NCBI GenBank assembly: GCA_964420075.1
Contig: CAYQRE010000010.1
Coordinates: 77,885 to 141,884 of the forward strand
DNA from: an uncultured Thermoanaerobaculia bacterium
Lineage (GTDB): Bacteria; Acidobacteriota; Thermoanaerobaculia; Multivoradales; SZUA-115
Length of the DNA stretch: 64,000 nt
Reading direction: 5' to 3'
Part shown: piece by piece, positions 1-64,000 of the stretch
Position numbering within the stretch: position 1 is the stretch's first letter
Layout of the letters: every line of letters starts with the position of its first letter
Translations under genes and position numbers: made by a program
Notes under the pieces: model-generated
What the model saw: only the letters and a program-made list of their open reading frames with translations
Database searches by the model: none
Told to the model about the DNA's origin: nothing

Positions 1-1092
1 GGCGCGCTGCTCGACCTGCCGCGCCTGGAGCTGGGCGAGCCAGGGCGCGAGCTCCTGCCCGAGGTCGAGGGCCACGCGCACCGGCAGGGTGTTGATGAAC
101 GGCCCGACGATCGTCTCGACGCCTGGAAGCTCGGCCGGGCGACCGGCCACCGTCGCGCCGAAGACCACCTCGGTGCGCCCCGTCTCCGCGGCCAGGAGCA
201 GCGACCAGGCGCCCTGGACGAGCGTGTTCAAGGTGAGCCGCTCGCGGCGGGCGAGGTCTCGCAGGGCCTCGGAGGTCGCTGCCGGCAACGCCGTGCGGCG
301 GCGGCGACCCTGCCGAAAATCGGCACCGCGACCGTGATGCGCCTCGCCGGCCGCCAACCAGCAAGGCTCGCTGAGCCCGGCCAGCTCGCGCCGCCAGAAG
401 GCCTCGGCGGCGGCCGGGTCCTGGCGCTGCAGCCAGGCGATGTAGTCACGGTAGGCGCGTGCCGGCGGCAGGCGTGGCGCCTTGCCGGCGGCGAGGGCCG
501 AGTAGGCGGCGAACAGCTCCTTGAGCAGCTGGCCCTGGGCCCAACCGTCGATCAGCAGGTGATGCTGGCTCCACACCAGGCGGTGGTCGGCCGGTCCGAG
601 CGCGAAGAGCGCCACCCGCAGCAGGGGGGCTGTGCCGAGGTCGAAGCCGCGCTCGCGATCGGCATCGAGATGGGCGGCGAGGCGGCCCTCCTGCTCGGCG
701 GGCGAGAGTCCCTGCCAGGACTCCTCGTGGAGGGGCAGGGGCACCTCGCGGTAAACCACCTGGACCGGCTTTTCGAGCTCTTCCCAGTAGAAGGCGGTGC
801 GCAGGATGGCGTGGCGGTCGAGCAGGTATTGCCAGGCGCGGGCGAAGGCCGCGTGGTCCAGGGGGCCGCCCAGGCGCAGCGAGAGTTGCACCACGTAGAC
901 CCCCGAGCCGGGGGCGTAGACGCTGTGAAAGAGCATCGCCTGCTGCATCGGCGACAGCTCGTAGACCTGCTCCACCTGGCTCTCGGCGAGCCCCTCGCTC
1001 GCCGCCTCGCCGGCCGCAGTGTCGTGGGCCAAAGAGTCGTCTGGCAGAGTGTCTTCTGCCAAGGTCTCGGTCGCTGGTCTCTCGTCGGTCAT
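1..1092 (-). CDS. NRPS, N-terminal part (DCL-type condensation domain); continues off the left edge
   Basis: My translation from ATG at 1092: MTDERPATET...VEQVYELSPMQQAMLFHSVY...RHAILRTAF...SQHHLLIDGWAQ...VGPFINTLPVRV, open to base 1. The LSPMQxxMLFH start and HHLLIDGW match DCL C domains that follow an epimerase. Absent from the ORF track because it has no stop in the window. Confidence 0.93.
   Translation of the reverse strand, partial: MTDERPATETLAEDTLPDDSLAHDTAAGEAASEGLAESQVEQVYELSPMQQAMLFHSVYAPGSGVYVVQLSLRLGGPLDHAAFARAWQYLLDRHAILRTAFYWEELEKPVQVVYREVPLPLHEESWQGLSPAEQEGRLAAHLDADRERGFDLGTAPLLRVALFALGPADHRLVWSQHHLLIDGWAQGQLLKELFAAYSALAAGKAPRLPPARAYRDYIAWLQRQDPAAAEAFWRRELAGLSEPCWLAAGEAHHGRGADFRQGRRRRTALPAATSEALRDLARRERLTLNTLVQGAWSLLLAAETGRTEVVFGATVAGRPAELPGVETIVGPFINTLPVRVALDLGQELAPWLAQLQARQVEQRA
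1018..1062 (-). repeat. Three imperfect 15-bp tandem units encoding LAEDT/LPDDS/LAHDT in the acidic N-terminal linker of the NRPS
   Basis: Plus strand agtgtcgtgggccaa / agagtcgtctggcag / agtgtcttctgccaa. Confidence 0.6.
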
Positions 1093-1126
1093 TCCCGTTG
1101 TCTCCCCGCGCCCAGGCACCTGCACC

Positions 1127-3541
1127 TCACTCCCCGCGCAGCACCCCCGCCGGATCGGCGAGGGCCCCCTTCAAGGCCCGCGCGCCCACCGTCAACCAGG
1201 CGATCAGCAGGGCCAGCGAACCTCCGGCGAGGAAGCTCCAGGCGCGCAGGGGGGTGCGAAACGCGAAATTGCCCAGCCAGGCGTGCAGCAACCAGTAGGC
1301 GCACGGCCAGGCGACCAGGATGGCGAGCAGCACCAGTACGGTGAACTCGCTCGTCAGCAGCAGCACCACCCGGCCGAGCGAGCTGCCGAGGGCCTTGCGG
1401 ATGCCGATCTCCTTGGCCCGCCGCTCGGTGGCGTAGGAGGCGAGGCCCGACAGCCCCAGGCAGGCGACGAAGATCGCCGCCGCTCCGAAGAAGGCGACCA
1501 ACGCCGCCAACCGTTCCTCGCTGCGGTAGAGGCGGGCCCACTCGTCGGTGAGCTGGAAGGCCTCGAAGGGCTTGCCGGGCGACAGCTGCTTCCAGGCCGC
1601 TTCCAGCCGCTCGAGGGTCGCCGCCTGGCCCTCGGGCGCCAGCCGCAGGTACATGTAGTGGAAGGCGATCGGCCGGATGTGCAGGAGGAGGGGGTTGAGC
1701 GGGAAGCGCAGCGGCCGCTGGTAGAAGTCCTTGACGACGCCGACGATCTTGCCCTTCTTCCAGCCACCCCAGGCGACGTCCTGGCCGAGGGCTGCCGCGG
1801 GGGTACCGAAGCCCCAGGCGGTGACGGCCCTCTCGTTGATCAGGAAGGCCGAGCCCTGGTCCACCTGGTCGGCGGCGACCAGCGGCCGGCCGGCGACCAG
1901 GCCGAGGTGGAAGACGTCCAGGAAGCCCTGGTCGACGATCAACGTGTCGACCGGTGCGAAGCCCTGCCGGCCGGCGATCTGGGCGCCGATGCGCGGCGTC
2001 TCCCGGCCGATCACCAACGACGAGAAGGTCGTGGCCTCGACGCCGGCCACCTGCGCGAGCTCGGCCTTGAGGCCCTCGAAGCGCTCGCGCAGGGCGACGT
2101 CGCGGATCGGCAGCACGAAGACGTCGGTGAGATCGAGACCCAGGCCCTGGCCGCGCATGAAGCGCAGCTGGTCCCACACCACGCCGGTCGCCACCAGGAG
2201 GCTGACGCCGATCGCGAACTGCAGCACGACGAGCACCTTGCGCAGGGTGCCGCGGCCCACGCCGGGAGCGCTCTTGAGCACCTCGACGGGCTGGAACGCG
2301 GAGAGGAAGAAGGCCGGGTAGGCCCCCGCCAGCACCCCGACGGCGACGGCGAGCCCCAGCACGGCGAGGGCGCTCGCCCAGCCCACGGGCAGGCTGATCG
2401 CCTTGCCGGCGAAGGCGTTGAAGGCCGGCAGGGCGAGCCACACCAGCAGCACGGCCAAGGCCATCGCGAGGAGCGAGAGGAGTACTGACTCGCCGAGGAA
2501 CTGCTGGACGAGCTGGCCACGGTGGGCCCCCACCACCTTGCGCACCGCCACCTCGCGCGAGCGCTGGGCGTAGCGCGCCGTCGACAGGTTGACGAAGTTG
2601 ACGCCGGCGATCAGCAGGGTGAGGGCCGCTACCGCCGCGAACAGGTAGACGTAGCCGATGTCGCCGTTGACCTCGTGCTCGAGCAGGAGGTCCGAGTGCA
2701 GGTGGATGGCGGTGAGCGGCTGCAGATGGAGGACCATGGTGGCCCCGGGCACCTTCGGGAAGTGGGCCTCGACGAAGGCCGGCAGGCGCCTGGCGAGGGT
2801 GGCGGCGTCCGCCCCGGGAGCGATCTTCACGTAGGTGTAGGCGTCCGCCAGCCACCACTGATCGAGCGCCACGCGCTGGTCTTTGACGTGCTCGAGGCTG
2901 CTGAGCGAGGCGAGCACGTCGAAGTGCAGGTGCGAGTTGGCCGGCAGGTCGGCCACCACCCCCGTCACCGTGTACTCCTCGTCCGAGAAGCCGGTGTCGA
3001 TGCGCAGCACCTGGCCCACGGCGGCGGCGTCCCCGAAGTAGCGGCGGGCGGCCGACTGCGACAGCACCAGGGTGTTCGGCGCCGCCAGCTGGCCAGCCGG
3101 CTCGCCGGCCAACCACTCGAAGGTCAGCACCGCGAAGAGGCCGGGGTCGGCCCAGAAGAAGCGCTCGTAGTGCTGCCTCTCGCCCCGCCAGCTCACCGCC
3201 ACCCGCCCTGGCAGGCTGCCCTCGAAGTAGGGGAAGAGCCGGCCGGCGGCGACCAATTCGGGCCAGGCGGCCGCGAGCGCTGCGGCCAGCGGTGGCGCCG
3301 TCACCGCGCCGTGCTGGGAGCTCTCGCCCACCTTGACCTCGGCGGTCACCCGGTAGATCCGCGCCGCGTCCCGGTGGAAGCGGTCGTAGGTCAGCTCGTC
3401 GCGCAGGAAGAGCAGCACCATCAGGCAGGAGGCCAGGCCGAGGGCGAGCCCGAGCAGGTGGATCAGCGTGTGGGCCTTGTCCCGGCGGAAGATGCGCAGG
3501 GCGACCGTCACGTAGTGGCTGAGCAATGAGTCCTTGAACAT
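1127..3541 (-). CDS. ABC transporter permease, MacB/FtsX-type duplicated permease (about 804 aa)
   Basis: Start MFKDSLLSHY with GAGGAG SD. Two permease halves carry NFVNLSTARYAQRSREVAVRKVVGA and ERRAKEIGIRKALGS motifs; multiple TM segments and large periplasmic loops; no ATPase domain. Confidence 0.9.
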   Translation of the reverse strand: MFKDSLLSHYVTVALRIFRRDKAHTLIHLLGLALGLASCLMVLLFLRDELTYDRFHRDAARIYRVTAEVKVGESSQHGAVTAPPLAAALAAAWPELVAAGRLFPYFEGSLPGRVAVSWRGERQHYERFFWADPGLFAVLTFEWLAGEPAGQLAAPNTLVLSQSAARRYFGDAAAVGQVLRIDTGFSDEEYTVTGVVADLPANSHLHFDVLASLSSLEHVKDQRVALDQWWLADAYTYVKIAPGADAATLARRLPAFVEAHFPKVPGATMVLHLQPLTAIHLHSDLLLEHEVNGDIGYVYLFAAVAALTLLIAGVNFVNLSTARYAQRSREVAVRKVVGAHRGQLVQQFLGESVLLSLLAMALAVLLVWLALPAFNAFAGKAISLPVGWASALAVLGLAVAVGVLAGAYPAFFLSAFQPVEVLKSAPGVGRGTLRKVLVVLQFAIGVSLLVATGVVWDQLRFMRGQGLGLDLTDVFVLPIRDVALRERFEGLKAELAQVAGVEATTFSSLVIGRETPRIGAQIAGRQGFAPVDTLIVDQGFLDVFHLGLVAGRPLVAADQVDQGSAFLINERAVTAWGFGTPAAALGQDVAWGGWKKGKIVGVVKDFYQRPLRFPLNPLLLHIRPIAFHYMYLRLAPEGQAATLERLEAAWKQLSPGKPFEAFQLTDEWARLYRSEERLAALVAFFGAAAIFVACLGLSGLASYATERRAKEIGIRKALGSSLGRVVLLLTSEFTVLVLLAILVAWPCAYWLLHAWLGNFAFRTPLRAWSFLAGGSLALLIAWLTVGARALKGALADPAGVLRGE

Positions 3542-3564
3542 GGCTCCTCGTGCGCGGCGGACGG

Positions 3565-6500
3565 TCAGCGGCCCTTCGGCGCGGCGGGTGAAGGCCGCCG
3601 GCCGATCTTCTTCATCAGCGTGTCGAGGTCCTTCTGGCTCACCCGCGCCTGGGGAAAATCGGTGGGGGTGAAGGCCGTCGGACCGGGGGCGGCCTCGGCA
3701 GGTGCCCGGCAATGGGCGATGAGGGCGGCGAGAGCGGCGCGGAAGCGTGCACCCCAACCCTCGACCGTGGCGCGAGCCAGCCGCTCTGGCGGGTAGGTCC
3801 AGGTGAGGCGCAAGCGCCCGCCGCTCACCCCGCCGTTGATCTCGAGCAGGTGGGTGCGGCGCTGGCTGGCGGCGCGGGGCGGCCCACCGCGCTCGGCAGC
3901 CGGCGCGAAGAGCGACGAGCCGGCCAAGCCGCGGTCGAGCTGGCCAAGGTAGTTGAAGACCACCTCGGGCGCCGGGATGGCGGCGAGGCGCTCCGCCGTC
4001 GCGGCCTCGCCCAGGTAGCGCAACAGCCCGTAGCCGAGGCCGCCGCGGGGCACCGCCCGCAGCTGCTCTTTGATCGTTCGCAGCTGCTCGCCGGGGGTCC
4101 GCTCGCGGCCGTCGAGGGAGAGCAGCACGGGGTAGAGGGCGGTCAGCCAGCCGACGGTGCGCGAGGCGTCGGCGTCGGGGAAGGCCTCGTCGCGGCCGTG
4201 CCCCTCGAGGTGAAGCCAGAGCGCGGCAGGGCGGCCGCTTGCGCTGCCTCCGTCGGCCGCACCGAGCGCCTGGGTGAGCGCCAAGAGCAGCGCATCGAGG
4301 GTGCTGGCGCGGGTCGCGGCCGGCACCTCCTGGACGAGGGCGCGCGTGGTCTCCTCGTCGAGCTCGACGGTGTGGCTCGCCGCCGCGGCCACAGTGCCGA
4401 AGTCGGCCACGGTGGCCACGTCGGTTGGCGGTGGCTGGTCGGCGCGGCTCCAGTCGGCCGTGGTCGGTTGGGTGGCGGCCGGCGCCAGCGGCGGCGGTAG
4501 GCGCCCCTCGGCGGCTGACCAGTACGGCAGCTCCGCACGGGTCGCGGCCGAGCCCGCCTCCGCCGCGAGCCGCGCCGCCCAGCCGGCGAGGGGCTGCGGC
4601 ACGGCGGGCAGAGCGGGCACCGCGGCCGCCGCCAGGCCCCGGTAGGCGAGCTCGAGGTCACCCAGCAGGATGCGCCAAGAGACGCCGTCGACGATCAGGT
4701 GATGGAGCACCAGGAAGAGCCGCTGCGCGGTGCCCGAGAGCTGGAAGAGGGCCGCCCGCCAGAGCGGCCCCGCCGTGAGGTCGAGGCTGGCCTGGAGGCG
4801 CGCCGCCAGGGCCTCGACGGCGGCGCTCTCGGCGGCGCCGAGGCCGCTCAGGTCGACACGCAGGAGCGGGGTCGGCGCCGTCCCGCTGTACTGGCGCCAG
4901 CGGCCGTCGGCGCGCTGCTCGTAGCGGCAGCGCAGCGCCGTGTGGCGGCGCGCCAGCAAGCCGAGCGCCCGCTCGAGCCGCGCTCCCTCGACGGGCTCGC
5001 TCAAGGTCAGCAGCAAGGATTGGTTGAAGTGGCCCGGCGCGGCGACGTCGAGGTCGAAGAACCAGCGCTGGATGGGCAGCAGGGGCACCTCGCCGTCCAC
5101 CTCGACCGCCTCGTCGCTCGCCGCGCTCGGCCGTACCACCGCCGCCAGCTCGGCCACCGTCTGGTGTTGGAAGAGGTCGCGCACGCCGAAGGCGAGGCCG
5201 GCCTGTTGCGCGCGCGAGACGACCTGGATCGAGAGGATCGAGTCGCCACCCAGCTCGAAGAAGTTGTCCCGCGGGCCCACCCGCTCGACGCCGAGGACCT
5301 GCGCCCAGATCGCGGCGAGCGTGGCCTCGACGCCGCTCGCCGGCTCCTCCACCGCTGCCTCGGCGGTCTCCCAGACCGGCGCCGGCAGGGCTTTCAGGTC
5401 GAGCTTGCCGTTGGCGCTCACCGGCAGCGCGTCGAGGCCCACGAAGGCGGCCGGCACCATGAAGGGGGGTAGCTTCTCGGCCAGGAAGTCGCGCAGTGTC
5501 GCCGCTTCGAGCACCACCCCCGGACGCGCCACCAGGTACGCCACCAGGCGTTTCTCACCGGGGCCGTCGGCGCGCGCCAACACCACCACCTCGGCCACCG
5601 CCGGATGCTCGGCGAGGGCCGCCTGGATCTCGCCGAGCTCGATGCGGAAGCCCCGCACCTTGACCTGGTGGTCGATGCGGCCGAGGAACTCCAGGGCTCC
5701 GTCGGCCCGCCGGCGCACCAGGTCGCCGCTGCGGTAGAGCCGTTCGCCGGGCGCCCCCCAGGGATGCGGCACGAAGCGCTCGGCAGTGGCCGCCGGCCGG
5801 CGCAGGTAGCCGCGGGCCAGGCCCTCGCCGCCGAGCAGCAGCTCGCCCGGCTCACCGAGGGCGAGGGCACCGAGCGAGCGGTCCGCTACGTAGGCCGAGG
5901 TGTTGCCGATCGGCAGGCCGATCGGCACCGTGACGAGGTCCGGCCCAACCGGCCCAACCTCGTGGTAGGTGGCGACGGCGGTGCACTCGGTGGGCCCGTA
6001 GCAGTTGAGCAACCGGCAGGCGGCCCCTCCCTGCTGGGCCAGGGCGAGGGCGCGCGGGTCGGCGGCGTCGCCGCCGAAGAGCACGTCGCGCAGGAAGCCG
6101 AAGGCCCCCGGCTCCTCGCGCACCATCTGGTGAAAGAGGGCGGTGGCGATGCCCATCGCTGTCACCCCCGTGGCGCGCAGGCGCGCGACGAAGACGGCCG
6201 GCGACAGCGTGACCTCCTTCGAGATCACCACCAGCCCGCCGCCGTTGAGCAAGGCCCCCCAGATCTCGAAGGTGGCAGCGTCGAAGCTGATGTTCGACAG
6301 GTGCGCCAGCCGGTCGCCGGGCCCGAGATGGACGTAGTTGGTGTCGCGCACCAGGCGCACCACCGCCTGCTGGGGCACGGCGACCCCTTTCGGCCGTCCC
6401 GTCGAACCCGAGGTGTAGATCACGTAGGCGAGCTCGAGAGAGGAGGCCGGCTTGACCAGCGGCAGGTCCGTCGCCACCGGCCGGGCGGCCAGGGCAGCGA

Positions 6501-9500
6501 CCTCCTCGTCCACCGGCACCAGCCGTTCGCGCACCTCGGGATGCGCCGCGAGGAGGGCCTCCAGCCGCTGCCGGGTGCGGGCGTGGACGAGGATCACCGT
6601 GGCCTGGGTGTCTGCCAGCATGAAGAGCAGGCGGGCGTCCGGGTAGCCGGGGTCGAGGGGCACGTAGGCGGCCCCCGCGGCGAGGATGCCGAGGAGGCTC
6701 GCCACCAGCTCGGCCGAGCGCTCCATCGCCACCCCCACGAGATCGCCCGGGCCCACCCCGAGGTCGGCGAGGCGCCGGCCGAGGCCGCCCGCGGTCGCCG
6801 CCAGCCGGTGGTAGCTCCAGGTCGCCGTCTCGTCGATCACCGCCGCCGCTTCCGGGGCGCGGGCAGCCTGCACCGCGAAGAGCTCGCTCAACCCGGCCGC
6901 GCGGGGGAAGGCGCTCGCCGCGTCGTTCACCTCACAAAGCACCTGCTGGCGCTCGCCGGCCAGCAGCCACGGCAGGGCGGCGAGCGGCGTCTCCGGGTCC
7001 ACGGCGGCGGCCGCCAGCCAGGCGAGCAGGCGGGCCTTCAGGCGCTCGATGGTGGTGGCATCGAAGAGGTCGGCGTCGTGCTCCAGCTGGCCGCGTAGGC
7101 CGCCCGCGGCTGGCCGCAGGGTGAGCGAGAGCTCGAACTTGGCGGTGACCGCGCCCTGCGCGATCGGCGCCAGCGTGAGGCCCGGCAACGCAAGGCCGGC
7201 GAGCGGCGCCTCCTCGAGGGAGAAGGTGGCCTGGAAGAGCGGCGAGCTCGCGAGGTCGCGGTTGGGGGCGATCTCCGCCACCAGCTGCTCGAAGGGCAGG
7301 TCCTGGTGCGCGAAGGCGCCGAGCACCGACTGGCGCACGCGGGCCACCAGCGCTGCCAGGGTCGGCGCACCGCCGAGATCGACGCGCAAGGCCAGGGCGT
7401 TGACGAAGAAGCCGATCAGACCTTCGGTCTCCCGCCGGTTGCGGTTGGCGATCGGGATCCCCACCACCAGCTCGTCCTGCTGCGCCGCCCGCCCCAGAAG
7501 GCCCGCCCACAGGCTCGCCAAGGTGATGAAGCGGGTGGCCTGCAGGCGGCGGCCGAGCGCGTCGAGGCCGGCGGTGAGCTCGGCGGAGATCACCAGCGGC
7601 CGGCTCGCGCCGCGGTAGGTGGGGGCGAGGGGCCGCGGCCGGTCGGTGGGCAGCTCCAGGCGCTGCGGCGCCCCGGCGAGCTGCGCGCGCCAATAGGCCA
7701 GCTGAGAGACCAGCACCTCGCCCTGCAGCCAGGCGCGCTGCCAGGCCGCGAAGTCCGCGTACTGCACGGGCAGGGGCGCGAGCGGCGAGGTCTCCCCGGC
7801 GACGAGGGCCGCATAGAGGCTGGCGACCTCACGTTCGAGGAGCCCCATCGACCAGCCGTCCGCGATGATGTGATGGCAGGTCATCAGCAGGGCGTGGTCG
7901 GCGGCGGCCAGGCGCAGGAGCGCCAGGCGGAAGAGAGGCCCACGTGCGAGGTCGAAGGGGCGCCTGGCCTCGCGGCGAGCCAGGGTGTCGAGGGTCGCCG
8001 CGCGCGCGGTGCCGGGGAGCGCCGCGAGGTCGACGACGGGGAGCGGCGGGCGCCAGCGCGGCCGAACCTCCAGCCTGGGCCGCCCCGCGGTGGCCGGGAA
8101 GCTGGTGCGCAGCACCTCGTGGCGGCCGGCGATGGTGGCGAAGACCTGGCGCAGTGCCGCCACCCGCAGCTCACCGCCGAGGCGCACCGCAGCCGGGATG
8201 TTGTAGGCGGGGTTGCCCGGGCTGAGCTGGTCGACGATCCACAGCCGCTGCTGGGCGAAGGCCAAGGGCAGCTCCTCGCCGTCCTGTCGCGGGCAGGGCT
8301 CGATGGGTGGCGCCTCGGGCTGGCCGCCGCGGCGCAGCTCGGCGATGACCGCCGCCAGGCCGGCGACCGTCGGGGCCTCGAAGAGGCGGCGCACCGGCAG
8401 CTCGACGTGGAACACCTCACGCAGCCGCGACACCAGACGGATGCCGAGCAGGGAATGGCCGCCGAGAGAGAAGAAGTCTTCCCCGGCGCTCACCCGCTCG
8501 CGGCCCAGGAGCTCGGCGAAGAGCTCGGCGAGCAGTCCTTCGACGGCACCGCGCGGGGCCTCGCCGGTGCTGGTGCCAGCCGCAGCCCAGTCCGGCGCCG
8601 GCAGGGCGCGGCGATCGAGCTTGCTCGACGGGGTCAGGGGGAGCGCCGCGAGGCGGACGAGCGCCGCCGGTACCATGGCGTCCGGCAGCGCCTGGCGGAG
8701 GGCCTGGCGCCAGTCGTCCAGCTCCGCGCCGCCGGCGGGGGCCACCACGAAGGCGACCAGCTGCCCCTCGCCGCGGGGGTCGGGGCGCACGGCGACGGCG
8801 GCCTCCCGCACCCCGGGAAGGCGGGTGAGCGCCGCTTCCACCTCGGCGAGCTCGATGCGGTGGCCGCGCACCTTGACCTGCTGGTCGCGGCGGCCCAGGA
8901 ACTCCAGGTTGCCGTCCGCATGGCGGCGGGCGAGATCACCGCTGCGATAGCAACGCCCGCCGGCCGGGCCGCCGCCGGGGCTGCCGGCGAGCGGGTCGGG
9001 CATGAAGCGGTCGGCGGTCAGCCCGGGCCGGCCGAGGTAGCCGCGGGCGAGGCCGGCGCCACCGATCCACACCTCGCCGGGGATGCCGACCGGGACCAGC
9101 TCGAGGTCCGCACCGAGGAGGGCCACCCGGCAGTTGGCGACCGGCAGCCCGAGCGGGGCCTTGCGCTCCGGCGCCGGCGCGCGGCCGACGTCGTAGAAGG
9201 TGGCGCAGACCGTGGCCTCGGTGGGGCCGTAGCCGTTGACGACGGTGAGGCCGGGAAGCGCCGCCGCGAGCCCGCTGAGCACCGGCTCACGGATCGGCTC
9301 GACGCCCACCAGCAGGCGGGCGAGGGGATGGGGGGCGGCTGCGGGCGCGCTCACCCGCGCCAGCAGCTCGCTGAGGAGGAACGGCGGCAGGTAGGCGCTG
9401 CGGATCGCGCGCGCTGCGAGCCACGGCAGCAAGGCCTCGGCGCGCACGCGCTCTTCCTCCCCGGGCACCACGAGGGTGCCGCCGTAGGCGAGGGCGGCGA

Positions 9501-12500
9501 ACACCTCCCACACCGAGACGTCGAAGCTGATGCTGGTCCACAGCGCCGCCGCCTCACCCGGCACCAGCGGCCGGCGGCGGTCGAGGTCGGCGAGCAGGTT
9601 CAGGGCCCCGCGGTGCGTACAGGCCACGCCCTTGGGTCGCCCGGTCGACCCCGAGGTGTAGATCACGTAGGCCAGATGGTCGAGCTCGAGGTCAGCCGGG
9701 GGGAGCGGCGGCGCCGGGCCCGGCGCCGGCCGATCGAGGCGGATCATCCGCGGCACCGCGGCGAGCTCGCCCCGCGGCTCCTCGCCGGCCAGCAGCACCG
9801 GCGCCGCCGCGTCCGCCAGCATGGCGGCGAGACGCGACGGCGGGTAGCTGGCGTCGAGCGGCAGGTAGGCGCCGCCGGCGAGGAGCACGGCCGTGATCCC
9901 CACCGCGAGCTCGACACGGCGCCCCACGTAGAGCCCCACCGGCACGTCCGGCCCGACGCCCTCCGCACGCAGCGCCGCGGCGACCTGCCAGGCCCGGCGG
10001 CCCAGCTCGCCATACGAGAGCGCTTCCTCCCCCGCCACCACGGCGATGGCCTCGGGCGTCGCCGCCAGCCAGTGGGCGAGACGGCGATCGAGCGTCGCGG
10101 TGAGGGCGAAGGGCTGCGGCCGCGCCAGCCAGCCGCGCAGCTGCGCCTCCTCCTCCGGGGTGAGCACCGGGAGCTCCCACAGACGCTGGTCCGGCGAGGC
10201 CACGGCCGCCGCGAGCAGGCGGCCGAAGTGGCCGGCCCAGCGCTCGGCAGTGGCGCGGTCGAAGAGGTCCGCCGCCACCTCGAGGCTGCCAACCAGGCGG
10301 CCGTCCCGCTCGGCGAGGGCGAGCGTCAAGTCGAACATCGCCGTCCGGCTGGCCAGTTCGCGGGTTGCGAGGCGCAACCCCTCGGCACCCAGGGCGAGGC
10401 TCGGCAGGGGCGTGTTGTGCAGCGCGAACATCACCTGGAAGAGGGGGTTGCGGCCGAGGTCGCGCTCCGGCTGCAGCTCCTCGACCAGGCGCTCGAAGGG
10501 CATCGCCTGGTGCTCGAAGGCGGCGAGCGTGGTGGCCCGCAGCCGCCCCAGCAGGGTGCGGAAGGAGGGATCTCCCCCGAGGTCGGCGCGCAGCACCAGG
10601 GTGTTGACGAAGAGTCCCACCAGGGCTTCCAGCTCGGGCAGCGGCCGCCCTGCGACCGGCGTGCCGATCGTCAGGTCCCGCTCCCCCGTCGCCCGCCGCA
10701 GCTGGCTGGCGAAGACGGCGAGGAGGGCCATGAAGGGGCTGGCGCCCTCGGTGCGGGCGAGGCCGGCGAGGGCGGCGGTCGTGGCGGCGTCGATGGCGAC
10801 GGGCACCGAGAGGCCGGCGAGGCTGCGCCGCGCCGGCGGTGGGCGGTCGGCCGGCAGCTCGAGGCCGGCCGGAGCGCCGGCGAGCGCCTGCCGCCAGAAG
10901 GCGAGGTCCGCCGCCAGGGCCGGACCGGCCAGCCAGGCGGCCTGCCAGCGGGCGAAGTCCGCGAACTGGGCTGGCAGCGGCGGCAGCGCGGGGGCCGTGC
11001 CGGCCCGCCAGGCGCCGTAGGCCGCCGCCACCTCGCGCAGCAGGATGCCCATCGACCAGCCGTCGCTCGCGATGTGGTGCACGGCGAGGGCAAGGTCGTG
11101 GGCCGTGGCCTGCCGCCGCAGCAGGAGCAGGCGCACCAGCGGCCCGCGCGCGAGGTCGAAGCCGCGGCCGGTGCCGGCCTGGGCCAGGCGCTCGGCCGTC
11201 GCCACCCGCACCGCCGGCGGCAGGCCGCCGAGGTCGACGACGTTGCGGCCGAGGGCCGCCGGGGCCCGCCCGTCGGCGCCTGCCGCGCTCGCCAGCCGCT
11301 GCTCTGGCTCGCCGTCGCACACCGTGAAGGTGCTGCGCAGCACGGCGTGGCGGCCGCACACCCAGGCGAAGGCGGCGACGAGGGCGGCGACATCCAACCG
11401 GCCGTCGAGCTCGAGGAGGTAGCGCAGGTTGTAAGCCGGGTTGCCGGGTTCCAACTGGTCGAGGAACCACAGCCGGCGCTGCGACGACGACAACGGTGCC
11501 GGCGCCGTGGCCGCCGTCACCCGCAGCGGCGGCAGCGCCGCGGTCGAGCTCGCCGCCTGGCGGGCCGCGACGGCGGTCGCGAAGGCGCCCAGCGTGGGGT
11601 TCTCGAAGAGGAGCTGCACGGGGGTTTCGACCCCCAGCCGTTGGCGCAGCCGGGCCACCACCTGGAGGGCGATCAACGAGTCGCCGCCGAGGTCGAAGAA
11701 GCTCTCCCCGGCAGCGAGCTGGGCGAGCCCGAGGACCTCGCGCCAGACGGCGGCGACCGCCTCCTCGTGCGGTGCGAGCGGTGCCGCCTCGGGCCCCTGG
11801 CCCGGGCCCGCCGCTGCCGCGGGCCCCTCCAGCCCCTCCCAGGCGAGGCCGGCCGGCGGCGCCGCCGGGTCCGCCGGCTCGATCCACAGCCGGCGGCGCT
11901 CGAAGGGGTAGGTGGGCAGGGCCAGCCGCCGCCGGCGCTCCTCGCCGTAGTAGGCCCGCCAGTCCGGTTCGAGGCCCTGCGTCCAGAGCGCCCCGAGGGT
12001 TCCCAGCACGGCAGCCGGCTCGGCCAGCGAGTCGTCGTCCCCGAAGCTGGCAAAGGCCGGCAGCCGGCGTCCGGCCTCGCCTTCCCAGCGCCGGGCCAGG
12101 CGGGTCAGGCCGCGGCCGGGGCCCACTTCGAGGAGCACACGGTTGGGCTCGGCGGCGAGCGCCGCGAGGCCGGCGCCGAAGCGCACCGTCTGGCGCAGGT
12201 GGCGGGCCCAGTAGGCGGGGTCGGTGGCCTCCTCGGCGGTGATCCAGCCGCCGCTCACGTTCGACAGGAAAGGGACCTGCGGTGGCGCCAGGGCGAGCTG
12301 CGCCACCCGGCGGCGGAAGGGCTCGACCACCGGCTCCAGCAGGGGCGAGTGGAAGGCGTGCGAGGTGCGCAGGCGGCGGGCCTCGACGCCCTCGGTCGCG
12401 AGCTCCTGGCGCAGCGCCTCGACGGCCGCCTCCTCCCCCGCCACCACCACCCGGTCGGCGGCGTTGACCACCGCCACGGCGAGGCCACCGCTCAACCGCG

Positions 12501-14553
12501 GTGCCAGCGCGGCCTCGTCGAGGGGTACTGCCAGCATGGCACCGGGGGGCAAGGCGGCGATCATTCGCCCCCGCTCGGCCACCAGGGCGAGGGCGTCCTC
12601 GAAGCTCATCACGCCGGCCAGGTGGGCCGCCACGTACTCGCCCACGCTGTGGCCGAGGAGGGCGCGCGGCACGAGCCCCCAGGACATCCACAACCGGGCG
12701 AGCGCCACCTCGAGCAGGAAGAGCGCCGGCTGGGTGAGGGCGGTGTCGGCGAGGCGCTCCTCGGCGACCGCGCGCTGCGCCTCCGGGGCGAACAGCAGCG
12801 CCCGCAAGTCCTCGCCGAGGAGCGGCGCGAGGTGCTCCGCGCCGCGGTCCACCTCGCGGCGGAAGACGGGCTCGGCGGCATAGAGCGCCGCCCCCTGGCC
12901 GGCCCGTTGGGCGCCCTGGCCGGGGAAGACGAAGGCGAGCTCCGGGCTGCCGTCAAGGGCGCGGCCGGTCCGCTGCCGCGCCGGCTCGCGGAGCGCCGCC
13001 AGGGCCTCGGCGCGCCCGGCGGCCACCACCGCCCGGCGCTCGCCGAGCCGCCGCCGCCCGACCTGCAGGGTGTAGGCGACGTCCGCGAGGTCGCGGCCGG
13101 GGTCGGCCTCCAGGTGGTCGGCGAGGCGCGTGGCCATCGCCTCCACCGCAGTGGCGCTGCGCGCCGCGAGCAGCAGGAGCTGCCACGGCCGCGACGGCGA
13201 GGTGGCGGGCGGTGGCGGCGCCTCTTCGAGCACCACGTGGGCGTTGGTGCCGCCGATGCCGAGCGAGCTCACGGCGGCCCGCCGCGGCCCTTCGCCGCGC
13301 TCCCAGGGGGTGAGCGTTGCCGGCACGTAGAAGGGGCTCTCCGCCAGCTCCAGGTGCGGATTGGGCACGGTGAAATGCAGGGTCGGCGGCACCTCGCCGT
13401 GCTCGAGGGCGAGCACCGCCTTGGCGAGGCCGGCGATGCCGGCGGCGACGTCGAGATGGCCGAGGTTGCCCTTGAGCGAACCCAAGGCGCAGAAGCCGCG
13501 ACGGCGCGCCCCCGCGGCCCGGAAGGCCCGGCTCAGGGCCTGCACCTCGATGGGGTCGCCGAGCGGTGTGCCGGTGCCGTGGGCCTCCACGAAGCCGATC
13601 GTCTCGGGGTCGATCTCGGCCGCCGCCAGGGCCCGCGCCACCACCTCCGCCTGGCCCTCGAGGCTGGGGGCGGTAAAGCCCGCCTTGGCGGCGCCGTCGT
13701 TGTTGATCGCCGAGCTCTTGACCACGGCGCGCACCGGGTCGCCGGCGGCGCGGGCGTCCGACAGCCGCTTGAGCACCACCAGGCCGGCGCCGCTGCCGAA
13801 AACCGTGCCGCGGGCGGCGGCATCGAAGGGGCGGCAGTGGCCGTCCGGGGAGAGGATGCCGTCCTCCTGGTAGAGGTAGCCCACGGTCTGCGGCGTGCGC
13901 ACGGTGACGCCGCCGGCGAGGGCAACGTCGCAGTCGTAGTCGAGGAGGGCCTGGCGGGCGAGGTGGACGGCGACCAGCGCCGTCGAGCAGGCGGTCTGCA
14001 CCGAGACGCTCGGCCCGCGCAGGTTGAGCTTGTAGGAGACGCGGGTGCACAGCGTGTCCTTGTCGTTGGCCAGCACCAGCGGCCAGCCTTCCTCGCTCGC
14101 GGCCCGCGGCAGGAGGTGAAAGAGCAGGTAGGTGCTGAGCACCGAGCCGGCGAAGAGGCCGATGCGGCCGGGATAGGTGTCGGGGTCGATCGCCGCCGTC
14201 TCGAGGGCCTCCCAGGCGCATTCGAGGAGCAGGCGGTGCTGCGGGTCGGTCACCGCCGCCTCGCGGGGCGACATGGCGAAGAGCCCAGCGTCGAAGCCCT
14301 CGATGCCGGCGAGCACGCCGCGCGCCGGCACGTAGCGCGGATCGCCGAGCTGGGCGGCGGGCACCTTGCCGGCAGCGAGCTCGGCGGCCGAGAAGCGGCG
14401 GATCGACTCGACGCCCTGGCGCAGGTTCTGCCACAGGCTGGCGACGTCCTGGGCGCCGGGGAAGCGGCCGGCGAGGCCGACGATCGCCACCTCGTCGAAG
14501 GCGTCGATCTCCGGCCCCTGGTCGTCGTCCGCGCGGCGCTCGTGCTCGCTCAT
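3565..14553 (-). CDS. Hybrid PKS-NRPS: KS-AT(malonyl)-ACP-C-A-PCP-C-A-PCP-E-COM(donor)
   Basis: KS QTACS / EAHGTGT / KGNLGH with hybrid-type NDKD motif. AT GHSVG and HAFHS; no KR/DH; ACP GGDSL. C domains HHIASDGWS and HHIIADGWS; two A domains YTSGSTGRPKG; PCP GGHSL then GGDSI. E domain PIQRWFF, HHLIVDGVSW, EGHGR, RTVGW; C-terminal TPTDFP. Start taken at MSEHERR (14553) after a GGGGAG SD; the ORF track extends to 14568. Confidence 0.96.
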   Translation of the reverse strand: MSEHERRADDDQGPEIDAFDEVAIVGLAGRFPGAQDVASLWQNLRQGVESIRRFSAAELAAGKVPAAQLGDPRYVPARGVLAGIEGFDAGLFAMSPREAAVTDPQHRLLLECAWEALETAAIDPDTYPGRIGLFAGSVLSTYLLFHLLPRAASEEGWPLVLANDKDTLCTRVSYKLNLRGPSVSVQTACSTALVAVHLARQALLDYDCDVALAGGVTVRTPQTVGYLYQEDGILSPDGHCRPFDAAARGTVFGSGAGLVVLKRLSDARAAGDPVRAVVKSSAINNDGAAKAGFTAPSLEGQAEVVARALAAAEIDPETIGFVEAHGTGTPLGDPIEVQALSRAFRAAGARRRGFCALGSLKGNLGHLDVAAGIAGLAKAVLALEHGEVPPTLHFTVPNPHLELAESPFYVPATLTPWERGEGPRRAAVSSLGIGGTNAHVVLEEAPPPPATSPSRPWQLLLLAARSATAVEAMATRLADHLEADPGRDLADVAYTLQVGRRRLGERRAVVAAGRAEALAALREPARQRTGRALDGSPELAFVFPGQGAQRAGQGAALYAAEPVFRREVDRGAEHLAPLLGEDLRALLFAPEAQRAVAEERLADTALTQPALFLLEVALARLWMSWGLVPRALLGHSVGEYVAAHLAGVMSFEDALALVAERGRMIAALPPGAMLAVPLDEAALAPRLSGGLAVAVVNAADRVVVAGEEAAVEALRQELATEGVEARRLRTSHAFHSPLLEPVVEPFRRRVAQLALAPPQVPFLSNVSGGWITAEEATDPAYWARHLRQTVRFGAGLAALAAEPNRVLLEVGPGRGLTRLARRWEGEAGRRLPAFASFGDDDSLAEPAAVLGTLGALWTQGLEPDWRAYYGEERRRRLALPTYPFERRRLWIEPADPAAPPAGLAWEGLEGPAAAAGPGQGPEAAPLAPHEEAVAAVWREVLGLAQLAAGESFFDLGGDSLIALQVVARLRQRLGVETPVQLLFENPTLGAFATAVAARQAASSTAALPPLRVTAATAPAPLSSSQRRLWFLDQLEPGNPAYNLRYLLELDGRLDVAALVAAFAWVCGRHAVLRSTFTVCDGEPEQRLASAAGADGRAPAALGRNVVDLGGLPPAVRVATAERLAQAGTGRGFDLARGPLVRLLLLRRQATAHDLALAVHHIASDGWSMGILLREVAAAYGAWRAGTAPALPPLPAQFADFARWQAAWLAGPALAADLAFWRQALAGAPAGLELPADRPPPARRSLAGLSVPVAIDAATTAALAGLARTEGASPFMALLAVFASQLRRATGERDLTIGTPVAGRPLPELEALVGLFVNTLVLRADLGGDPSFRTLLGRLRATTLAAFEHQAMPFERLVEELQPERDLGRNPLFQVMFALHNTPLPSLALGAEGLRLATRELASRTAMFDLTLALAERDGRLVGSLEVAADLFDRATAERWAGHFGRLLAAAVASPDQRLWELPVLTPEEEAQLRGWLARPQPFALTATLDRRLAHWLAATPEAIAVVAGEEALSYGELGRRAWQVAAALRAEGVGPDVPVGLYVGRRVELAVGITAVLLAGGAYLPLDASYPPSRLAAMLADAAAPVLLAGEEPRGELAAVPRMIRLDRPAPGPAPPLPPADLELDHLAYVIYTSGSTGRPKGVACTHRGALNLLADLDRRRPLVPGEAAALWTSISFDVSVWEVFAALAYGGTLVVPGEEERVRAEALLPWLAARAIRSAYLPPFLLSELLARVSAPAAAPHPLARLLVGVEPIREPVLSGLAAALPGLTVVNGYGPTEATVCATFYDVGRAPAPERKAPLGLPVANCRVALLGADLELVPVGIPGEVWIGGAGLARGYLGRPGLTADRFMPDPLAGSPGGGPAGGRCYRSGDLARRHADGNLEFLGRRDQQVKVRGHRIELAEVEAALTRLPGVREAAVAVRPDPRGEGQLVAFVVAPAGGAELDDWRQALRQALPDAMVPAALVRLAALPLTPSSKLDRRALPAPDWAAAGTSTGEAPRGAVEGLLAELFAELLGRERVSAGEDFFSLGGHSLLGIRLVSRLREVFHVELPVRRLFEAPTVAGLAAVIAELRRGGQPEAPPIEPCPRQDGEELPLAFAQQRLWIVDQLSPGNPAYNIPAAVRLGGELRVAALRQVFATIAGRHEVLRTSFPATAGRPRLEVRPRWRPPLPVVDLAALPGTARAATLDTLARREARRPFDLARGPLFRLALLRLAAADHALLMTCHHIIADGWSMGLLEREVASLYAALVAGETSPLAPLPVQYADFAAWQRAWLQGEVLVSQLAYWRAQLAGAPQRLELPTDRPRPLAPTYRGASRPLVISAELTAGLDALGRRLQATRFITLASLWAGLLGRAAQQDELVVGIPIANRNRRETEGLIGFFVNALALRVDLGGAPTLAALVARVRQSVLGAFAHQDLPFEQLVAEIAPNRDLASSPLFQATFSLEEAPLAGLALPGLTLAPIAQGAVTAKFELSLTLRPAAGGLRGQLEHDADLFDATTIERLKARLLAWLAAAAVDPETPLAALPWLLAGERQQVLCEVNDAASAFPRAAGLSELFAVQAARAPEAAAVIDETATWSYHRLAATAGGLGRRLADLGVGPGDLVGVAMERSAELVASLLGILAAGAAYVPLDPGYPDARLLFMLADTQATVILVHARTRQRLEALLAAHPEVRERLVPVDEEVAALAARPVATDLPLVKPASSLELAYVIYTSGSTGRPKGVAVPQQAVVRLVRDTNYVHLGPGDRLAHLSNISFDAATFEIWGALLNGGGLVVISKEVTLSPAVFVARLRATGVTAMGIATALFHQMVREEPGAFGFLRDVLFGGDAADPRALALAQQGGAACRLLNCYGPTECTAVATYHEVGPVGPDLVTVPIGLPIGNTSAYVADRSLGALALGEPGELLLGGEGLARGYLRRPAATAERFVPHPWGAPGERLYRSGDLVRRRADGALEFLGRIDHQVKVRGFRIELGEIQAALAEHPAVAEVVVLARADGPGEKRLVAYLVARPGVVLEAATLRDFLAEKLPPFMVPAAFVGLDALPVSANGKLDLKALPAPVWETAEAAVEEPASGVEATLAAIWAQVLGVERVGPRDNFFELGGDSILSIQVVSRAQQAGLAFGVRDLFQHQTVAELAAVVRPSAASDEAVEVDGEVPLLPIQRWFFDLDVAAPGHFNQSLLLTLSEPVEGARLERALGLLARRHTALRCRYEQRADGRWRQYSGTAPTPLLRVDLSGLGAAESAAVEALAARLQASLDLTAGPLWRAALFQLSGTAQRLFLVLHHLIVDGVSWRILLGDLELAYRGLAAAAVPALPAVPQPLAGWAARLAAEAGSAATRAELPYWSAAEGRLPPPLAPAATQPTTADWSRADQPPPTDVATVADFGTVAAAASHTVELDEETTRALVQEVPAATRASTLDALLLALTQALGAADGGSASGRPAALWLHLEGHGRDEAFPDADASRTVGWLTALYPVLLSLDGRERTPGEQLRTIKEQLRAVPRGGLGYGLLRYLGEAATAERLAAIPAPEVVFNYLGQLDRGLAGSSLFAPAAERGGPPRAASQRRTHLLEINGGVSGGRLRLTWTYPPERLARATVEGWGARFRAALAALIAHCRAPAEAAPGPTAFTPTDFPQARVSQKDLDTLMKKIGRRPSPAAPKGR

Positions 14554-14564
14554 CTCCCCTCCCC

Positions 14565-17500
14565 TCACCGCCGGCGCGCCAGGGCGCGGCGGCGCCGCTC
14601 GCGTGCCTCGCGCTCCTCGCGGGCCCGTTCGTGCAAGCCGCCGAGCTGCCCGGCCAGCGGCTCGTCCAGGCCTGCCGCCGCCTGCAGGCGGCGGGCGAGC
14701 CCTTGCACCGTGGGGTGCCGGAAGAGCTCGAGGAGGGGCAGCTCGCTCCCCATCTCCTCGCGCAGCCGGCCGTGCACCTCGGCGGCGGCCAGCGAGTGGC
14801 CGCCGAGGTCGAAGAAGTTGTCGTGGACGCCCACCCGCTCCACCCCCAGCACCTGCTGCCAGATGGCGGCGATCCGCCGCTCGGCCTCGCTCTGCGGCGA
14901 GACGAAGGCGGCCCCCAGCTGCGGGCGCTCGTGGCCGGGCTCGGGCAGGCCGCGGCGATCCACCTTGCCGCTGGGCAGCAAGGGCAAGGCGGGCAGGAAG
15001 AGGGCGAGCGAGGGCACCATGGGCGGCGGCAGCGTCTCTGCCAGGTAGGTGCGCAAGGTGTCCCAGGCGAGGTCGCCCCCCGCTTCCTGTACCACGTAAG
15101 CGACCAGGCGGGCGGCGCTCCCCGTGCCGTGGACCACCACCACCGCCTGGCGCACCGCCGGATGCGCCAGCAGCACGGCCTCGATCTCCCCCAGCTCGAG
15201 GCGGAAGCCGCGGATCTTCACCTGGTGGTCCCGCCGGCCGAGGTGCTCCAGGCGGCCGTCGGCGAGCCGGCGGGCGAGATCGCCGGTGCGGTAGAGGCGG
15301 GCCCCGGCGGCGCCCCAGGGGTCGGGCACGAAGCGCTCGGCGGCGAGGCCGGCGCGGCCGTGGTAGCCGCGCGCCAGGCCCTCACCGCCGATCAACAGCT
15401 CACCGGCGGCGCCAAGCGGCGCGAGCTCGCCGTGCCGGCCGGCGAGGTGCACCGTGGTGTTGGCGAGCGGCCGGCCGATCGACACCTCGGGCGTGGCGCC
15501 GAGGCGCTCGGCCGTCGACCACACGGTCGTCTCGGTGGGGCCGTAGACGTTCCACAGCTCGCCCACCCGCGGCAGCAAGCGGTCGGCGAGCGAGCGCGGC
15601 AGGGGCTCGCCGCCGCACAGCACCTTGAGGCCTGGTTGGCCGGCCCAGCCGCCGTCGAGCAGCAGGCCGAAGGTGGTGGGGGTGGCCTGCATCACGGTGG
15701 CGCCGGCCACGGTGAGGGCGGCGGCGAGCTCGCGCGGGTCCGCCACCACCTCACGGCGCACCAGCTCGATGCGGGCGCCGACCACCAGCGGCAGCAGCAG
15801 CTCACTGACGGCGATATCGAAGGACAGCGTGGTCACCGCCATCACCACGTCGTCCGCCGTCATGCCGGGCCGCTCGGCCATCGTCGAGAGGTAGTTGAGC
15901 ACCCCGCGCTGGCGGACGCTGACTCCCTTCGGGCGCCCCGTCGAGCCGGAGGTGTAGATCACATAGGCCACCGACTCGCCGTGCGCCGGCGAGCGCCACG
16001 GCCCAGGTGCCGGCGGCGGCGCGGCCTCCAGCCAGGCGACGGCCGGGGGCGGGCCGCCGCGGGCCGCGAGCTCGGCACCGGCGGCGTCGAGGGTCGCTGC
16101 CAGCGCCCGCTCGGCGAGCACCAGGCTGGCGCCGCTGTCGGCCAGCATGTGGGCCAGGCGGGCCGCCGGCAGCGCTGGGTCGAGCGGCACGTAGGCCCCC
16201 CCGGCCGCCAGCACCGCCAGCACGGCGACGAGCATCGCGGGCGTGCGCTCGCTGCAGATCGCCACCGCCACCTCTGGCCCCACGCCGCGCCGCGCCAGCT
16301 CGGCGGCCCAGGCCGTGGCCTGCGCGATCAGCGCACCGTAAGAGAGCTCGGCGCCGACGGCGCGCACCGCCTGCCGCGCTGGGTCGCGGGCCGCGGTGGC
16401 GGCAACCCACTCCCACACCGAGCCGGCGGCGGGCAGCGGCGCGGCGCTGTCGTTCACCTCCACCACCAGCTGCTGGCGCTCGGCAGCGGTGAGCGCGGCA
16501 AGCTGCGCGAGGGGTGCTGCCGGCCGCGCTACGGCACTCGCCAGCAGGGCCGCCAGCTGGCCGCCGAAGCGGTCGATCGTGGTGCGATCGAAGAGGTCGA
16601 GGTTGAGCTCGAGGCTGCCGGCGAGGCCGCCGTCGGGCTGCTCGGCAAGGTCGACGGTGAGGTCGAACTTGGCGCTGTCGGTCGTCAGGTCCAGGCGTTC
16701 GAGGGCGAGGCCCGGCAGCGCCAAGCGGGCCGGCGGCGCGTTCTGCAACGCCAGCATCACCACGAAGAGGGGCGCGTGGCCGAGCGAGCGCTCCACCCCC
16801 AACTCTTCGACCAGCTTCTCGAACGGCAGCTCCTCGTGCCGGGCCGCCGCGAGGCTCGCCTGGCGCGCCGCGGCGAGGAGATCGGCAAAGGGCGGGTCAC
16901 CCGGCAGCGCGGTGCGCAGCACCAGGGTGTTCATGAAGAGCCCGATCAGGCCCTCGATCTCCGTCCGGTTGCGGCCGGCGACCGGGGCGCCCACCGCGAT
17001 GTCGGTCTCGCCGCTCAGCCGGCGCAGCAGGGCGGTGAGCGCGGCGAGCAGCACCATGAAGAGGGTCGCGCCGTGGCGGCTGCCCAGAACGCGCGCCGCG
17101 GCCACCAGTGCCGGCGGCAGCCGGAACGGCAGGCGGGTGCCGCGATGCGTCTCGACGGCCGGCCGCGGCCGGTCGGTGGGCAGCTGCAGCAGGGGCGGCG
17201 CGCCGGCGAGCTGACGCCGCCAATAGGCCACCAGCTCGCCGTAGGCGGGGCCCGCGAGGTGGGCGCGCTGCCAGGCCGCGAAGTCCGCGTAGTCGAGCGG
17301 CAACGGCGCGAGCGGCGACGGCGCACCGGCGACGAACGCCGCGTAGAGGGCCGCGAGCTCGCGGGTCAGCAGGGCCACCGACCAGCCGTCGCAGACGATG
17401 TGGTGCAGGTTGAGGAGCAGCTGGTGCTCGCCGGCCGCGAGGCGCAGCAGCGAGAGCCGCCAGAGGGGTCCGCGGGCAAGGTCGAACGGCCGGCGGGCAC

Positions 17501-20500
17501 CGCGCGCGAGGAGCCCGCTCGCGACCTCCTCGCGCCGCCCGGCGGCGAGGCCGCAGAGGTCGACGGTGGCGAGCCGCGGCCGGCCCGGCGGGCGCAGACG
17601 CTGCACCGGCTTGCCTGCCACCGTGCCGAAGGTGGCGCGCAGCACGGCGTGGCGGCGCTCGATCTCGGCCAGGGCGCGGGCCAGGGCTGCCGGAGCGAGG
17701 TTGCCGCCGAGATGCACCGCCGCCGGCATGTTGTAGGCACTGCTGCCGGGCTCCAGGCGATCGAGGAACCACAGGCGCTGCTGCCCGAACGAGAGCGGCG
17801 GCCCGGCCTCACCGTCGGTGCCGCGGCGGGGGATCGCCGCCAGGGCCCCCCCGGTGGCCTCCGCTCGCGCGTAGCCCAGCCGCGCCGCGAGCTCCCAGCT
17901 CGCCGCGCCGAGCTCACCCACGTTCGACGCCGCGCGGTCCGCGACGGCTGCCTCGATCCGCCCGTAGCGGTGGAACTTCGGGTCTCCCATCATGCGCCCG
18001 GCGGCGTGCAGGCCGTCGGTCATCCGGCGGCCCTCGTAGGGGCGCAGCATCGCCGGCGCGAAGTCGAGGCCGAGGAAGGCGCAGAGGTGCTCGATCACCC
18101 GCTGCGGCGAGCGCACCAGCTCCTCGAAGCAGAGCCGGTGCTGCCGCTCGGCGGGCACCCCCGCCAGGTGGTCGAGGATGTTGGCGTGCGCCAGCCGCCA
18201 CACCATCTCGGCCTGGCGGCGGGCCGGCAGCGGGAAACGATAGACCTCGTCGAAGCTCGCCTCGAGGTAGGAGTGGATGGTCGCCGCCGGATGGCGCACC
18301 AGGTGGACGTAGAGGGGCGCCTCGAACCACGCCTCGGCGCGCGCGAGGGTCGCGCGGTCGAGGGCGTAGCGGGGCGTCTTGTCGACCAGCAGGCGGGGGG
18401 CCGCCATCGCCTGCAGCTGGCGGTAGAGCTCCTGGCTCGGTGCGTCACGCGCGACGGCCGCGGCCACCCAGGCCGCTGCGGCCTCGGCAGTCGAGCCGGC
18501 GAGCTCCATCACCGCCCGCAACAGCCCCTCGGCGCCGAAGCTGTCGCGGCCGGCGAAGGCCTGGGCGCGGGCGCCGAGAGTCGTGAACCCGAGGAGCTCG
18601 AGCTCGGGCGGCGCGAAGAGACCGGGGTGGCCGGCGAGCATCACCCGCAGCAGGGTCGAGCCGGAGCGAAACGGCGACAGCAGGAAGACGGCGGGCGGGT
18701 TGCGCTCCGCCGGGGCCGCCGACGGCGGCGAGAAGCGGCCCGCGAGGTGGGCGGTGAGGACGGCGAGGTCGGCGGCGTCATCCCGCGGCGCCGCGGCGGC
18801 ATCCGCCGCGGGGTGCGCGATGAGCGCTGGCGCCAGCCAGCCCGCCGCTGCGAGGGCCGGGCGGTAGCTCGCGGTGAGGAAGGCGGCGAAGCGGCGGATG
18901 GTCGGATGGTCGAAGAGGGCCATCACGTAGACGATCGCCCCCAGCTCGCTCTGCAGCCGGTTGATCAGCAGCGCCCCCTGGATCGAGTCGCCACCGAGGG
19001 CGAAGAAGTCGTCCTCGGCGCCGGGGGCGGGCACCCCCAGCTGGGCGCTCCACAGAAGGGCCAAGCGCTCCTCGACCGCGCCGGCGGGCGCGACCCAGGA
19101 GCGAACGGCCCCGGCACCCTCCTCGGCCGGCGCCGGCAAGGCGCGCCGGTCCACCTTGCCGCTCGGCGAGAGCGGCAACGCTGGCAGGTTCACGAAGACG
19201 GCCGGCAGCATGTAGTCCGGCAACCGAGCGGCGAGGTGCGAGCGCAGCGTCGCGACCTCCGGCGCGGCACCAGCCGCCACCAGGTACGCCACCAGGCGCC
19301 CGTCGCGCAGCACCACCACCGACTCGCGCACCGCCGGATGGGCATCGAGCGCCGCCTCGATCTCCCCGAGCTCGATGCGCAGGCCGCGCAGCTTGACCTG
19401 GTGGTCGAGGCGGCCGAGGAAGTCGATGGCGCCGTCTGGCCGGAGGCGGGCCAGGTCGCCGGTAGCGTAGGCCCGGCCACCCGCCCCTTCGGGGGTCGCC
19501 AGCGGGTCCGGCACGAAGCGCTCGGCGGTGAGGCCCGGCCGACCGCGGTAGCCGCGCGCCAGGCCGACCCCGGCGATGTGCAGGTGGCCGGCGGCGCCGA
19601 GGGCCACCGGCCGGCCGGCGCGGTCGAGGACCGCGAGGCGCAGGTTGCTGATCGGGCGGCCGATCGGCACGGCGCGGCCGTCGCCGGCGCGCTCGCGGCC
19701 GCAGGGCCATGCGGTGACGTCGACCGCCGCCTCGGTGGGGCCGTAGAGGTTGTGGAGCTCGGCCGGCAAGAGTGCCGCCGCCCGCTCCACGAGATCGCGG
19801 GGCAGCGCCTCGCCGCTCGCGATCAGCCGCCGCAGCCCGCGGCAGCTCGCCGCCCGCGGGTCGGCGAGGAAGACCTGCAGCATCGAGGGCACGAAGTGCA
19901 GGGTGGTGACCGCCTCGGCGCGGATCAGCTCCACGAGGTAAGCGCTGTCCTGGTGACCGCCGGGGCGGGCGAGGACCAGCTTCGCCCCCACCCGCAGGGG
20001 CCAGAAGAGCTCCCACACCGAGACGTCGAAGCTGATCGGCGTCTTCTGCAGCACCGCCTCGCCGGCAGCGAGCCCGTATTCGGCCTGCATCCAGGCCAGG
20101 CGGTTGACGATCGCCCGGTGGCAGACCATCACCCCTTTCGGCCGCCCGGTGGAACCCGAGGTGAAGAGTACGTAGGCCAGGTTCTCGGGACCGAGGCCGC
20201 TCGCCGGCGGTGCCGCCGCCTCGGCCGGCATGGCCTCATCGTCGAGGAGCAGCCAGCGGCCGGCGGGCAGCCTCTCCACCAGGGCCGCCTGGGTCAACCC
20301 CAAGAGGGCGCCGCCGTCCGCCAGCATGATCGCCAGGCGCTCCGCGGGGTAGGCGGGATCGAGGGGCAGGTAGGCCCCACCCGCCTTGAGCACGGCGTAG
20401 AGCGCCACCATCAGCTCGCAGGAGCGCTCGGCCGCCACCCCCACTACCACCTCGGGGCCGACGCCGAGCCCGCGCAGGCGATGGGCGAGGGCGTTGGCGC

Positions 20501-23500
20501 GGCGGTCGAGCTCGCCGTAGCTCAGGATGCGGCCCTCGGCGACCAGCGCCACCGCCGCGGGGGTGCGCGCCGCCTGCGCCTCGAAGGGGGCCAGCAGCAG
20601 GCCGGCATCGAGGCCGGCGACGGCCGTGTCGTTCCACTCGGCCGCCAGCTGCTGGCGCTCGCCCGGCGCCAGGAGCGGCAGCTCCCCGAGCGGTAGGCGC
20701 GGGTCCGCCACGGCGGCGGCGAGGAGGCGCGTGAAGGCGCCCGTCCAGCGGTCGACCGTGGTGGCATCGAAGAGGTCGCGGCTGTACTTGGTGACCGCGA
20801 CGAGCCCGTCGCTGGCGGGCTGGAGCGACAGCGCCAAGTCGAAACGGGCGGTGCCGGTGTCGACCTCCTCGGCGATCGCCGTGAGGCCCGGCGGCGGCGT
20901 CACCAGCAGGGGCGCGTTCTGCAGCACCAGCATCACCTGCACGAGTGGCGTGTGGGCGAGGTTGCGCTCCGGCACCAGCTCGTCGACCAAGCGCTCGAAG
21001 GGCACCTCGCGGTCGGCGAGGGCGGCGAGCACCCCCTGGCGGCAGCGGCCGAGGAGGGCGAGGAAGTCGAGGTCCGGCGCCAGCTGGGTGCGCAGGGGCA
21101 GGGTGTTGACGAAGAGGCCGACCATCGCCTCGAGCTCCGGGCGGTCGCGGTTCGCCACCGCCGAGCCGACCACCAGATCCCGCTGGCCAGTGAGCCGGTA
21201 GAGCAGGGCCTGGAAGGCGGCGAGGTAGACCATGAACGGGCTGGCGTCCTGGGCGGCGGCGAGGGCGGCGACGCCGGCGACGAGCGGTGCCGGTAGGGCA
21301 TGCCGGCGATGGCCGCCGCGGAAGCTCTGCTGCGCCGGCCGCGGGCGGTCGGCAGGCAGGCTCACCAGGGGTGGCGCCCCGGCCAGCCGCGCGCGCCAGG
21401 CGGCGAGCTGGGCTACCGCGTGCGGCTCGGCGAGGCGCGCCTGCTGCCAAGCGGCGAAGTCCCCGTAGTCGATCTCGAGGGCGGCGAGGGGCGCGGCCGC
21501 CCCCGCGGCGTTCGTGGCGTAGAGGGCCATCAGCTCGCGCAGCAGCACGCCGAACGACCAGCCATCGCTCACGATGTGATGGGCGGCGACGAGGAGGGCG
21601 TGTTCGTCCTCGCCCAGGCGGGCGACGGCAGCGCGCCAGAGCGGCCCACGAGCGAGCGAGAAGGGCCGGCGCGAACCCTGCCGGAGGACCGCGGCGAGCG
21701 CCTGCGGGCAGCCCTGGAGGTCCACCATCGGGATGGCTGGTCCTCCCGGTGCCGCCGGGGCCACCACCTGCACGGCGGCGCCGGCGTCCACGTGGATCGT
21801 GCTGCGCAGGGCCTCGTGGCGGCACACCAAGCCACGCCAGGCAGCTGCCAGCGGGGCGAGCCGCAGGGGCCCGGCGAGCTGCACCCCGACGCCGAGGTTG
21901 TAGGCCGGGTTGCCGGGATCCAGCTGGTCGAGAAACCACAGGCGGCACTGCGGCGACGACAGCGGCAACGGACGGTCGCGGGGTTGGCGCGGCAGGGGCC
22001 CGGCGGCGGGCGCCGCTGCCGTGGCGAGCCGGGCAGCGAGGGCGGCGAGGGTGGGCGCCGCGAAGAGCTCTGCGAGCGAGACGGCGAGGCCGATGCCTTC
22101 CAGGCGGGCGAGGAGCTGGCTGCCGCGCACCGAGTCCCCACCGAGGGCGAAGAAGCTGTCGGTGGCCCCCACGCTGCCGGCCGGCAGGCTCAAGACCTCC
22201 TCCCAAAGGCGGGCGAGGAGCACCTCCTCGGCGCTGCGCGGCGCGAGCTGCGCCGGCCCGGCGGCGAGGGGGCCGGCGAATTGCCCGACCGCCGGCAGCT
22301 CGCCGGCCAGGAAGAGCTGGCGGCAGGCGCTGCGCTGGACCTTGCCGCTCGTCGTCTTGGGCACGCCGCCGGGCTTGACCAGCACCAGCGTGGCGAGCTC
22401 GATCTCGTGTTCCTCCGCCACCGCCTGGCGGGCGGCGAGCGCCACTTCCTCCGGCACGGCGCGGGCGCGCAGATCGATCTCCTGCACCACCACCAACCGT
22501 TCCTCGCCGGCCGCCTCGACGGCGAAGGCGGCGACGCCACCCGGGCGCATGGCGGGGTGACTGCGCTCGACGCTGGCCTCGATGTCCTGCGGGTAGAGGT
22601 TGCGGCCGCGGATCAGGATCAGGTCCTTGCGGCGGCCGGTGACGAAGAGCTCGCCGCCAGCGAGGATGCCGAGGTCGCCCGTGCGCAGGTAGCTGCCGGG
22701 CTCACCCGCGAGCCGGGCGCCGAAGGCCTCGGCGGTGGCCTCCTCGCGCTGCCAGTAGCCGGCGGCGACCCCGGCCCCGGCCACCCACAGCTCGCCGACG
22801 CTGCCCGGCGGGCACGGCTCGCCGCGCTCCGCGTCCACCACCCGCACGGTGACGCCGCTCGGCATTTGGCCGCTGCTCACCAGCTCGCGCACCGCCGGCG
22901 CCTCGCCCGCCGCGGCGGGCTCCACCCGACCCGCGGCGAGCGCCTCGCTCGCCAGCCGCAGGCGCGCCGGTGAGGCGGCGGCACGAACGCCTGAAACCAG
23001 CAACGTCGCCTCGGCGAGGCCGTAGCAGGGAAAGAATGCCGTGGCCCGAAAGCCGGCACCGGCAAGGGCAGCCGCGAAGCGATCGAGGGTCTCGGCGCGC
23101 ACCGGCTCGGCGCCGTTGAAGGCCACCCGCCAGGCGGCGAGGTCGAGGCCGGCGCAGTCTCCCTCCGTGAGGCGGCGCGCACACAGGTCGTAAGCGAAGT
23201 TCGGTCCGCCGCTCACCGTCGCGCGGTGGCGGTCCACCGCCGCCAACCAACGCGCCGGCCGCTGCAGGAAATGAAGCGGCGACATCAAGATGCAGCGCGC
23301 ACCGAGGAAGAGGGGATGGAGCAAGCCGCCGATCAGGCCCATGTCGTGGTAGAGCGGCAACCAGCTCACCACCACCGTGCGCTCATCGGTGCGGAAGGCC
23401 TCGGCGATCATCCGCTGGTTGGCCAGCAGGTTGCCGTGGGTGACCATCACGCCCTTGGGCTCGCTGGTCGAGCCCGAGGTGTACTGCAAGAAGGCGAGGT

Positions 23501-24107
23501 CCTGCGGCCCGGGCGCCGCCGGGCGCCAGCTGGCCGCCAGCGCGCGGTCGAGGCGATCGGTGGCGAGGCGCGGCAGCGTGGTGGTGGCCGGCCGCTCACG
23601 CCCGAGGCGCTCCCAAGTGCTCTCCAGGCTGGCCGCCGTGAGCACCGCCGCGGGCGCCGCGTCGGCGACGATGGACAGCAAACGCGGCAGGCCGCGGCTG
23701 CCCGTGGGCGGGTAGGCGGGCACCGCCACCAGCCCGGCGTAAAGGCAGCCGAGGAAGCTCACGGCATAGTCGAGGCCGGGAGGCAGCAGGAGCAGCACGC
23801 GCGCCGCCGGCGCCAGCCGCTGCTGGGCGAGCCATGCCGCCACGGCCCGCGCGGCACGATCGAGCTCGCCATAGCTCAGCGCCTGCTCGTCGCCGTCGCC
23901 GTCCGCGAGCCAGACGCAGGCCACGCGCTCCGCATGGGCGCCGGCGCGCCAGCGCAGGAGATCCACCAGAGAGTTGACCTCGGCGGGAGCGCCCTCGGGG
24001 CCGCGGGACGGTGGGCTGCGGGTCTCTGCTGGTCTCGACATCACGCTGCGTTCGCTGGGTCTCTTGCTGGGATCGCTCGGAGTAGGGCCGCCCATGGAGA
24101 CAACCAA
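14565..24107 (-). CDS. Lipoinitiating NRPS: FAAL-ACP-C-A(Ser)-PCP-sulfotransferase-C-A(Gly)-PCP-docking domain
   Basis: FAAL LAFLQYTSGST, WLPLYHDMGLIG, CYGLAEATL, GRRKDLI, KTTSGK with the FAAL-specific insertion. A1 code read as DVWHISLVDK (Ser); A2 DISQLGVVWK (Gly-like). Internal ST motifs; Arg-rich C-terminal docking helix. True start uncertain (ATG 24041, 24095 or 24107). Confidence 0.95.
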   Translation of the reverse strand: MVVSMGGPTPSDPSKRPSERSVMSRPAETRSPPSRGPEGAPAEVNSLVDLLRWRAGAHAERVACVWLADGDGDEQALSYGELDRAARAVAAWLAQQRLAPAARVLLLLPPGLDYAVSFLGCLYAGLVAVPAYPPTGSRGLPRLLSIVADAAPAAVLTAASLESTWERLGRERPATTTLPRLATDRLDRALAASWRPAAPGPQDLAFLQYTSGSTSEPKGVMVTHGNLLANQRMIAEAFRTDERTVVVSWLPLYHDMGLIGGLLHPLFLGARCILMSPLHFLQRPARWLAAVDRHRATVSGGPNFAYDLCARRLTEGDCAGLDLAAWRVAFNGAEPVRAETLDRFAAALAGAGFRATAFFPCYGLAEATLLVSGVRAAASPARLRLASEALAAGRVEPAAAGEAPAVRELVSSGQMPSGVTVRVVDAERGEPCPPGSVGELWVAGAGVAAGYWQREEATAEAFGARLAGEPGSYLRTGDLGILAGGELFVTGRRKDLILIRGRNLYPQDIEASVERSHPAMRPGGVAAFAVEAAGEERLVVVQEIDLRARAVPEEVALAARQAVAEEHEIELATLVLVKPGGVPKTTSGKVQRSACRQLFLAGELPAVGQFAGPLAAGPAQLAPRSAEEVLLARLWEEVLSLPAGSVGATDSFFALGGDSVRGSQLLARLEGIGLAVSLAELFAAPTLAALAARLATAAAPAAGPLPRQPRDRPLPLSSPQCRLWFLDQLDPGNPAYNLGVGVQLAGPLRLAPLAAAWRGLVCRHEALRSTIHVDAGAAVQVVAPAAPGGPAIPMVDLQGCPQALAAVLRQGSRRPFSLARGPLWRAAVARLGEDEHALLVAAHHIVSDGWSFGVLLRELMALYATNAAGAAAPLAALEIDYGDFAAWQQARLAEPHAVAQLAAWRARLAGAPPLVSLPADRPRPAQQSFRGGHRRHALPAPLVAGVAALAAAQDASPFMVYLAAFQALLYRLTGQRDLVVGSAVANRDRPELEAMVGLFVNTLPLRTQLAPDLDFLALLGRCRQGVLAALADREVPFERLVDELVPERNLAHTPLVQVMLVLQNAPLLVTPPPGLTAIAEEVDTGTARFDLALSLQPASDGLVAVTKYSRDLFDATTVDRWTGAFTRLLAAAVADPRLPLGELPLLAPGERQQLAAEWNDTAVAGLDAGLLLAPFEAQAARTPAAVALVAEGRILSYGELDRRANALAHRLRGLGVGPEVVVGVAAERSCELMVALYAVLKAGGAYLPLDPAYPAERLAIMLADGGALLGLTQAALVERLPAGRWLLLDDEAMPAEAAAPPASGLGPENLAYVLFTSGSTGRPKGVMVCHRAIVNRLAWMQAEYGLAAGEAVLQKTPISFDVSVWELFWPLRVGAKLVLARPGGHQDSAYLVELIRAEAVTTLHFVPSMLQVFLADPRAASCRGLRRLIASGEALPRDLVERAAALLPAELHNLYGPTEAAVDVTAWPCGRERAGDGRAVPIGRPISNLRLAVLDRAGRPVALGAAGHLHIAGVGLARGYRGRPGLTAERFVPDPLATPEGAGGRAYATGDLARLRPDGAIDFLGRLDHQVKLRGLRIELGEIEAALDAHPAVRESVVVLRDGRLVAYLVAAGAAPEVATLRSHLAARLPDYMLPAVFVNLPALPLSPSGKVDRRALPAPAEEGAGAVRSWVAPAGAVEERLALLWSAQLGVPAPGAEDDFFALGGDSIQGALLINRLQSELGAIVYVMALFDHPTIRRFAAFLTASYRPALAAAGWLAPALIAHPAADAAAAPRDDAADLAVLTAHLAGRFSPPSAAPAERNPPAVFLLSPFRSGSTLLRVMLAGHPGLFAPPELELLGFTTLGARAQAFAGRDSFGAEGLLRAVMELAGSTAEAAAAWVAAAVARDAPSQELYRQLQAMAAPRLLVDKTPRYALDRATLARAEAWFEAPLYVHLVRHPAATIHSYLEASFDEVYRFPLPARRQAEMVWRLAHANILDHLAGVPAERQHRLCFEELVRSPQRVIEHLCAFLGLDFAPAMLRPYEGRRMTDGLHAAGRMMGDPKFHRYGRIEAAVADRAASNVGELGAASWELAARLGYARAEATGGALAAIPRRGTDGEAGPPLSFGQQRLWFLDRLEPGSSAYNMPAAVHLGGNLAPAALARALAEIERRHAVLRATFGTVAGKPVQRLRPPGRPRLATVDLCGLAAGRREEVASGLLARGARRPFDLARGPLWRLSLLRLAAGEHQLLLNLHHIVCDGWSVALLTRELAALYAAFVAGAPSPLAPLPLDYADFAAWQRAHLAGPAYGELVAYWRRQLAGAPPLLQLPTDRPRPAVETHRGTRLPFRLPPALVAAARVLGSRHGATLFMVLLAALTALLRRLSGETDIAVGAPVAGRNRTEIEGLIGLFMNTLVLRTALPGDPPFADLLAAARQASLAAARHEELPFEKLVEELGVERSLGHAPLFVVMLALQNAPPARLALPGLALERLDLTTDSAKFDLTVDLAEQPDGGLAGSLELNLDLFDRTTIDRFGGQLAALLASAVARPAAPLAQLAALTAAERQQLVVEVNDSAAPLPAAGSVWEWVAATAARDPARQAVRAVGAELSYGALIAQATAWAAELARRGVGPEVAVAICSERTPAMLVAVLAVLAAGGAYVPLDPALPAARLAHMLADSGASLVLAERALAATLDAAGAELAARGGPPPAVAWLEAAPPPAPGPWRSPAHGESVAYVIYTSGSTGRPKGVSVRQRGVLNYLSTMAERPGMTADDVVMAVTTLSFDIAVSELLLPLVVGARIELVRREVVADPRELAAALTVAGATVMQATPTTFGLLLDGGWAGQPGLKVLCGGEPLPRSLADRLLPRVGELWNVYGPTETTVWSTAERLGATPEVSIGRPLANTTVHLAGRHGELAPLGAAGELLIGGEGLARGYHGRAGLAAERFVPDPWGAAGARLYRTGDLARRLADGRLEHLGRRDHQVKIRGFRLELGEIEAVLLAHPAVRQAVVVVHGTGSAARLVAYVVQEAGGDLAWDTLRTYLAETLPPPMVPSLALFLPALPLLPSGKVDRRGLPEPGHERPQLGAAFVSPQSEAERRIAAIWQQVLGVERVGVHDNFFDLGGHSLAAAEVHGRLREEMGSELPLLELFRHPTVQGLARRLQAAAGLDEPLAGQLGGLHERAREEREARERRRRALARRR
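17870..18700 (-). other. Sulfotransferase domain embedded in the NRPS between PCP1 and C2 (boundaries approximate)
   Basis: AVFLLSPFRSGSTLL (5'-phosphosulfate loop), PPEL, VDKTPRY, HLVRHPAATIHS (3'-phosphate binding), FEELVRSPQRVIEHLCAFLGL, GDPKF. Confidence 0.88.
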
Positions 24108-24205
24108 ATGGTGATAAACAAGAGATGCGATTTTGGGCCGAAACGGGACGCTGAAACGCCACCAAAGCGCGCCCGCAAGGGCGAAATAACGAGCGAGCCG
24201 GGACG

Positions 24206-25918
24206 ATGACGAGCACGATCAAGCTGGACCTGACGACGACCTCGGCGACGACCTCGGCGACGATCGTCACCCTGCGGCACCGCGCTCTCGGGCTTCTCGC
24301 CGGCGGCTTGCTGGCCCCCTGCCTGGCGACCCTGGTCTTCGCCGCGATGCCGGCAGCAGGCGACGCGGCTCCAGCCGACAGGCGGGTGAGCACACCGGCC
24401 CCGGCGGGCACCACGCGCATGGTGGGCCGGGTGGGCGAAGCCATCGCCAGCGACCCCGAAGGCCGCCACCTGGTGGCTGCCTGGGAGAGCATCCAGGGCT
24501 TCTGTGGCCCGCCCCTCGGCAAGGACTGCCCACCGCCTTCCCGGCCCGGACTGACCGAGACCGCGTACTCGGCCGACGGCGGGCAGAGCTGGGTGGAGCT
24601 CGGGGCACCGCCGGTGGTCGACGGCGCGATGACCGGCGGCCACCCGTGGCTCGACGTCGGCGGCCGCGACGGCGCCACGTTCTTCCTCGCCAACCGCGCC
24701 CGCGCCCTCGCGCCGGAGCCCGCGGGCTTCGTGCCCGGCGGCCCTGGCCAGGTGGGTATCACCCTCCACCGCGGCCACTTCCAGAATGGCCGGTTCAGCT
24801 GGGACGACGGCAAGCTCCTCGCGCCGGCTGCGGCGGGCGATGTATGGCGCAGCCCGGCGATCGCCGCCGCCAAGGACGGCAGCGGTCGGCTCGTCCTGGC
24901 GATCAGCAACCTGCGGGGGATCTGCGGCTCGCCGGCCCGCTCCGGCGGCCAGATCGAGCTGCTCAGCAGCAGCGACGACGGCGCCACCTGGGAAGGACCG
25001 GTGATCGTCGGCCTCGACACCACGGCCGAGACCAAAGACCCCAAGGACCGCCTGTGCGGCCTCTCCGCCGCTTTTCAGCTGGCCCCCAGCCTGGCCCTGG
25101 GGCCGGAGGGCGAGGTCTACCTGCTGTGGCAGTTCGGGCCCTTCTTCTTCTCGCCCGACCTCTCGAAGATGGCGCCGATGGTCAACGTGCGCTTCGCGCG
25201 CTCGCTCGACGGCGGCAGGACGTGGAGCTATCCGAAGGACCTGGCGCTGCCCAGCTCGTTGCGCCAGGGCCCGCCCGTCGCCTACAGCAAGGACGCGATC
25301 AACGACTTCCCTCGCCTGGCGGTCGCCACGGCCGGGCCGCACCGCGGCCGTCTCTACGTCACCTACGCGAGCACCGTGGCGCCCGTGCTGGCGCCAGCCA
25401 CCAGCCAGACCGTGACGTCGTCGCAGGTCTACCTGCTCACCTCAGACGACCGTGGCAAGACCTGGAGCGACCCCCTGCCCTTGAGCCCCGAGCCACCGCC
25501 CACCGGCCTCAAGCGGCTCTGGCCGACGGTGGCCGTGCTGGCGGACGGCACCGTCGAGGCGATCTATCTCGAAAGCCAGGAACGGCAGGTGACGCCGGCC
25601 GCGGACGACGCCGAGTGCAGCAAGAAGCTCGTCTCCGGCGAGGTGCGCAGCGGCCGCGTGAGCTCGCTCGTGGACCTCTACCGCGTGCGCTCGACCAACG
25701 GCGGCGCGAGCTTCGGCGTGCCCGAGCGGCTCACCTCGACGACCACCAACTGGTGCACGGTGGCGGACGATCCGGTGAGCATCCTGTTCACCAACTTCGG
25801 GGACTACCTCGGTCTCGCTGCGGCGCGGGAGCGGGCCTTCGCCCTCTGGACCGACGGCCGCGGCGGGGTACCCGAGCCCTACTTCCGGGCCCTCGGCCCG
25901 CCGGGAGGCCTGCGATGA
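24206..25918 (+). CDS. Exported BNR/Asp-box repeat (sialidase-fold beta-propeller) protein
   Basis: Signal-like LAGGLLAPCLATLVFAAMPAAG; five Asp-boxes YSADGGQSW, SSDDGATW, RSLDGGRTW, TSDDRGKTW, RSTNGGASF. Start may be downstream of 24206. Confidence 0.82.
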   Translation: MTSTIKLDLTTTSATTSATIVTLRHRALGLLAGGLLAPCLATLVFAAMPAAGDAAPADRRVSTPAPAGTTRMVGRVGEAIASDPEGRHLVAAWESIQGFCGPPLGKDCPPPSRPGLTETAYSADGGQSWVELGAPPVVDGAMTGGHPWLDVGGRDGATFFLANRARALAPEPAGFVPGGPGQVGITLHRGHFQNGRFSWDDGKLLAPAAAGDVWRSPAIAAAKDGSGRLVLAISNLRGICGSPARSGGQIELLSSSDDGATWEGPVIVGLDTTAETKDPKDRLCGLSAAFQLAPSLALGPEGEVYLLWQFGPFFFSPDLSKMAPMVNVRFARSLDGGRTWSYPKDLALPSSLRQGPPVAYSKDAINDFPRLAVATAGPHRGRLYVTYASTVAPVLAPATSQTVTSSQVYLLTSDDRGKTWSDPLPLSPEPPPTGLKRLWPTVAVLADGTVEAIYLESQERQVTPAADDAECSKKLVSGEVRSGRVSSLVDLYRVRSTNGGASFGVPERLTSTTTNWCTVADDPVSILFTNFGDYLGLAAARERAFALWTDGRGGVPEPYFRALGPPGGLR

Positions 25919-27447
25919 GCTCGCCGCGCCACGGCCGCAGCCTCGTGAACCGCCGCGACCTGCTCAAGGGTGCGGCGCTCGCCCTGCCCGCCCTCGCCGC
26001 CTGGCCCCAGCTCGCGGCCCAGGAGACCGCGGCGCCCGCCAGCGGCCCGGCGACCAACCCCGCCGCAGCAGCCGCGCCCCTCGACGTCGTGGTGATCGGC
26101 GGCGGCCTGGCCGGCCTGGCCGCCGCCTTCGAGCTGCGCGCTCGCGGCCATCGGGTGAACCTGCTCGAAGCGCAGTCGCGCCCCGGCGGCCGCGTCTACA
26201 CCCTACGCAGCCCGTTCGCCGACGGGCTCTACGCCGAAGCGGGGGCGATCGGCTTCTCGGACAGCCGCCTGGTCCGCCACTACCTCGGCCGCTTCGGCAT
26301 CACCGCGGTGCCGCTCGGCCGCGGGCCCCTCGCCGCCCTCTACTACCTGCGTGGCAAGCGCCTGGTGGTCAAGCCGGGCGAGAAGATCGACTGGCCTTAC
26401 GCGCTCACCGCCGAAGAGCGCAGCCAGGGAATGGGTGGGCTCTTGCGCAAGCTCATCGTGCCCACCGCGCTCGCCATCGGGGACCCGAGCCGCGAGGGCT
26501 TTGCGCTCGCGCCCCACGCCGCCCTCGACGGCGAGACCTTCGCCGCCTTCCTCACCGTCCAGGGTGCGTCGGCAGAGGCGATCTCGCTGCTGCAGGACAA
26601 CTTGGTGGCCGGTTACGGTTGGGCCACGGGCTCGGCCCTCCATCGCCTGGTCTCCGACTTCGCGCTCTTCTTCGCCGGCAGCGGCATGGCGAGCACTCTC
26701 GAGGGTGGCTCGGAGCGCCTGCCGCTCGCCTTCGCCCGCGAGCTGCGGGCCGAGATCCACTACGGCGCCGCGGTCTCCCGCCTCGAGCAGCAGGGTGAGC
26801 GGCTGCGGGTGGTGTTCCGCCAAGGGGGCGCCGAGCGGGTGGTCGACGCCGACCGCGTGATCGCGGCCGTCCCCGTGCCGGCATTGGCGAGGATCTCCAT
26901 CGAGCCAGCGCTCTCGGCCGCCAAGCGGCAGATCTTCGCCCGCCTGGAGCACACGCCGGTGACCCGCCTCTACCTGCAGACCTCGCGGCGGATCTGGGCC
27001 GAGGCCGGCGTCGGCGGCACCTGCTTCACCGACCTGCCCATCCAGCTGGTGACCGAGCACCCGCTGCTGCCCACGAGCGAGCCCACGCCGCGGGGGATCC
27101 TCGAGGTCCACGTCAAGGGCGAGGAGGCGGCTCGGCTCGACGCGCTCGACGACGAGGCCCGTCTCGAGCGCGTGCTGGTGAGCCTGGAGAAGGTCCACCC
27201 GGGCGTGCGCGGAGTGGTGGAGGGCGTCACCACCATCTCCTGGGGGATGGACCCCTGGGCCGGTGGCGGCTACCCGTGGTGGAAACCGGGTGAGCTCACC
27301 GCCTGGCTGCCGGAGCTCGCCCGCCCCGAGGGCCGCGTCCACTTCGCCGGCGACCAGACCTCGCATCTCGCCCGCACCCTCGAAGGCGCCCTCGAGTCCG
27401 GCGTGCGCGCCGCCCGCGAGATCGACCCGGGGGTGAACGTCGGCTGA
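25915..27447 (+). CDS. TAT-exported flavin monoamine oxidase / L-amino-acid oxidase family protein (510 aa)
   Basis: ATGA overlap with the upstream stop; twin-arginine signal NRRDLLKGAAL; VVVIGGGLAGL, EAQSRPGGRVYT, AEAGA, RVHFAGDQTS, LEGALESGVRAA. Confidence 0.9.
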   Translation: MSSPRHGRSLVNRRDLLKGAALALPALAAWPQLAAQETAAPASGPATNPAAAAAPLDVVVIGGGLAGLAAAFELRARGHRVNLLEAQSRPGGRVYTLRSPFADGLYAEAGAIGFSDSRLVRHYLGRFGITAVPLGRGPLAALYYLRGKRLVVKPGEKIDWPYALTAEERSQGMGGLLRKLIVPTALAIGDPSREGFALAPHAALDGETFAAFLTVQGASAEAISLLQDNLVAGYGWATGSALHRLVSDFALFFAGSGMASTLEGGSERLPLAFARELRAEIHYGAAVSRLEQQGERLRVVFRQGGAERVVDADRVIAAVPVPALARISIEPALSAAKRQIFARLEHTPVTRLYLQTSRRIWAEAGVGGTCFTDLPIQLVTEHPLLPTSEPTPRGILEVHVKGEEAARLDALDDEARLERVLVSLEKVHPGVRGVVEGVTTISWGMDPWAGGGYPWWKPGELTAWLPELARPEGRVHFAGDQTSHLARTLEGALESGVRAAREIDPGVNVG

Positions 27448-27483
27448 GGGGCAGTCGAGATCAACTTTCGCGTAACACCGCAG

Positions 27484-27512
27484 TTGAAATGGTGATCAAA
27501 ATAAACTACGCT
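27484..27512 (+). promoter_or_regulatory. sigma70-type promoter, probably leaderless, for the Cys-rich peptide operon
   Basis: TTGAAA (27484-27489), 17-nt spacer, TACGCT (27507-27512), ATG 7 nt later; no SD; AT-rich patch. Confidence 0.7.
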
Positions 27513-27519
27513 GGCGGCC

Positions 27520-27786
27520 ATGATGAGCAAACTTCGCTCCGAGGGCCGTCGACTTGCTGTTGTCGTGGGCTTCGCCACCTTCTTGGGCCTCTGGGCTCCG
27601 GCGACCAGCCCCGCCGCCGGCGGGGCCTTCTGCGGCTGCCAGGACTGCCACTATCGGACCGTCTTCGGCACCACCTACGGCTTCTGCGTCTTCGCCACGG
27701 ATGGCGCTGAGCACTGCTCGGAGGACGTCTGGGGAGACTGCTGGCTGAGCGGCAACTTCTGCGGCTGCATCGAGGTACGCCCCTGA
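27520..27786 (+). CDS. Small secreted cysteine-rich protein (88 aa; 8 Cys in the predicted mature part)
   Basis: Basic N-terminus, hydrophobic core and Ala-rich cleavage region, then AFCGCQDCHYR...GFC...EHC...GDCWLSGNFCGCIEVRP. Good promoter upstream and GC3-biased codons. Confidence 0.72.
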   Translation: MMSKLRSEGRRLAVVVGFATFLGLWAPATSPAAGGAFCGCQDCHYRTVFGTTYGFCVFATDGAEHCSEDVWGDCWLSGNFCGCIEVRP

Positions 27787-30125
27787 GCCAACGTCTCTGC
27801 CTGCTGGCCGGAGCAGTCCTGCTCCTCGGGGCCGCTGGCCGTCCACCCTCGACCGCGGAGGCCGGATCGCTGACCGTCTCACTGGTGCTGGCCGCGGGAT
27901 GGCCGGATCGCCAGCAGGTACCGGTGGAGGTGCTCGTCGAGCCGGTGGGCACCACCACTGGCGCCAACCCACAGCCTCAGACGTTTCGCGGCATGGCTCC
28001 AGGCACCCTTTCCCTCTCTCTGCCCTCGGGGGTGGCCTGGCACCTCCAGGCGCAAGCAGCCGACGCATGGTCCGCCCCGGCTCTCGTGCTGACAGCGGAG
28101 GAGCGCTCTGCGGCCGATCGACCGACGAGCCCGACTCTCACTCTCTATCCCGCCGGCCTGCTGACGGGAAGAGTTCAGATGCCCGCCGGTGAACCATCGC
28201 CGCGCTCCCTCAGCCTACGCAGCGAGCCCTCGCCGGTCTCCACAGGGAAGCGATCGCCGCGGTTCGACATCACCTGCCCCGTGCAAGACGGCAGCTTCGC
28301 CTGCCGGCTGCGACGCGGCGATCATGACCTCAGCCTACGCACCGAGGGGTTCCTCTCCCACTATCTCTGGGACCTGCAGATCACCGCGAGGGAGCGGCAC
28401 GACTTGGGTACGCTGCGCTTCGAGCGGGGCGCCTCGGTGGTTGGCTGGGTCGCCGCACCGCAGCCACCGTCGGCGGCCGCTCCTTGCGTCGTGGCCCTGC
28501 AGCCCGAAACCGGCGGCTCACCTCGCAGCACCGCCGCCGCAGAGAGGGTCCGCCGCCTTGCGCTCTCCACCCGCGCCGATTCCAGGGGGTTCTTCCAGCT
28601 CCTGGGAGTCCCGGCCGGCTCCTACGAGCTGCGCGCCGAACAGGGTGCCGCCGCCGGCACCATGGCGCACGTCTGGGTGGAGGCCGGCGCCGAGACTCGC
28701 CTGCGCGACTCGCTGGCCCTGCTGCCACCGGTCACTCTCGAGGTGTGGCTCCAGCCGGAGGACGGCCCCTCGGGGGAGCCGTGGCAACTCAGCCTGGTGG
28801 CTGAGGGGCCGCCAGGCCTGCGCTCTCGACGGCCCACCGCCGTCCCCGTGGTAGCCACCGGCGGCTACGCGAAGGTGGCCGCGCTGCGAGCAGGCCGCTA
28901 TGGCCTGCAAGTGCTCGACGCTGCAGGCTCAAGCTACTTGTACCGCTCGCTCGACTTGCGCGAGAACAGCGGGCCCCTTCACTTGGAGCTGCCGCTCGTC
29001 ACGGTAGAGGGGCAGGTGCTCCTCGGGCGAGCGCCCCTCGCCGCCGGTCTCTTCTTTGGTGGCCGACATGGGCGAGAAAGCGTGCGGATGGCGTCCGGCG
29101 ACGACGGGCGCTTCCGGGGCCTGCTGCCACGGGGTGGAGCAGAAGACTCCGGTGTCTGGCCCCTTGAGGTCTTGGCGGAACAACCACCCGTCGGCCGACG
29201 CCTGAGGCTGCCCATCGGTGAACCACGCCGCCCTGGAGAGCCGGTGCGTCTCACCATCCGTCTGCCCAACTCTCGGCTCCGGGGCCAGGTGGTGGACGAG
29301 CAAGGCGAGCCAGCCCTCGGAGCAACGGTCGAGATCACCCGCACCGACGGCGTCGAGCTCGTGCCGGAGATCACCGTCGATGCCTCGGGTCGCTTCGAGT
29401 CGCGGGGCCTCGAGGCCGGTACCTACTCGCTGACTGCGGAGAGTCGATTCGCCACCGCGGACCCGCAGGTGTTGAGCCTCGCCGCGGGGCAGGACTCTGG
29501 AGAGCTGCGCCTCGTCCTGCATCGGCGCCGGGAGCTCTCCGGCATCGTCCTCTCCGCGGAGGGGCCGCTCGCCGGGGCACGAGTGCTCGCAACACCCACC
29601 GTGGGCGGCAGGCCGGCGCCGGTGACCGGAGTCGCCGCCGCGGTGACCACTGTCGATGGTGTGTTTCACCTGCAGCTGCCGGCCTGGGCCAGCGGCGCTC
29701 AGCTCACCCTCCTGGCGCCCGGGTTCGCGCTCTCTCAGTACCGCGTGGACCAGCTGGCCGAGTCTGCGAAGACGCTCCTTGCCTCGCAAGACGGGGGCAC
29801 CTTGATCCTCGATATGCCCCCCGATCTCGCCGGCCCGCGCGCAGATCTTCCACAGCCCGTCGTGTTCCACGATGGCGGGCTAGAGTTGTCCTGGCGCCTC
29901 CTCTGGGAGTGGAGCGCCCTCGGCGGGGCCGGTGACCCGAGTGCGTATCAACTCGTGGTCTCGCCGATCTCCCCGGGCCACTACACACTCTGCCAGTTCG
30001 ACTCTGCCGCCGAGTACTTGCGGGTCGCTGCCGGGTCGACGCCCCCCGCCCAGCGCTGCGCCAGTGGTGACCTCGCCTTGGGCGGTGTGCTGCATCTCCA
30101 GCTCCCCAGCGCTCAGCAAGAGTGA
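27783..30125 (+). CDS. Secreted carboxypeptidase-regulatory-like (prealbumin/Ig-fold) repeat protein
   Basis: Repeats TRADSRGFFQLLGVPAGSYELRA and LRGQVVDEQGEPALGATV...DASGRFESRGLEAGTYSLTA. The frame is open upstream of the tracked GTG (27885) to a CTG at 27783, which overlaps the previous TGA, has GAGGT upstream and adds signal peptide (M)SQRLCLLAGAVLLLGAAG. Confidence 0.75.
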   Translation: MSQRLCLLAGAVLLLGAAGRPPSTAEAGSLTVSLVLAAGWPDRQQVPVEVLVEPVGTTTGANPQPQTFRGMAPGTLSLSLPSGVAWHLQAQAADAWSAPALVLTAEERSAADRPTSPTLTLYPAGLLTGRVQMPAGEPSPRSLSLRSEPSPVSTGKRSPRFDITCPVQDGSFACRLRRGDHDLSLRTEGFLSHYLWDLQITARERHDLGTLRFERGASVVGWVAAPQPPSAAAPCVVALQPETGGSPRSTAAAERVRRLALSTRADSRGFFQLLGVPAGSYELRAEQGAAAGTMAHVWVEAGAETRLRDSLALLPPVTLEVWLQPEDGPSGEPWQLSLVAEGPPGLRSRRPTAVPVVATGGYAKVAALRAGRYGLQVLDAAGSSYLYRSLDLRENSGPLHLELPLVTVEGQVLLGRAPLAAGLFFGGRHGRESVRMASGDDGRFRGLLPRGGAEDSGVWPLEVLAEQPPVGRRLRLPIGEPRRPGEPVRLTIRLPNSRLRGQVVDEQGEPALGATVEITRTDGVELVPEITVDASGRFESRGLEAGTYSLTAESRFATADPQVLSLAAGQDSGELRLVLHRRRELSGIVLSAEGPLAGARVLATPTVGGRPAPVTGVAAAVTTVDGVFHLQLPAWASGAQLTLLAPGFALSQYRVDQLAESAKTLLASQDGGTLILDMPPDLAGPRADLPQPVVFHDGGLELSWRLLWEWSALGGAGDPSAYQLVVSPISPGHYTLCQFDSAAEYLRVAAGSTPPAQRCASGDLALGGVLHLQLPSAQQE

Positions 30126-30128
30126 GGG

Positions 30129-30314
30129 TCACTTCTCCCCGCAGGGGCAAGCCGGGGTGGCGAGGGTCCACTCGACATTGAAGTTGCCGCGGGTGAGGCC
30201 GCGCACCGAGCGGGTGATGGTATTGGCACCGCCGCCGCTGCTCTCGCCACCCTGGGAGATCACCCACGCGCGGGCCGGCCGCGCGCAGCCGATGGTGTGG
30301 GAGATGGGCGGCAC
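30129..30314 (-). CDS. Candidate 61-aa small protein of unknown function
   Basis: GTG start 7 nt after AAGGGG, coding-like GC3 usage over the distal two thirds, upstream sigma70-like promoter; no recognised homology. Confidence 0.4.
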   Translation of the reverse strand: MPPISHTIGCARPARAWVISQGGESSGGGANTITRSVRGLTRGNFNVEWTLATPACPCGEK

Positions 30315-30346
30315 CGAGCCGCCCCTTCTAGTTGAGCCTCTTAGGC

Positions 30347-30375
30347 ATCCTCAGCACAAGAAGGGGCGCTGTCAA
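30347..30375 (-). promoter_or_regulatory. sigma70-type promoter directly downstream of ppiA
   Basis: Minus strand TTGACA (30375-30370), 17 nt, GAGGAT (30352-30347). Confidence 0.55.
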
Positions 30376-30384
30376 GCGCGGTGG

Positions 30385-30960
30385 CTACTTGATCTCGGCC
30401 TTGGTGACGGTGATCGGCTCGACGGGGACGTTCTGGAAATAGCCCCGGTCGCTGGTCTTCACCTTGGCGATCTCGTCGACCACAGCCATGCCATCCACCA
30501 CCCGGCCGAACACAGCGTAGCCCCAGCCGCTGCCGCTCTCCGGCTGGTCGAGGCCGGCGTTGTCCACCAGGTTGACGAAGAACTGCGAGGTGGCGCTGTT
30601 GGGATCGGCGGTGCGCGCCATCGACAGGGTGCCGCGGGCGTTCTTGAGGCCGTTCTTCGCCTCGTTGGGGATCGGCGGCTGGGTTGGCTTCTGCTTCATC
30701 TCGGCCGTGAAGCCGCCGCCCTGGATCACGAAGCCCGGGATCACGCGGTGGAAGATGGTGCCGTTATAGTGCCCGGAGCGCACGTAGGCGAGGAAGTTCT
30801 CGGCGGACTTTGGTGCCTTGTCCTTGAACAGCTCGATGACGATGTCGCCCTTCGTGGTGTGGAAGACGACGGTGGGGTTGGCGGCCGCCGGCGCCGCTGC
30901 GGGCGCCTCGGCGGGCACGGCCAGGGCAGCGAGGAGCAGGAGGGAAGCGCTCAACGACAT
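30385..30960 (-). CDS. ppiA: Periplasmic cyclophilin-type peptidyl-prolyl cis-trans isomerase
   Basis: Signal peptide; APKSAENFLAYV, FHRVIPGFVIQGGG, GTLSMART, ATSQFFVN, GYAVFGRVVDGM. Confidence 0.93.
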   Translation of the reverse strand: MSLSASLLLLAALAVPAEAPAAAPAAANPTVVFHTTKGDIVIELFKDKAPKSAENFLAYVRSGHYNGTIFHRVIPGFVIQGGGFTAEMKQKPTQPPIPNEAKNGLKNARGTLSMARTADPNSATSQFFVNLVDNAGLDQPESGSGWGYAVFGRVVDGMAVVDEIAKVKTSDRGYFQNVPVEPITVTKAEIK

Positions 30961-31056
30961 GGAGAGACCTCCGGGAGTTCAGCTGGTTGGGCAGGTGGGT
31001 GGTCGGTGACCGCTCGCGTCGCTTCGGGCGTGGGCGAGCAACCGAAAGATCCTAGC

Positions 31057-31665
31057 ATGCGGTCTGGCGGGGCCCCGCTGGTCGGTGCCGTGGTCGGCGT
31101 GGTGCTCGCCGGGGGTCAGTCGACGCGGCTGGGGCGCGACAAGGCCCTGCTCCAGCTCGACGGGATGAGCCTGGTGGCGCGCGCCGCGGCCAGCCTCACC
31201 GGCGTGGTGGGCACGGTCGTCGTCGCCGATGCCGGCCGTGGCTACCTCGCGGGGCTGCCCTCCGTGGCGGACGGTCCCGGCCGGGGCCCCGTGGCGGGGT
31301 TGCTGGGAGCGGCCGCAGCCTACCCGGGCCGGCCCCTCCTCGCCCTCGCCTGTGACCTGCCGCGACTGCCTGCCTCGCTCCTCATCGAGCTGGTCGGCCT
31401 GGCCCACCATGATCTCGCCTGGCCCTGCGGCCCGGCCGGGCTCGAGCCGCTCGTCGCCCTCTACGGCCCGGTCGCCCTCGCCGCACTCGCGCGGCAAGTG
31501 GCGGCGGGGCGCTTCGCCCTCCACGGCCTGGCGCGGGCCGCGGGCCTCGATGTCGTGACCTTGACGGGCGAGCAACTGGCGCGGCACGGCGACCCCGGCC
31601 GCATCTTCCTCAACCTCAATCGCGAGGAGGACGTCGCCCGCCTGCCCGAGCTGGCGCCGCCCTAA
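31057..31665 (+). CDS. mobA: Molybdenum cofactor guanylyltransferase
   Basis: VLAGGQSTRLGRDKA, GPVAGL, ACDLP, EPLVALY, FLNLN. Start uncertain (ATG 31057 or GTG 31090). Confidence 0.85.
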   Translation: MRSGGAPLVGAVVGVVLAGGQSTRLGRDKALLQLDGMSLVARAAASLTGVVGTVVVADAGRGYLAGLPSVADGPGRGPVAGLLGAAAAYPGRPLLALACDLPRLPASLLIELVGLAHHDLAWPCGPAGLEPLVALYGPVALAALARQVAAGRFALHGLARAAGLDVVTLTGEQLARHGDPGRIFLNLNREEDVARLPELAPP

Positions 31666-31973
31666 CCGTCCGGCGGCAGGCCCGCCGCGATCTCGCGCAG
31701 GAACTCGTAGCGGTAGATGCCGGTGCCGTGGCCGTCCGAGAAGACGATCGACAGGCCGTAGTTGCCCACCGGCTGGATCGCGGTGATCTCGACCGCCGCC
31801 TGCGGCGGATGGAAGACGATCTCGCTGGCGTTGTGGCCCTGGCAGACGGCACAGGGGCAGAAGCCACGCAGAACGTCGTAGTCCACGGTGTCGACGGCGC
31901 CGTCGGTCCAGGTCAGCCGCAGCTGGCGCTCGACGGGCAGGCGGCGCGCTTCGGTCAGGTAGAGGGGTGGCAT
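31662..31973 (-). CDS. DUF971 / gamma-butyrobetaine hydroxylase N-terminal-like protein
   Basis: LRGFCPCAVC and VGNYGLSIVFSDGHGTGIY motifs. Confidence 0.85.
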   Translation of the reverse strand: MPPLYLTEARRLPVERQLRLTWTDGAVDTVDYDVLRGFCPCAVCQGHNASEIVFHPPQAAVEITAIQPVGNYGLSIVFSDGHGTGIYRYEFLREIAAGLPPDG

Positions 31974-32078
31974 GGGCGAGCGGTCTCGGGCGTAAGAGTG
32001 GACCGGCCGATGCTACCATCGGGGTGGCATCCACCTGCGCGGGCCCCCCCCGCCAGCAGACCCCTCAAGGAGAGCCCC

Positions 32079-32765
32079 ATGACCCTTCACAAAGCACGTT
32101 CGCCGCGTCCCGGCTGGCGCCTTCTCGCGCTCCTCGCGTTGATCCTGAGCGTGGCCACGCTCGTCCATCCGGCCCAGGCACAGCCACGCCAGTTCGAGCT
32201 CACTCCCACCGTCGGCTATCGCTTCTTCGGTGACCTCGAGGTGGACGACACCGAGTTCCTCGGCGCGAGCACCGACGTCGAGGACGGTGCGGCCTACGGC
32301 TTGAGCTTCGACATCCCGCTCACCTCGATCCTGAAGCTCGAGCTTCTCGCCAATCACCAGACGACGGACCTGACGGTCGACAACGGCCTGTTCTCGCACG
32401 CCTCCCACGTCGCCGATCTCGACATCGACTACTACCACGTGGGCCTGCTGGTGCAATTCGGCTCCGGCCAGGTGCGGCCGTTCTTCGTGGGCAGCCTCGG
32501 CCTCGCCCGCCTCGATGCCGACTTCGGCGCCGGTGTGCGCGAGAGCGAGGACCGGCCCTCGGCGAGCCTCGGCGGCGGCGTCAAGGTGTTCTTCAGCGAG
32601 CACGTGGGCCTGCGCTTCGAGGGTCGCGCCTACGCCGTGGCGCTCGACGACGACAACAACGACAACCACCGCGATCGGGATCGCGACCGTGACCGCGACC
32701 GTTGGGACAACGAGGACTCGCTGGTGCAGAGCGAGGCCTCGATCGGTCTGATCTTCGCCTGGTAG
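32079..32765 (+). CDS. Outer-membrane beta-barrel protein
   Basis: AAGGAG SD, signal peptide ending AQA, amphipathic strands (FELTPTVGYRF, GGGVKVFF, GLRFEGR), C-terminal IGLIFAW. Confidence 0.8.
   Translation: MTLHKARSPRPGWRLLALLALILSVATLVHPAQAQPRQFELTPTVGYRFFGDLEVDDTEFLGASTDVEDGAAYGLSFDIPLTSILKLELLANHQTTDLTVDNGLFSHASHVADLDIDYYHVGLLVQFGSGQVRPFFVGSLGLARLDADFGAGVRESEDRPSASLGGGVKVFFSEHVGLRFEGRAYAVALDDDNNDNHRDRDRDRDRDRWDNEDSLVQSEASIGLIFAW
32646..32703 (+). repeat. Low-complexity D/N and (RD)n tract inside the beta-barrel gene
   Basis: Encodes DDDNNDNHRDRDRDRDRDR before the last strand. Confidence 0.7.
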
Positions 32766-32823
32766 GGCCACCTGCCTGCGCCGCCTGGTCGCCGCCGGCG
32801 GCGCAAGCTAGGATCGCCCCACC

Positions 32824-34290
<1,467 letters not shown>

Positions 34291-34358
34291 GTGAGGGGCG
34301 GAATTCCGGCGGGAGGTCAGGGGTTGTGGGCTCTGCACACGACGAACGGAGGCCCGCC

Positions 34359-35264
34359 ATGTCGATCCGCTCGGTCCACAAGCTCTCCACCGCCCGACCC
34401 ACCCTCGAGGGCGCCGGCGTGCACCTGCGCCGCGCCTTCGGCTTCGGCAACACTGCCGACTTCGACCCCTTCCTCCTGCTGGATGATTTCCGCAACGAGC
34501 GTCCCGAGAACTACGCCGCCGGCTTTCCCTGGCACCCGCACCGCGGCATCGAGACGATCACCTATGTGCTCGCCGGCACCGTCGAGCACGGCGACAGCCT
34601 GGGCAACCAGGGTGAGCTCGGCGCCGGCGACGTGCAGTGGATGACCGCCGGGCGCGGCATCATCCACCAGGAGATGCCCAAGGGCGACGCCAGCGGCCGC
34701 ATGCACGGCTTCCAGCTGTGGGCCAACCTGCCGGCGGCGCTCAAGATGACGGCGCCGCGCTACCAGGACGTCCAGGCCGCCGACATCCCCACAGTGACCG
34801 ACGACGACGGCACCAGCGTGCGGGTACTCTGCGGCGAGTTCTGGGGCCAGCGGGGGCCGGTCGACGGCATCGCCGCCGAGCCTTGCTACGTCGACGTCTC
34901 GGTGCCGCCGGGTCAGCGCAAGCGGCTGGCCATCGACACCCGGCGCAACGCCTTCGCCTACGTCTTCGCCGGCGACGGCAAGTTCGCCAACGCGGCGCCA
35001 CCGCGCGGCGTGCTGACCGAGGCGGCGGACGGCGCCGAGACCTTGCGCTGGGACGAGACCGGGGACCGCACCCTGGTGAGCTTCGATCGCGGCGACGAGG
35101 TGGTGGTCGAGGCCGGCGAGGCGGGGATCCGTTTTCTCCTCGTCTCCGGGCAGCCCCTCGGCGAGCCCGTCGCCTGGCACGGGCCGATCGTGATGAACAC
35201 TCACGAGGAGCTCGCTCAGGCCGTCGCGCAACTGCGGGCGGGGACGTTTCTCGACGTGCGCTAG
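34359..35264 (+). CDS. Pirin family protein
   Basis: GGAGG SD; EGAGVHLRRAFG, DPFLLLDDF, GFPWHPHRGIETITY, GIIHQEMP, HGPIVMNT. Confidence 0.93.
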   Translation: MSIRSVHKLSTARPTLEGAGVHLRRAFGFGNTADFDPFLLLDDFRNERPENYAAGFPWHPHRGIETITYVLAGTVEHGDSLGNQGELGAGDVQWMTAGRGIIHQEMPKGDASGRMHGFQLWANLPAALKMTAPRYQDVQAADIPTVTDDDGTSVRVLCGEFWGQRGPVDGIAAEPCYVDVSVPPGQRKRLAIDTRRNAFAYVFAGDGKFANAAPPRGVLTEAADGAETLRWDETGDRTLVSFDRGDEVVVEAGEAGIRFLLVSGQPLGEPVAWHGPIVMNTHEELAQAVAQLRAGTFLDVR

Positions 35265-35374
35265 GGCCTCGCTTTTCTTCGCTGCCGCGCCTGTGCTGGA
35301 ATGCCCGCTCCACCGAGAGAAGCGGGCCCGCTGGCTTCCCGCACCGCAGGCGCCGGACGGCGCAAGGAGAGACG

Positions 35375-36469
35375 ATGTCGAGTTCGGCTGAGCGCACCAC
35401 TGCTGGGATCTCCGCCTTCGGGCTCGCCCTGCCCCCGCTTGCGATGGCGGTCGAAGAGCTCGCCCGGGTGCGCGGCGTGGACCCCGCCAAGTACGTCCAC
35501 GGCCTGGGCTGCCGCGAGATGGCGCTCTGCCCGCCGGGTTACGGAGTCGTCGACCTGGCCACCGCCGCGGCCCGCCGCGCCGTCGCCCGCTGGGGCGGCG
35601 ACGCGCAGCGGATCGGCCTGCTGGCAGTGGGCAGCGAGTCCGCCGTCGACATGAGCCGGCCGCTCTCCGCCTGGGTGGCCGAGGCCCTCGGCCTTGCCGG
35701 CGCCGTGCGCTCCTACGAGGTCAAGCACGCCTGCTACGGCGGCACTCTCGCGCTGCGCCAGGCGCTCGAATGGAAGCTCGCCGGCGCCAGCCACGGCAAG
35801 GCCGCGCTGGTGATCGCCGCCGACGTCGCCCTCTACGCGCCCGGCGACCCCGGCGAGCCGACGCAAGGGGCCGGCGCCGTGGCGATGGTGGTGGACGGCA
35901 CCGAGGTCGCCGCCGTCGACCTCGCCTCTTTCCCCTACAGCGAGCCGGCCTTCGACTTCTGGCGACCCGTGGGCGAGTCGTTCCCACGGGTCGACGGCCA
36001 GTTCAGCCTCGAGTGCTACAAGCGGGCCGCCGAGCGCTGCTTCCATGCCCTGGTGGGCGACGGCGACGCCGCGGCCGTGCTCGACGAGCTCGGCGCCCTC
36101 TGCTTCCACGTGCCCTTCCCCAAGATGGTCAAGAAGGCGGTGCTGCATGTCGGTGAGAGCTTCGGCTGGTCCGCCGAGCAATGCGAAGCGTTGTTCCGCG
36201 AGCGGGTGGACCCCACGATGGGCTGGAGCCGCCTCGCCGGCAACGGCTACACGGCAAGCCTGTGGCTGGCGGTGGCCGAGGCCCTCCGCGGCCGGCGGGC
36301 CGGCGAACGCCTGGCCGCCTTCTCCTACGGCTCGGGCTTCGGCTCCGAGCTCCTCACCTTGACCGCCGGGCCCCTCGCCGCGGCCGGCGCCTGGGCCGCC
36401 GACATCGAAGGCGACCTCGCCGGGCGGCGGCTGGTGAGCGGCGAGGAGTACCTCGCCCTGCGGGCCTGA
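35375..36469 (+). CDS. mvaS: Hydroxymethylglutaryl-CoA synthase family protein
   Basis: AAGGAG SD; ESAVD, EVKHACYGGT, EPTQGAGA, FHVPF, FSYGSG (Glu/Cys/His catalytic residues present). Confidence 0.85.
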   Translation: MSSSAERTTAGISAFGLALPPLAMAVEELARVRGVDPAKYVHGLGCREMALCPPGYGVVDLATAAARRAVARWGGDAQRIGLLAVGSESAVDMSRPLSAWVAEALGLAGAVRSYEVKHACYGGTLALRQALEWKLAGASHGKAALVIAADVALYAPGDPGEPTQGAGAVAMVVDGTEVAAVDLASFPYSEPAFDFWRPVGESFPRVDGQFSLECYKRAAERCFHALVGDGDAAAVLDELGALCFHVPFPKMVKKAVLHVGESFGWSAEQCEALFRERVDPTMGWSRLAGNGYTASLWLAVAEALRGRRAGERLAAFSYGSGFGSELLTLTAGPLAAAGAWAADIEGDLAGRRLVSGEEYLALRA

Positions 36470-36505
36470 GGCCCGCCGCTCCGCGGCCCTCCCCGGGGGC
36501 CCTGC

Positions 36506-37729
36506 TCAGTGCTTGGGGCGCCGGGGCAGCCGGCGGTGGGTGTGATCGCGCTCGAGGTCGTCGGGCCGGCGGGCGACGACGAACTCGCGGGGGTTCTCGC
36601 TGACCCGGCGGAAGCCCAGCAAGTGGAAGATCTCCATCACGTAGAAGCGGGCGATGCGGCGGTTGACGATGTAGGTCGCTTCGCGCTCTGGATGGCGGCG
36701 CACCCCCGGCAGCCAGTGCACGACGGCGTCGGCCCCCAGCTGGCGGAGCAGGCCGGAGACCCGCAGCCACAGCGGTGAGAAGCCGCGCACGAGGAAGAAG
36801 CCGTCATTGCCCTGCTTCTGGTAGAGCGGCATCAGGATGAGGCCGTCCGCCGGGCAGAGCACCGGCCCGCTGCGGTCGTCGGCGAGGATCTCGCCCTCGG
36901 CCACCGCCTGGAAGCTCTTGTAGTGCGGGCGCATCACGAACCCATCGGCCGCCGTGATGGCGTGCCGGTAGCGCACCTCGACGGCCCGCGGCAGGCCGCG
37001 CACAGCCTGTTCCAGCAGGCGTCCCAGGCGTTGCGGGCGGGCCACCGCGCCGCGCTCGAGCAAGCCGATCGCTTCGAGGGCGATCCACACCGCCGTCTCG
37101 GCATGGTCGATGGTCCGCTTGGCGTCGTGCTGGCCCCCCTCGAAGCCGAGGGTGATGTGGCCACGGTCGGAGAGGTAGCTGAGCAGCGTGCCCTCGAGCT
37201 CTTCTTCGATGCCCAGCACGACCGGTGCTTGCAGGCTCACCGCCCAGGCGCGGTTTTGCAGGTTGTCCGAGAGAACGACGAACGGTGCGCCCTCGCCCGA
37301 GGTCGAGTGCAGGTCGAGGACGAAGGTGGGGCCCTGGGAGCGCGCGAAGGCCGCTTCGAGCGCCTCGTCGAGCTCGAGCTGCTCGACGTCCTCCGCGCGT
37401 GCACTGTCGAGGGAGTGGCGGGAGCGCAGCAGCTGCAGGCGCTCCCGGGTCCAGGCCCGGTTGAGGTCGCGGTCGACGTAGCGGACCCCCCGCGAGAGGG
37501 CCTGGCGATTGCCCACCAGCGCCACCAGCTCGCCGGCGACGAGGTGCTCACGGCCGGCGAGGTCGGCGAGCACGCGCTCGAGGGCGGCGGGCCCACAGGG
37601 CTCGTTGCCGTGGATGGCACCGACCACCACCAGGGTGGGGCCGGGATGGGAGCCGACGATGCGGCCCAGCTCGCGAGGCGGATAGGGGGCGGGAGCGCTG
37701 CTCGGGGGTTGGGCTTCGAGGACGCTCAC
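36506..37729 (-). CDS. Succinylglutamate desuccinylase / aspartoacylase family (M14-like Zn amidohydrolase)
   Basis: GAIHGNEPCG, DRDLNRAW, VLDLHS, GFEGGQH. Confidence 0.85.
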   Translation of the reverse strand: MSVLEAQPPSSAPAPYPPRELGRIVGSHPGPTLVVVGAIHGNEPCGPAALERVLADLAGREHLVAGELVALVGNRQALSRGVRYVDRDLNRAWTRERLQLLRSRHSLDSARAEDVEQLELDEALEAAFARSQGPTFVLDLHSTSGEGAPFVVLSDNLQNRAWAVSLQAPVVLGIEEELEGTLLSYLSDRGHITLGFEGGQHDAKRTIDHAETAVWIALEAIGLLERGAVARPQRLGRLLEQAVRGLPRAVEVRYRHAITAADGFVMRPHYKSFQAVAEGEILADDRSGPVLCPADGLILMPLYQKQGNDGFFLVRGFSPLWLRVSGLLRQLGADAVVHWLPGVRRHPEREATYIVNRRIARFYVMEIFHLLGFRRVSENPREFVVARRPDDLERDHTHRRLPRRPKH

Positions 37730-37738
37730 GGGAACGGC

Positions 37739-39310
37739 TCAGGCGGGAAACGGGCGGGAGATCACACAGGCGTTGATACCGCCGATGCCCATCGACATCT
37801 TACCAGCCAAGCCCATCGGCGCGCTGCAGGCGCGATCGAAGAGGAAGCGGCGGTGCACCCGGCCGATCTCCTGGTTGAGCTCGCTCTCGGCCAGCGGCGT
37901 GGGGAAGAGCCGGCCAGAGGCATAGCCGAGGTACTGGGCGGTGAGCTCCCAGCCGCCGGCGGCGCTCATGCCGTGCCCAAAGGTCCCCTTGCGGGCGGTG
38001 ACCACCACCGACTCCGGCAGCACGCCGCGCAGGGTCTCCACCTCCAGGTAGTCGCCGGGCGTCGCCGTCGCATGGAGGTCCCAGGTACCCACCTCGGCCG
38101 GCTCGACCGCCGCCTGCGCCAGGGCCATACGGACGGCGGCGGTGGGCCCCTCCTTCGAGGGCGTGATGATGTGGTCGGCGTCGGCCGTCACCCCGACGGC
38201 GATGGGCTCCATCCCCAAGGGCTCGAAGCCGCGGGCCGTCATGTAGTCGTAATCGCCCACGATCCAGGCACAAGCACCCCCGGCGACGTGGGTGCCACGC
38301 AGGCCGGAGAGCGGCTTCGAGACGGTGCCGTCCGCCGCCAGCACGCGGGCGTTGTAGAAGGCGCCCACGGTCAGCGGATGGGGCGGTCCGTCGGTGGCGC
38401 CGATCACCACCGCCTTCGCCTCGCCGCGGCGCAGCGTGTCCATCGCCAGCTTCAGCGTGACGCCGAAGGTCGAGCAGGCAGCCACCGGCGCGAAGGCCAT
38501 GCCGGTGATCCGACCGAGCATCGAGATCTGCGAGGCCGGGGTGTTGGGGATGTTCCACAACAAGTTGGGCGAGATCGCCTTCCACGGCGGCTCGGGGGCA
38601 CCCCAGCGCTGGCGCAGCCGCTGGTGCCGGCGCTGCTTCTCCTTGATCAACGACAGCTTGCCGGCCTCGACCTCGCCCTCGACGACCAGCGCCTCGATCT
38701 CGCGATGCTCGGCGAGGAAGGCGTGGAGGCCCTCCGAGCGCGGTGCCCAGTAGGCCCACCAGGCTTCCTCGGCACTGTCGCGCTCGGCCGCCGGCACTTC
38801 GTCGGGCGTCGGCGGTGCCCCGGTCGCCTGCTTCTCCTCGGCGGCGAGGGCGAGGAAGTCGGCCAGCGCCTGGTTGCGCTCCGGGTCGGCCCAGAAGCGG
38901 TTCCAGCCGCGCTGGGCCCGGTAGAGGTCCAGGCTCGCCGACTCGATCGTCGATAGGCTGCCGAGGCCGGTCCCAAAGTAGACGTGGGCCTGGCTGCCGA
39001 GGCGCTCGAGCTCCTCCTCGAGGCCGGGGTTCTGGCCCAGCGCCTGGATGAAGGCGCCGATCGCGAACAGCGACGAGGGGTCCATCTTCTCGGCCAGCTG
39101 CGGATAGCGGTTGGGCCGGAAGCGGGCGTCGATCCACGGCTTGTAGTCGGCGAAGGAAAACTCCGGCATGCCGACGAGGAAGTTGTCGGGCCCGAAGCCG
39201 TTGAAGGAGGACAGCCAGGACTCGGAGCTGGCGAGATTCGCCGCGAAGCGCTCCATGTTCGGCGAGCGGGGCGCAACGATCCCCCACCCGAAGATGGCAA
39301 CTCGACCCAC
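37739..39310 (-). CDS. Stand-alone beta-ketoacyl synthase (FabF-like) with a large N-domain insertion
   Basis: VAIFGWGIVAP, GTGLG, PVAACSTFG (Cys), DLHATATPGD (His), KGTFGHGMSAAG (His), GIGGINAC. Confidence 0.82.
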   Translation of the reverse strand: MGRVAIFGWGIVAPRSPNMERFAANLASSESWLSSFNGFGPDNFLVGMPEFSFADYKPWIDARFRPNRYPQLAEKMDPSSLFAIGAFIQALGQNPGLEEELERLGSQAHVYFGTGLGSLSTIESASLDLYRAQRGWNRFWADPERNQALADFLALAAEEKQATGAPPTPDEVPAAERDSAEEAWWAYWAPRSEGLHAFLAEHREIEALVVEGEVEAGKLSLIKEKQRRHQRLRQRWGAPEPPWKAISPNLLWNIPNTPASQISMLGRITGMAFAPVAACSTFGVTLKLAMDTLRRGEAKAVVIGATDGPPHPLTVGAFYNARVLAADGTVSKPLSGLRGTHVAGGACAWIVGDYDYMTARGFEPLGMEPIAVGVTADADHIITPSKEGPTAAVRMALAQAAVEPAEVGTWDLHATATPGDYLEVETLRGVLPESVVVTARKGTFGHGMSAAGGWELTAQYLGYASGRLFPTPLAESELNQEIGRVHRRFLFDRACSAPMGLAGKMSMGIGGINACVISRPFPA

Positions 39311-39391
39311 GCAGGAAACCTCCGGCCGCGACGACGACTGGCCCAGTTCCGGGCGATGTTACCCCATCCCAAGCCGCCGCCGGGGCGGCCC

Positions 39392-39691
39392 CTAGGGTAG
39401 GTCGACGGTGCCGGCCGGCGTCCACGGGCCACAGCGCAGGATCCGCCAGGCGGCGAGCGCGCTCCCTTTGAGCGCGCCGTATTTGGCGATCACGGCCTCG
39501 CCGTAGTGGCTGCAGGTGGGGGTGAAGCGGCAGCGCACGCCCATCCCGGGCATGAGAGGAGAGAGCGTGCGCTGGTAGAGGTGGATGCCCGCCAGCAGGG
39601 CCCGCGCCGACAGTTGCTCGGCGGGTGGGCGGGAGAAGTCGACGGCGAGGGCGACGACGAGGAGGAGCAGTACCCGCCACAGCCAGCGCAT
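39392..39691 (-). CDS. YidD-family membrane protein insertion efficiency factor paralog with an N-terminal hydrophobic segment
   Basis: IHLYQRTLSP, CRFTPTCSHY, GSALAAWRILRCGPW, G.DLP; start chosen at MRWLWRV. Confidence 0.82.
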   Translation of the reverse strand: MRWLWRVLLLLVVALAVDFSRPPAEQLSARALLAGIHLYQRTLSPLMPGMGVRCRFTPTCSHYGEAVIAKYGALKGSALAAWRILRCGPWTPAGTVDLP

Positions 39692-39824
39692 CGCGCGGCG
39701 CGGCGGGTGAGCCGAGGCCTCCGGGGCAGGGCTGGCAGTCCGCGTGATCACGGCCGGCCGCTGGCAGCGCGGCCAGGGTGGGGACGGCAGGCCCTCCACC
39801 GCTGGCCGCGGGGCCCGCGAAGGA

Positions 39825-40229
39825 TCAGAAGCGGTCGGCGTACTGGCTCACGCCCGGCACCAGCAGGCGTTGGCCGTTGATGCCCTTGACGATGGCCATG
39901 ATGTGGAAGATGAACACCGCCAAGACGAGGATCGGGTAGGCCAGCAGGGTCACGCAGCCGAGAACGGGGATCTGGCCGATGATCATCATCATGATCCCGA
40001 CCACCGTGAAGAGGACGATCTCCGCCACCAGCAGCACGATGCCGTGCTTGGCGTGCCACTGAACCTCCTGGTCCTCCTTCTCGACGAGGAGGGGGATCAG
40101 GGCCAGCAGCCCCAGATACGACAGCGCGATCATCACGCCGCGGTTCTCGCTGACCTTGCCACCGCCGGGCGGCGGGGGCGGCGGGCTACCACCGATGGGG
40201 GGCGGCGGGGGGAAGTTCGGGTCGCTCAC
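39825..40229 (-). CDS. DUF4870-type membrane protein with a Pro-rich N-terminus
   Basis: AAAGGAGG SD with GTG; ALSYLGLLALIPLL, VQWHAKHG, IMAIVKGINGQR. Confidence 0.8.
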   Translation of the reverse strand: MSDPNFPPPPPIGGSPPPPPPGGGKVSENRGVMIALSYLGLLALIPLLVEKEDQEVQWHAKHGIVLLVAEIVLFTVVGIMMMIIGQIPVLGCVTLLAYPILVLAVFIFHIMAIVKGINGQRLLVPGVSQYADRF

Positions 40230-40351
40230 TCTGGTACCCTCCTTTGGGTTCCGAAACGACCAGCCGGCAGGCCGGAACTGGCCGACGAAGCGTGCACTGG
40301 GGCTCTTATGCCCGGCAGTCTATACAAGGGGCCGGGTACCGACAAGCGCGC

Positions 40352-40984
40352 TCAGGTGGGCCCGAAGGCCTCGGCGACGATCCCGAGGTCGGCGAGCGCG
40401 GCGTCGAGCCCGGCACGGTGAGACTGGCGGACGGCCAGCTCGAAGGTTACGGCCTCGCCGTAACGCTCGCCGAGGAGCTCGACCTCGGGGGGGTGCACCA
40501 GGCGCTTGACGGCCCCCACTCTCTCGTAGGGCACGGCGAGGCGCAGGTGGTCGAGGGGGTGCCGTTCGCTGGTCGGCAGCATGGCGAGGGCCTCGCGCAG
40601 CGCACCGGCATAGGCCCTCGCGAGGCCGCCCTTGCCGAGCTTGGTGCCCCCAAACCACCGCACCACCACCCCAAGCACGTCCGAGACCTCGGCGCCGCGC
40701 AGCACCCGCAGCATGGGGGCACCGGCGGTGCCGGCCGGCTCGCCGTCGTCGTTGCTGCGCTCGTCGAGCGATGCTGGCGCGCCGACCTGGCCCAGGCGCC
40801 AGGCCCAGCAGTGGTGAGTGGCGTCAGGGAAGTGCGCACGCACCGCGGCCAGCTCGCGCAGTGCTTCCTCGCGATGGGCGACCGGGATGAGCAGGGCCAG
40901 GAAGCGCGAGCCCTTTTCCCGCAGCTCGGCCGAGGCGCGCTCGGCGGCGACGCGATACGGCGGCGCTGGCGGCTCGGCGGGCAC
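40352..40984 (-). CDS. yigZ: YigZ/IMPACT family protein
   Basis: EKGSRFLA, ATHHCWAWR, DDGEPAGTAGAPML, VVRWFGGTKLGKGGLARAY; GTG start at 40984 inferred. Confidence 0.88.
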   Translation of the reverse strand: MPAEPPAPPYRVAAERASAELREKGSRFLALLIPVAHREEALRELAAVRAHFPDATHHCWAWRLGQVGAPASLDERSNDDGEPAGTAGAPMLRVLRGAEVSDVLGVVVRWFGGTKLGKGGLARAYAGALREALAMLPTSERHPLDHLRLAVPYERVGAVKRLVHPPEVELLGERYGEAVTFELAVRQSHRAGLDAALADLGIVAEAFGPT

Positions 40985-40997
40985 CGGCTGGCCGCGC

Positions 40998-42161
40998 TCA
41001 GCGAGCGACGCGCTCGTAGAGGTCCTGGTACTGGCGCACGACGTGGTCCTGGTCGAAGCGCTCGACGACCCGTTGCCGCGCCAGCTCGCCGAAGCGGCGA
41101 TGGCGGTCGGGATCGGTGAGGAGCTCGAGCGCGGCCGCCGCCATGCCGGCGACGTCCCCCACGGGCAGCAGGAAACCCGTCTCGCCGTGGTCCACCACCT
41201 CGGGGAGCCCACCTGCCCGGGCCCCGATCACCGGTACCTCGCAGGCCAGCGCCTCGAGGGCGGCGAGGCCGAAGGACTCGGCGTCGGACGGCAACAGGAA
41301 GAGGTCGGCGCCGATCAGCACCTCTTCGACCAAGGGCAGGTTGCCGATGAAGACGATGCGGTCGCAAGTGCCGAGCTCGCGGCAGCGCTGCTCGACCTTG
41401 GCGCGGTCCGGTCCATCCCCCACCAGCAGCAGGCGGGCCGGCAGCTCGCGGCGCACGCGGTCGAAAGTCTCGATCACGTCGAGCACCCGCTTGACCGGCC
41501 GGAAGTTGGAGATGTGGACGAGGACCTTCTCCCCCGGCTTCGCCCAGCGATGGGCGCAGGGGCCGCCCACGGCCCGCTCGAAGCGACCGGGGTCGATGAA
41601 GTTCGGGATCACCTCGATCGGCATCCCAACCCCGAAGGTCTCGTAGGTCTTGGTGCGCAGCCAGTCGGAGACCGCCGACACCGCGTCGCTCTCGACGATG
41701 CCGTAGCGCGTGGTCTCGAGGTAGGACGGATCGTTGCCGACCAGGGTGATGTCGGTGCCGTGGAGGGTCGTCACCACCGGCATGGGTTGTGGCGTGAGGA
41801 TCTGCCGGGCGAGGACGGCCGAGACGGCGTTGGGCACCGCGTAATGCACGTGCAGCACGTCCAGCCGCTCGTTGCGCGCCACCTCGACCATCTTGGTGGC
41901 GAGCGCCTGCGAGTAGGGCGGGTAGTCGAAGAGCGGGTACCGGGGCACGACCACCTCGTGGTAGTGCAGGTTCGAGAACAGCTGCGGATAGAGCTGCGCC
42001 TCGATCGACGACGGGTTGCCCCACAGCCCGGCGAGGCGCGACGGCAGCGCGTAGCTCAGGATGTGGACCTGGTGCTCGGCGGCGGCGAGGGCCATGGCGA
42101 GCTCCGTGGCCACCACGCCCGAACCGCCGAAGGTCGGGTAGCAGCTGATGCCGATCCTCAT
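40998..42161 (-). CDS. bshA: N-acetyl-alpha-D-glucosaminyl L-malate synthase (GT4)
   Basis: MRIGISCYPTFGGSGVVATEL, LHVHYAVPNA, TTLHGTDITLVG, HISNFRPVKR, ESFGLAALEA. Confidence 0.93.
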   Translation of the reverse strand: MRIGISCYPTFGGSGVVATELAMALAAAEHQVHILSYALPSRLAGLWGNPSSIEAQLYPQLFSNLHYHEVVVPRYPLFDYPPYSQALATKMVEVARNERLDVLHVHYAVPNAVSAVLARQILTPQPMPVVTTLHGTDITLVGNDPSYLETTRYGIVESDAVSAVSDWLRTKTYETFGVGMPIEVIPNFIDPGRFERAVGGPCAHRWAKPGEKVLVHISNFRPVKRVLDVIETFDRVRRELPARLLLVGDGPDRAKVEQRCRELGTCDRIVFIGNLPLVEEVLIGADLFLLPSDAESFGLAALEALACEVPVIGARAGGLPEVVDHGETGFLLPVGDVAGMAAAALELLTDPDRHRRFGELARQRVVERFDQDHVVRQYQDLYERVAR

Positions 42162-42877
42162 CGCACTCCTCCCGGGAGAACGGCGAGGGGGTCAGCCACC
42201 GCGAGCGGCAGCCGGCTCCAGAAGGGCTCGCCGAAGGTGGCGCCGATCATCTCGCCGAAGTGCCGCGCGCGGCCCTCGACGGCCAGCCGGAACTCGGCCG
42301 TCGCCACCTTGGTCACCGGTTCGTCGCGGCGCTCGCCCGGCTGGTGGAGCTGGCTGCGGTAGGCGGCGAGGGCGGCGAGCTTCGCCGGCCAGCCGGCGGT
42401 GGCGTCGACGACGAAGCGGGGCTCGAAGGGGTCGTGCTGCATGTAGGCGAAGAGCGCCGCCGGCCGGTGCGGCTCGCCCTCGCCGCGGCGGCGCAGGCCG
42501 GCGTAGAAGCAGGCGGCCTCGACCAGGCGGTGGGCTCGACCGTGGTCGGGGTGGCGGTCGGCCGGGGTCGGTGCCAGGACGAGCTCCGGGCGATGCCGGC
42601 GCAGAACGCCGATCAGCGCCTCCTCCTCGGCCTCGCCGCTGCGCAGGCGGCCGTCGCCGCAGTCGAGGAAGTCGAGGCTCGCCGCCCCCAACGCCGCCGC
42701 CGCGGCCTCGGCCTCGGCCAGCCGCTCCGCTGCCGTGCCACGGGTCCCCGCCTCACCGCGCGTCAGATGCAGCAGGCCCACTCGCCGCCCCTGGGCCGCG
42801 AGCTGAGCGAGGGTCGCGCCACAGCCGAGCTCCACGTCGTCCGGGTGGGCACCGATGGCGAGCACGTCGAGGGTCAT
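42158..42877 (-). CDS. bshB1: Bacillithiol biosynthesis deacetylase
   Basis: AHPDDVELGCGATL, LTRGEAGTRG, RHPDHG, AYRSQ; GGAGA SD; overlaps the bshA start. Confidence 0.92.
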   Translation of the reverse strand: MTLDVLAIGAHPDDVELGCGATLAQLAAQGRRVGLLHLTRGEAGTRGTAAERLAEAEAAAAALGAASLDFLDCGDGRLRSGEAEEEALIGVLRRHRPELVLAPTPADRHPDHGRAHRLVEAACFYAGLRRRGEGEPHRPAALFAYMQHDPFEPRFVVDATAGWPAKLAALAAYRSQLHQPGERRDEPVTKVATAEFRLAVEGRARHFGEMIGATFGEPFWSRLPLAVADPLAVLPGGVR

Positions 42878-42897
42878 GGCGTCTCCTGGAATCCCCC

Positions 42898-44517
42898 TCA
42901 CACCCGCACCACCTGCAGGCGGCGGGGGTCGAGGGCCATCTGCTCCCAGATGGCGTCGACGACCTCCAGTCCGTAGCGGGCGGGGTAGTGAGCGGTGGTG
43001 ACAATGCGCTCCTGCAGCTTGCCGCCGGGAAGGAGGTGCGCCCGCAGCTGCTCGAGGCGACGGCGCGCCGTCTCGTCGGCGCGGGCGGCGGCGGCGGTGA
43101 GCTTCTCGTTGAAGGTGGTGAGCGCCCGCTCGATGGTCTCGCGGGTCTTGCGGTAGGGGGTCTCGAGGCCGGGGTCGATGGCGAGCGCCTGCTCGCGCAG
43201 CGCCGCCAGCCGGCGCTCGAGCTCGGCCCCGAGATCGTCCGTCGTCGCCAGGCCCTGGCGGGCGGCGAGGCGACGGTCGACCTCGGCGGGGTCTCCCAGC
43301 AGGTGGGCCAGCTCCAGCCCGAGCTGGGAGAGCCAGGTGAGGTGGCGCTCCTCGACGATCGCGACCTGCGGCCGCAAGGTGGTCCACGGCGCCGTGATCC
43401 CCAGCAGCGGGTACGCCGCCGCCACCTGCGCCATGTAGGCGATCTCACCCGGACCCATGACCTGCAACGTGGTACCGAGGACGGCGTCCTGGATCGCCGG
43501 TCGGGCGAGCACACCCGGGCTCACCACCAGCGGGTTGTCCTCCACCAGGGCGAGCAGGTCGGCGACCGGCCGCTCGCGCCCGTCACCACCGCGCAGGGTC
43601 CAGGCCTCCTCTCCCCGCCACTCGATCCGTCGCCGCGCCCCGGCGTCGAGGGCGAAAAGGGGCGAGAGGCCGGGCTGCGGTGCCACCTGCAACGCGAATC
43701 CCCGCGCCTCGATGCGGCTGTCGGCGGCCCGGTAGGCCGCCTCCAGGGCGGCGCGCTCGCGGATGAGGCGCAGCAGGTGAGGCCTCTCGGCGGCTTTGAG
43801 CTCGGGGAGCTGCGCGTCGAGGAAGAGGGGCGAGCGCGCCCCCAGCAGGTGCACCATCAGGCGAGGGAACGCCTCGCCGAAGCGGGCGCTCGGCCGGTAC
43901 CAGCTGGCCACCTGCTGCCAGAAAGCGGTGTTGCTCGGCCCGTTGGGCAGCTCGCTGAAGCGGGCGAGCGCCGCCTCGACCCCGGGGCCGAAGCTGCGCG
44001 CCCCCACTGGCAGCAGGGGCGACGGGTCGGGACCGAGGTCACAGCTCGCGAGCTCGCCCGGCGTGGGCACCGCGGCGGTCGAGACCTCGGCCCAGTCGTG
44101 GTCCTCCGTCGCCACCCAGAAGACGGCGACGGCGCTCTCGCCGGCCGCCTCGATGGCCGCCGCCCAACGGGCCGCGGCGATCGCCTTCGAGAGGGTGAGC
44201 AGGGGGCCGCCGAAGAGGCCTGGCTGTTGGCCGGTGACCACCACGCGAGTGTGCGGGTCGGCCAGCTTGGCCGCCAGCTCATCCGCTGCTGGATGGCCGT
44301 AGGCCCGGTTGGCGGCGGCGAGGCCGGCGGCCAGCGCACGCCGTTCGACGGCGGGCGGCGGGCCGCTCGGCAGCGTGCCCGGGGGCAGGTGGCGCAGCGG
44401 CGCCAGCAGGTCGGTGTGCCGGCCGTCGAGGAAGGCTGCCGGCAGGGCACGCAGGCGGCCCAGGGCGACGAGGTCGAGGTCGCCGAAGGGCGGCGACGGG
44501 GTCTGCGGGTCGTTCAT
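42898..44517 (-). CDS. bshC: Bacillithiol cysteine-adding enzyme
   Basis: VVTGQQPGLFGGPL, VFWVATEDHDWAEV, SPGVLARPAIQD, GPGEIAY, LQER. Confidence 0.9.
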   Translation of the reverse strand: MNDPQTPSPPFGDLDLVALGRLRALPAAFLDGRHTDLLAPLRHLPPGTLPSGPPPAVERRALAAGLAAANRAYGHPAADELAAKLADPHTRVVVTGQQPGLFGGPLLTLSKAIAAARWAAAIEAAGESAVAVFWVATEDHDWAEVSTAAVPTPGELASCDLGPDPSPLLPVGARSFGPGVEAALARFSELPNGPSNTAFWQQVASWYRPSARFGEAFPRLMVHLLGARSPLFLDAQLPELKAAERPHLLRLIRERAALEAAYRAADSRIEARGFALQVAPQPGLSPLFALDAGARRRIEWRGEEAWTLRGGDGRERPVADLLALVEDNPLVVSPGVLARPAIQDAVLGTTLQVMGPGEIAYMAQVAAAYPLLGITAPWTTLRPQVAIVEERHLTWLSQLGLELAHLLGDPAEVDRRLAARQGLATTDDLGAELERRLAALREQALAIDPGLETPYRKTRETIERALTTFNEKLTAAAARADETARRRLEQLRAHLLPGGKLQERIVTTAHYPARYGLEVVDAIWEQMALDPRRLQVVRV

Positions 44518-44524
44518 CGCAAGC

Positions 44525-45241
44525 TCAGGTCTTTCTCGCCAGCAGGATCATCCGCTCGCTGTCCGCCGAGTAGGTCTCGCCGTCGAAGGCGCCGTAGGCA
44601 GCCTCCAGCTCGAAGCCGGCCCAGCCGAGCCCGTTTCGCGCCTCGTCGAGGCGGTAGGCCCGCACGCTTTCGAGGTAGCTGCGCGCCGGTTCGCCGGCGC
44701 GGCCCACCCGGATGCGTTTGTTGATGCGCTGGGTCGCCGGGTCGTACCAGCGCTCGAGCTCCACCTCGCGACCGGAGACCACCTTGCTCTCGCGCGGCTT
44801 GAGGCCGCGGATCGCTGGTTCCGGGTTGAGCAGATCGAGGAGAAACCAGCCGCCGGGGGCCAGCACCCGCGCCACCTCTTGGAGGACGAGGAAGTTCTCC
44901 CGCTCGCTCTCGAAGTAGCCGAAGGAGGTGAAGAAGTTGAGCACCCAGCCGAAGCTCGCGAGCCGGAACGGCAAGCGTCGCATGTCGCCGCAAGCCCGCC
45001 GGCTGCCGGCGCGGTGGGCGAGCAAGGTGAGCGAGAGGTCGATGCCCACGGCGACGTGGCCGCGGGCGGTGAGCGCGTCGGAGTGCCGGCCGGCCCCGCA
45101 GGCGAGATCGAGGACCGGCGCCGGCACCGGCGCCGGCAGCCTCTCCACGACGAAGCCCACCTGGTGCTCTGCCTCGTCGCGGTCGCGGTGGGCGTAGAGG
45201 TCGAGATAGTCCTCGCCGAACCACTCGCGGTACCAGGTCAC
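44525..45241 (-). CDS. Class I SAM-dependent methyltransferase, first gene of the bsh operon
   Basis: VLDLACGAGRH, GIDLS, GDMRRLP, FFTSFGYF; 7-nt gap to bshC; TATCAT 8 nt upstream of GTG. Confidence 0.88.
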   Translation of the reverse strand: MTWYREWFGEDYLDLYAHRDRDEAEHQVGFVVERLPAPVPAPVLDLACGAGRHSDALTARGHVAVGIDLSLTLLAHRAGSRRACGDMRRLPFRLASFGWVLNFFTSFGYFESERENFLVLQEVARVLAPGGWFLLDLLNPEPAIRGLKPRESKVVSGREVELERWYDPATQRINKRIRVGRAGEPARSYLESVRAYRLDEARNGLGWAGFELEAAYGAFDGETYSADSERMILLARKT

Positions 45242-45324
45242 GGTGGCGGATGATAGCGCGCCCGCCGCGGCACCCGGTGCGCAGGCGGGCGCCGTGGCCG
45301 CGAGCCGCGCTATCCTCTGGCGCC

Positions 45325-45594
45325 ATGACGAGAAGGCAGGTCCTCCTCGGCTGCTTTGCGGCCGGCTTCGCCGCCCACTGCCTGGCGGCCACCGCCGTCT
45401 GGCGGGGCTGGGCCCACGGCACGCGCGGGGTCTGGCTCGTTTGGATGGACTTTCCGCTCTCTCTGCTGTGGCTTTCCGCTCGCGGGCCGGCGCTCTTCGC
45501 CTGGACCCTCCTCGGCGGCGGCCTGTGGTGGGGCCTGCTCACCGCCGGGCTCGCCTGGCTCACCGGCCGGTTGCTCTCCGGCCGCCGGGGCTGA
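45325..45594 (+). CDS. Small membrane protein (89 aa)
   Basis: TATCCT 8 nt before ATG; three hydrophobic Trp/Gly-rich segments; precedes dus by 11 nt. Confidence 0.65.
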   Translation: MTRRQVLLGCFAAGFAAHCLAATAVWRGWAHGTRGVWLVWMDFPLSLLWLSARGPALFAWTLLGGGLWWGLLTAGLAWLTGRLLSGRRG

Positions 45595-45605
45595 GGGACC
45601 GCCGG

Positions 45606-46589
45606 ATGCTCACGCTCGGCTCGCTCGCCATCGACCCGCCGCTCGTCCTCGCCCCGATGGCCGGGGTCACCGACCGCGACTTCCGGCTGATCCTGCGCCG
45701 GATCGGCGGCGTCGGCCTCCTGACCATGGAGTTCGTCTCTGCCAGGGGCCTGGTCCGCGGCGACCGCGGGGCACACGGGGTGATGGTCTTCAGCGCCGAG
45801 GAACGCCCGCTCGCCATCCAGATCTACGGCTCCGACGCTGACACCATGGCTGCCGCGGCCGGCCTGGTCGAGGCCGCGGGCGCCGACGTCTGCGACATCA
45901 ACATGGGCTGCCCGGCCAACAAGGTGCTGGCCGGCTGCGCCGGCGCCGCTCTGATGGGCGACCTGCGGCGAGCCCGCGAGATCATCACGCGGGTGCGGCG
46001 GGCCACCCGCCTGCCGCTCACCGTCAAGTTCCGCCTCGGCCTCGACGAGCCCCGTCGCAACTACCTGGAGCTCGGCCGGCTCTGCGAGGCCGAGGGCGTC
46101 GACGCCGTCACCCTGCATGGCCGCACGGCGCGGCAGATGTTCCGCGGCGAGGCCGCCTGGGAACCGATTGCCCGCCTCAAGGCGGCGCTCGCGATCCCGG
46201 TGATCGGCAATGGGGACGTCGAGAGCCCCGAGGACGCTGTCGCCCTGCTGCGCCAGACGGGTTGCGACGGGGTGATGATCGGGCGGGCCGCCACGCGGGA
46301 CCCTTGGATCTTCCGGCGGATCGCCGCCCGGCTCGCCGGTAGCGCCTTCCAGGCGCCCACCCTCGCCGAGCGCTGCCAGCTGATCGCCGACCACTTCGCG
46401 ACGGTGGTCGCTCGCGACGAGGAGGGCGAGGCCCTGCACAAGCTGCGCGTCTTCACCCGCTGGTACAGCCTCGGCCTGCCCGACGGCGCCCGCCTGCGCC
46501 AGCAGATGCAGCAGCTACCGACCACCGGGGCCTTCCTCGCTGCCGTCGACGGCTACTTCGCCGACCTCCTCGCCCGGGAGGCGGCTTGA
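45606..46589 (+). CDS. dusB: tRNA-dihydrouridine synthase (DusB-like)
   Basis: LAPMAGVTD, QIYG, DINMGCP, TVKFRLG, HGRT, GNGDV, DGVMIGRA. Confidence 0.9.
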   Translation: MLTLGSLAIDPPLVLAPMAGVTDRDFRLILRRIGGVGLLTMEFVSARGLVRGDRGAHGVMVFSAEERPLAIQIYGSDADTMAAAAGLVEAAGADVCDINMGCPANKVLAGCAGAALMGDLRRAREIITRVRRATRLPLTVKFRLGLDEPRRNYLELGRLCEAEGVDAVTLHGRTARQMFRGEAAWEPIARLKAALAIPVIGNGDVESPEDAVALLRQTGCDGVMIGRAATRDPWIFRRIAARLAGSAFQAPTLAERCQLIADHFATVVARDEEGEALHKLRVFTRWYSLGLPDGARLRQQMQQLPTTGAFLAAVDGYFADLLAREAA

Positions 46590-47053
46590 GCAGCGAGACC
46601 CTGGTGGGCCGCACCTACGGTCGCGTTCTCGCGGCCTGCGACGCCGAGGCGAGGGCGGCCCTCGGCCGCGCCGCCGAGCAATGGGGGGCCGAGTGGCTGC
46701 CGGCCGAAGGCACGCTCCACCTGCCGCTCTCGGCCGGGCTGCGGGCGGGCTTCGTCAGCTGCCAGACCCGCCTGGCGGCGGCTGGCGCGGCGACCGAGGT
46801 CACTCTCACGGTGGGCGCCGAGCGCTGGTTTCTCCGCCGCAACGCCGTCGCCGTGCTGGTGATCGGCGCTCTCGGCGGCGGCGCGGCCCTGCTTTGGCCG
46901 CTCTGGCCCGGCCTCACCCCGCTCGCGCCCTTGGGCGCCGTCCTGGTGCTCACCGCCTGGTTCCTGGTGATCTCACGGCTGACCACCAACACGCCGGACG
47001 ACTTCCTGCGCTTGGTGGACGACGAGTTGGCCGGCGACGGCGGGGCGGACTGA
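46586..47053 (+). CDS. Hypothetical protein with two C-terminal TM segments
   Basis: TTG start overlapping the dus stop (TTGA); coding-like bias. Confidence 0.65.
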   Translation: MSSETLVGRTYGRVLAACDAEARAALGRAAEQWGAEWLPAEGTLHLPLSAGLRAGFVSCQTRLAAAGAATEVTLTVGAERWFLRRNAVAVLVIGALGGGAALLWPLWPGLTPLAPLGAVLVLTAWFLVISRLTTNTPDDFLRLVDDELAGDGGAD

Positions 47054-47128
47054 GCACGGAATATCGCCCCGCCCCGGCGGGTTCTGGTGAACGGTTCTTT
47101 GGCAATCGAAGGGCGACAGGACGACCAA

Positions 47129-47484
47129 GGGGGCGTACCGGTTTCGACGGGGAGCTGGCGAGCGGGGGGTTGCGTGCCGAGCTCGGGCTCGTAAAAGCCG
47201 AAACAACACAACTGCCAACGACAACTTGGCTCTCGCGGCCTAACTAAGGGCTGCGACGTGCTGCCGGAGAGGCTGATCCGCCACTCCCCGGCAGCGCGCT
47301 ACTCGAGGCGGATCAAGGGCCCGGATGGCTCCGCGACGGGTTCCGAGATCAAAGCGAAGCTGGCCAATGCACTGGGTGCCTTCTTCCCCGGAGCGGCGGC
47401 GAGACCCAAAGAAGAAGGCTACGCACGTAGAGATCTTCCGTAAGCGTTTCTCGGACGTGGGTTCAATTCCCACCGCCTCCACCA
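47129..47484 (+). ncRNA. ssrA: tmRNA; tag peptide (A)ANDNLALAA at 47214-47243
   Basis: 5' GGGGGCGTACCGGTTTCGAC; 3' GGTTCAATTCCCACCGCCTCCACCA; acceptor stem with G3.U; tag gccaacgacaacttggctctcgcggcctaa. Confidence 0.96.
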
Positions 47485-48515
47485 CCCACCGCCCGTTCGA
47501 TGCTCCCCTCGTAGGGAGGGGCCAAGACTCCCACCTCGGTGATGATGCCGGCGATCAGCTCGTGCGGCGTCACGTCGAAAGCGAAGTTCAAGGCGCGGGT
47601 GCCCGCCGGCGCCACCTCCACCCCGAAGACCTCGGTGACCTCGCGGTCGGCGCGCACCTCGATCTCGATCTCTGCCCCGGTCGCCGTCTGCGGGTCGATG
47701 GTCGACAGCGGCGCCGCGACGTAGAACGGCACGCCATGCCGCGCCGCGAGCACCGCCAGGGTGTAGGTGCCGATCTTGTTCGCCGTGTCGCCGTTGGCCG
47801 CGATGCGGTCCGCTCCCACCACGGCGCGATCGACCAGCCCGCGGGCCATCAGCGCACCGACCGACGAGTCCGTCACCAGCTGGAAGGGGATCCCCAGGCG
47901 CTGGAGCTCCCAGGTGGTGAGGCGCGCCCCCTGGAGCAGCGGGCGGGTCTCGTCGACCCAGACGTGGCTCACCCCGCCGCGGCCGTGCGAGGTCTGGATC
48001 ACGCCCAGAGCGGTGCCGATGCCGGCGGTGGCGAGCGCCCCGGTGTTGCAGTGGGTGATCACCCGGTCACCGGGCTGGAAGAGGGCGGCGCCATGCTCGC
48101 CGATCGCCCGGTTGGTCGCCACGTCGGCGGCGTGGAGCTCCTCGGCCCAGCGCAGCATCACCGCCACCGCCTCCTCGCGGCTGCCGCCGGCGAGGGGCGC
48201 GAAGACCTCACGGCCACGATCGAGGGCCCAGCGCAGGTTGACGGCGGTCGGCCGTGTCGAGCCCAAGAGGTCGGAAACCGCGGCAAAACGCTCGGCGAGG
48301 CTTATTCCCGCCGGCGTCGTCGCCAACCCCACGACCAAGCCGAAGGCGGCGGCGACGCCGATCGCCGGCGCCCCACGCACCGCCAGGCGACGGATCGCCT
48401 CGGCCACGGCCTCGGGCTCGCGGCAGGCGAGCCAGACCTCCTCGCGGGGCAGGCGGGTCTGGTCGAGCAGCTGCAGCGTTGCGTCCTTCCAGGCGATTGG
48501 GCTGAAATTTTCCAT
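47463..48515 (-). CDS. mtnA: S-methyl-5-thioribose-1-phosphate isomerase
   Basis: LLDQTRLP, VRGAPAIG, RPTAVNL, THCNTGALAT, ETRPLLQGARLT, GADRIAANGDTANKIGTY, FDVTP. Confidence 0.94.
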   Translation of the reverse strand: MENFSPIAWKDATLQLLDQTRLPREEVWLACREPEAVAEAIRRLAVRGAPAIGVAAAFGLVVGLATTPAGISLAERFAAVSDLLGSTRPTAVNLRWALDRGREVFAPLAGGSREEAVAVMLRWAEELHAADVATNRAIGEHGAALFQPGDRVITHCNTGALATAGIGTALGVIQTSHGRGGVSHVWVDETRPLLQGARLTTWELQRLGIPFQLVTDSSVGALMARGLVDRAVVGADRIAANGDTANKIGTYTLAVLAARHGVPFYVAAPLSTIDPQTATGAEIEIEVRADREVTEVFGVEVAPAGTRALNFAFDVTPHELIAGIITEVGVLAPPYEGSIERAVGGGGGGN

Positions 48516-48661
48516 GACGGCGCGATCTTACGACGAGGGTGCGTGCGCAGCCGCGGAGGGGGACAGGCGGGCTGCTACAATCCGCGCCCATCTCGCCACC
48601 GTCGGCGCAGCGGCCCGCGCCCCCGAGGCAAGGCACTCACTCTCTGTCCAGGAGTCATCCC

Positions 48662-49822
48662 GTGAAAGGCGACGCCAGCCAGCTGGGTTTTGCCACCCGC
48701 GCCATCCACGCCGGGCAGGTCCCCGACCCGTCCACCGGGGCCGTCGCGGTCCCCATCTACCAGACCTCGACCTACGTCCACGAGCGGGTGGGCGAGAACA
48801 AGGGCTACGACTACGCTCGCGGCCAGAACCCCACCCGCCAGGCCCTCGAACGCAACCTCGCCTCACTCGAGGGCGGCGTGGCGGGTCACGCTTTCGCCTC
48901 CGGGATGGCCGCAATCTCGGCGGTGGTGAGCGCTGTGCGCAGCGGCGAGCGCGTGGTGGTCTCCCGCACCGTCTACGGCGGCACATTCCGCTACTTCACC
49001 CAAGTGCTCGACCGCACGGAGATCGAGTTCGTCTGGGTGGACACCACGGACCTCGCTGCCGTCGAGGCAGCCCTCGCACCGGGCGCTCGGCTGCTCTACG
49101 TCGAGACCCCGACCAACCCGCTGATCGAGGTCACCGACCTCGCCGCCTGTGCCCAGCTGGCGCACGCCCACGGTGCCCAGCTGGTGGTCGACAACACTTT
49201 CATGAGCCCGTACTTCCAGCGCCCGCTGGAGCTCGGCGCCGACATCGTGCTGCACTCGGCCACCAAGTACCTCGGCGGCCACAGCGATTGCCTGGCCGGG
49301 ATCACCGTCGCCAAGAGCCAGGCCGATGCGGACTGGCTCGGCTTCGTGCAGAAGTCGGCCGGCGCCATCCTCGGCCCCCTGGACAGCTTCCTGGTGCTGC
49401 GGGGGATCAAGACCCTGGCCGTGCGCATGGATCGCCACGAGGAGAACGCGCGGGCGATCGCCCGCTTCCTCGTCGAGCACCCGAAGGTCCAGCGGGTCTT
49501 CTACCCCGGCCTCGTCGACCATCCGGGCCACGAGGTCCAGAAGCGGCAGGCGGGCGGCTTCGGCGGCATGATCGCTCTCGAGCTGGGCAGCCTCACGGCG
49601 GCGCGGAGCTTCCTCGACGCGCTACAAGTGGTGAGCCTCGCCGAGAGCCTCGGCGGCGTCGAGAGCCTCGCCTCGCACCCCGCCTTGATGACCCACGCCT
49701 CGGTGCCGGCCGCTCGGCGCGCCGAGCAGGGCATCACCGACGGCCTGGTGCGCATTTCCGTGGGGATCGAGGACCTGGACGACCTGCTGACCGACCTCGA
49801 TCGCGCCCTCGCCGCGATCTGA
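48662..49822 (+). CDS. PLP-dependent cystathionine gamma-synthase/lyase (Cys/Met metabolism family)
   Basis: AGGAG SD with GTG; TRAIHAGQ, PIYQTSTY, NPTR, FASGMAA, ETPTNP, VDNTF, HSATKYLGGHSD, AESLGGVESL. Confidence 0.93.
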   Translation: MKGDASQLGFATRAIHAGQVPDPSTGAVAVPIYQTSTYVHERVGENKGYDYARGQNPTRQALERNLASLEGGVAGHAFASGMAAISAVVSAVRSGERVVVSRTVYGGTFRYFTQVLDRTEIEFVWVDTTDLAAVEAALAPGARLLYVETPTNPLIEVTDLAACAQLAHAHGAQLVVDNTFMSPYFQRPLELGADIVLHSATKYLGGHSDCLAGITVAKSQADADWLGFVQKSAGAILGPLDSFLVLRGIKTLAVRMDRHEENARAIARFLVEHPKVQRVFYPGLVDHPGHEVQKRQAGGFGGMIALELGSLTAARSFLDALQVVSLAESLGGVESLASHPALMTHASVPAARRAEQGITDGLVRISVGIEDLDDLLTDLDRALAAI

Positions 49823-49827
49823 TCGCC

Positions 49828-49851
49828 AGGGGCGAAAGACCTTTCGCCCCT
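49828..49851. terminator. Perfect hairpin between convergent genes (terminator or REP-like)
   Basis: aggggcgaaa-gacc-tttcgcccct; a second small hairpin and a T-run follow. Confidence 0.6.
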
Positions 49852-49898
49852 ACGGCCCCGGCATCGCCGGTGGAGCTTTTTTCTGTGGTCGGGTAGCC

Positions 49899-50270
49899 CT
49901 ACTCGTAGGCGAGGTCGTCCTCGTCGTCGTCCTCTTCATCGTCGAACTCGGCGTCCTTGTCGACCGAGTCGGCGATCCAGGCGACGAAACGCGGGTCCCC
50001 CTTGGGGACGCTCACGGCGAGGATCTCGGGGAGCTCGTAGTTGTGCAGCTCGCGGATGGTCTCCGCCACCGCCTCGAACTCCGTGTCCTGGGTCTTGATG
50101 ATCAGCATGAACTCGTCGTCCTTGCAGATCTTGCCCTGCCAGCGGTAGATCGAGCGGACGCCGGGCAGGATGTTGACGCAGGCGGCCTGGCGGCGGGCGA
50201 CGAGCTCGCGCGCGATGAGATTGGCCTGGTTCTCCGTACCGACGGTGGTCACCACGGCGATCACGCGCAT
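49899..50270 (-). CDS. cutA: Divalent-cation tolerance protein CutA
   Basis: LVARRQAACVNILPGVRSIYRWQG, HNYELPEI; acidic tail. Confidence 0.92.
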   Translation of the reverse strand: MRVIAVVTTVGTENQANLIARELVARRQAACVNILPGVRSIYRWQGKICKDDEFMLIIKTQDTEFEAVAETIRELHNYELPEILAVSVPKGDPRFVAWIADSVDKDAEFDDEEDDDEDDLAYE

Positions 50271-50379
50271 CGGTCGACGTTACTCCAAGGCGTCGCGGGC
50301 CGTCAACGCCGCGAGGAGAGCGCCGCTCTCGGCCCCCGGTGCGGCGATCGGGAGCGCGCGAGGCGCTCCCGACGGGCCC

Positions 50380-50979
50380 TCAGGGCCGCCGCCAGAGCTC
50401 GTTCTCGGGGTCGTAGACGAGGATCCGCACGCGCCCGCTCGCCCCGAGCACGCGCACGGCCGCGAGGCTGGAGCGATGGTCTGTCAGGTAGACCGTCCCC
50501 GGCGTGGCGCCGCCGAGGGAGCTCACGGCCGCGATGTCGGAGTTGTTGAAGCGAATCGGATCGTCGAGTCGGTCGAGGCGCCGACGAGGGCTGCCGGGAT
50601 CGCGCGGCGCGGGTGGCGCGAGGATACCGAAGCCGACCCCGGGGCCCAGGTGATCGAGGCGGTGCGGCGGCCCCATCACCGGGTCGATGCCTGCCGCGAT
50701 GTCGTCGTTGCGCACGCCGTCACCGTCGGCGTCGCGGTAGAGGGTGTAGCTCACGGTGCCGTCCTCGGCGGTAACGAACTTCGCCCCCACGTTGAGGCCG
50801 TCCCGCATCGCCGTCGCCCGTGCCAGGCGGAAGACGCCGGCCACCTCGTAGGCGGCGAGGGTCACCCGGTCACGGGCGCTCGCCCGCAGGAGGTCCGGGA
50901 GGCCGAGTGCCGCGAAGAGCCCGATCATCGCCAGGGCGACGACCAGTTCGATGAGCTGAAATCCTGCCTGCTTGTGCAT
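50380..50979 (-). CDS. Prepilin-type (GspH/FimT-like) minor pilin
   Basis: Class III signal QAG|FQLIELVV with E5; hydrophobic N-helix; RLARATAM. Confidence 0.85.
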   Translation of the reverse strand: MHKQAGFQLIELVVALAMIGLFAALGLPDLLRASARDRVTLAAYEVAGVFRLARATAMRDGLNVGAKFVTAEDGTVSYTLYRDADGDGVRNDDIAAGIDPVMGPPHRLDHLGPGVGFGILAPPAPRDPGSPRRRLDRLDDPIRFNNSDIAAVSSLGGATPGTVYLTDHRSSLAAVRVLGASGRVRILVYDPENELWRRP

Positions 50980-51027
50980 CGTGCACCGTCCTTGACGAAG
51001 GGAGGGGTCCGGCTTTCAAGGGGGGAA

Positions 51028-51052
51028 GGGGCGGGGCAGCACGCCCCGCCCC
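51028..51052. terminator. GC hairpin between comEA and the pilin gene
   Basis: ggggcggggc-agcac-gccccgcccc. Confidence 0.45.
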
Positions 51053-51069
51053 CAAGACTGCTCGACGAC

Positions 51070-51420
51070 CTACTCCTCGCTCGGCGCTGCGGCCTGCTGG
51101 CTGCGCGGCGAGCGGACCTTCTCCTTGAGCGTGGTGGGGCCGCTGACGGTCACGTAGGGCTCGATCAGCGCCAGCGTCTTCTCGCCGATGCCACGGACCA
51201 GCAGCAGCTCGTCGACCTTCTTGAAGTTGCCGTTCTTTTCGCGGTGCTCGACGATCCGCGAGGCGACCGCCGGCCCCACCCGCGGCAGCAGCGCGAGCTC
51301 GCTCGCCGAGGCGGTGTTGAGGTTGACGACTCCCTTGCTCTCGGCGGCGAAGCCGGGCACGGCGAGGAGGGCGAGAGCGACGACGACGAAGGCGGCAGCG
51401 AAGCGACGGGTGCGGTTCAT
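51070..51420 (-). CDS. comEA: ComEA-family helix-hairpin-helix DNA-binding protein
   Basis: AAGGAG SD; signal peptide; VNLNTASASEL, LPRVGPAVA, REKNGNFKKVDELL.VRGIGEK. Confidence 0.9.
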   Translation of the reverse strand: MNRTRRFAAAFVVVALALLAVPGFAAESKGVVNLNTASASELALLPRVGPAVASRIVEHREKNGNFKKVDELLLVRGIGEKTLALIEPYVTVSGPTTLKEKVRSPRSQQAAAPSEE

Positions 51421-51525
51421 GGTGTTCTCCTTGTTCGATCTGGCAGTCGGGGACTGCGGTTTGGTTTGGGCTTGCTTCTCGCCGGCACCAGGCATCGCTG
51501 GCCGGCGTCTTGTCAGTTCGGTGAT

Positions 51526-51600
51526 GGGGCCCCCTTGCGGGGCCCCGGTTCCTTACCGTCTGGATTTGCTCTTGGCTTTCTCTGGCCTCCCACCTCCTTT
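51526..51600 (-). promoter_or_regulatory. Structured leader upstream of comEA: 10-nt perfect anti-SD complement plus an 8-bp hairpin
   Basis: Minus strand AAAGGAGGTG (51600-51591) with no start codon at normal spacing; hairpin GGGGCCCC-GCAAG-GGGGCCCC (51546-51526). Confidence 0.45.
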
Positions 51601-51910
51601 CTCCGGTCAGTGGCTGGCCAGGACGTAGATCAAGCCCGCTGCCAGGTCGTGCCAGGCTGCGCAAGTAACTGAAAACAGAGCAGTTGTTCGATTTGGCTAG
51701 AGGCCGTGGCAGCGGTCGGGCCGCAAGCGAGCTTGCGGCGACCGGGCTCGCGCCAGGGCGCGGCGACGGTCAACGCCCGTGGCAGCGAGCTCACGTGGGG
51801 AGCGCAGAGGATTGTGACGGGGGCAAAATGCTCTGCGGCTACCGGGGGCGGGTAGCGCGGAGGCCGGGGCGGTGGCGGTCGGGGGCGGCTTCGGTTAGAT
51901 TTGGCCGGCG

Positions 51911-52624
51911 ATGACCCAGTCCAGCACGAGGCCCCACTCCAAGTTCCGCGAGTACGCCGAGGCGATCCTCATCGCGGTGCTCTTCTTGAAGTTTGCCAAC
52001 ACGTTCGTCTTGCAGACCTTCTTCATCCCCAGCGGCTCGATGGAAGACACGCTGCTGATCGGCGATCACCTGTTCGTGAACCGCTTCATCTACGCCACTG
52101 AAGGGCCGCTGACGGGTGCGAGCTTCCTGCCTTCGCGGACCGTCCAGCGGGGCGACATCGTGATCTTCCGCTCGGTCGAAGACCCGAGCGTCGACCTCGT
52201 CAAGCGCTGCGTCGGCTTGCCGGGTGACGAGCTCAAGATGGTGGCGAAGCAGCTCTACGTCAACGGCCAACGGGTCGAAGACTCGAGCTACGCCCTGCAC
52301 AAGGAGGCCGGCGCCTTCGCCGCCGATCCGCGCACCCGCGCCTACGTGCAGAAGCGGGACAACTTCGACAGTTTCGTGGTGCCGCCCGACCATTACTTTT
52401 GCCTCGGCGACAACCGCGACAACTCCCACGACTCACGCTTTTGGGGTCCGCTTCCTGCCGAGAACGTGCGCGGGCGGGCACTGCTGATCTACTGGTCGAA
52501 CGGCGGCGAGACGCCCGACGGCAAGTGGCGCGGCATCGGCAACACCCTGGCTCACCTTGCCAAGACTGCGCTCGGCTTCTTTTCCAACACCCGTTGGGAG
52601 CGCACCCTTGACCTCATCCGCTGA
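51911..52624 (+). CDS. lepB: Signal peptidase I
   Basis: EYAEAILIA, FIPSGSMEDTLLIGD (Ser), VKRCVG (Lys), GDNRDNSHDSRFWG. Confidence 0.93.
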   Translation: MTQSSTRPHSKFREYAEAILIAVLFLKFANTFVLQTFFIPSGSMEDTLLIGDHLFVNRFIYATEGPLTGASFLPSRTVQRGDIVIFRSVEDPSVDLVKRCVGLPGDELKMVAKQLYVNGQRVEDSSYALHKEAGAFAADPRTRAYVQKRDNFDSFVVPPDHYFCLGDNRDNSHDSRFWGPLPAENVRGRALLIYWSNGGETPDGKWRGIGNTLAHLAKTALGFFSNTRWERTLDLIR

Positions 52625-53345
52625 TGGCGGCGGTGCCGGCGCCAGGCGTTGGCTCGCCAACGCCTGTGGCCTCACTCGCGAGCTGGGCGAGGCCTTCCTC
52701 ATCGCCGTGCTCTTCGCCCTCTTCGTCCGTACCTTCGTCTTCCAGGCCTTCCGCATCCCCTCGAGCTCGATGGAGCAGAACCTCCTGGTGGGCGACCACA
52801 TCCTGGTCAACAAGTTCGTCTACTCGCCCGGCGCCACGGCGGTCGAGCGGTTGCTCCTGCCGGAACGACGGGTCGAGCGCGGCGACGTGGTCGTCTTCCG
52901 CTTTCCCCGCGACCCCAGCCGCGACTTCATCAAGCGCTGCCTGGGACTGCCGGGAGATGTCGTCGAGCTGCGCGACAAGCACCTGTTGATCAACGGCCGG
53001 CCCCTGGCGGAGAGCGCCTACGCCTACTTCGCCGAGGACCACAGCCCTCGCGCGCCGGGCTATCAGCCCCGCGGGCTCGTGCCGCGGGACAACATGGGCC
53101 CGCTCACGGTGCCGCCGGGCGAGTATTTCTGCCTCGGCGACAACCGCGACCTCTCGAACGACTCGCGGTTCTGGGGCACGGTGCCGGCCCGTTTCGTCAA
53201 GGGCCGCGCGCTGCTGATCTACTGGTCGTCGGTCGAGACCGCCGCTTCAGACCTGCCTGCACCGCCAGCAGCCGGCCTCTGGGCACGCCTGCGACGCCTG
53301 CTCGCCGCCACTCGCTGGGAACGCTGCCTGCGCGTCGTGCGTTGA
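52608..53345 (+). CDS. lepB: Signal peptidase I, tandem second copy
   Basis: ELGEAFLIA, IPSSSMEQNLLVGD, IKRCLG, GDNRDLSNDSRFWG; start inferred at TTG 52608 with GGGAG 7 nt upstream. Confidence 0.88.
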   Translation: MTSSADGGGAGARRWLANACGLTRELGEAFLIAVLFALFVRTFVFQAFRIPSSSMEQNLLVGDHILVNKFVYSPGATAVERLLLPERRVERGDVVVFRFPRDPSRDFIKRCLGLPGDVVELRDKHLLINGRPLAESAYAYFAEDHSPRAPGYQPRGLVPRDNMGPLTVPPGEYFCLGDNRDLSNDSRFWGTVPARFVKGRALLIYWSSVETAASDLPAPPAAGLWARLRRLLAATRWERCLRVVR

Positions 53346-53408
53346 GCCTGGTCCCGGGCGGAACGCCCTGGGCTGGTACACTACGCCGAGCCTTCGAAGG
53401 GGGTCCGC

Positions 53409-53771
53409 ATGAAGAGCCGAGAGCGCGGTGACAGCAACCTGGGGTGCATCGTCTGGCTGCTCGTCCTGGTATTGGTCGGGATGGTGCTGTGGAAGGTGAT
53501 CCCGGTGAAGATCCACAACGCCGAGCTCTACGACTACATGGTCGAGCTCACCAAGTTCGCTGGCAACTCCCACGTCGAGGACATCAAGAAGAAGATCCTG
53601 CTGAAGGCCCGGGAGCTCGAGCTGCCCGTCACCGACAAGCAGGTCGTCATCGAGAAGACCCGCGAGAAGATCCGCATCCGCTGCTTCTACACGGTTCCCG
53701 TCGAGCTGCCCGGATACACCTGGGAGATGGAGGTCGACCACGACATCGATCGGCCCATCTTCTACCTCTAG
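53409..53771 (+). CDS. Single-pass membrane protein, DUF4845-like
   Basis: KSRERG-x-GCIVWLLVLVLVG N-terminus; position downstream of lepB is typical of this family. Confidence 0.65.
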   Translation: MKSRERGDSNLGCIVWLLVLVLVGMVLWKVIPVKIHNAELYDYMVELTKFAGNSHVEDIKKKILLKARELELPVTDKQVVIEKTREKIRIRCFYTVPVELPGYTWEMEVDHDIDRPIFYL

Positions 53772-53826
53772 AGCCGCGGCGAGCGGCACGGCCCGCTGCC
53801 CGCGGTGAGGCCGCGGTCACGATCGC

Positions 53827-55653
53827 ATGGACGCTGAGGGCGCGGTGCATCACGTGGAGGAGTCAGCGCCGCCCGCGGGCGGCGCGGCGACCGCCAGTGG
53901 GCGCCGCGCCGGGAGCCGGCGCGAATGGGCCCACCGGCTGGGCGTCGCGACACTGCTCGTCGAGGCCTTCCCTGGCTTCCTCCTCGGCACCCTCTTCGCG
54001 CAGCTACTCTTCTTCCTCAACCCCCACCTCCGGTTCGATCTACCGGTGATCGGCCGCGCCGTCGCTGCCTATGGTGCGACGGGAGCCGTGGCGAGCTTTG
54101 CTTTGCTGCGGTTGATGAGCCGCGGCCGGCGGCGGCGAGCCTGGCGGCAGGTACCATGGGCGATCACCCTGGCCCTCTGCGCTGCCGCCGTGCTCGGCTG
54201 GGTCCTGCCGTCCTACTACGCCTTCTATCTCCAGCCGGCGATGAACCGGCGGCTGATCAAGGCGGCGGTGTGGCTCTCGGCGACGGGCCTCGTCTGCTTC
54301 TACACGGCGCTGTTGCACTCGTTGTCGCGCCGCCGCTACGGCATCCGCAGCCGGCTGGGCTTCGTGCTCTGTACGGCAGCGGCGATCGCTGCGATGGCGG
54401 AGCGACGCGGCGCCTATCCCACGCCGACGCCACCGGCGGGCCGGCCGGCTCAGCTCGAAGAGAGGGCGCGCCCCCCCCTCCTCTTCGTGGGGATTGACAG
54501 CGCGACGCTGAGCGCCGTGCTGCCGTTGGCTGAGCAAGGGCGCCTCCCCTTCTTCGCCCACCTCCTCGAAAACGGCGCCCACGGCCACTTGAGCTCGCTC
54601 GAGCCCTTCCGTTCGGGTTCCCTGTGGGCGACGCTCGCCACCGGCAAGCTACCGTACAAGCACGGCATCGTCGGTCGCTGGGCCTTCGCACCGTTTTCTC
54701 TGCCTTCTGGGGCGGAGCTCAAGCTGCTGCCACCCTTCCAGCCCTTCCGTGGCTGGGCCAAGCTGGGGGCCGGAGGCCGGCACCTGGACGCCGGTGACCT
54801 CACCGCACTACCCCTCTGGCGGATCCTCGCCCGGGTGGGCCTGCGCACCAGCGTCGTGGGCTGGCCGGGCTCGAGCCCCGTGCAGGTGGAGCCGGCGGCG
54901 ATGGTGAGCGACGACTTCTTTGCGCGGCCCGAGGGGCGGGGGGCGATCTGGCCCACGGAGCTTCGCGAGCCGGCGCTCGCCTTGGCACGGGTGGCGCAGG
55001 AAGCCCCGCTCTTCGCCGCGGGAACGCTCGAGGGCGTCGCGCCGGGCCTGCTTGCCCAGGCCGGGATCGCCGATCGCTGGCGCCTCGAGGTGGCGGAGAA
55101 GCTCGCCGTCGAGGGTTGGGGCGAGGGCGCTCTCTTCGTCACCTTGCCCGGGCTTCGCGACGTCTCGGCGGCGGCCTTCGGCGGCTACTACGCCGCGCAG
55201 CTCGAGGGGGTCCGCAGCCCGAGCGTGCTCGCCGCGGAGCAGGCCGTCGAGACTTACTACGCTCTCCTGGATCGCTTCCTCGCCGAGCTCTGGCAGCTGA
55301 GCGGCGAGCGTGGTCTGCTGGTGGTGGCGTCGGCCTACGGAGCCGAGCCGCCGCGCGGCTGGCAGTGGTTCAAGGCCCAGTTCTCCGGCCGGCGGGCCCT
55401 CGAAGGCGACTTCTCAAAGGCGCCAGCGGGGTTGCTGCTGATGTACGGAGAGAGCGTGCGCCCTGGCGTGCGGCTCGAGGACGGCGAGCTGGTCGATGTC
55501 GTCCCGACCCTGCTCTACGCCTTGCGCTTGCCGATCGCCAACGATCTGGACGGCAAGGTCCTGCGCCATGCCTTCGACCCGGCCGTCCTCGCCCGCCACC
55601 CCCTCACCTTCCTGCCCTCCTACGAGCCGGCGGGCAGCGGGGCGCCACCCTAG
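53827..55653 (+). CDS. Membrane-anchored alkaline phosphatase superfamily (phosphodiesterase-like) protein with a degenerate metal site
   Basis: About 5 N-terminal TM; FVGIDSAT, LWATLATGK, GWP, DVVPTLLYAL, LDGKVL. Confidence 0.78.
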   Translation: MDAEGAVHHVEESAPPAGGAATASGRRAGSRREWAHRLGVATLLVEAFPGFLLGTLFAQLLFFLNPHLRFDLPVIGRAVAAYGATGAVASFALLRLMSRGRRRRAWRQVPWAITLALCAAAVLGWVLPSYYAFYLQPAMNRRLIKAAVWLSATGLVCFYTALLHSLSRRRYGIRSRLGFVLCTAAAIAAMAERRGAYPTPTPPAGRPAQLEERARPPLLFVGIDSATLSAVLPLAEQGRLPFFAHLLENGAHGHLSSLEPFRSGSLWATLATGKLPYKHGIVGRWAFAPFSLPSGAELKLLPPFQPFRGWAKLGAGGRHLDAGDLTALPLWRILARVGLRTSVVGWPGSSPVQVEPAAMVSDDFFARPEGRGAIWPTELREPALALARVAQEAPLFAAGTLEGVAPGLLAQAGIADRWRLEVAEKLAVEGWGEGALFVTLPGLRDVSAAAFGGYYAAQLEGVRSPSVLAAEQAVETYYALLDRFLAELWQLSGERGLLVVASAYGAEPPRGWQWFKAQFSGRRALEGDFSKAPAGLLLMYGESVRPGVRLEDGELVDVVPTLLYALRLPIANDLDGKVLRHAFDPAVLARHPLTFLPSYEPAGSGAPP

Positions 55654-56096
55654 CCCGCCCTGCCGGCCTTGCCGCCGCGCGGCTTCTCCTGCGGCTCGGC
55701 GCTCGCCGGCGCCGCGTCGCTCGGCGCCGTGGCAGGCGCGGCCGGAACACTGTTCGAGTCCATCCCGCAGCGTCCTTCGAAGAGCGCTCCATCTTCGATC
55801 ACCAGGGTGGGGGTCCGCAGCTCGGCGTAGACCTTGCCGCCGGGAGCGAGGTGGACCTTGCGCTCGGCGGCGATGGTGCCGCGCACCGTTCCGGCGACAA
55901 AAATCTCGCCAACGCGGATCTCGCCATCGACCTCGCCATGCTCGCCGACGACGAGGTTGCCGCTCGACGAGATCGTGCCCGTGATCTTGCCCTCGACGCG
56001 GAAGGTGGTCTCGAAGCGCAGCTCTCCCTGCAGATGGCTGCCACGATCGAGAAAGCCATTGAGCTCGTTGCCCGCGCCATCGGATCGGAATTTCAT
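55650..56096 (-). CDS. Bactofilin (polymer-forming cytoskeletal protein)
   Basis: GFLDRGSHLQGEL.F, RVEGKITGTI, GEVDGEI, IEDGALFEGRC. Confidence 0.9.
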   Translation of the reverse strand: MKFRSDGAGNELNGFLDRGSHLQGELRFETTFRVEGKITGTISSSGNLVVGEHGEVDGEIRVGEIFVAGTVRGTIAAERKVHLAPGGKVYAELRTPTLVIEDGALFEGRCGMDSNSVPAAPATAPSDAAPASAEPQEKPRGGKAGRAG

Positions 56097-56099
56097 CAG

Positions 56100-56963
56100 C
56101 TACTCACCTCGGTCCAGCAGGAGATCGTAGAGGCGCATCAGCTCCTCTTCCGAGTGGAAACGGATTCGGACCTCGCCGCCGCGGCCGCGGCGGCGGATCT
56201 CGACACGAGTCATCAAACGCTGCGTGAGCCTCTCCTCGGCCGCCACCGTGTGCACGTCCTTCGCCGGCTTGGGGCGGGCCGGGGCAGCCTCGGCAACCAG
56301 GGCCTCGGCGTCCGAAAGGGCCGTCATCTGCTCGAGATCGCGCGCGGAAAGGCCCTCGCGGACGGCGCGCTCGGCGAGCTCTACCTGGGCCTGCGGCTGC
56401 TCGAGAGCAAGGAGGGGTCGCGCCTGGCCAGCGGTGAGCCGGCCCTCGCGCAGGAGGTCCTGCACCGCGGTGGGCAGGCGCAGCAGGCGCAGCGCATTGG
56501 CGATCGCGGGCCGGCTCTTGCCCACCCGTTGGCCGATCTCGTCCTGCGAGAGCTGGAAGTCCTCGCGCAGGGCGCGGTAGGCCTCCGCCTCCTCCAACGG
56601 GTTGAGGTCGCTACGCTGGAGGTTCTCGACCAGGGCGAGCTCCAAGAGTTCCCGCTCGTCGGCAACCTGCCGCATCGCCACCGGCACCGTCGTGAGCCCG
56701 GCCAGCTTGGCGGCCCGCCAGCGCCGCTCACCGGCGACGATCTTGTACTTGCCGCCGGCCTCGGGGGTCACCACGATGGGTTGCACCACTCCCTGGGCGC
56801 GGATCGACTCGGCCAGCTCGGCGAGGCTCTCCTCATCGAAGCGGGTTCGCGGCTGGCGCTCGTTGGGCCGCAGCCGCTCGATCTCGAGGCGGTCGGTGAC
56901 CGCCGGCGGCTTCTCCCCCAGGAGCGCGTCGAGCCCCCGGCCCAGGCCCTTGCGCTTGGTCAT
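56100..56963 (-). CDS. parB: Chromosome partitioning protein ParB
   Basis: GLGRGLDAL, QPRTRF, GVVQPIVV, IVAGERRWRAA, ENLQRSDLNPLEEA, GKSRPAIANALRL. Confidence 0.96.
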   Translation of the reverse strand: MTKRKGLGRGLDALLGEKPPAVTDRLEIERLRPNERQPRTRFDEESLAELAESIRAQGVVQPIVVTPEAGGKYKIVAGERRWRAAKLAGLTTVPVAMRQVADERELLELALVENLQRSDLNPLEEAEAYRALREDFQLSQDEIGQRVGKSRPAIANALRLLRLPTAVQDLLREGRLTAGQARPLLALEQPQAQVELAERAVREGLSARDLEQMTALSDAEALVAEAAPARPKPAKDVHTVAAEERLTQRLMTRVEIRRRGRGGEVRIRFHSEEELMRLYDLLLDRGE

Positions 56964-57718
56964 GGCGCGCCGCCCAGGAGCTCGCGGGCCAGACCGAGGT
57001 AGGCCTCGGCGCCGCGGCTCTTGATGTCGTACTGGATGATCGGCTGGCCGTGGCTGGGCGCCTCGGCGAGCCGGACGTTGCGCGGCACGACGGTCTGGAA
57101 GACCTTGTCGCCGAAGTGGCGGCGGACTTCCTCGAGGATGTCCCGCGAGAGGTTGGTGCGCTCGTCGAACATGGTGAGCAGGATGCCGGCGATCTCGAGC
57201 CCGGGGTTGAGCCCGCCCTGAATCCGCCGCACGTTGGCGACCAGCTCACTGATCCCCTCAAGCGCGAAGTACTCGGCTTGCAAGGGCACCAGGACGCCGT
57301 GGGCCGCCGACAGGGCGCCGACGGTCAGGTGGCCGAGCGAGGGCGGGCAATCGATGAGGATGAAGTCGTAGGAGCCGACGACGCTCGCCATCGCGTCCTT
57401 CAGGCGCTGCTCCCAACCGGGCTCACCGACGAACTCCACCTCGACGCCGACCAGATCGCGGTCGGCGGGTGCCAGGTCGAGGTTCGGAAAGCCCGTCTTG
57501 CGCACCACGGAGCCGAGCGAGCAGTCGCCCGACAGCGCATGGTAGAGGTGCTGCGCGCCAGCCCGCTCGCCGATACCGCGCGTGGCGTTGCCTTGGGGAT
57601 CGCAGTCGACCAGCAGGACGCGCTTGTCGTAGGCCGCGAGCGCGGCCGAGAGGTTGATGGCGGTGGTCGTCTTGCCGACGCCGCCCTTCTGGTTGGCGAT
57701 TGCCAGGATTCGTCCCAT
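56960..57718 (-). CDS. parA: Chromosome partitioning ATPase ParA/Soj
   Basis: NQKGGVGKTTT, DCDPQGNAT, DCPPSLG, QAEYFALEG, PRNVRLAEAPSHG. Confidence 0.96.
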   Translation of the reverse strand: MGRILAIANQKGGVGKTTTAINLSAALAAYDKRVLLVDCDPQGNATRGIGERAGAQHLYHALSGDCSLGSVVRKTGFPNLDLAPADRDLVGVEVEFVGEPGWEQRLKDAMASVVGSYDFILIDCPPSLGHLTVGALSAAHGVLVPLQAEYFALEGISELVANVRRIQGGLNPGLEIAGILLTMFDERTNLSRDILEEVRRHFGDKVFQTVVPRNVRLAEAPSHGQPIIQYDIKSRGAEAYLGLARELLGGAP

Positions 57719-57800
57719 GGTGCCTCTGTCCCGCTCGGCGCCACCCGCGCAAGCCCAGATGCGCTGCCGGCTCGCGGCGGGTCGCGAAACTTGCGTCCGC

Positions 57801-58445
57801 TCAGCCGCGGACGAACTCGACGATGCTGCGCTCCGCGCTCCCTGCGAGGTGGGCTCGGCGCGCCACCCGCCAGGGTGCCGGCATGGCGGGATCCTCGCGG
57901 CCGACCCAGAGCAGGAGGCGGGCTGCCGGCGAACAACGTCCGAGCAACTCCTCTAGCGGCTCGCCTTCCAGTCGGATGGCGCGTGCGGTCAGCACGTCGA
58001 TGCTCGCAGGGACCCCCTCCGGCAACGGCCGCCGGACTCTAGCATTCAGGCAGTGGCACGGCAACGCGGCGCGACGGGCGACGGCGGACAGAAAGGCCCA
58101 CTTGCGCTCCCGCGCTTCGACCAGCGTGACCCGGGCCTGCGGCAGCAACGCCGCCAACACCAGCCCGGGAAAACCCGCACCGCTGCCCACGTCGACGATC
58201 TGGCTCGCTGGAGCCAGGTCGGCGAGAAGCGGCAGAGCGGCCATCGACTCGGCGAAGTGGCGCTCCAGGACCTGATCCAGGGTGCCCGGGCCGATCAGCG
58301 AGAGCGTGCGGTTCCAACGCCGGAGCTCGTCGTAGTGGAGGAACAAGGCGTGGCCCGCAGCCTCGGGCATCGGCGCCGGGGAGACGCCCGCGAGCCGCTC
58401 GAGAAAGAGGGGCTCCGCCAGCTCGGGAAATCCGTCTCGTTTCAT
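57801..58445 (-). CDS. rsmG: 16S rRNA m7G527 methyltransferase
   Basis: WNRTLSL, RHFAES, DVGSGAGFPG, LVEARERKWAFL, TARA. Confidence 0.9.
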   Translation of the reverse strand: MKRDGFPELAEPLFLERLAGVSPAPMPEAAGHALFLHYDELRRWNRTLSLIGPGTLDQVLERHFAESMAALPLLADLAPASQIVDVGSGAGFPGLVLAALLPQARVTLVEARERKWAFLSAVARRAALPCHCLNARVRRPLPEGVPASIDVLTARAIRLEGEPLEELLGRCSPAARLLLWVGREDPAMPAPWRVARRAHLAGSAERSIVEFVRG

Positions 58446-58510
58446 CGCTCCTCCACGCAGGGCCTACGGGTCACGGCCGCGACTCGTCGACTCTCCAGCC
58501 GCCCGGAGAG

Positions 58511-58526
58511 TGTTCCACGTGAAACC
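58511..58526. promoter_or_regulatory. parS site 1
   Basis: TGTTCCACGTGAAACC vs consensus TGTTTCACGTGAAACA. Confidence 0.85.
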
Positions 58527-58548
58527 TCCTTGGCGCCACCACGGGCAC

Positions 58549-58564
58549 AGTTTCACGTGAAACG
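58549..58564. promoter_or_regulatory. parS site 2
   Basis: AGTTTCACGTGAAACG with a perfect 14-bp palindromic core. Confidence 0.88.
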
Positions 58565-58671
58565 ACGCTGCGAGCCTGGCGGCGCGTAACGACGGGCGCG
58601 ACTGAAGGCGGCAGGCGACGAGCAGAGAGAGCGTCACCCAAGGGCGGCCGCAGCCCAGAAACAAGGCAACC

Positions 58672-58706
58672 CAAAAACAAGAAGGGCGGCCACCAGGCCG
58701 CCCTTC
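58672..58706 (-). terminator. Rho-independent terminator after jag
   Basis: 11-bp stem gaagggcggcc/ggccgcccttc followed on the minus strand by TTGTTTTT. Confidence 0.8.
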
Positions 58707-58729
58707 CGCCTTCCGAACGAGAACCCGGC

Positions 58730-59539
58730 TCAACGCGGGGCGACCAGTACCCTCTTGAAGAAGCCCTCGCCCTGGCTCTCGGTGGTGACGTTGGGGTCCT
58801 CCTTGAGCTCGAGGTGGACCAACCGGCGCTCCGCCGGGCCCATGGTGTCGAGCAGCACGCCTTGGCCCGTGCCGCGCACACGCTCGGCCGTTTCGCGCGC
58901 CAAGGCCCGCAGGCCGCGCTCCTTCTCGGCGCGATAGCCCTCGCTGTCGACGCGGCAGCTCATCGCCCCTTGGCGCTCCCGCGCCAGCATTCGCGGCAGG
59001 AGGTACTCGATGGCCTCCAGAAGCTCGGCCTCCTCGGCCAGCAGGCGCTCTCGATCCGCACCTGCGAGGTCGACCTCCAGCCCCTCCTCGGTCGTCGTCA
59101 CCCGCACGGACAGGTCGAGCCCCGCAAGCCGTAGCAGGTCGCCCATGGCGGCCGCCGCCTGCTCCGCCGCGTCACCCACACGCACGGCGCCGGTGGTCGC
59201 CAGCTCGACCTCGAGACGCTCCGGCCGCGGCCGACGCTCGCGCCGCTCCTCCCGGGAGTGGCCGGAGCTCCGAGCCGGCCCCTCGGCGGGACGGGGCGAG
59301 GCGGCCGGGCGGGCAGCGACGGCAGCCGGCGCCGCGGGCGGGCGGGCAAGCAGCGGTGCTGGCTCGCGCTCCGGGTTCGCCGGGTCCACCTCGATGACCA
59401 CCCGCCGAGGGGTCTTCACGAAGCCGTGCCGCTTCTCGACGAGACTGTAGTTGACCCTCTCGGGCGGCAGCAGGAAGCTGCTCGCGGCTGCCATCACCGC
59501 CTGCTCCAGGGTGTTGCCGGAAAAGAAACGCCGCTTCAT
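58730..59539 (-). CDS. jag: Jag/EloR (KhpB) RNA-binding protein with KH and R3H domains
   Basis: GNTLEQAV N-domain, LEAIEYL, VDSEGYR, ERRLVHLEL, TESQGEG. Confidence 0.87.
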   Translation of the reverse strand: MKRRFFSGNTLEQAVMAAASSFLLPPERVNYSLVEKRHGFVKTPRRVVIEVDPANPEREPAPLLARPPAAPAAVAARPAASPRPAEGPARSSGHSREERRERRPRPERLEVELATTGAVRVGDAAEQAAAAMGDLLRLAGLDLSVRVTTTEEGLEVDLAGADRERLLAEEAELLEAIEYLLPRMLARERQGAMSCRVDSEGYRAEKERGLRALARETAERVRGTGQGVLLDTMGPAERRLVHLELKEDPNVTTESQGEGFFKRVLVAPR

Positions 59540-59598
59540 CGCCACCTTCCAATCGCTCGCGCTGGGGGTTAGACGGGCGGAGGCCGAGAGCCCGCGCC

Positions 59599-61308
59599 TC
59601 ACGCCGACTTCTTGGTCTTCTCCTTGCCGCCGTCCTTCTGGTTCAGGACACGGTTATACACCGTCTGCTGTGCGATGCCGAAGACGTTGTTGGTCAACCA
59701 GTAGAGCTGCAGGCCGCTCGGGAAGCCGGCGAAGAGCACCGTGAAGACCAGCGGCAGGATCATCATCAGCCGCCGCTGCATCGGGTTACCGGTCGCTGGC
59801 ATCATCAGCTGCTGGCCGAGCTGGGCAGCGCCCATGATGATCGGCAGCAGGTAGTAGGGGTCGCGGGCCGAGAGGTCGTGGATCCACAGGATCCACGGCG
59901 CGTGGCGCAGCTCCACGGCGGCCGGAAAGATGCTGTAGAAGGCGATGAAGACGGGAAACTGCAGCAGCATCGGGAGACAGCCGCCGACCGGGTTGGCTCC
60001 CGCCGCCGAGTACACGGCCATCTGCTCTTCCTGCTTCTTGCGCTGCATCTCGAGGTTCATCCGCCCCTGCTTGTCGCGCAGCTTGCCGGCGTACTTGGCC
60101 TCGATCGCCTGCATCTTCGGCTGCAGCTCCTGCATCTTCTTCATCGACACCATGCTCTTGTGGGTGAGCGGCAGGAGCGCCAGGCGGATGAGCACCGTGA
60201 GCAACACGATGGCCCAGCCGTAGTTGCTCACCACGTGGTCGTGAAGCCAGCGCAGGGCGAGGAGGAAGGGGAGAGCCAGGAAGCGGAACGAGCCCAGCTC
60301 GATGGTGCGCTCGAGGTCTTGGCCGAGGGCCGAAAGGCGGGACAGCTCCTTGGCGCCCCAGTAGGCCTGGCCGGCGAAGCTACTGCCGGAGCTCAGGAGC
60401 TCGAGGGCGAACTCATGCGGCCGGCCCTTCGGCTCGTTGGGCGCTTCCCCGGACGCCGGTAGCGGCGTGAACTGCCAGCTCCCCGCCGCCTTGCCCGGGT
60501 CGAGGCCGTAGGCCGAGACGACGGCCCGCTTGAATCCCTGCCGCGGCAGCAAGACGGTCAGGAAGTAGTTGTCCTCGAGGCCGATCCAAGCGAGCTCGTT
60601 GCCCGCCAGCTCCTGCCGCTTGGCGGAGCTCTGCACGGCCGTCGACTTGACCGCGCCGGCGGTGAGATAGACGACGGACCGCTTGGCCAGCCGGCTGCCC
60701 AGCTCCTCGGTGCCCGGGTTGCTCACCCCGGGGCCGACGAACACCGCCCACGGGCCGATGCCCGCCGCCGTGACCTCGTAGTCGAAGAGGCCATCCTCGC
60801 CGAAGGTGAAGACCTTCTCTACCCGGCCCGCGCTGCCGCCGTAGCGGAACTTGACCGTCCGCGGCTCGTTGGTGTCGCGAACCACCTCGAAGAACACCTG
60901 GTCGATCGCCAGCTGCTGGCCTTCCGGGCCGAGGAGGGCAAAGGGGTACGGGCCCGCGTCGCGCCGGCGCACGAGGTCGAGCGGATTGCCGCTGCCATCG
61001 CGCTGGCTCTTCAAGCGGTAGGAGACGAGCTGAGCGCCGCGGTTCGAGAGCTGGACGACGGCCTGATCGGTCTCGATGCTGACGGTCTCTTCACCGCTCG
61101 CCTCGGCGACCAGCCCAACGAGCGCCTCCTCGGCGGGCGGGGTCGCGGCTGGCGCGGGCTCGGCAGCGGTCGCCGCGGCTGGCCCCGCACTCTCAACGGG
61201 CGGCGGAGCTAGTTTCGGCACTGGCTTCTTGGGAGGGAAGAGCCAAGCCCAGAAGGCCAGCACCCCGAACGACAGCACCACGGCCAGGATCAATCGACGG
61301 TTGTCCAC
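59599..61308 (-). CDS. yidC: Membrane protein insertase YidC
   Basis: DNRRLILA, NYGWAIVLLTVLIR, MQELQPK, GGCLPMLLQFP, WIHDLS..DPYY, LYWLTNN. Confidence 0.95.
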   Translation of the reverse strand: MDNRRLILAVVLSFGVLAFWAWLFPPKKPVPKLAPPPVESAGPAAATAAEPAPAATPPAEEALVGLVAEASGEETVSIETDQAVVQLSNRGAQLVSYRLKSQRDGSGNPLDLVRRRDAGPYPFALLGPEGQQLAIDQVFFEVVRDTNEPRTVKFRYGGSAGRVEKVFTFGEDGLFDYEVTAAGIGPWAVFVGPGVSNPGTEELGSRLAKRSVVYLTAGAVKSTAVQSSAKRQELAGNELAWIGLEDNYFLTVLLPRQGFKRAVVSAYGLDPGKAAGSWQFTPLPASGEAPNEPKGRPHEFALELLSSGSSFAGQAYWGAKELSRLSALGQDLERTIELGSFRFLALPFLLALRWLHDHVVSNYGWAIVLLTVLIRLALLPLTHKSMVSMKKMQELQPKMQAIEAKYAGKLRDKQGRMNLEMQRKKQEEQMAVYSAAGANPVGGCLPMLLQFPVFIAFYSIFPAAVELRHAPWILWIHDLSARDPYYLLPIIMGAAQLGQQLMMPATGNPMQRRLMMILPLVFTVLFAGFPSGLQLYWLTNNVFGIAQQTVYNRVLNQKDGGKEKTKKSA

Positions 61309-61338
61309 AGATGTCCTCTCGCCACACCGAACGGGGGA

Positions 61339-61545
61339 TCAGGGGAGGTCGATCCCGCCAGGATGAAATGGATTGCAGCGCAGCAGCCGAGCGCCGGCCC
61401 GCAAGGACCCTCTCCAGGCCCCATCGCGCAGGATGGCGAGGCGAGCGTACTCCGAGCAGGTTGGGCTGAAGCGACAGGCCCGAGGCAGCAGGGGGGAAAC
61501 ACGCGCCTTGTAGACATCCAACAAGGCGACCAGCCAGCGCCTCAT
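61339..61545 (-). CDS. yidD: Membrane protein insertion efficiency factor YidD
   Basis: [31 protein letters not shown]; ATGA overlap with rnpA. Confidence 0.92.
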
Positions 61546-61943
61546 TGCGCCGGCACGGCCCGCCAGCGGGCGAGCAGGGCCAGAAGGAGGCGCTGCAGCT
61601 CGCTCTCGAGCTGAGAAAAGGAGGCCCCGGCCGCCGCGGGCTTGAGGTGAACCACCAAGTCCACCGCCGGCAGACGTTCGCGCTCGGCCCAGCGGCGGTA
61701 GATCTCGCGGACCCGGCGGCGGAGCTTCTGACGCACCACGGCGCCCCCCACCTTGCGGGTGGTGGTGACGCCGAGCCGCGGATGGTCGAGCTGGTTGGGG
61801 ATGGAATGCAACGTCATCACGGAGCCATGCTGACGGCGCCCCGTCTGATAGCACCGTTGGTAGTCGACCCGCCGCCGGAGCTTCTGCGCGGGGATGAGCC
61901 GCTCGCTGCGTTCGGGGATCGAGGAATCTACCGCCGCGGGCAT
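61542..61943 (-). CDS. rnpA: Ribonuclease P protein component
   Basis: [37 protein letters not shown]. Confidence 0.9.
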
Positions 61944-61993
61944 GCCGGCGCTTTCAGCGGGAACTCCCCTCGCGAGGAGCTCCCTGCGGTGCG

Positions 61994-62128
61994 TCAGACG
62001 CTGAGGCGCTTGCGCCCCTTGCGCCGCCGACGGGAGAGGACGGCTCGCCCCTGACGGGTCCGCATGCGGACCAGGAAACCGTGGGTGCGCTTGCGGCGGC
62101 GATTGTTGGGTTGAAAGGTCCTTTTCAC
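61994..62128 (-). CDS. rpmH: 50S ribosomal protein L34 (44 aa)
   Basis: My translation from GTG: [44 protein letters not shown]. Confidence 0.96.
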
Positions 62129-62151
62129 GGTCGATCGCCTTTATGTACTCT

Positions 62152-62196
62152 GTTGATCGGTGATGGGTTGATCGGTGATGGCCTGATCGCTGTCGG
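62152..62196. repeat. 15-bp tandem repeat (two exact copies plus one degenerate) upstream of rpmH
   Basis: gttgatcggtgatgg x2 then cctgatcgctgtcgg. Confidence 0.7.
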
Positions 62197-62268
62197 TCGG
62201 CCCGTCTCGCCTGGCGCGCCGCGCCAGCACCTCCGGGACTACGGACGAAGGACGGAGATTAGAGCAGT

Positions 62269-63471
62269 TTGGGCGTCGCGGTCAAATCAGAGCAGAACGG
62301 ACGGCTGCGTGGCCACCACCTCGCCAGGGCCCGGGTACGGCTCTTGGCGGGCCTCGGCGAAGCCCTGTTGGCGGCGGCCGGCCTACGGCCGCCCCCCGAG
62401 CTTCCCGCACCCAGCCCCTCCACCGCCCGGGCCAGCACCTGGCGAGAGTTCGCGACCGGCCTCGCAGGGCCGCCGGCGCGCGGCTCGTCGTCGGGCCTAC
62501 GCATCACGCTGCGGGCGATCCGTGGCGATCTCGCGCGCAAGCAAGCCGACCAGTTTCCCGGGCTCGCCGGCCGCGGTGAGCTGCCGCCGGGCTTCACCCA
62601 CCTCGAGGCTGCTGCCGCGCCTGGGCGCGCTCCCCTCTACGCCCACTACAATCCACCCGCAACCGGACAACCGATCGTCATCCTGCTGCATGGGATGTTC
62701 GACTCGAAGCTGACCGGCTACCTGCGCCGCGTGGCGACGGCCATGGCCGCGAACGGCCTCGGCGTCATGGCGCCGGACCTCCGGTGGCATGGACAGCTGT
62801 TCTCGTCCACCTGGCCTCCTGGGCTGGGGAGTGAGGAGGCCGGCGACCTCGCCGCCTGGGCGGCCGAGCTCCGCCGCCGGCACCCCGCGGCCCCTCTCGC
62901 CCTGGTCGGCTTCAGCATGGGCTGCATCACTCTGGTGCACGCCCTCGCCAGGCCGGACGCGGCGGAGCTCTTCACGGGTGGCGGCATCGCTTTCTCGCCA
63001 CCGGGCCGCCCGACCTCGACCCTGCCCCACCTCGCGACGACCCCGCTTCTCGCGCGCCCGCTCGGCCGGGGCGCCCTGCCGTGGGTCTTCCGCCTGGCCC
63101 TGCGCGAGAGGCTCGCGCGCTCGTTTCCCCAACTGCCCCGCCGGCACCCCTTCGACGCCCTCCTCGCTCACCTCGCCGCCGAGACGAACGGTCGTCGCAC
63201 ACCGGCCGAGCTCCTCGCCGCCGGAGACCACCTGGCGGCCCTGGCGCAGGTCCGACGCCCCCTGCTCCTGATCAGCGCCGAGGACGACCCGGTGTTCCCC
63301 GCGAGCACGCTCGGCGAGCTGGCGGCGGCTGCCGCCAGCAACGCCTGGGTCCGCCTGGTCCGCACGGCCGGCGGTGGGCACATCGGCCACGCTGTCATCG
63401 ACCCGCAGTGGACGATCGACACCTTGCTGGGATTTGTACAGGGAAGCTGTTCCGGGCTCGCCGGTTGGTGA
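62269..63471 (+). CDS. Alpha/beta-fold hydrolase (YheT-like)
   Basis: ILLHGM, LVGFSMG nucleophile elbow, ISAEDDPV, GGHIG; start uncertain. Confidence 0.8.
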   Translation: MGVAVKSEQNGRLRGHHLARARVRLLAGLGEALLAAAGLRPPPELPAPSPSTARASTWREFATGLAGPPARGSSSGLRITLRAIRGDLARKQADQFPGLAGRGELPPGFTHLEAAAAPGRAPLYAHYNPPATGQPIVILLHGMFDSKLTGYLRRVATAMAANGLGVMAPDLRWHGQLFSSTWPPGLGSEEAGDLAAWAAELRRRHPAAPLALVGFSMGCITLVHALARPDAAELFTGGGIAFSPPGRPTSTLPHLATTPLLARPLGRGALPWVFRLALRERLARSFPQLPRRHPFDALLAHLAAETNGRRTPAELLAAGDHLAALAQVRRPLLLISAEDDPVFPASTLGELAAAAASNAWVRLVRTAGGGHIGHAVIDPQWTIDTLLGFVQGSCSGLAGW

Positions 63472-63557
63472 TTGCGCGGGCCTCGCCGCCGTGGGTTCCG
63501 GCAGGGGCAGCAAGAAGGGGACTCCGGGAGAGGGGGACTAAGCGAAGAACGAGGGGA

Positions 63558-63647
<90 letters not shown>

Positions 63648-63747
63648 TAGGCACTGCATGTCCGCGAGACCGCAGACGTTCGCCCGGCACGGGGCCGACC
63701 CACAACGCCCAGCGCCGCCGACGAGCGACGGAGCAGAGCGCGAAGCG

Positions 63748-63837
<90 letters not shown>

Positions 63838-63847
63838 TGGCGATTCC

Positions 63848-64000
63848 TCAAAGATCCTGGCGGCGCAGCCGCGCGAAGAAGCGGCGCAGCACCGCACTGC
63901 ATTCCTCGGCGAGCACTCCCGCCGTGACCTCCAGGCGGTGGTTCAGGCGGCGATCTCGGACGAGATCGCCGAGAGTGCCGCAGAAGCCCGCCTTGGGGTC
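63848..64000 (-). CDS. tadA: tRNA adenosine(34) deaminase, 3' end only
   Basis: My translation: DPKAGFCGTLGDLVRDRRLNHRLEVTAGVLAEECSAVLRRFFARLRRQDL*. Confidence 0.82.
   Translation of the reverse strand, partial: DPKAGFCGTLGDLVRDRRLNHRLEVTAGVLAEECSAVLRRFFARLRRQDL

Follow-up and report, generated by a model that had tools for sequence, protein, structure and literature searches.

A probable nmbA-bshC-bshB1-bshA operon with predicted N-methyl-bacillithiol production in an activated-sludge Thermoanaerobaculia bacterium

In the genome of an uncultured Thermoanaerobaculia bacterium from activated sludge, the three genes of bacillithiol (BSH) biosynthesis directly follow a gene that public annotations name simply 'class I SAM-dependent methyltransferase'. 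This raises the question of whether that gene encodes an NmbA, the N-methyl-bacillithiol synthase of Chlorobaculum tepidum (CT1040), and which thiol the organism would produce. In C. tepidum, deletion of CT1040 abolished N-methyl-bacillithiol (N-Me-BSH) (PMC6282198), and both the C. tepidum enzyme (CtNmbA, PDB 9RI2) and that of Paenibacillus polymyxa (PpNmbA) methylate BSH in vitro, while BSSB, GSH and glycine are not methylated (PMC12719100). The window, which is the whole stretch of 64,000 nucleotides that was analysed, contains the following features at this locus:

44525..45241, minus strand: nmbA, 238 aa, GTG start; NmbA-family class I SAM-dependent methyltransferase, predicted bacillithiol cysteine-N-methyltransferase.
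42898..44517, minus strand: bshC, 539 aa; bacillithiol biosynthesis cysteine-adding enzyme (TIGR03998).
42158..42877, minus strand: bshB1, 239 aa, ATG start; GlcNAc-malate deacetylase (TIGR04001, PIG-L).
40998..42161, minus strand: bshA, 387 aa; N-acetyl-alpha-D-glucosaminyl L-malate synthase (GT4; TIGR03999).
40352..40984, minus strand: yigZ-like gene (UPF0029 + DUF1949), inferred GTG start; probable fifth gene of the unit.
45242..45599, no strand assigned: divergent intergenic or leader region between nmbA and Dus; presumed promoter region.

The methyltransferase, BshC, BshB1 and BshA genes occupy 40998-45241 on the minus strand, where the earlier note had placed them, and its description of a tight unit headed by the methyltransferase and holding all three bacillithiol genes is borne out. 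Read from the sequence, 7 nt separate the nmbA stop from the bshC ATG, a spacer of 20 nt lies between bshC and bshB1, and bshB1 and bshA overlap by 4 nt (ATGA). The dihydrouridine synthase (Dus) gene upstream of nmbA is divergent, indicating that the methyltransferase gene is the first of the unit; the Dus Pfam domain begins at residue 136 of the ORF 45243-46589, i.e., near 45650. At the other end, the yigZ-like gene (Pfam PF01205 at 1.3e-34, plus PF09186) shares the strand and starts 13 nt after the bshA stop, and it keeps this position in most relatives within the order and elsewhere in the Acidobacteriota. Every gene junction is spanned, with zero differences, by independent metagenome contigs from wastewater and activated sludge, indicating that the gene arrangement is not an assembly artefact. 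A longer ORF of 409 aa was considered for BshB1 and rejected, its extra part being upstream open frame only. Short contigs with small parts of the locus were also present in two runs labelled 'METAGENOMIC RNA-Seq' (X19, X20); these are possibly DNA, strandless and carry no information on level, and they were left out of the evidence.

A consensus scan of the locus found no sigma-70-like promoter and no terminators between the genes, so the operon boundaries are drawn from spacing and synteny alone. A single terminator-like site within nmbA was discarded, such a count being the chance expectation. With this spacing and synteny, the nmbA-bshC-bshB1-bshA(-yigZ) genes are probably co-transcribed as one co-oriented operon.

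The set of bacillithiol enzymes encoded in the operon is complete, and all three exceed the curated NCBIfam cut-offs of their equivalog models: BshA with 495.9 bits (cut-off 273.7), BshB1 with 247.1 bits (cut-off 182.5) and BshC with 300 bits (cut-off 265.8). BshC carries the Pfam domains Rossmann-like_BshC and CC_BshC, while BshB1 contains the motifs AHPDD and HPDH and is 64-82% identical to the proteins of relatives. BSH-dependent redox proteins are encoded elsewhere in the genome, including BrxA/B (206.7 bits, cut-off 100), YtxJ/BrxC (95.9 bits, cut-off 77.25) and a YpdA/Bdr-like reductase just under its cut-off (336.2 bits against 339.9). The genome resembles the Bacillus subtilis bacillithiol pathway in having bshA, bshB1, bshC, BrxA/B, YtxJ and a YpdA-like protein. 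In B. subtilis, however, the operon of bshC is separate from that of bshB1-bshA, and we know of no nmbA in that species, whereas the three bsh genes and nmbA of the window form one compact unit.

For the methyltransferase itself (Pfam Methyltransf_11/25), the best PDB match in a phmmer search was 9RI2, a full-length alignment (residues 2-236 against 15-260) at 117.5 bits and an E value of 7e-33, and the second was CypM at 1.4e-9. The match to 9RI2 (E far under 1e-20, identity above 35%) is within the limits used for homologues by Hammerstad et al., namely a BLAST E value of at most 1e-20 in RefSeq and 35-95% identity in the set behind their conservation analysis and similarity network (PMC12719100). 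Identity between the window protein and CtNmbA is 36-38% (38% in the genome search, 36% in the MAFFT alignment). In the reciprocal search and the tree, both of which the earlier note had proposed as checks, C. tepidum NmbA was represented by a protein from Chlorobaculum that shares about 91% identity with 9RI2 (L146:1480-2280:-). Searched against the window's genome, this protein found the window gene as its best match (119 bits, 38% identity; runner-up 47.6 bits), and in the opposite direction the window protein found the NmbA orthologue in the Chlorobaculum genome (120 bits; runner-up 27.8 bits). A family HMM built from 40 diverse relatives of the window protein gave 233 bits to 9RI2 and 92.8 bits to the next PDB chain, a gap of about 140 bits, and on whole genomes it separated members (245-262 bits) from paralogues (75 bits or less). 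In the tree, 131 NmbA-family sequences, including those of the window, Chlorobaculum and Paenibacillus, were set apart from 9 paralogues with an SH-aLRT of 97. Fourteen homologues from Paenibacillus, with 38-43% identity to the window protein, fell within the NmbA clade and apart from the paralogues; P. polymyxa itself was not among them, and PpNmbA belongs to the same family as the window protein.

The residues of the family are also conserved. All 35 near-invariant columns, defined as at least 93% conserved across the 131 members, are kept in the window protein. Like CtNmbA, it has the class I SAM fold, a motif I of the form VLD(I/L)AxGxG (VLDLACGAG in the window) and the SFGYF adenine-stacking loop, here within the aromatic motif IV-V loop FTSFGYF (Ct Y134/F135). 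The family residues W3 (Ct W16), R52 (Ct R70) and K175 (Ct K198) are retained, and R52, H53, K175, D136 and R230 are different in the paralogues. The N-terminus agrees with the orthologue consensus MAWYREWFGEEY. CtNmbA has 266 aa, 28 aa more than the window protein, and its H31 is replaced by Ala17 in the window; this position lies outside the near-invariant family columns, and Ct H31 was one of the residues whose side chains the 2025 study adjusted for docking (PMC12719100). The gene is single-copy in the window's genome and co-occurs, as in C. tepidum, with bshA, bshB and bshC. Together, these sequence comparisons support the assignment of the window methyltransferase as an NmbA orthologue, as the earlier note had suspected. 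The window protein did not match an NmbA-specific NCBIfam model and gave weak, sub-cut-off NCBIfam matches only (daptide methyltransferase, 51 bits against a cut-off of 175), and the lack of such a match would explain the generic public names.

The structure comparison was less discriminating. The AF2 model of the methyltransferase (pLDDT 85) contains the cap strands and aligns to 9RI2 at a TM score of 0.70 in Foldseek, and CypM (7WZG) came just ahead of 9RI2 in the search against the PDB. In overall fold, the window protein resembles CypM, DesVI 3BXO, TylM1 and 3D2L (four-strand beta cap), with Foldseek E values of 1e-20 to 1e-14 and TM scores of 0.69-0.80, so that NmbA was not separated from other cap-bearing N-methyltransferases. 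The 9RI2 crystal structure has an unusual beta-strand topology in its cap domain, which forms a narrow 'basket', and according to its authors AlphaFold mispredicts this cap topology (PMC12719100). The NmbA assignment is therefore based on sequence and profile evidence. In sequence, the CypM-type small N-methyltransferases are far less similar to the window protein (E 1e-9 or weaker) and give 83-93 family-profile bits, against 233 for NmbA, and they have no link to bsh genes.

The linkage of nmbA to the bsh genes extends well beyond this genome. The order nmbA-bshC-bshB1 is colinear in all 20 relatives of the order that were compared, with bshA next in 18 of them; the earlier note had counted a lack of bsh linkage in relatives as evidence against its reading, and the opposite was found. 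Among 40 relatives searched, 33 have an nmbA orthologue, and BshC was found in all 33. At a wider scale, across about ten phyla, 57 of 78 testable loci have nmbA immediately ahead of bshC; these comprise all 25 loci of Acidobacteriota, all 22 of Gemmatimonadota and loci from eight further groups at the phylum level. The gene is unlinked to bshC in Chlorobia and in all Bacillota loci but one. The lineages with a characterised NmbA are thus those with an unlinked gene: Chlorobaculum nmbA lies away from bshC (CT1040 against CT1558) and Paenibacillus nmbA is unlinked in 14 of 14 cases, whereas the nmbA of the window heads the bsh operon. Two predicted methyltransferase-BshC fusion proteins (P0140, P0232) were found, which may be gene-calling read-throughs, and a third candidate (L119) was rejected as two ORFs with a 4-nt overlap. 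The nmbA-bshC linkage is not described in four papers mentioning both genes. The earlier note had further proposed that operonic linkage would support the pathway outside Chlorobi; the linkage is conserved there, but NmbA had already been predicted in Acidobacteria, Bacteroidota, Bacillota, Gemmatimonadota and other phyla (Hiras 2018, PMC6282198; Hammerstad 2025, PMC12719100).

In five BshC-positive relatives, nmbA was not found, indicating that the methylation step is dispensable in the lineage. The Dus-bshC spacers of these five relatives were searched for remains of nmbA and gave nothing above noise, so that gain and loss of nmbA are not separable by this remnant search.

Considering the gene content and linkage, it is highly probable that the locus is a co-transcribed nmbA-bshC-bshB1-bshA(-yigZ) operon for predicted N-Me-BSH production. 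In this pathway, BshA would couple UDP-GlcNAc with L-malate, BshB1 would take off the acetyl group and BshC would add cysteine to yield BSH, three steps that are established elsewhere. The NmbA orthologue would then move the methyl group of SAM onto the cysteine amino nitrogen of reduced BSH to give N-Me-BSH, which is predicted from the sequence to be a major low-molecular-weight thiol of the organism. Counting against this explanation are the replacement of Ct H31 by Ala17, a structure comparison that does not separate NmbA from CypM, the missing promoter and terminator consensus, the five BshC-positive relatives in which nmbA was not found, and an identity of only 36-44% between the window protein and the characterised NmbA enzymes.

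That distance, which applies to the whole operon-linked Acidobacteriota clade, would also fit an NmbA-family enzyme with another BSH-related acceptor or product, such as methylation of cysteine or GlcN-malate before ligation, dimethylation of the amine or modification of a BSH conjugate. A secondary amine can serve as an NmbA substrate in vitro (PMC12719100), the two characterised enzymes belong to lineages in which nmbA does not adjoin bshC, and the tight coupling to bshC, predicted fusions included, would suit an action near the ligation step. Such a change of acceptor is nevertheless unlikely, since the near-invariant residues are all kept, including the proposed lining of the BSH pocket (Ct R70, K198 and W16), and the tree has no sign of a separate long-branch subfamily. 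In C. tepidum, moreover, N-methylcysteine has never been seen and the nmbA mutant accumulates BSH (PMC6282198). If the adjacent genes did not form a single transcription unit, or if nmbA were not expressed, the cell would make mainly unmethylated BSH, and this alternative could draw on the missing promoter and terminator signals and on the five related genomes with BshC and no detected nmbA. It is very unlikely given the gaps of 7, 20, -4 and 13 nt, which leave little space for internal promoters, and the nmbA frame, which is intact, free of stops and conserved at 53-71% identity across the order. The idea that a class I SAM enzyme unrelated to NmbA, such as an N-methyltransferase of natural-product or RiPP synthesis, adjoins the bsh genes by chance is largely refuted and can hardly be maintained: the sub-cut-off NCBIfam matches, the generic public names and a predicted fold as close to CypM as to NmbA would all agree with it, but the best matches are reciprocal, the family profile places 9RI2 140 bits ahead of every other solved methyltransferase, and the linkage is kept in 20/20 relatives and about ten phyla.

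Methylation of finished BSH by an NmbA orthologue is thus the preferred reading, and a further idea concerns how this enzyme might work with its neighbour. Since in about ten phyla the gene directly downstream of nmbA is bshC, rather than bshA or bshB, and predicted fusions occur, NmbA and BshC might form a physical pair in which nascent BSH is handed over or NmbA aids cysteine ligation, although the chance of this appears slim. In vitro reconstitution of the BshC reaction is not known to have been achieved, and if the pairing were true, a natural fusion or a co-expressed pair could make BshC chemistry tractable.

The operon is a further example of a known pathway, and neither it nor its linkage changes existing knowledge of that pathway; NmbA outside Chlorobi, Acidobacteria included, was already on record from 2018 and 2025. 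For Acidobacteriota, the figure drawn from RefSeq, with NmbA in 4 of 51 BSH-positive species (PMC12719100 supplement), understates the uncultured members of the phylum, as the 33 of 40 relatives of this order with the gene indicate. The adjacency of nmbA and bshC across phyla provides independent genomic support for a functional link between NmbA and BSH, and nmbA before bshC is a simple rule for annotation pipelines that now give a generic methyltransferase label. For this uncultured wastewater Thermoanaerobaculia lineage, the thiol can be predicted as N-methyl-bacillithiol and not plain bacillithiol.

The G+C content of the region is 72% with numerous spurious open frames, from which four real genes on the minus strand were distinguished by family scans. 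The four-gene unit of the earlier note (methyltransferase-bshC-bshB1-bshA) was confirmed by these scans, by the spacings and by bridging metagenome contigs, and its annotation as nmbA with the three bsh genes is correct. The genes and their downstream neighbor are as follows.

Genes of the bsh unit and the adjacent yigZ-like gene
44525-45241, minus strand: class I SAM methyltransferase (nmbA), 238 aa, GTG start, family scan
42898-44517, minus strand: BshC, NCBIfam equivalog score 300 (cut-off 265.8)
42158-42877, minus strand: BshB1, NCBIfam equivalog score 247.1 (cut-off 182.5)
40998-42161, minus strand: BshA, NCBIfam equivalog score 495.9 (cut-off 273.7)
40352-40984, minus strand: yigZ-like gene (UPF0029 and DUF1949, IMPACT family), start 13 nt past the bshA stop

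In the sequence, 7 nt separate the methyltransferase stop from the bshC ATG and 20 nt separate bshC from bshB1, while bshB1 and bshA overlap in ATGA. All junctions were bridged by difference-free contigs of independent wastewater and activated-sludge metagenomes, and DNA of the window organism was found repeatedly in such metagenomes from several studies. The bsh operon may include the yigZ-like gene as its fifth member, given the short distance from bshA and the position of the gene, which is kept in most order relatives and several other Acidobacteriota. On the other side of nmbA, in the region 45242-45650, the reading frame of the divergent dihydrouridine synthase (Dus) gene runs without a stop for about 135 codons ahead of the Pfam domain, and a second frame there (45250-45594) starts with the signal-peptide-like MTRRQVLLGCFAAGFAA.

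The prediction that the methyltransferase is an NmbA-like enzyme was upheld by reciprocal best hits, a profile gap, a tree and residue conservation. By sequence, the top PDB match was 9RI2, the Chlorobaculum tepidum NmbA (CtNmbA) structure solved in a 2025 paper (PMC12719100), with an E value of 7e-33 and 117.5 bits (residues 2-236 against 15-260), followed by CypM (E 1.4e-9). The Chlorobaculum genome G112 encodes a 266-aa protein that shares about 91% identity with 9RI2 along its whole length; with this query, the window gene came out best in its own genome, at 119 bits and 38% identity (next 47.6 bits), and the window protein in turn had the G112 NmbA gene as its best hit (120 bits; next 27.8 bits). 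The genome of the window carries one copy of nmbA.

When 1.84 billion cluster representatives were searched with the window protein, 561 matched at E <= 1e-30, and 40 diverse relatives from this search were used to build a family profile. On the PDB this profile scored 233 bits for 9RI2 and 92.8 bits for the next solved methyltransferase; in whole genomes the family member scored 245-262 bits and paralogues at most 75 bits, so CtNmbA groups with the members, well clear of the paralogues. NCBIfam release 20 gave only weak sub-cut-off matches to the window protein and no NmbA-specific match, and public records name such proteins merely "class I SAM-dependent methyltransferase"; despite these generic names, profile scores set the family sharply apart.

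In a maximum-likelihood tree of 140 sequences, 131 family members, among them the window protein and those of Acidobacteriota, Gemmatimonadota, Paenibacillus and the Chlorobaculum group, split from nine paralogues with an SH-aLRT of 97, and the groups inside the family mostly track phyla. The window protein keeps all 35 alignment columns that are at least 93% conserved among the 131 members, including motif I, the FTSFGYF loop (Y134/F135 in CtNmbA numbering) and the equivalents of CtNmbA W16, R70 and K198; at many of the 35 the paralogues differ. The AF2 model (pLDDT 85) matched CypM and 9RI2 about equally, and AlphaFold is said to mispredict the NmbA cap (PMC12719100).

The linkage to bsh genes was also found in relatives. 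By the names attached to close homologues and fetched loci, the organism belongs to class Thermoanaerobaculia of the Acidobacteriota. A full-length nmbA orthologue (53-71% identity) was present in 33 of 40 genomes of the same order, and BshC in 38, including every relative with the orthologue. In all 20 fetched loci nmbA, bshC and bshB1 were colinear, bshA came next in 18, and the divergent Dus and downstream yigZ were retained at most of them. Five BshC-positive order relatives lacked nmbA (loci L039-L043, from genomes G014, G024, G033, G023 and G011); in these, Dus and bshC still lay divergently side by side, and no remnant of nmbA was detected. In three of these loci, from one genus, the cluster also lacked BshB1, and the BshC and BshA proteins shared only 43-47% identity with those of the window.

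Across phyla, a scan of GTDB species genomes gave 78 testable loci, and bshC directly followed nmbA in 57, including 25/25 in Acidobacteriota and 22/22 in Gemmatimonadota. Planctomycetota, Chloroflexota, Zixibacteria, Hydrogenedentota, Latescibacterota, Eisenbacteria and Krumholzibacteriota each contributed one or two such loci, and a Bacillota MAG contributed one. The two genes were apart in 15 of 16 Bacillota (Paenibacillus, Kroppenstedtia), in Ignavibacteriota and in all 29 loci of the phylum of Chlorobaculum. A different linkage variant was seen in a Planctomycetota MAG (L113, 7001-8823), with bshA, not bshC, directly after the NmbA homologue. Among predicted proteins from the homologue search, P0140 (807 aa) and P0232 (670 aa) read as fusions of an NmbA-like methyltransferase with BshC. 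Another predicted fusion, P0210 (470 aa), joins an NmbA-like part to a domain of the metallo-beta-lactamase fold, which may represent a thiol-dependent glyoxalase II-like enzyme.

The earlier note proposed a candidate N-methyl-bacillithiol pathway outside Chlorobi; the pathway genes and NmbA orthology support it, but such a pathway is not new, since nmbA was already reported in Acidobacteria. Hiras et al. (2018) found orthologues in about one third of bacillithiol (BSH)-positive Acidobacteria (PMC6282198), and Hammerstad et al. (2025) listed the full pathway in 1,765 species, with just 4 of 51 BSH-positive Acidobacteriota and with Thermoanaerobaculum aquaticum as BSH-only (PMC12719100). The literature searched that covers both genes holds no mention of an nmbA-bshC operon, adjacency or fusion, so this linkage appears to be an undescribed feature, a modest point.

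The genome of the window also encodes a BrxA/B bacilliredoxin, YtxJ/BrxC and a YpdA/Bdr-like reductase, a set expected for a bacillithiol user. The candidate for this bacillithiol disulfide reductase (G000:C45:23255-24226, in the window's own genome) scored 336.2 bits, just below the TIGR04018 cut-off of 339.9, and a second copy (contig G000:C25) scored lower and has an in-frame TGA inside.

CtNmbA and the Paenibacillus polymyxa NmbA methylated reduced BSH in vitro, and BSSB, GSH and glycine were not methylated (PMC12719100). The main remaining doubt is chemical, as the window protein is 36-44% identical to the enzymes tested in vitro, both of which are from lineages with unlinked nmbA. By analogy with these characterised relatives, the unit would be co-transcribed; BSH would be made by BshA, BshB1 and BshC, and the NmbA orthologue would then use SAM to methylate the cysteine nitrogen of reduced BSH.
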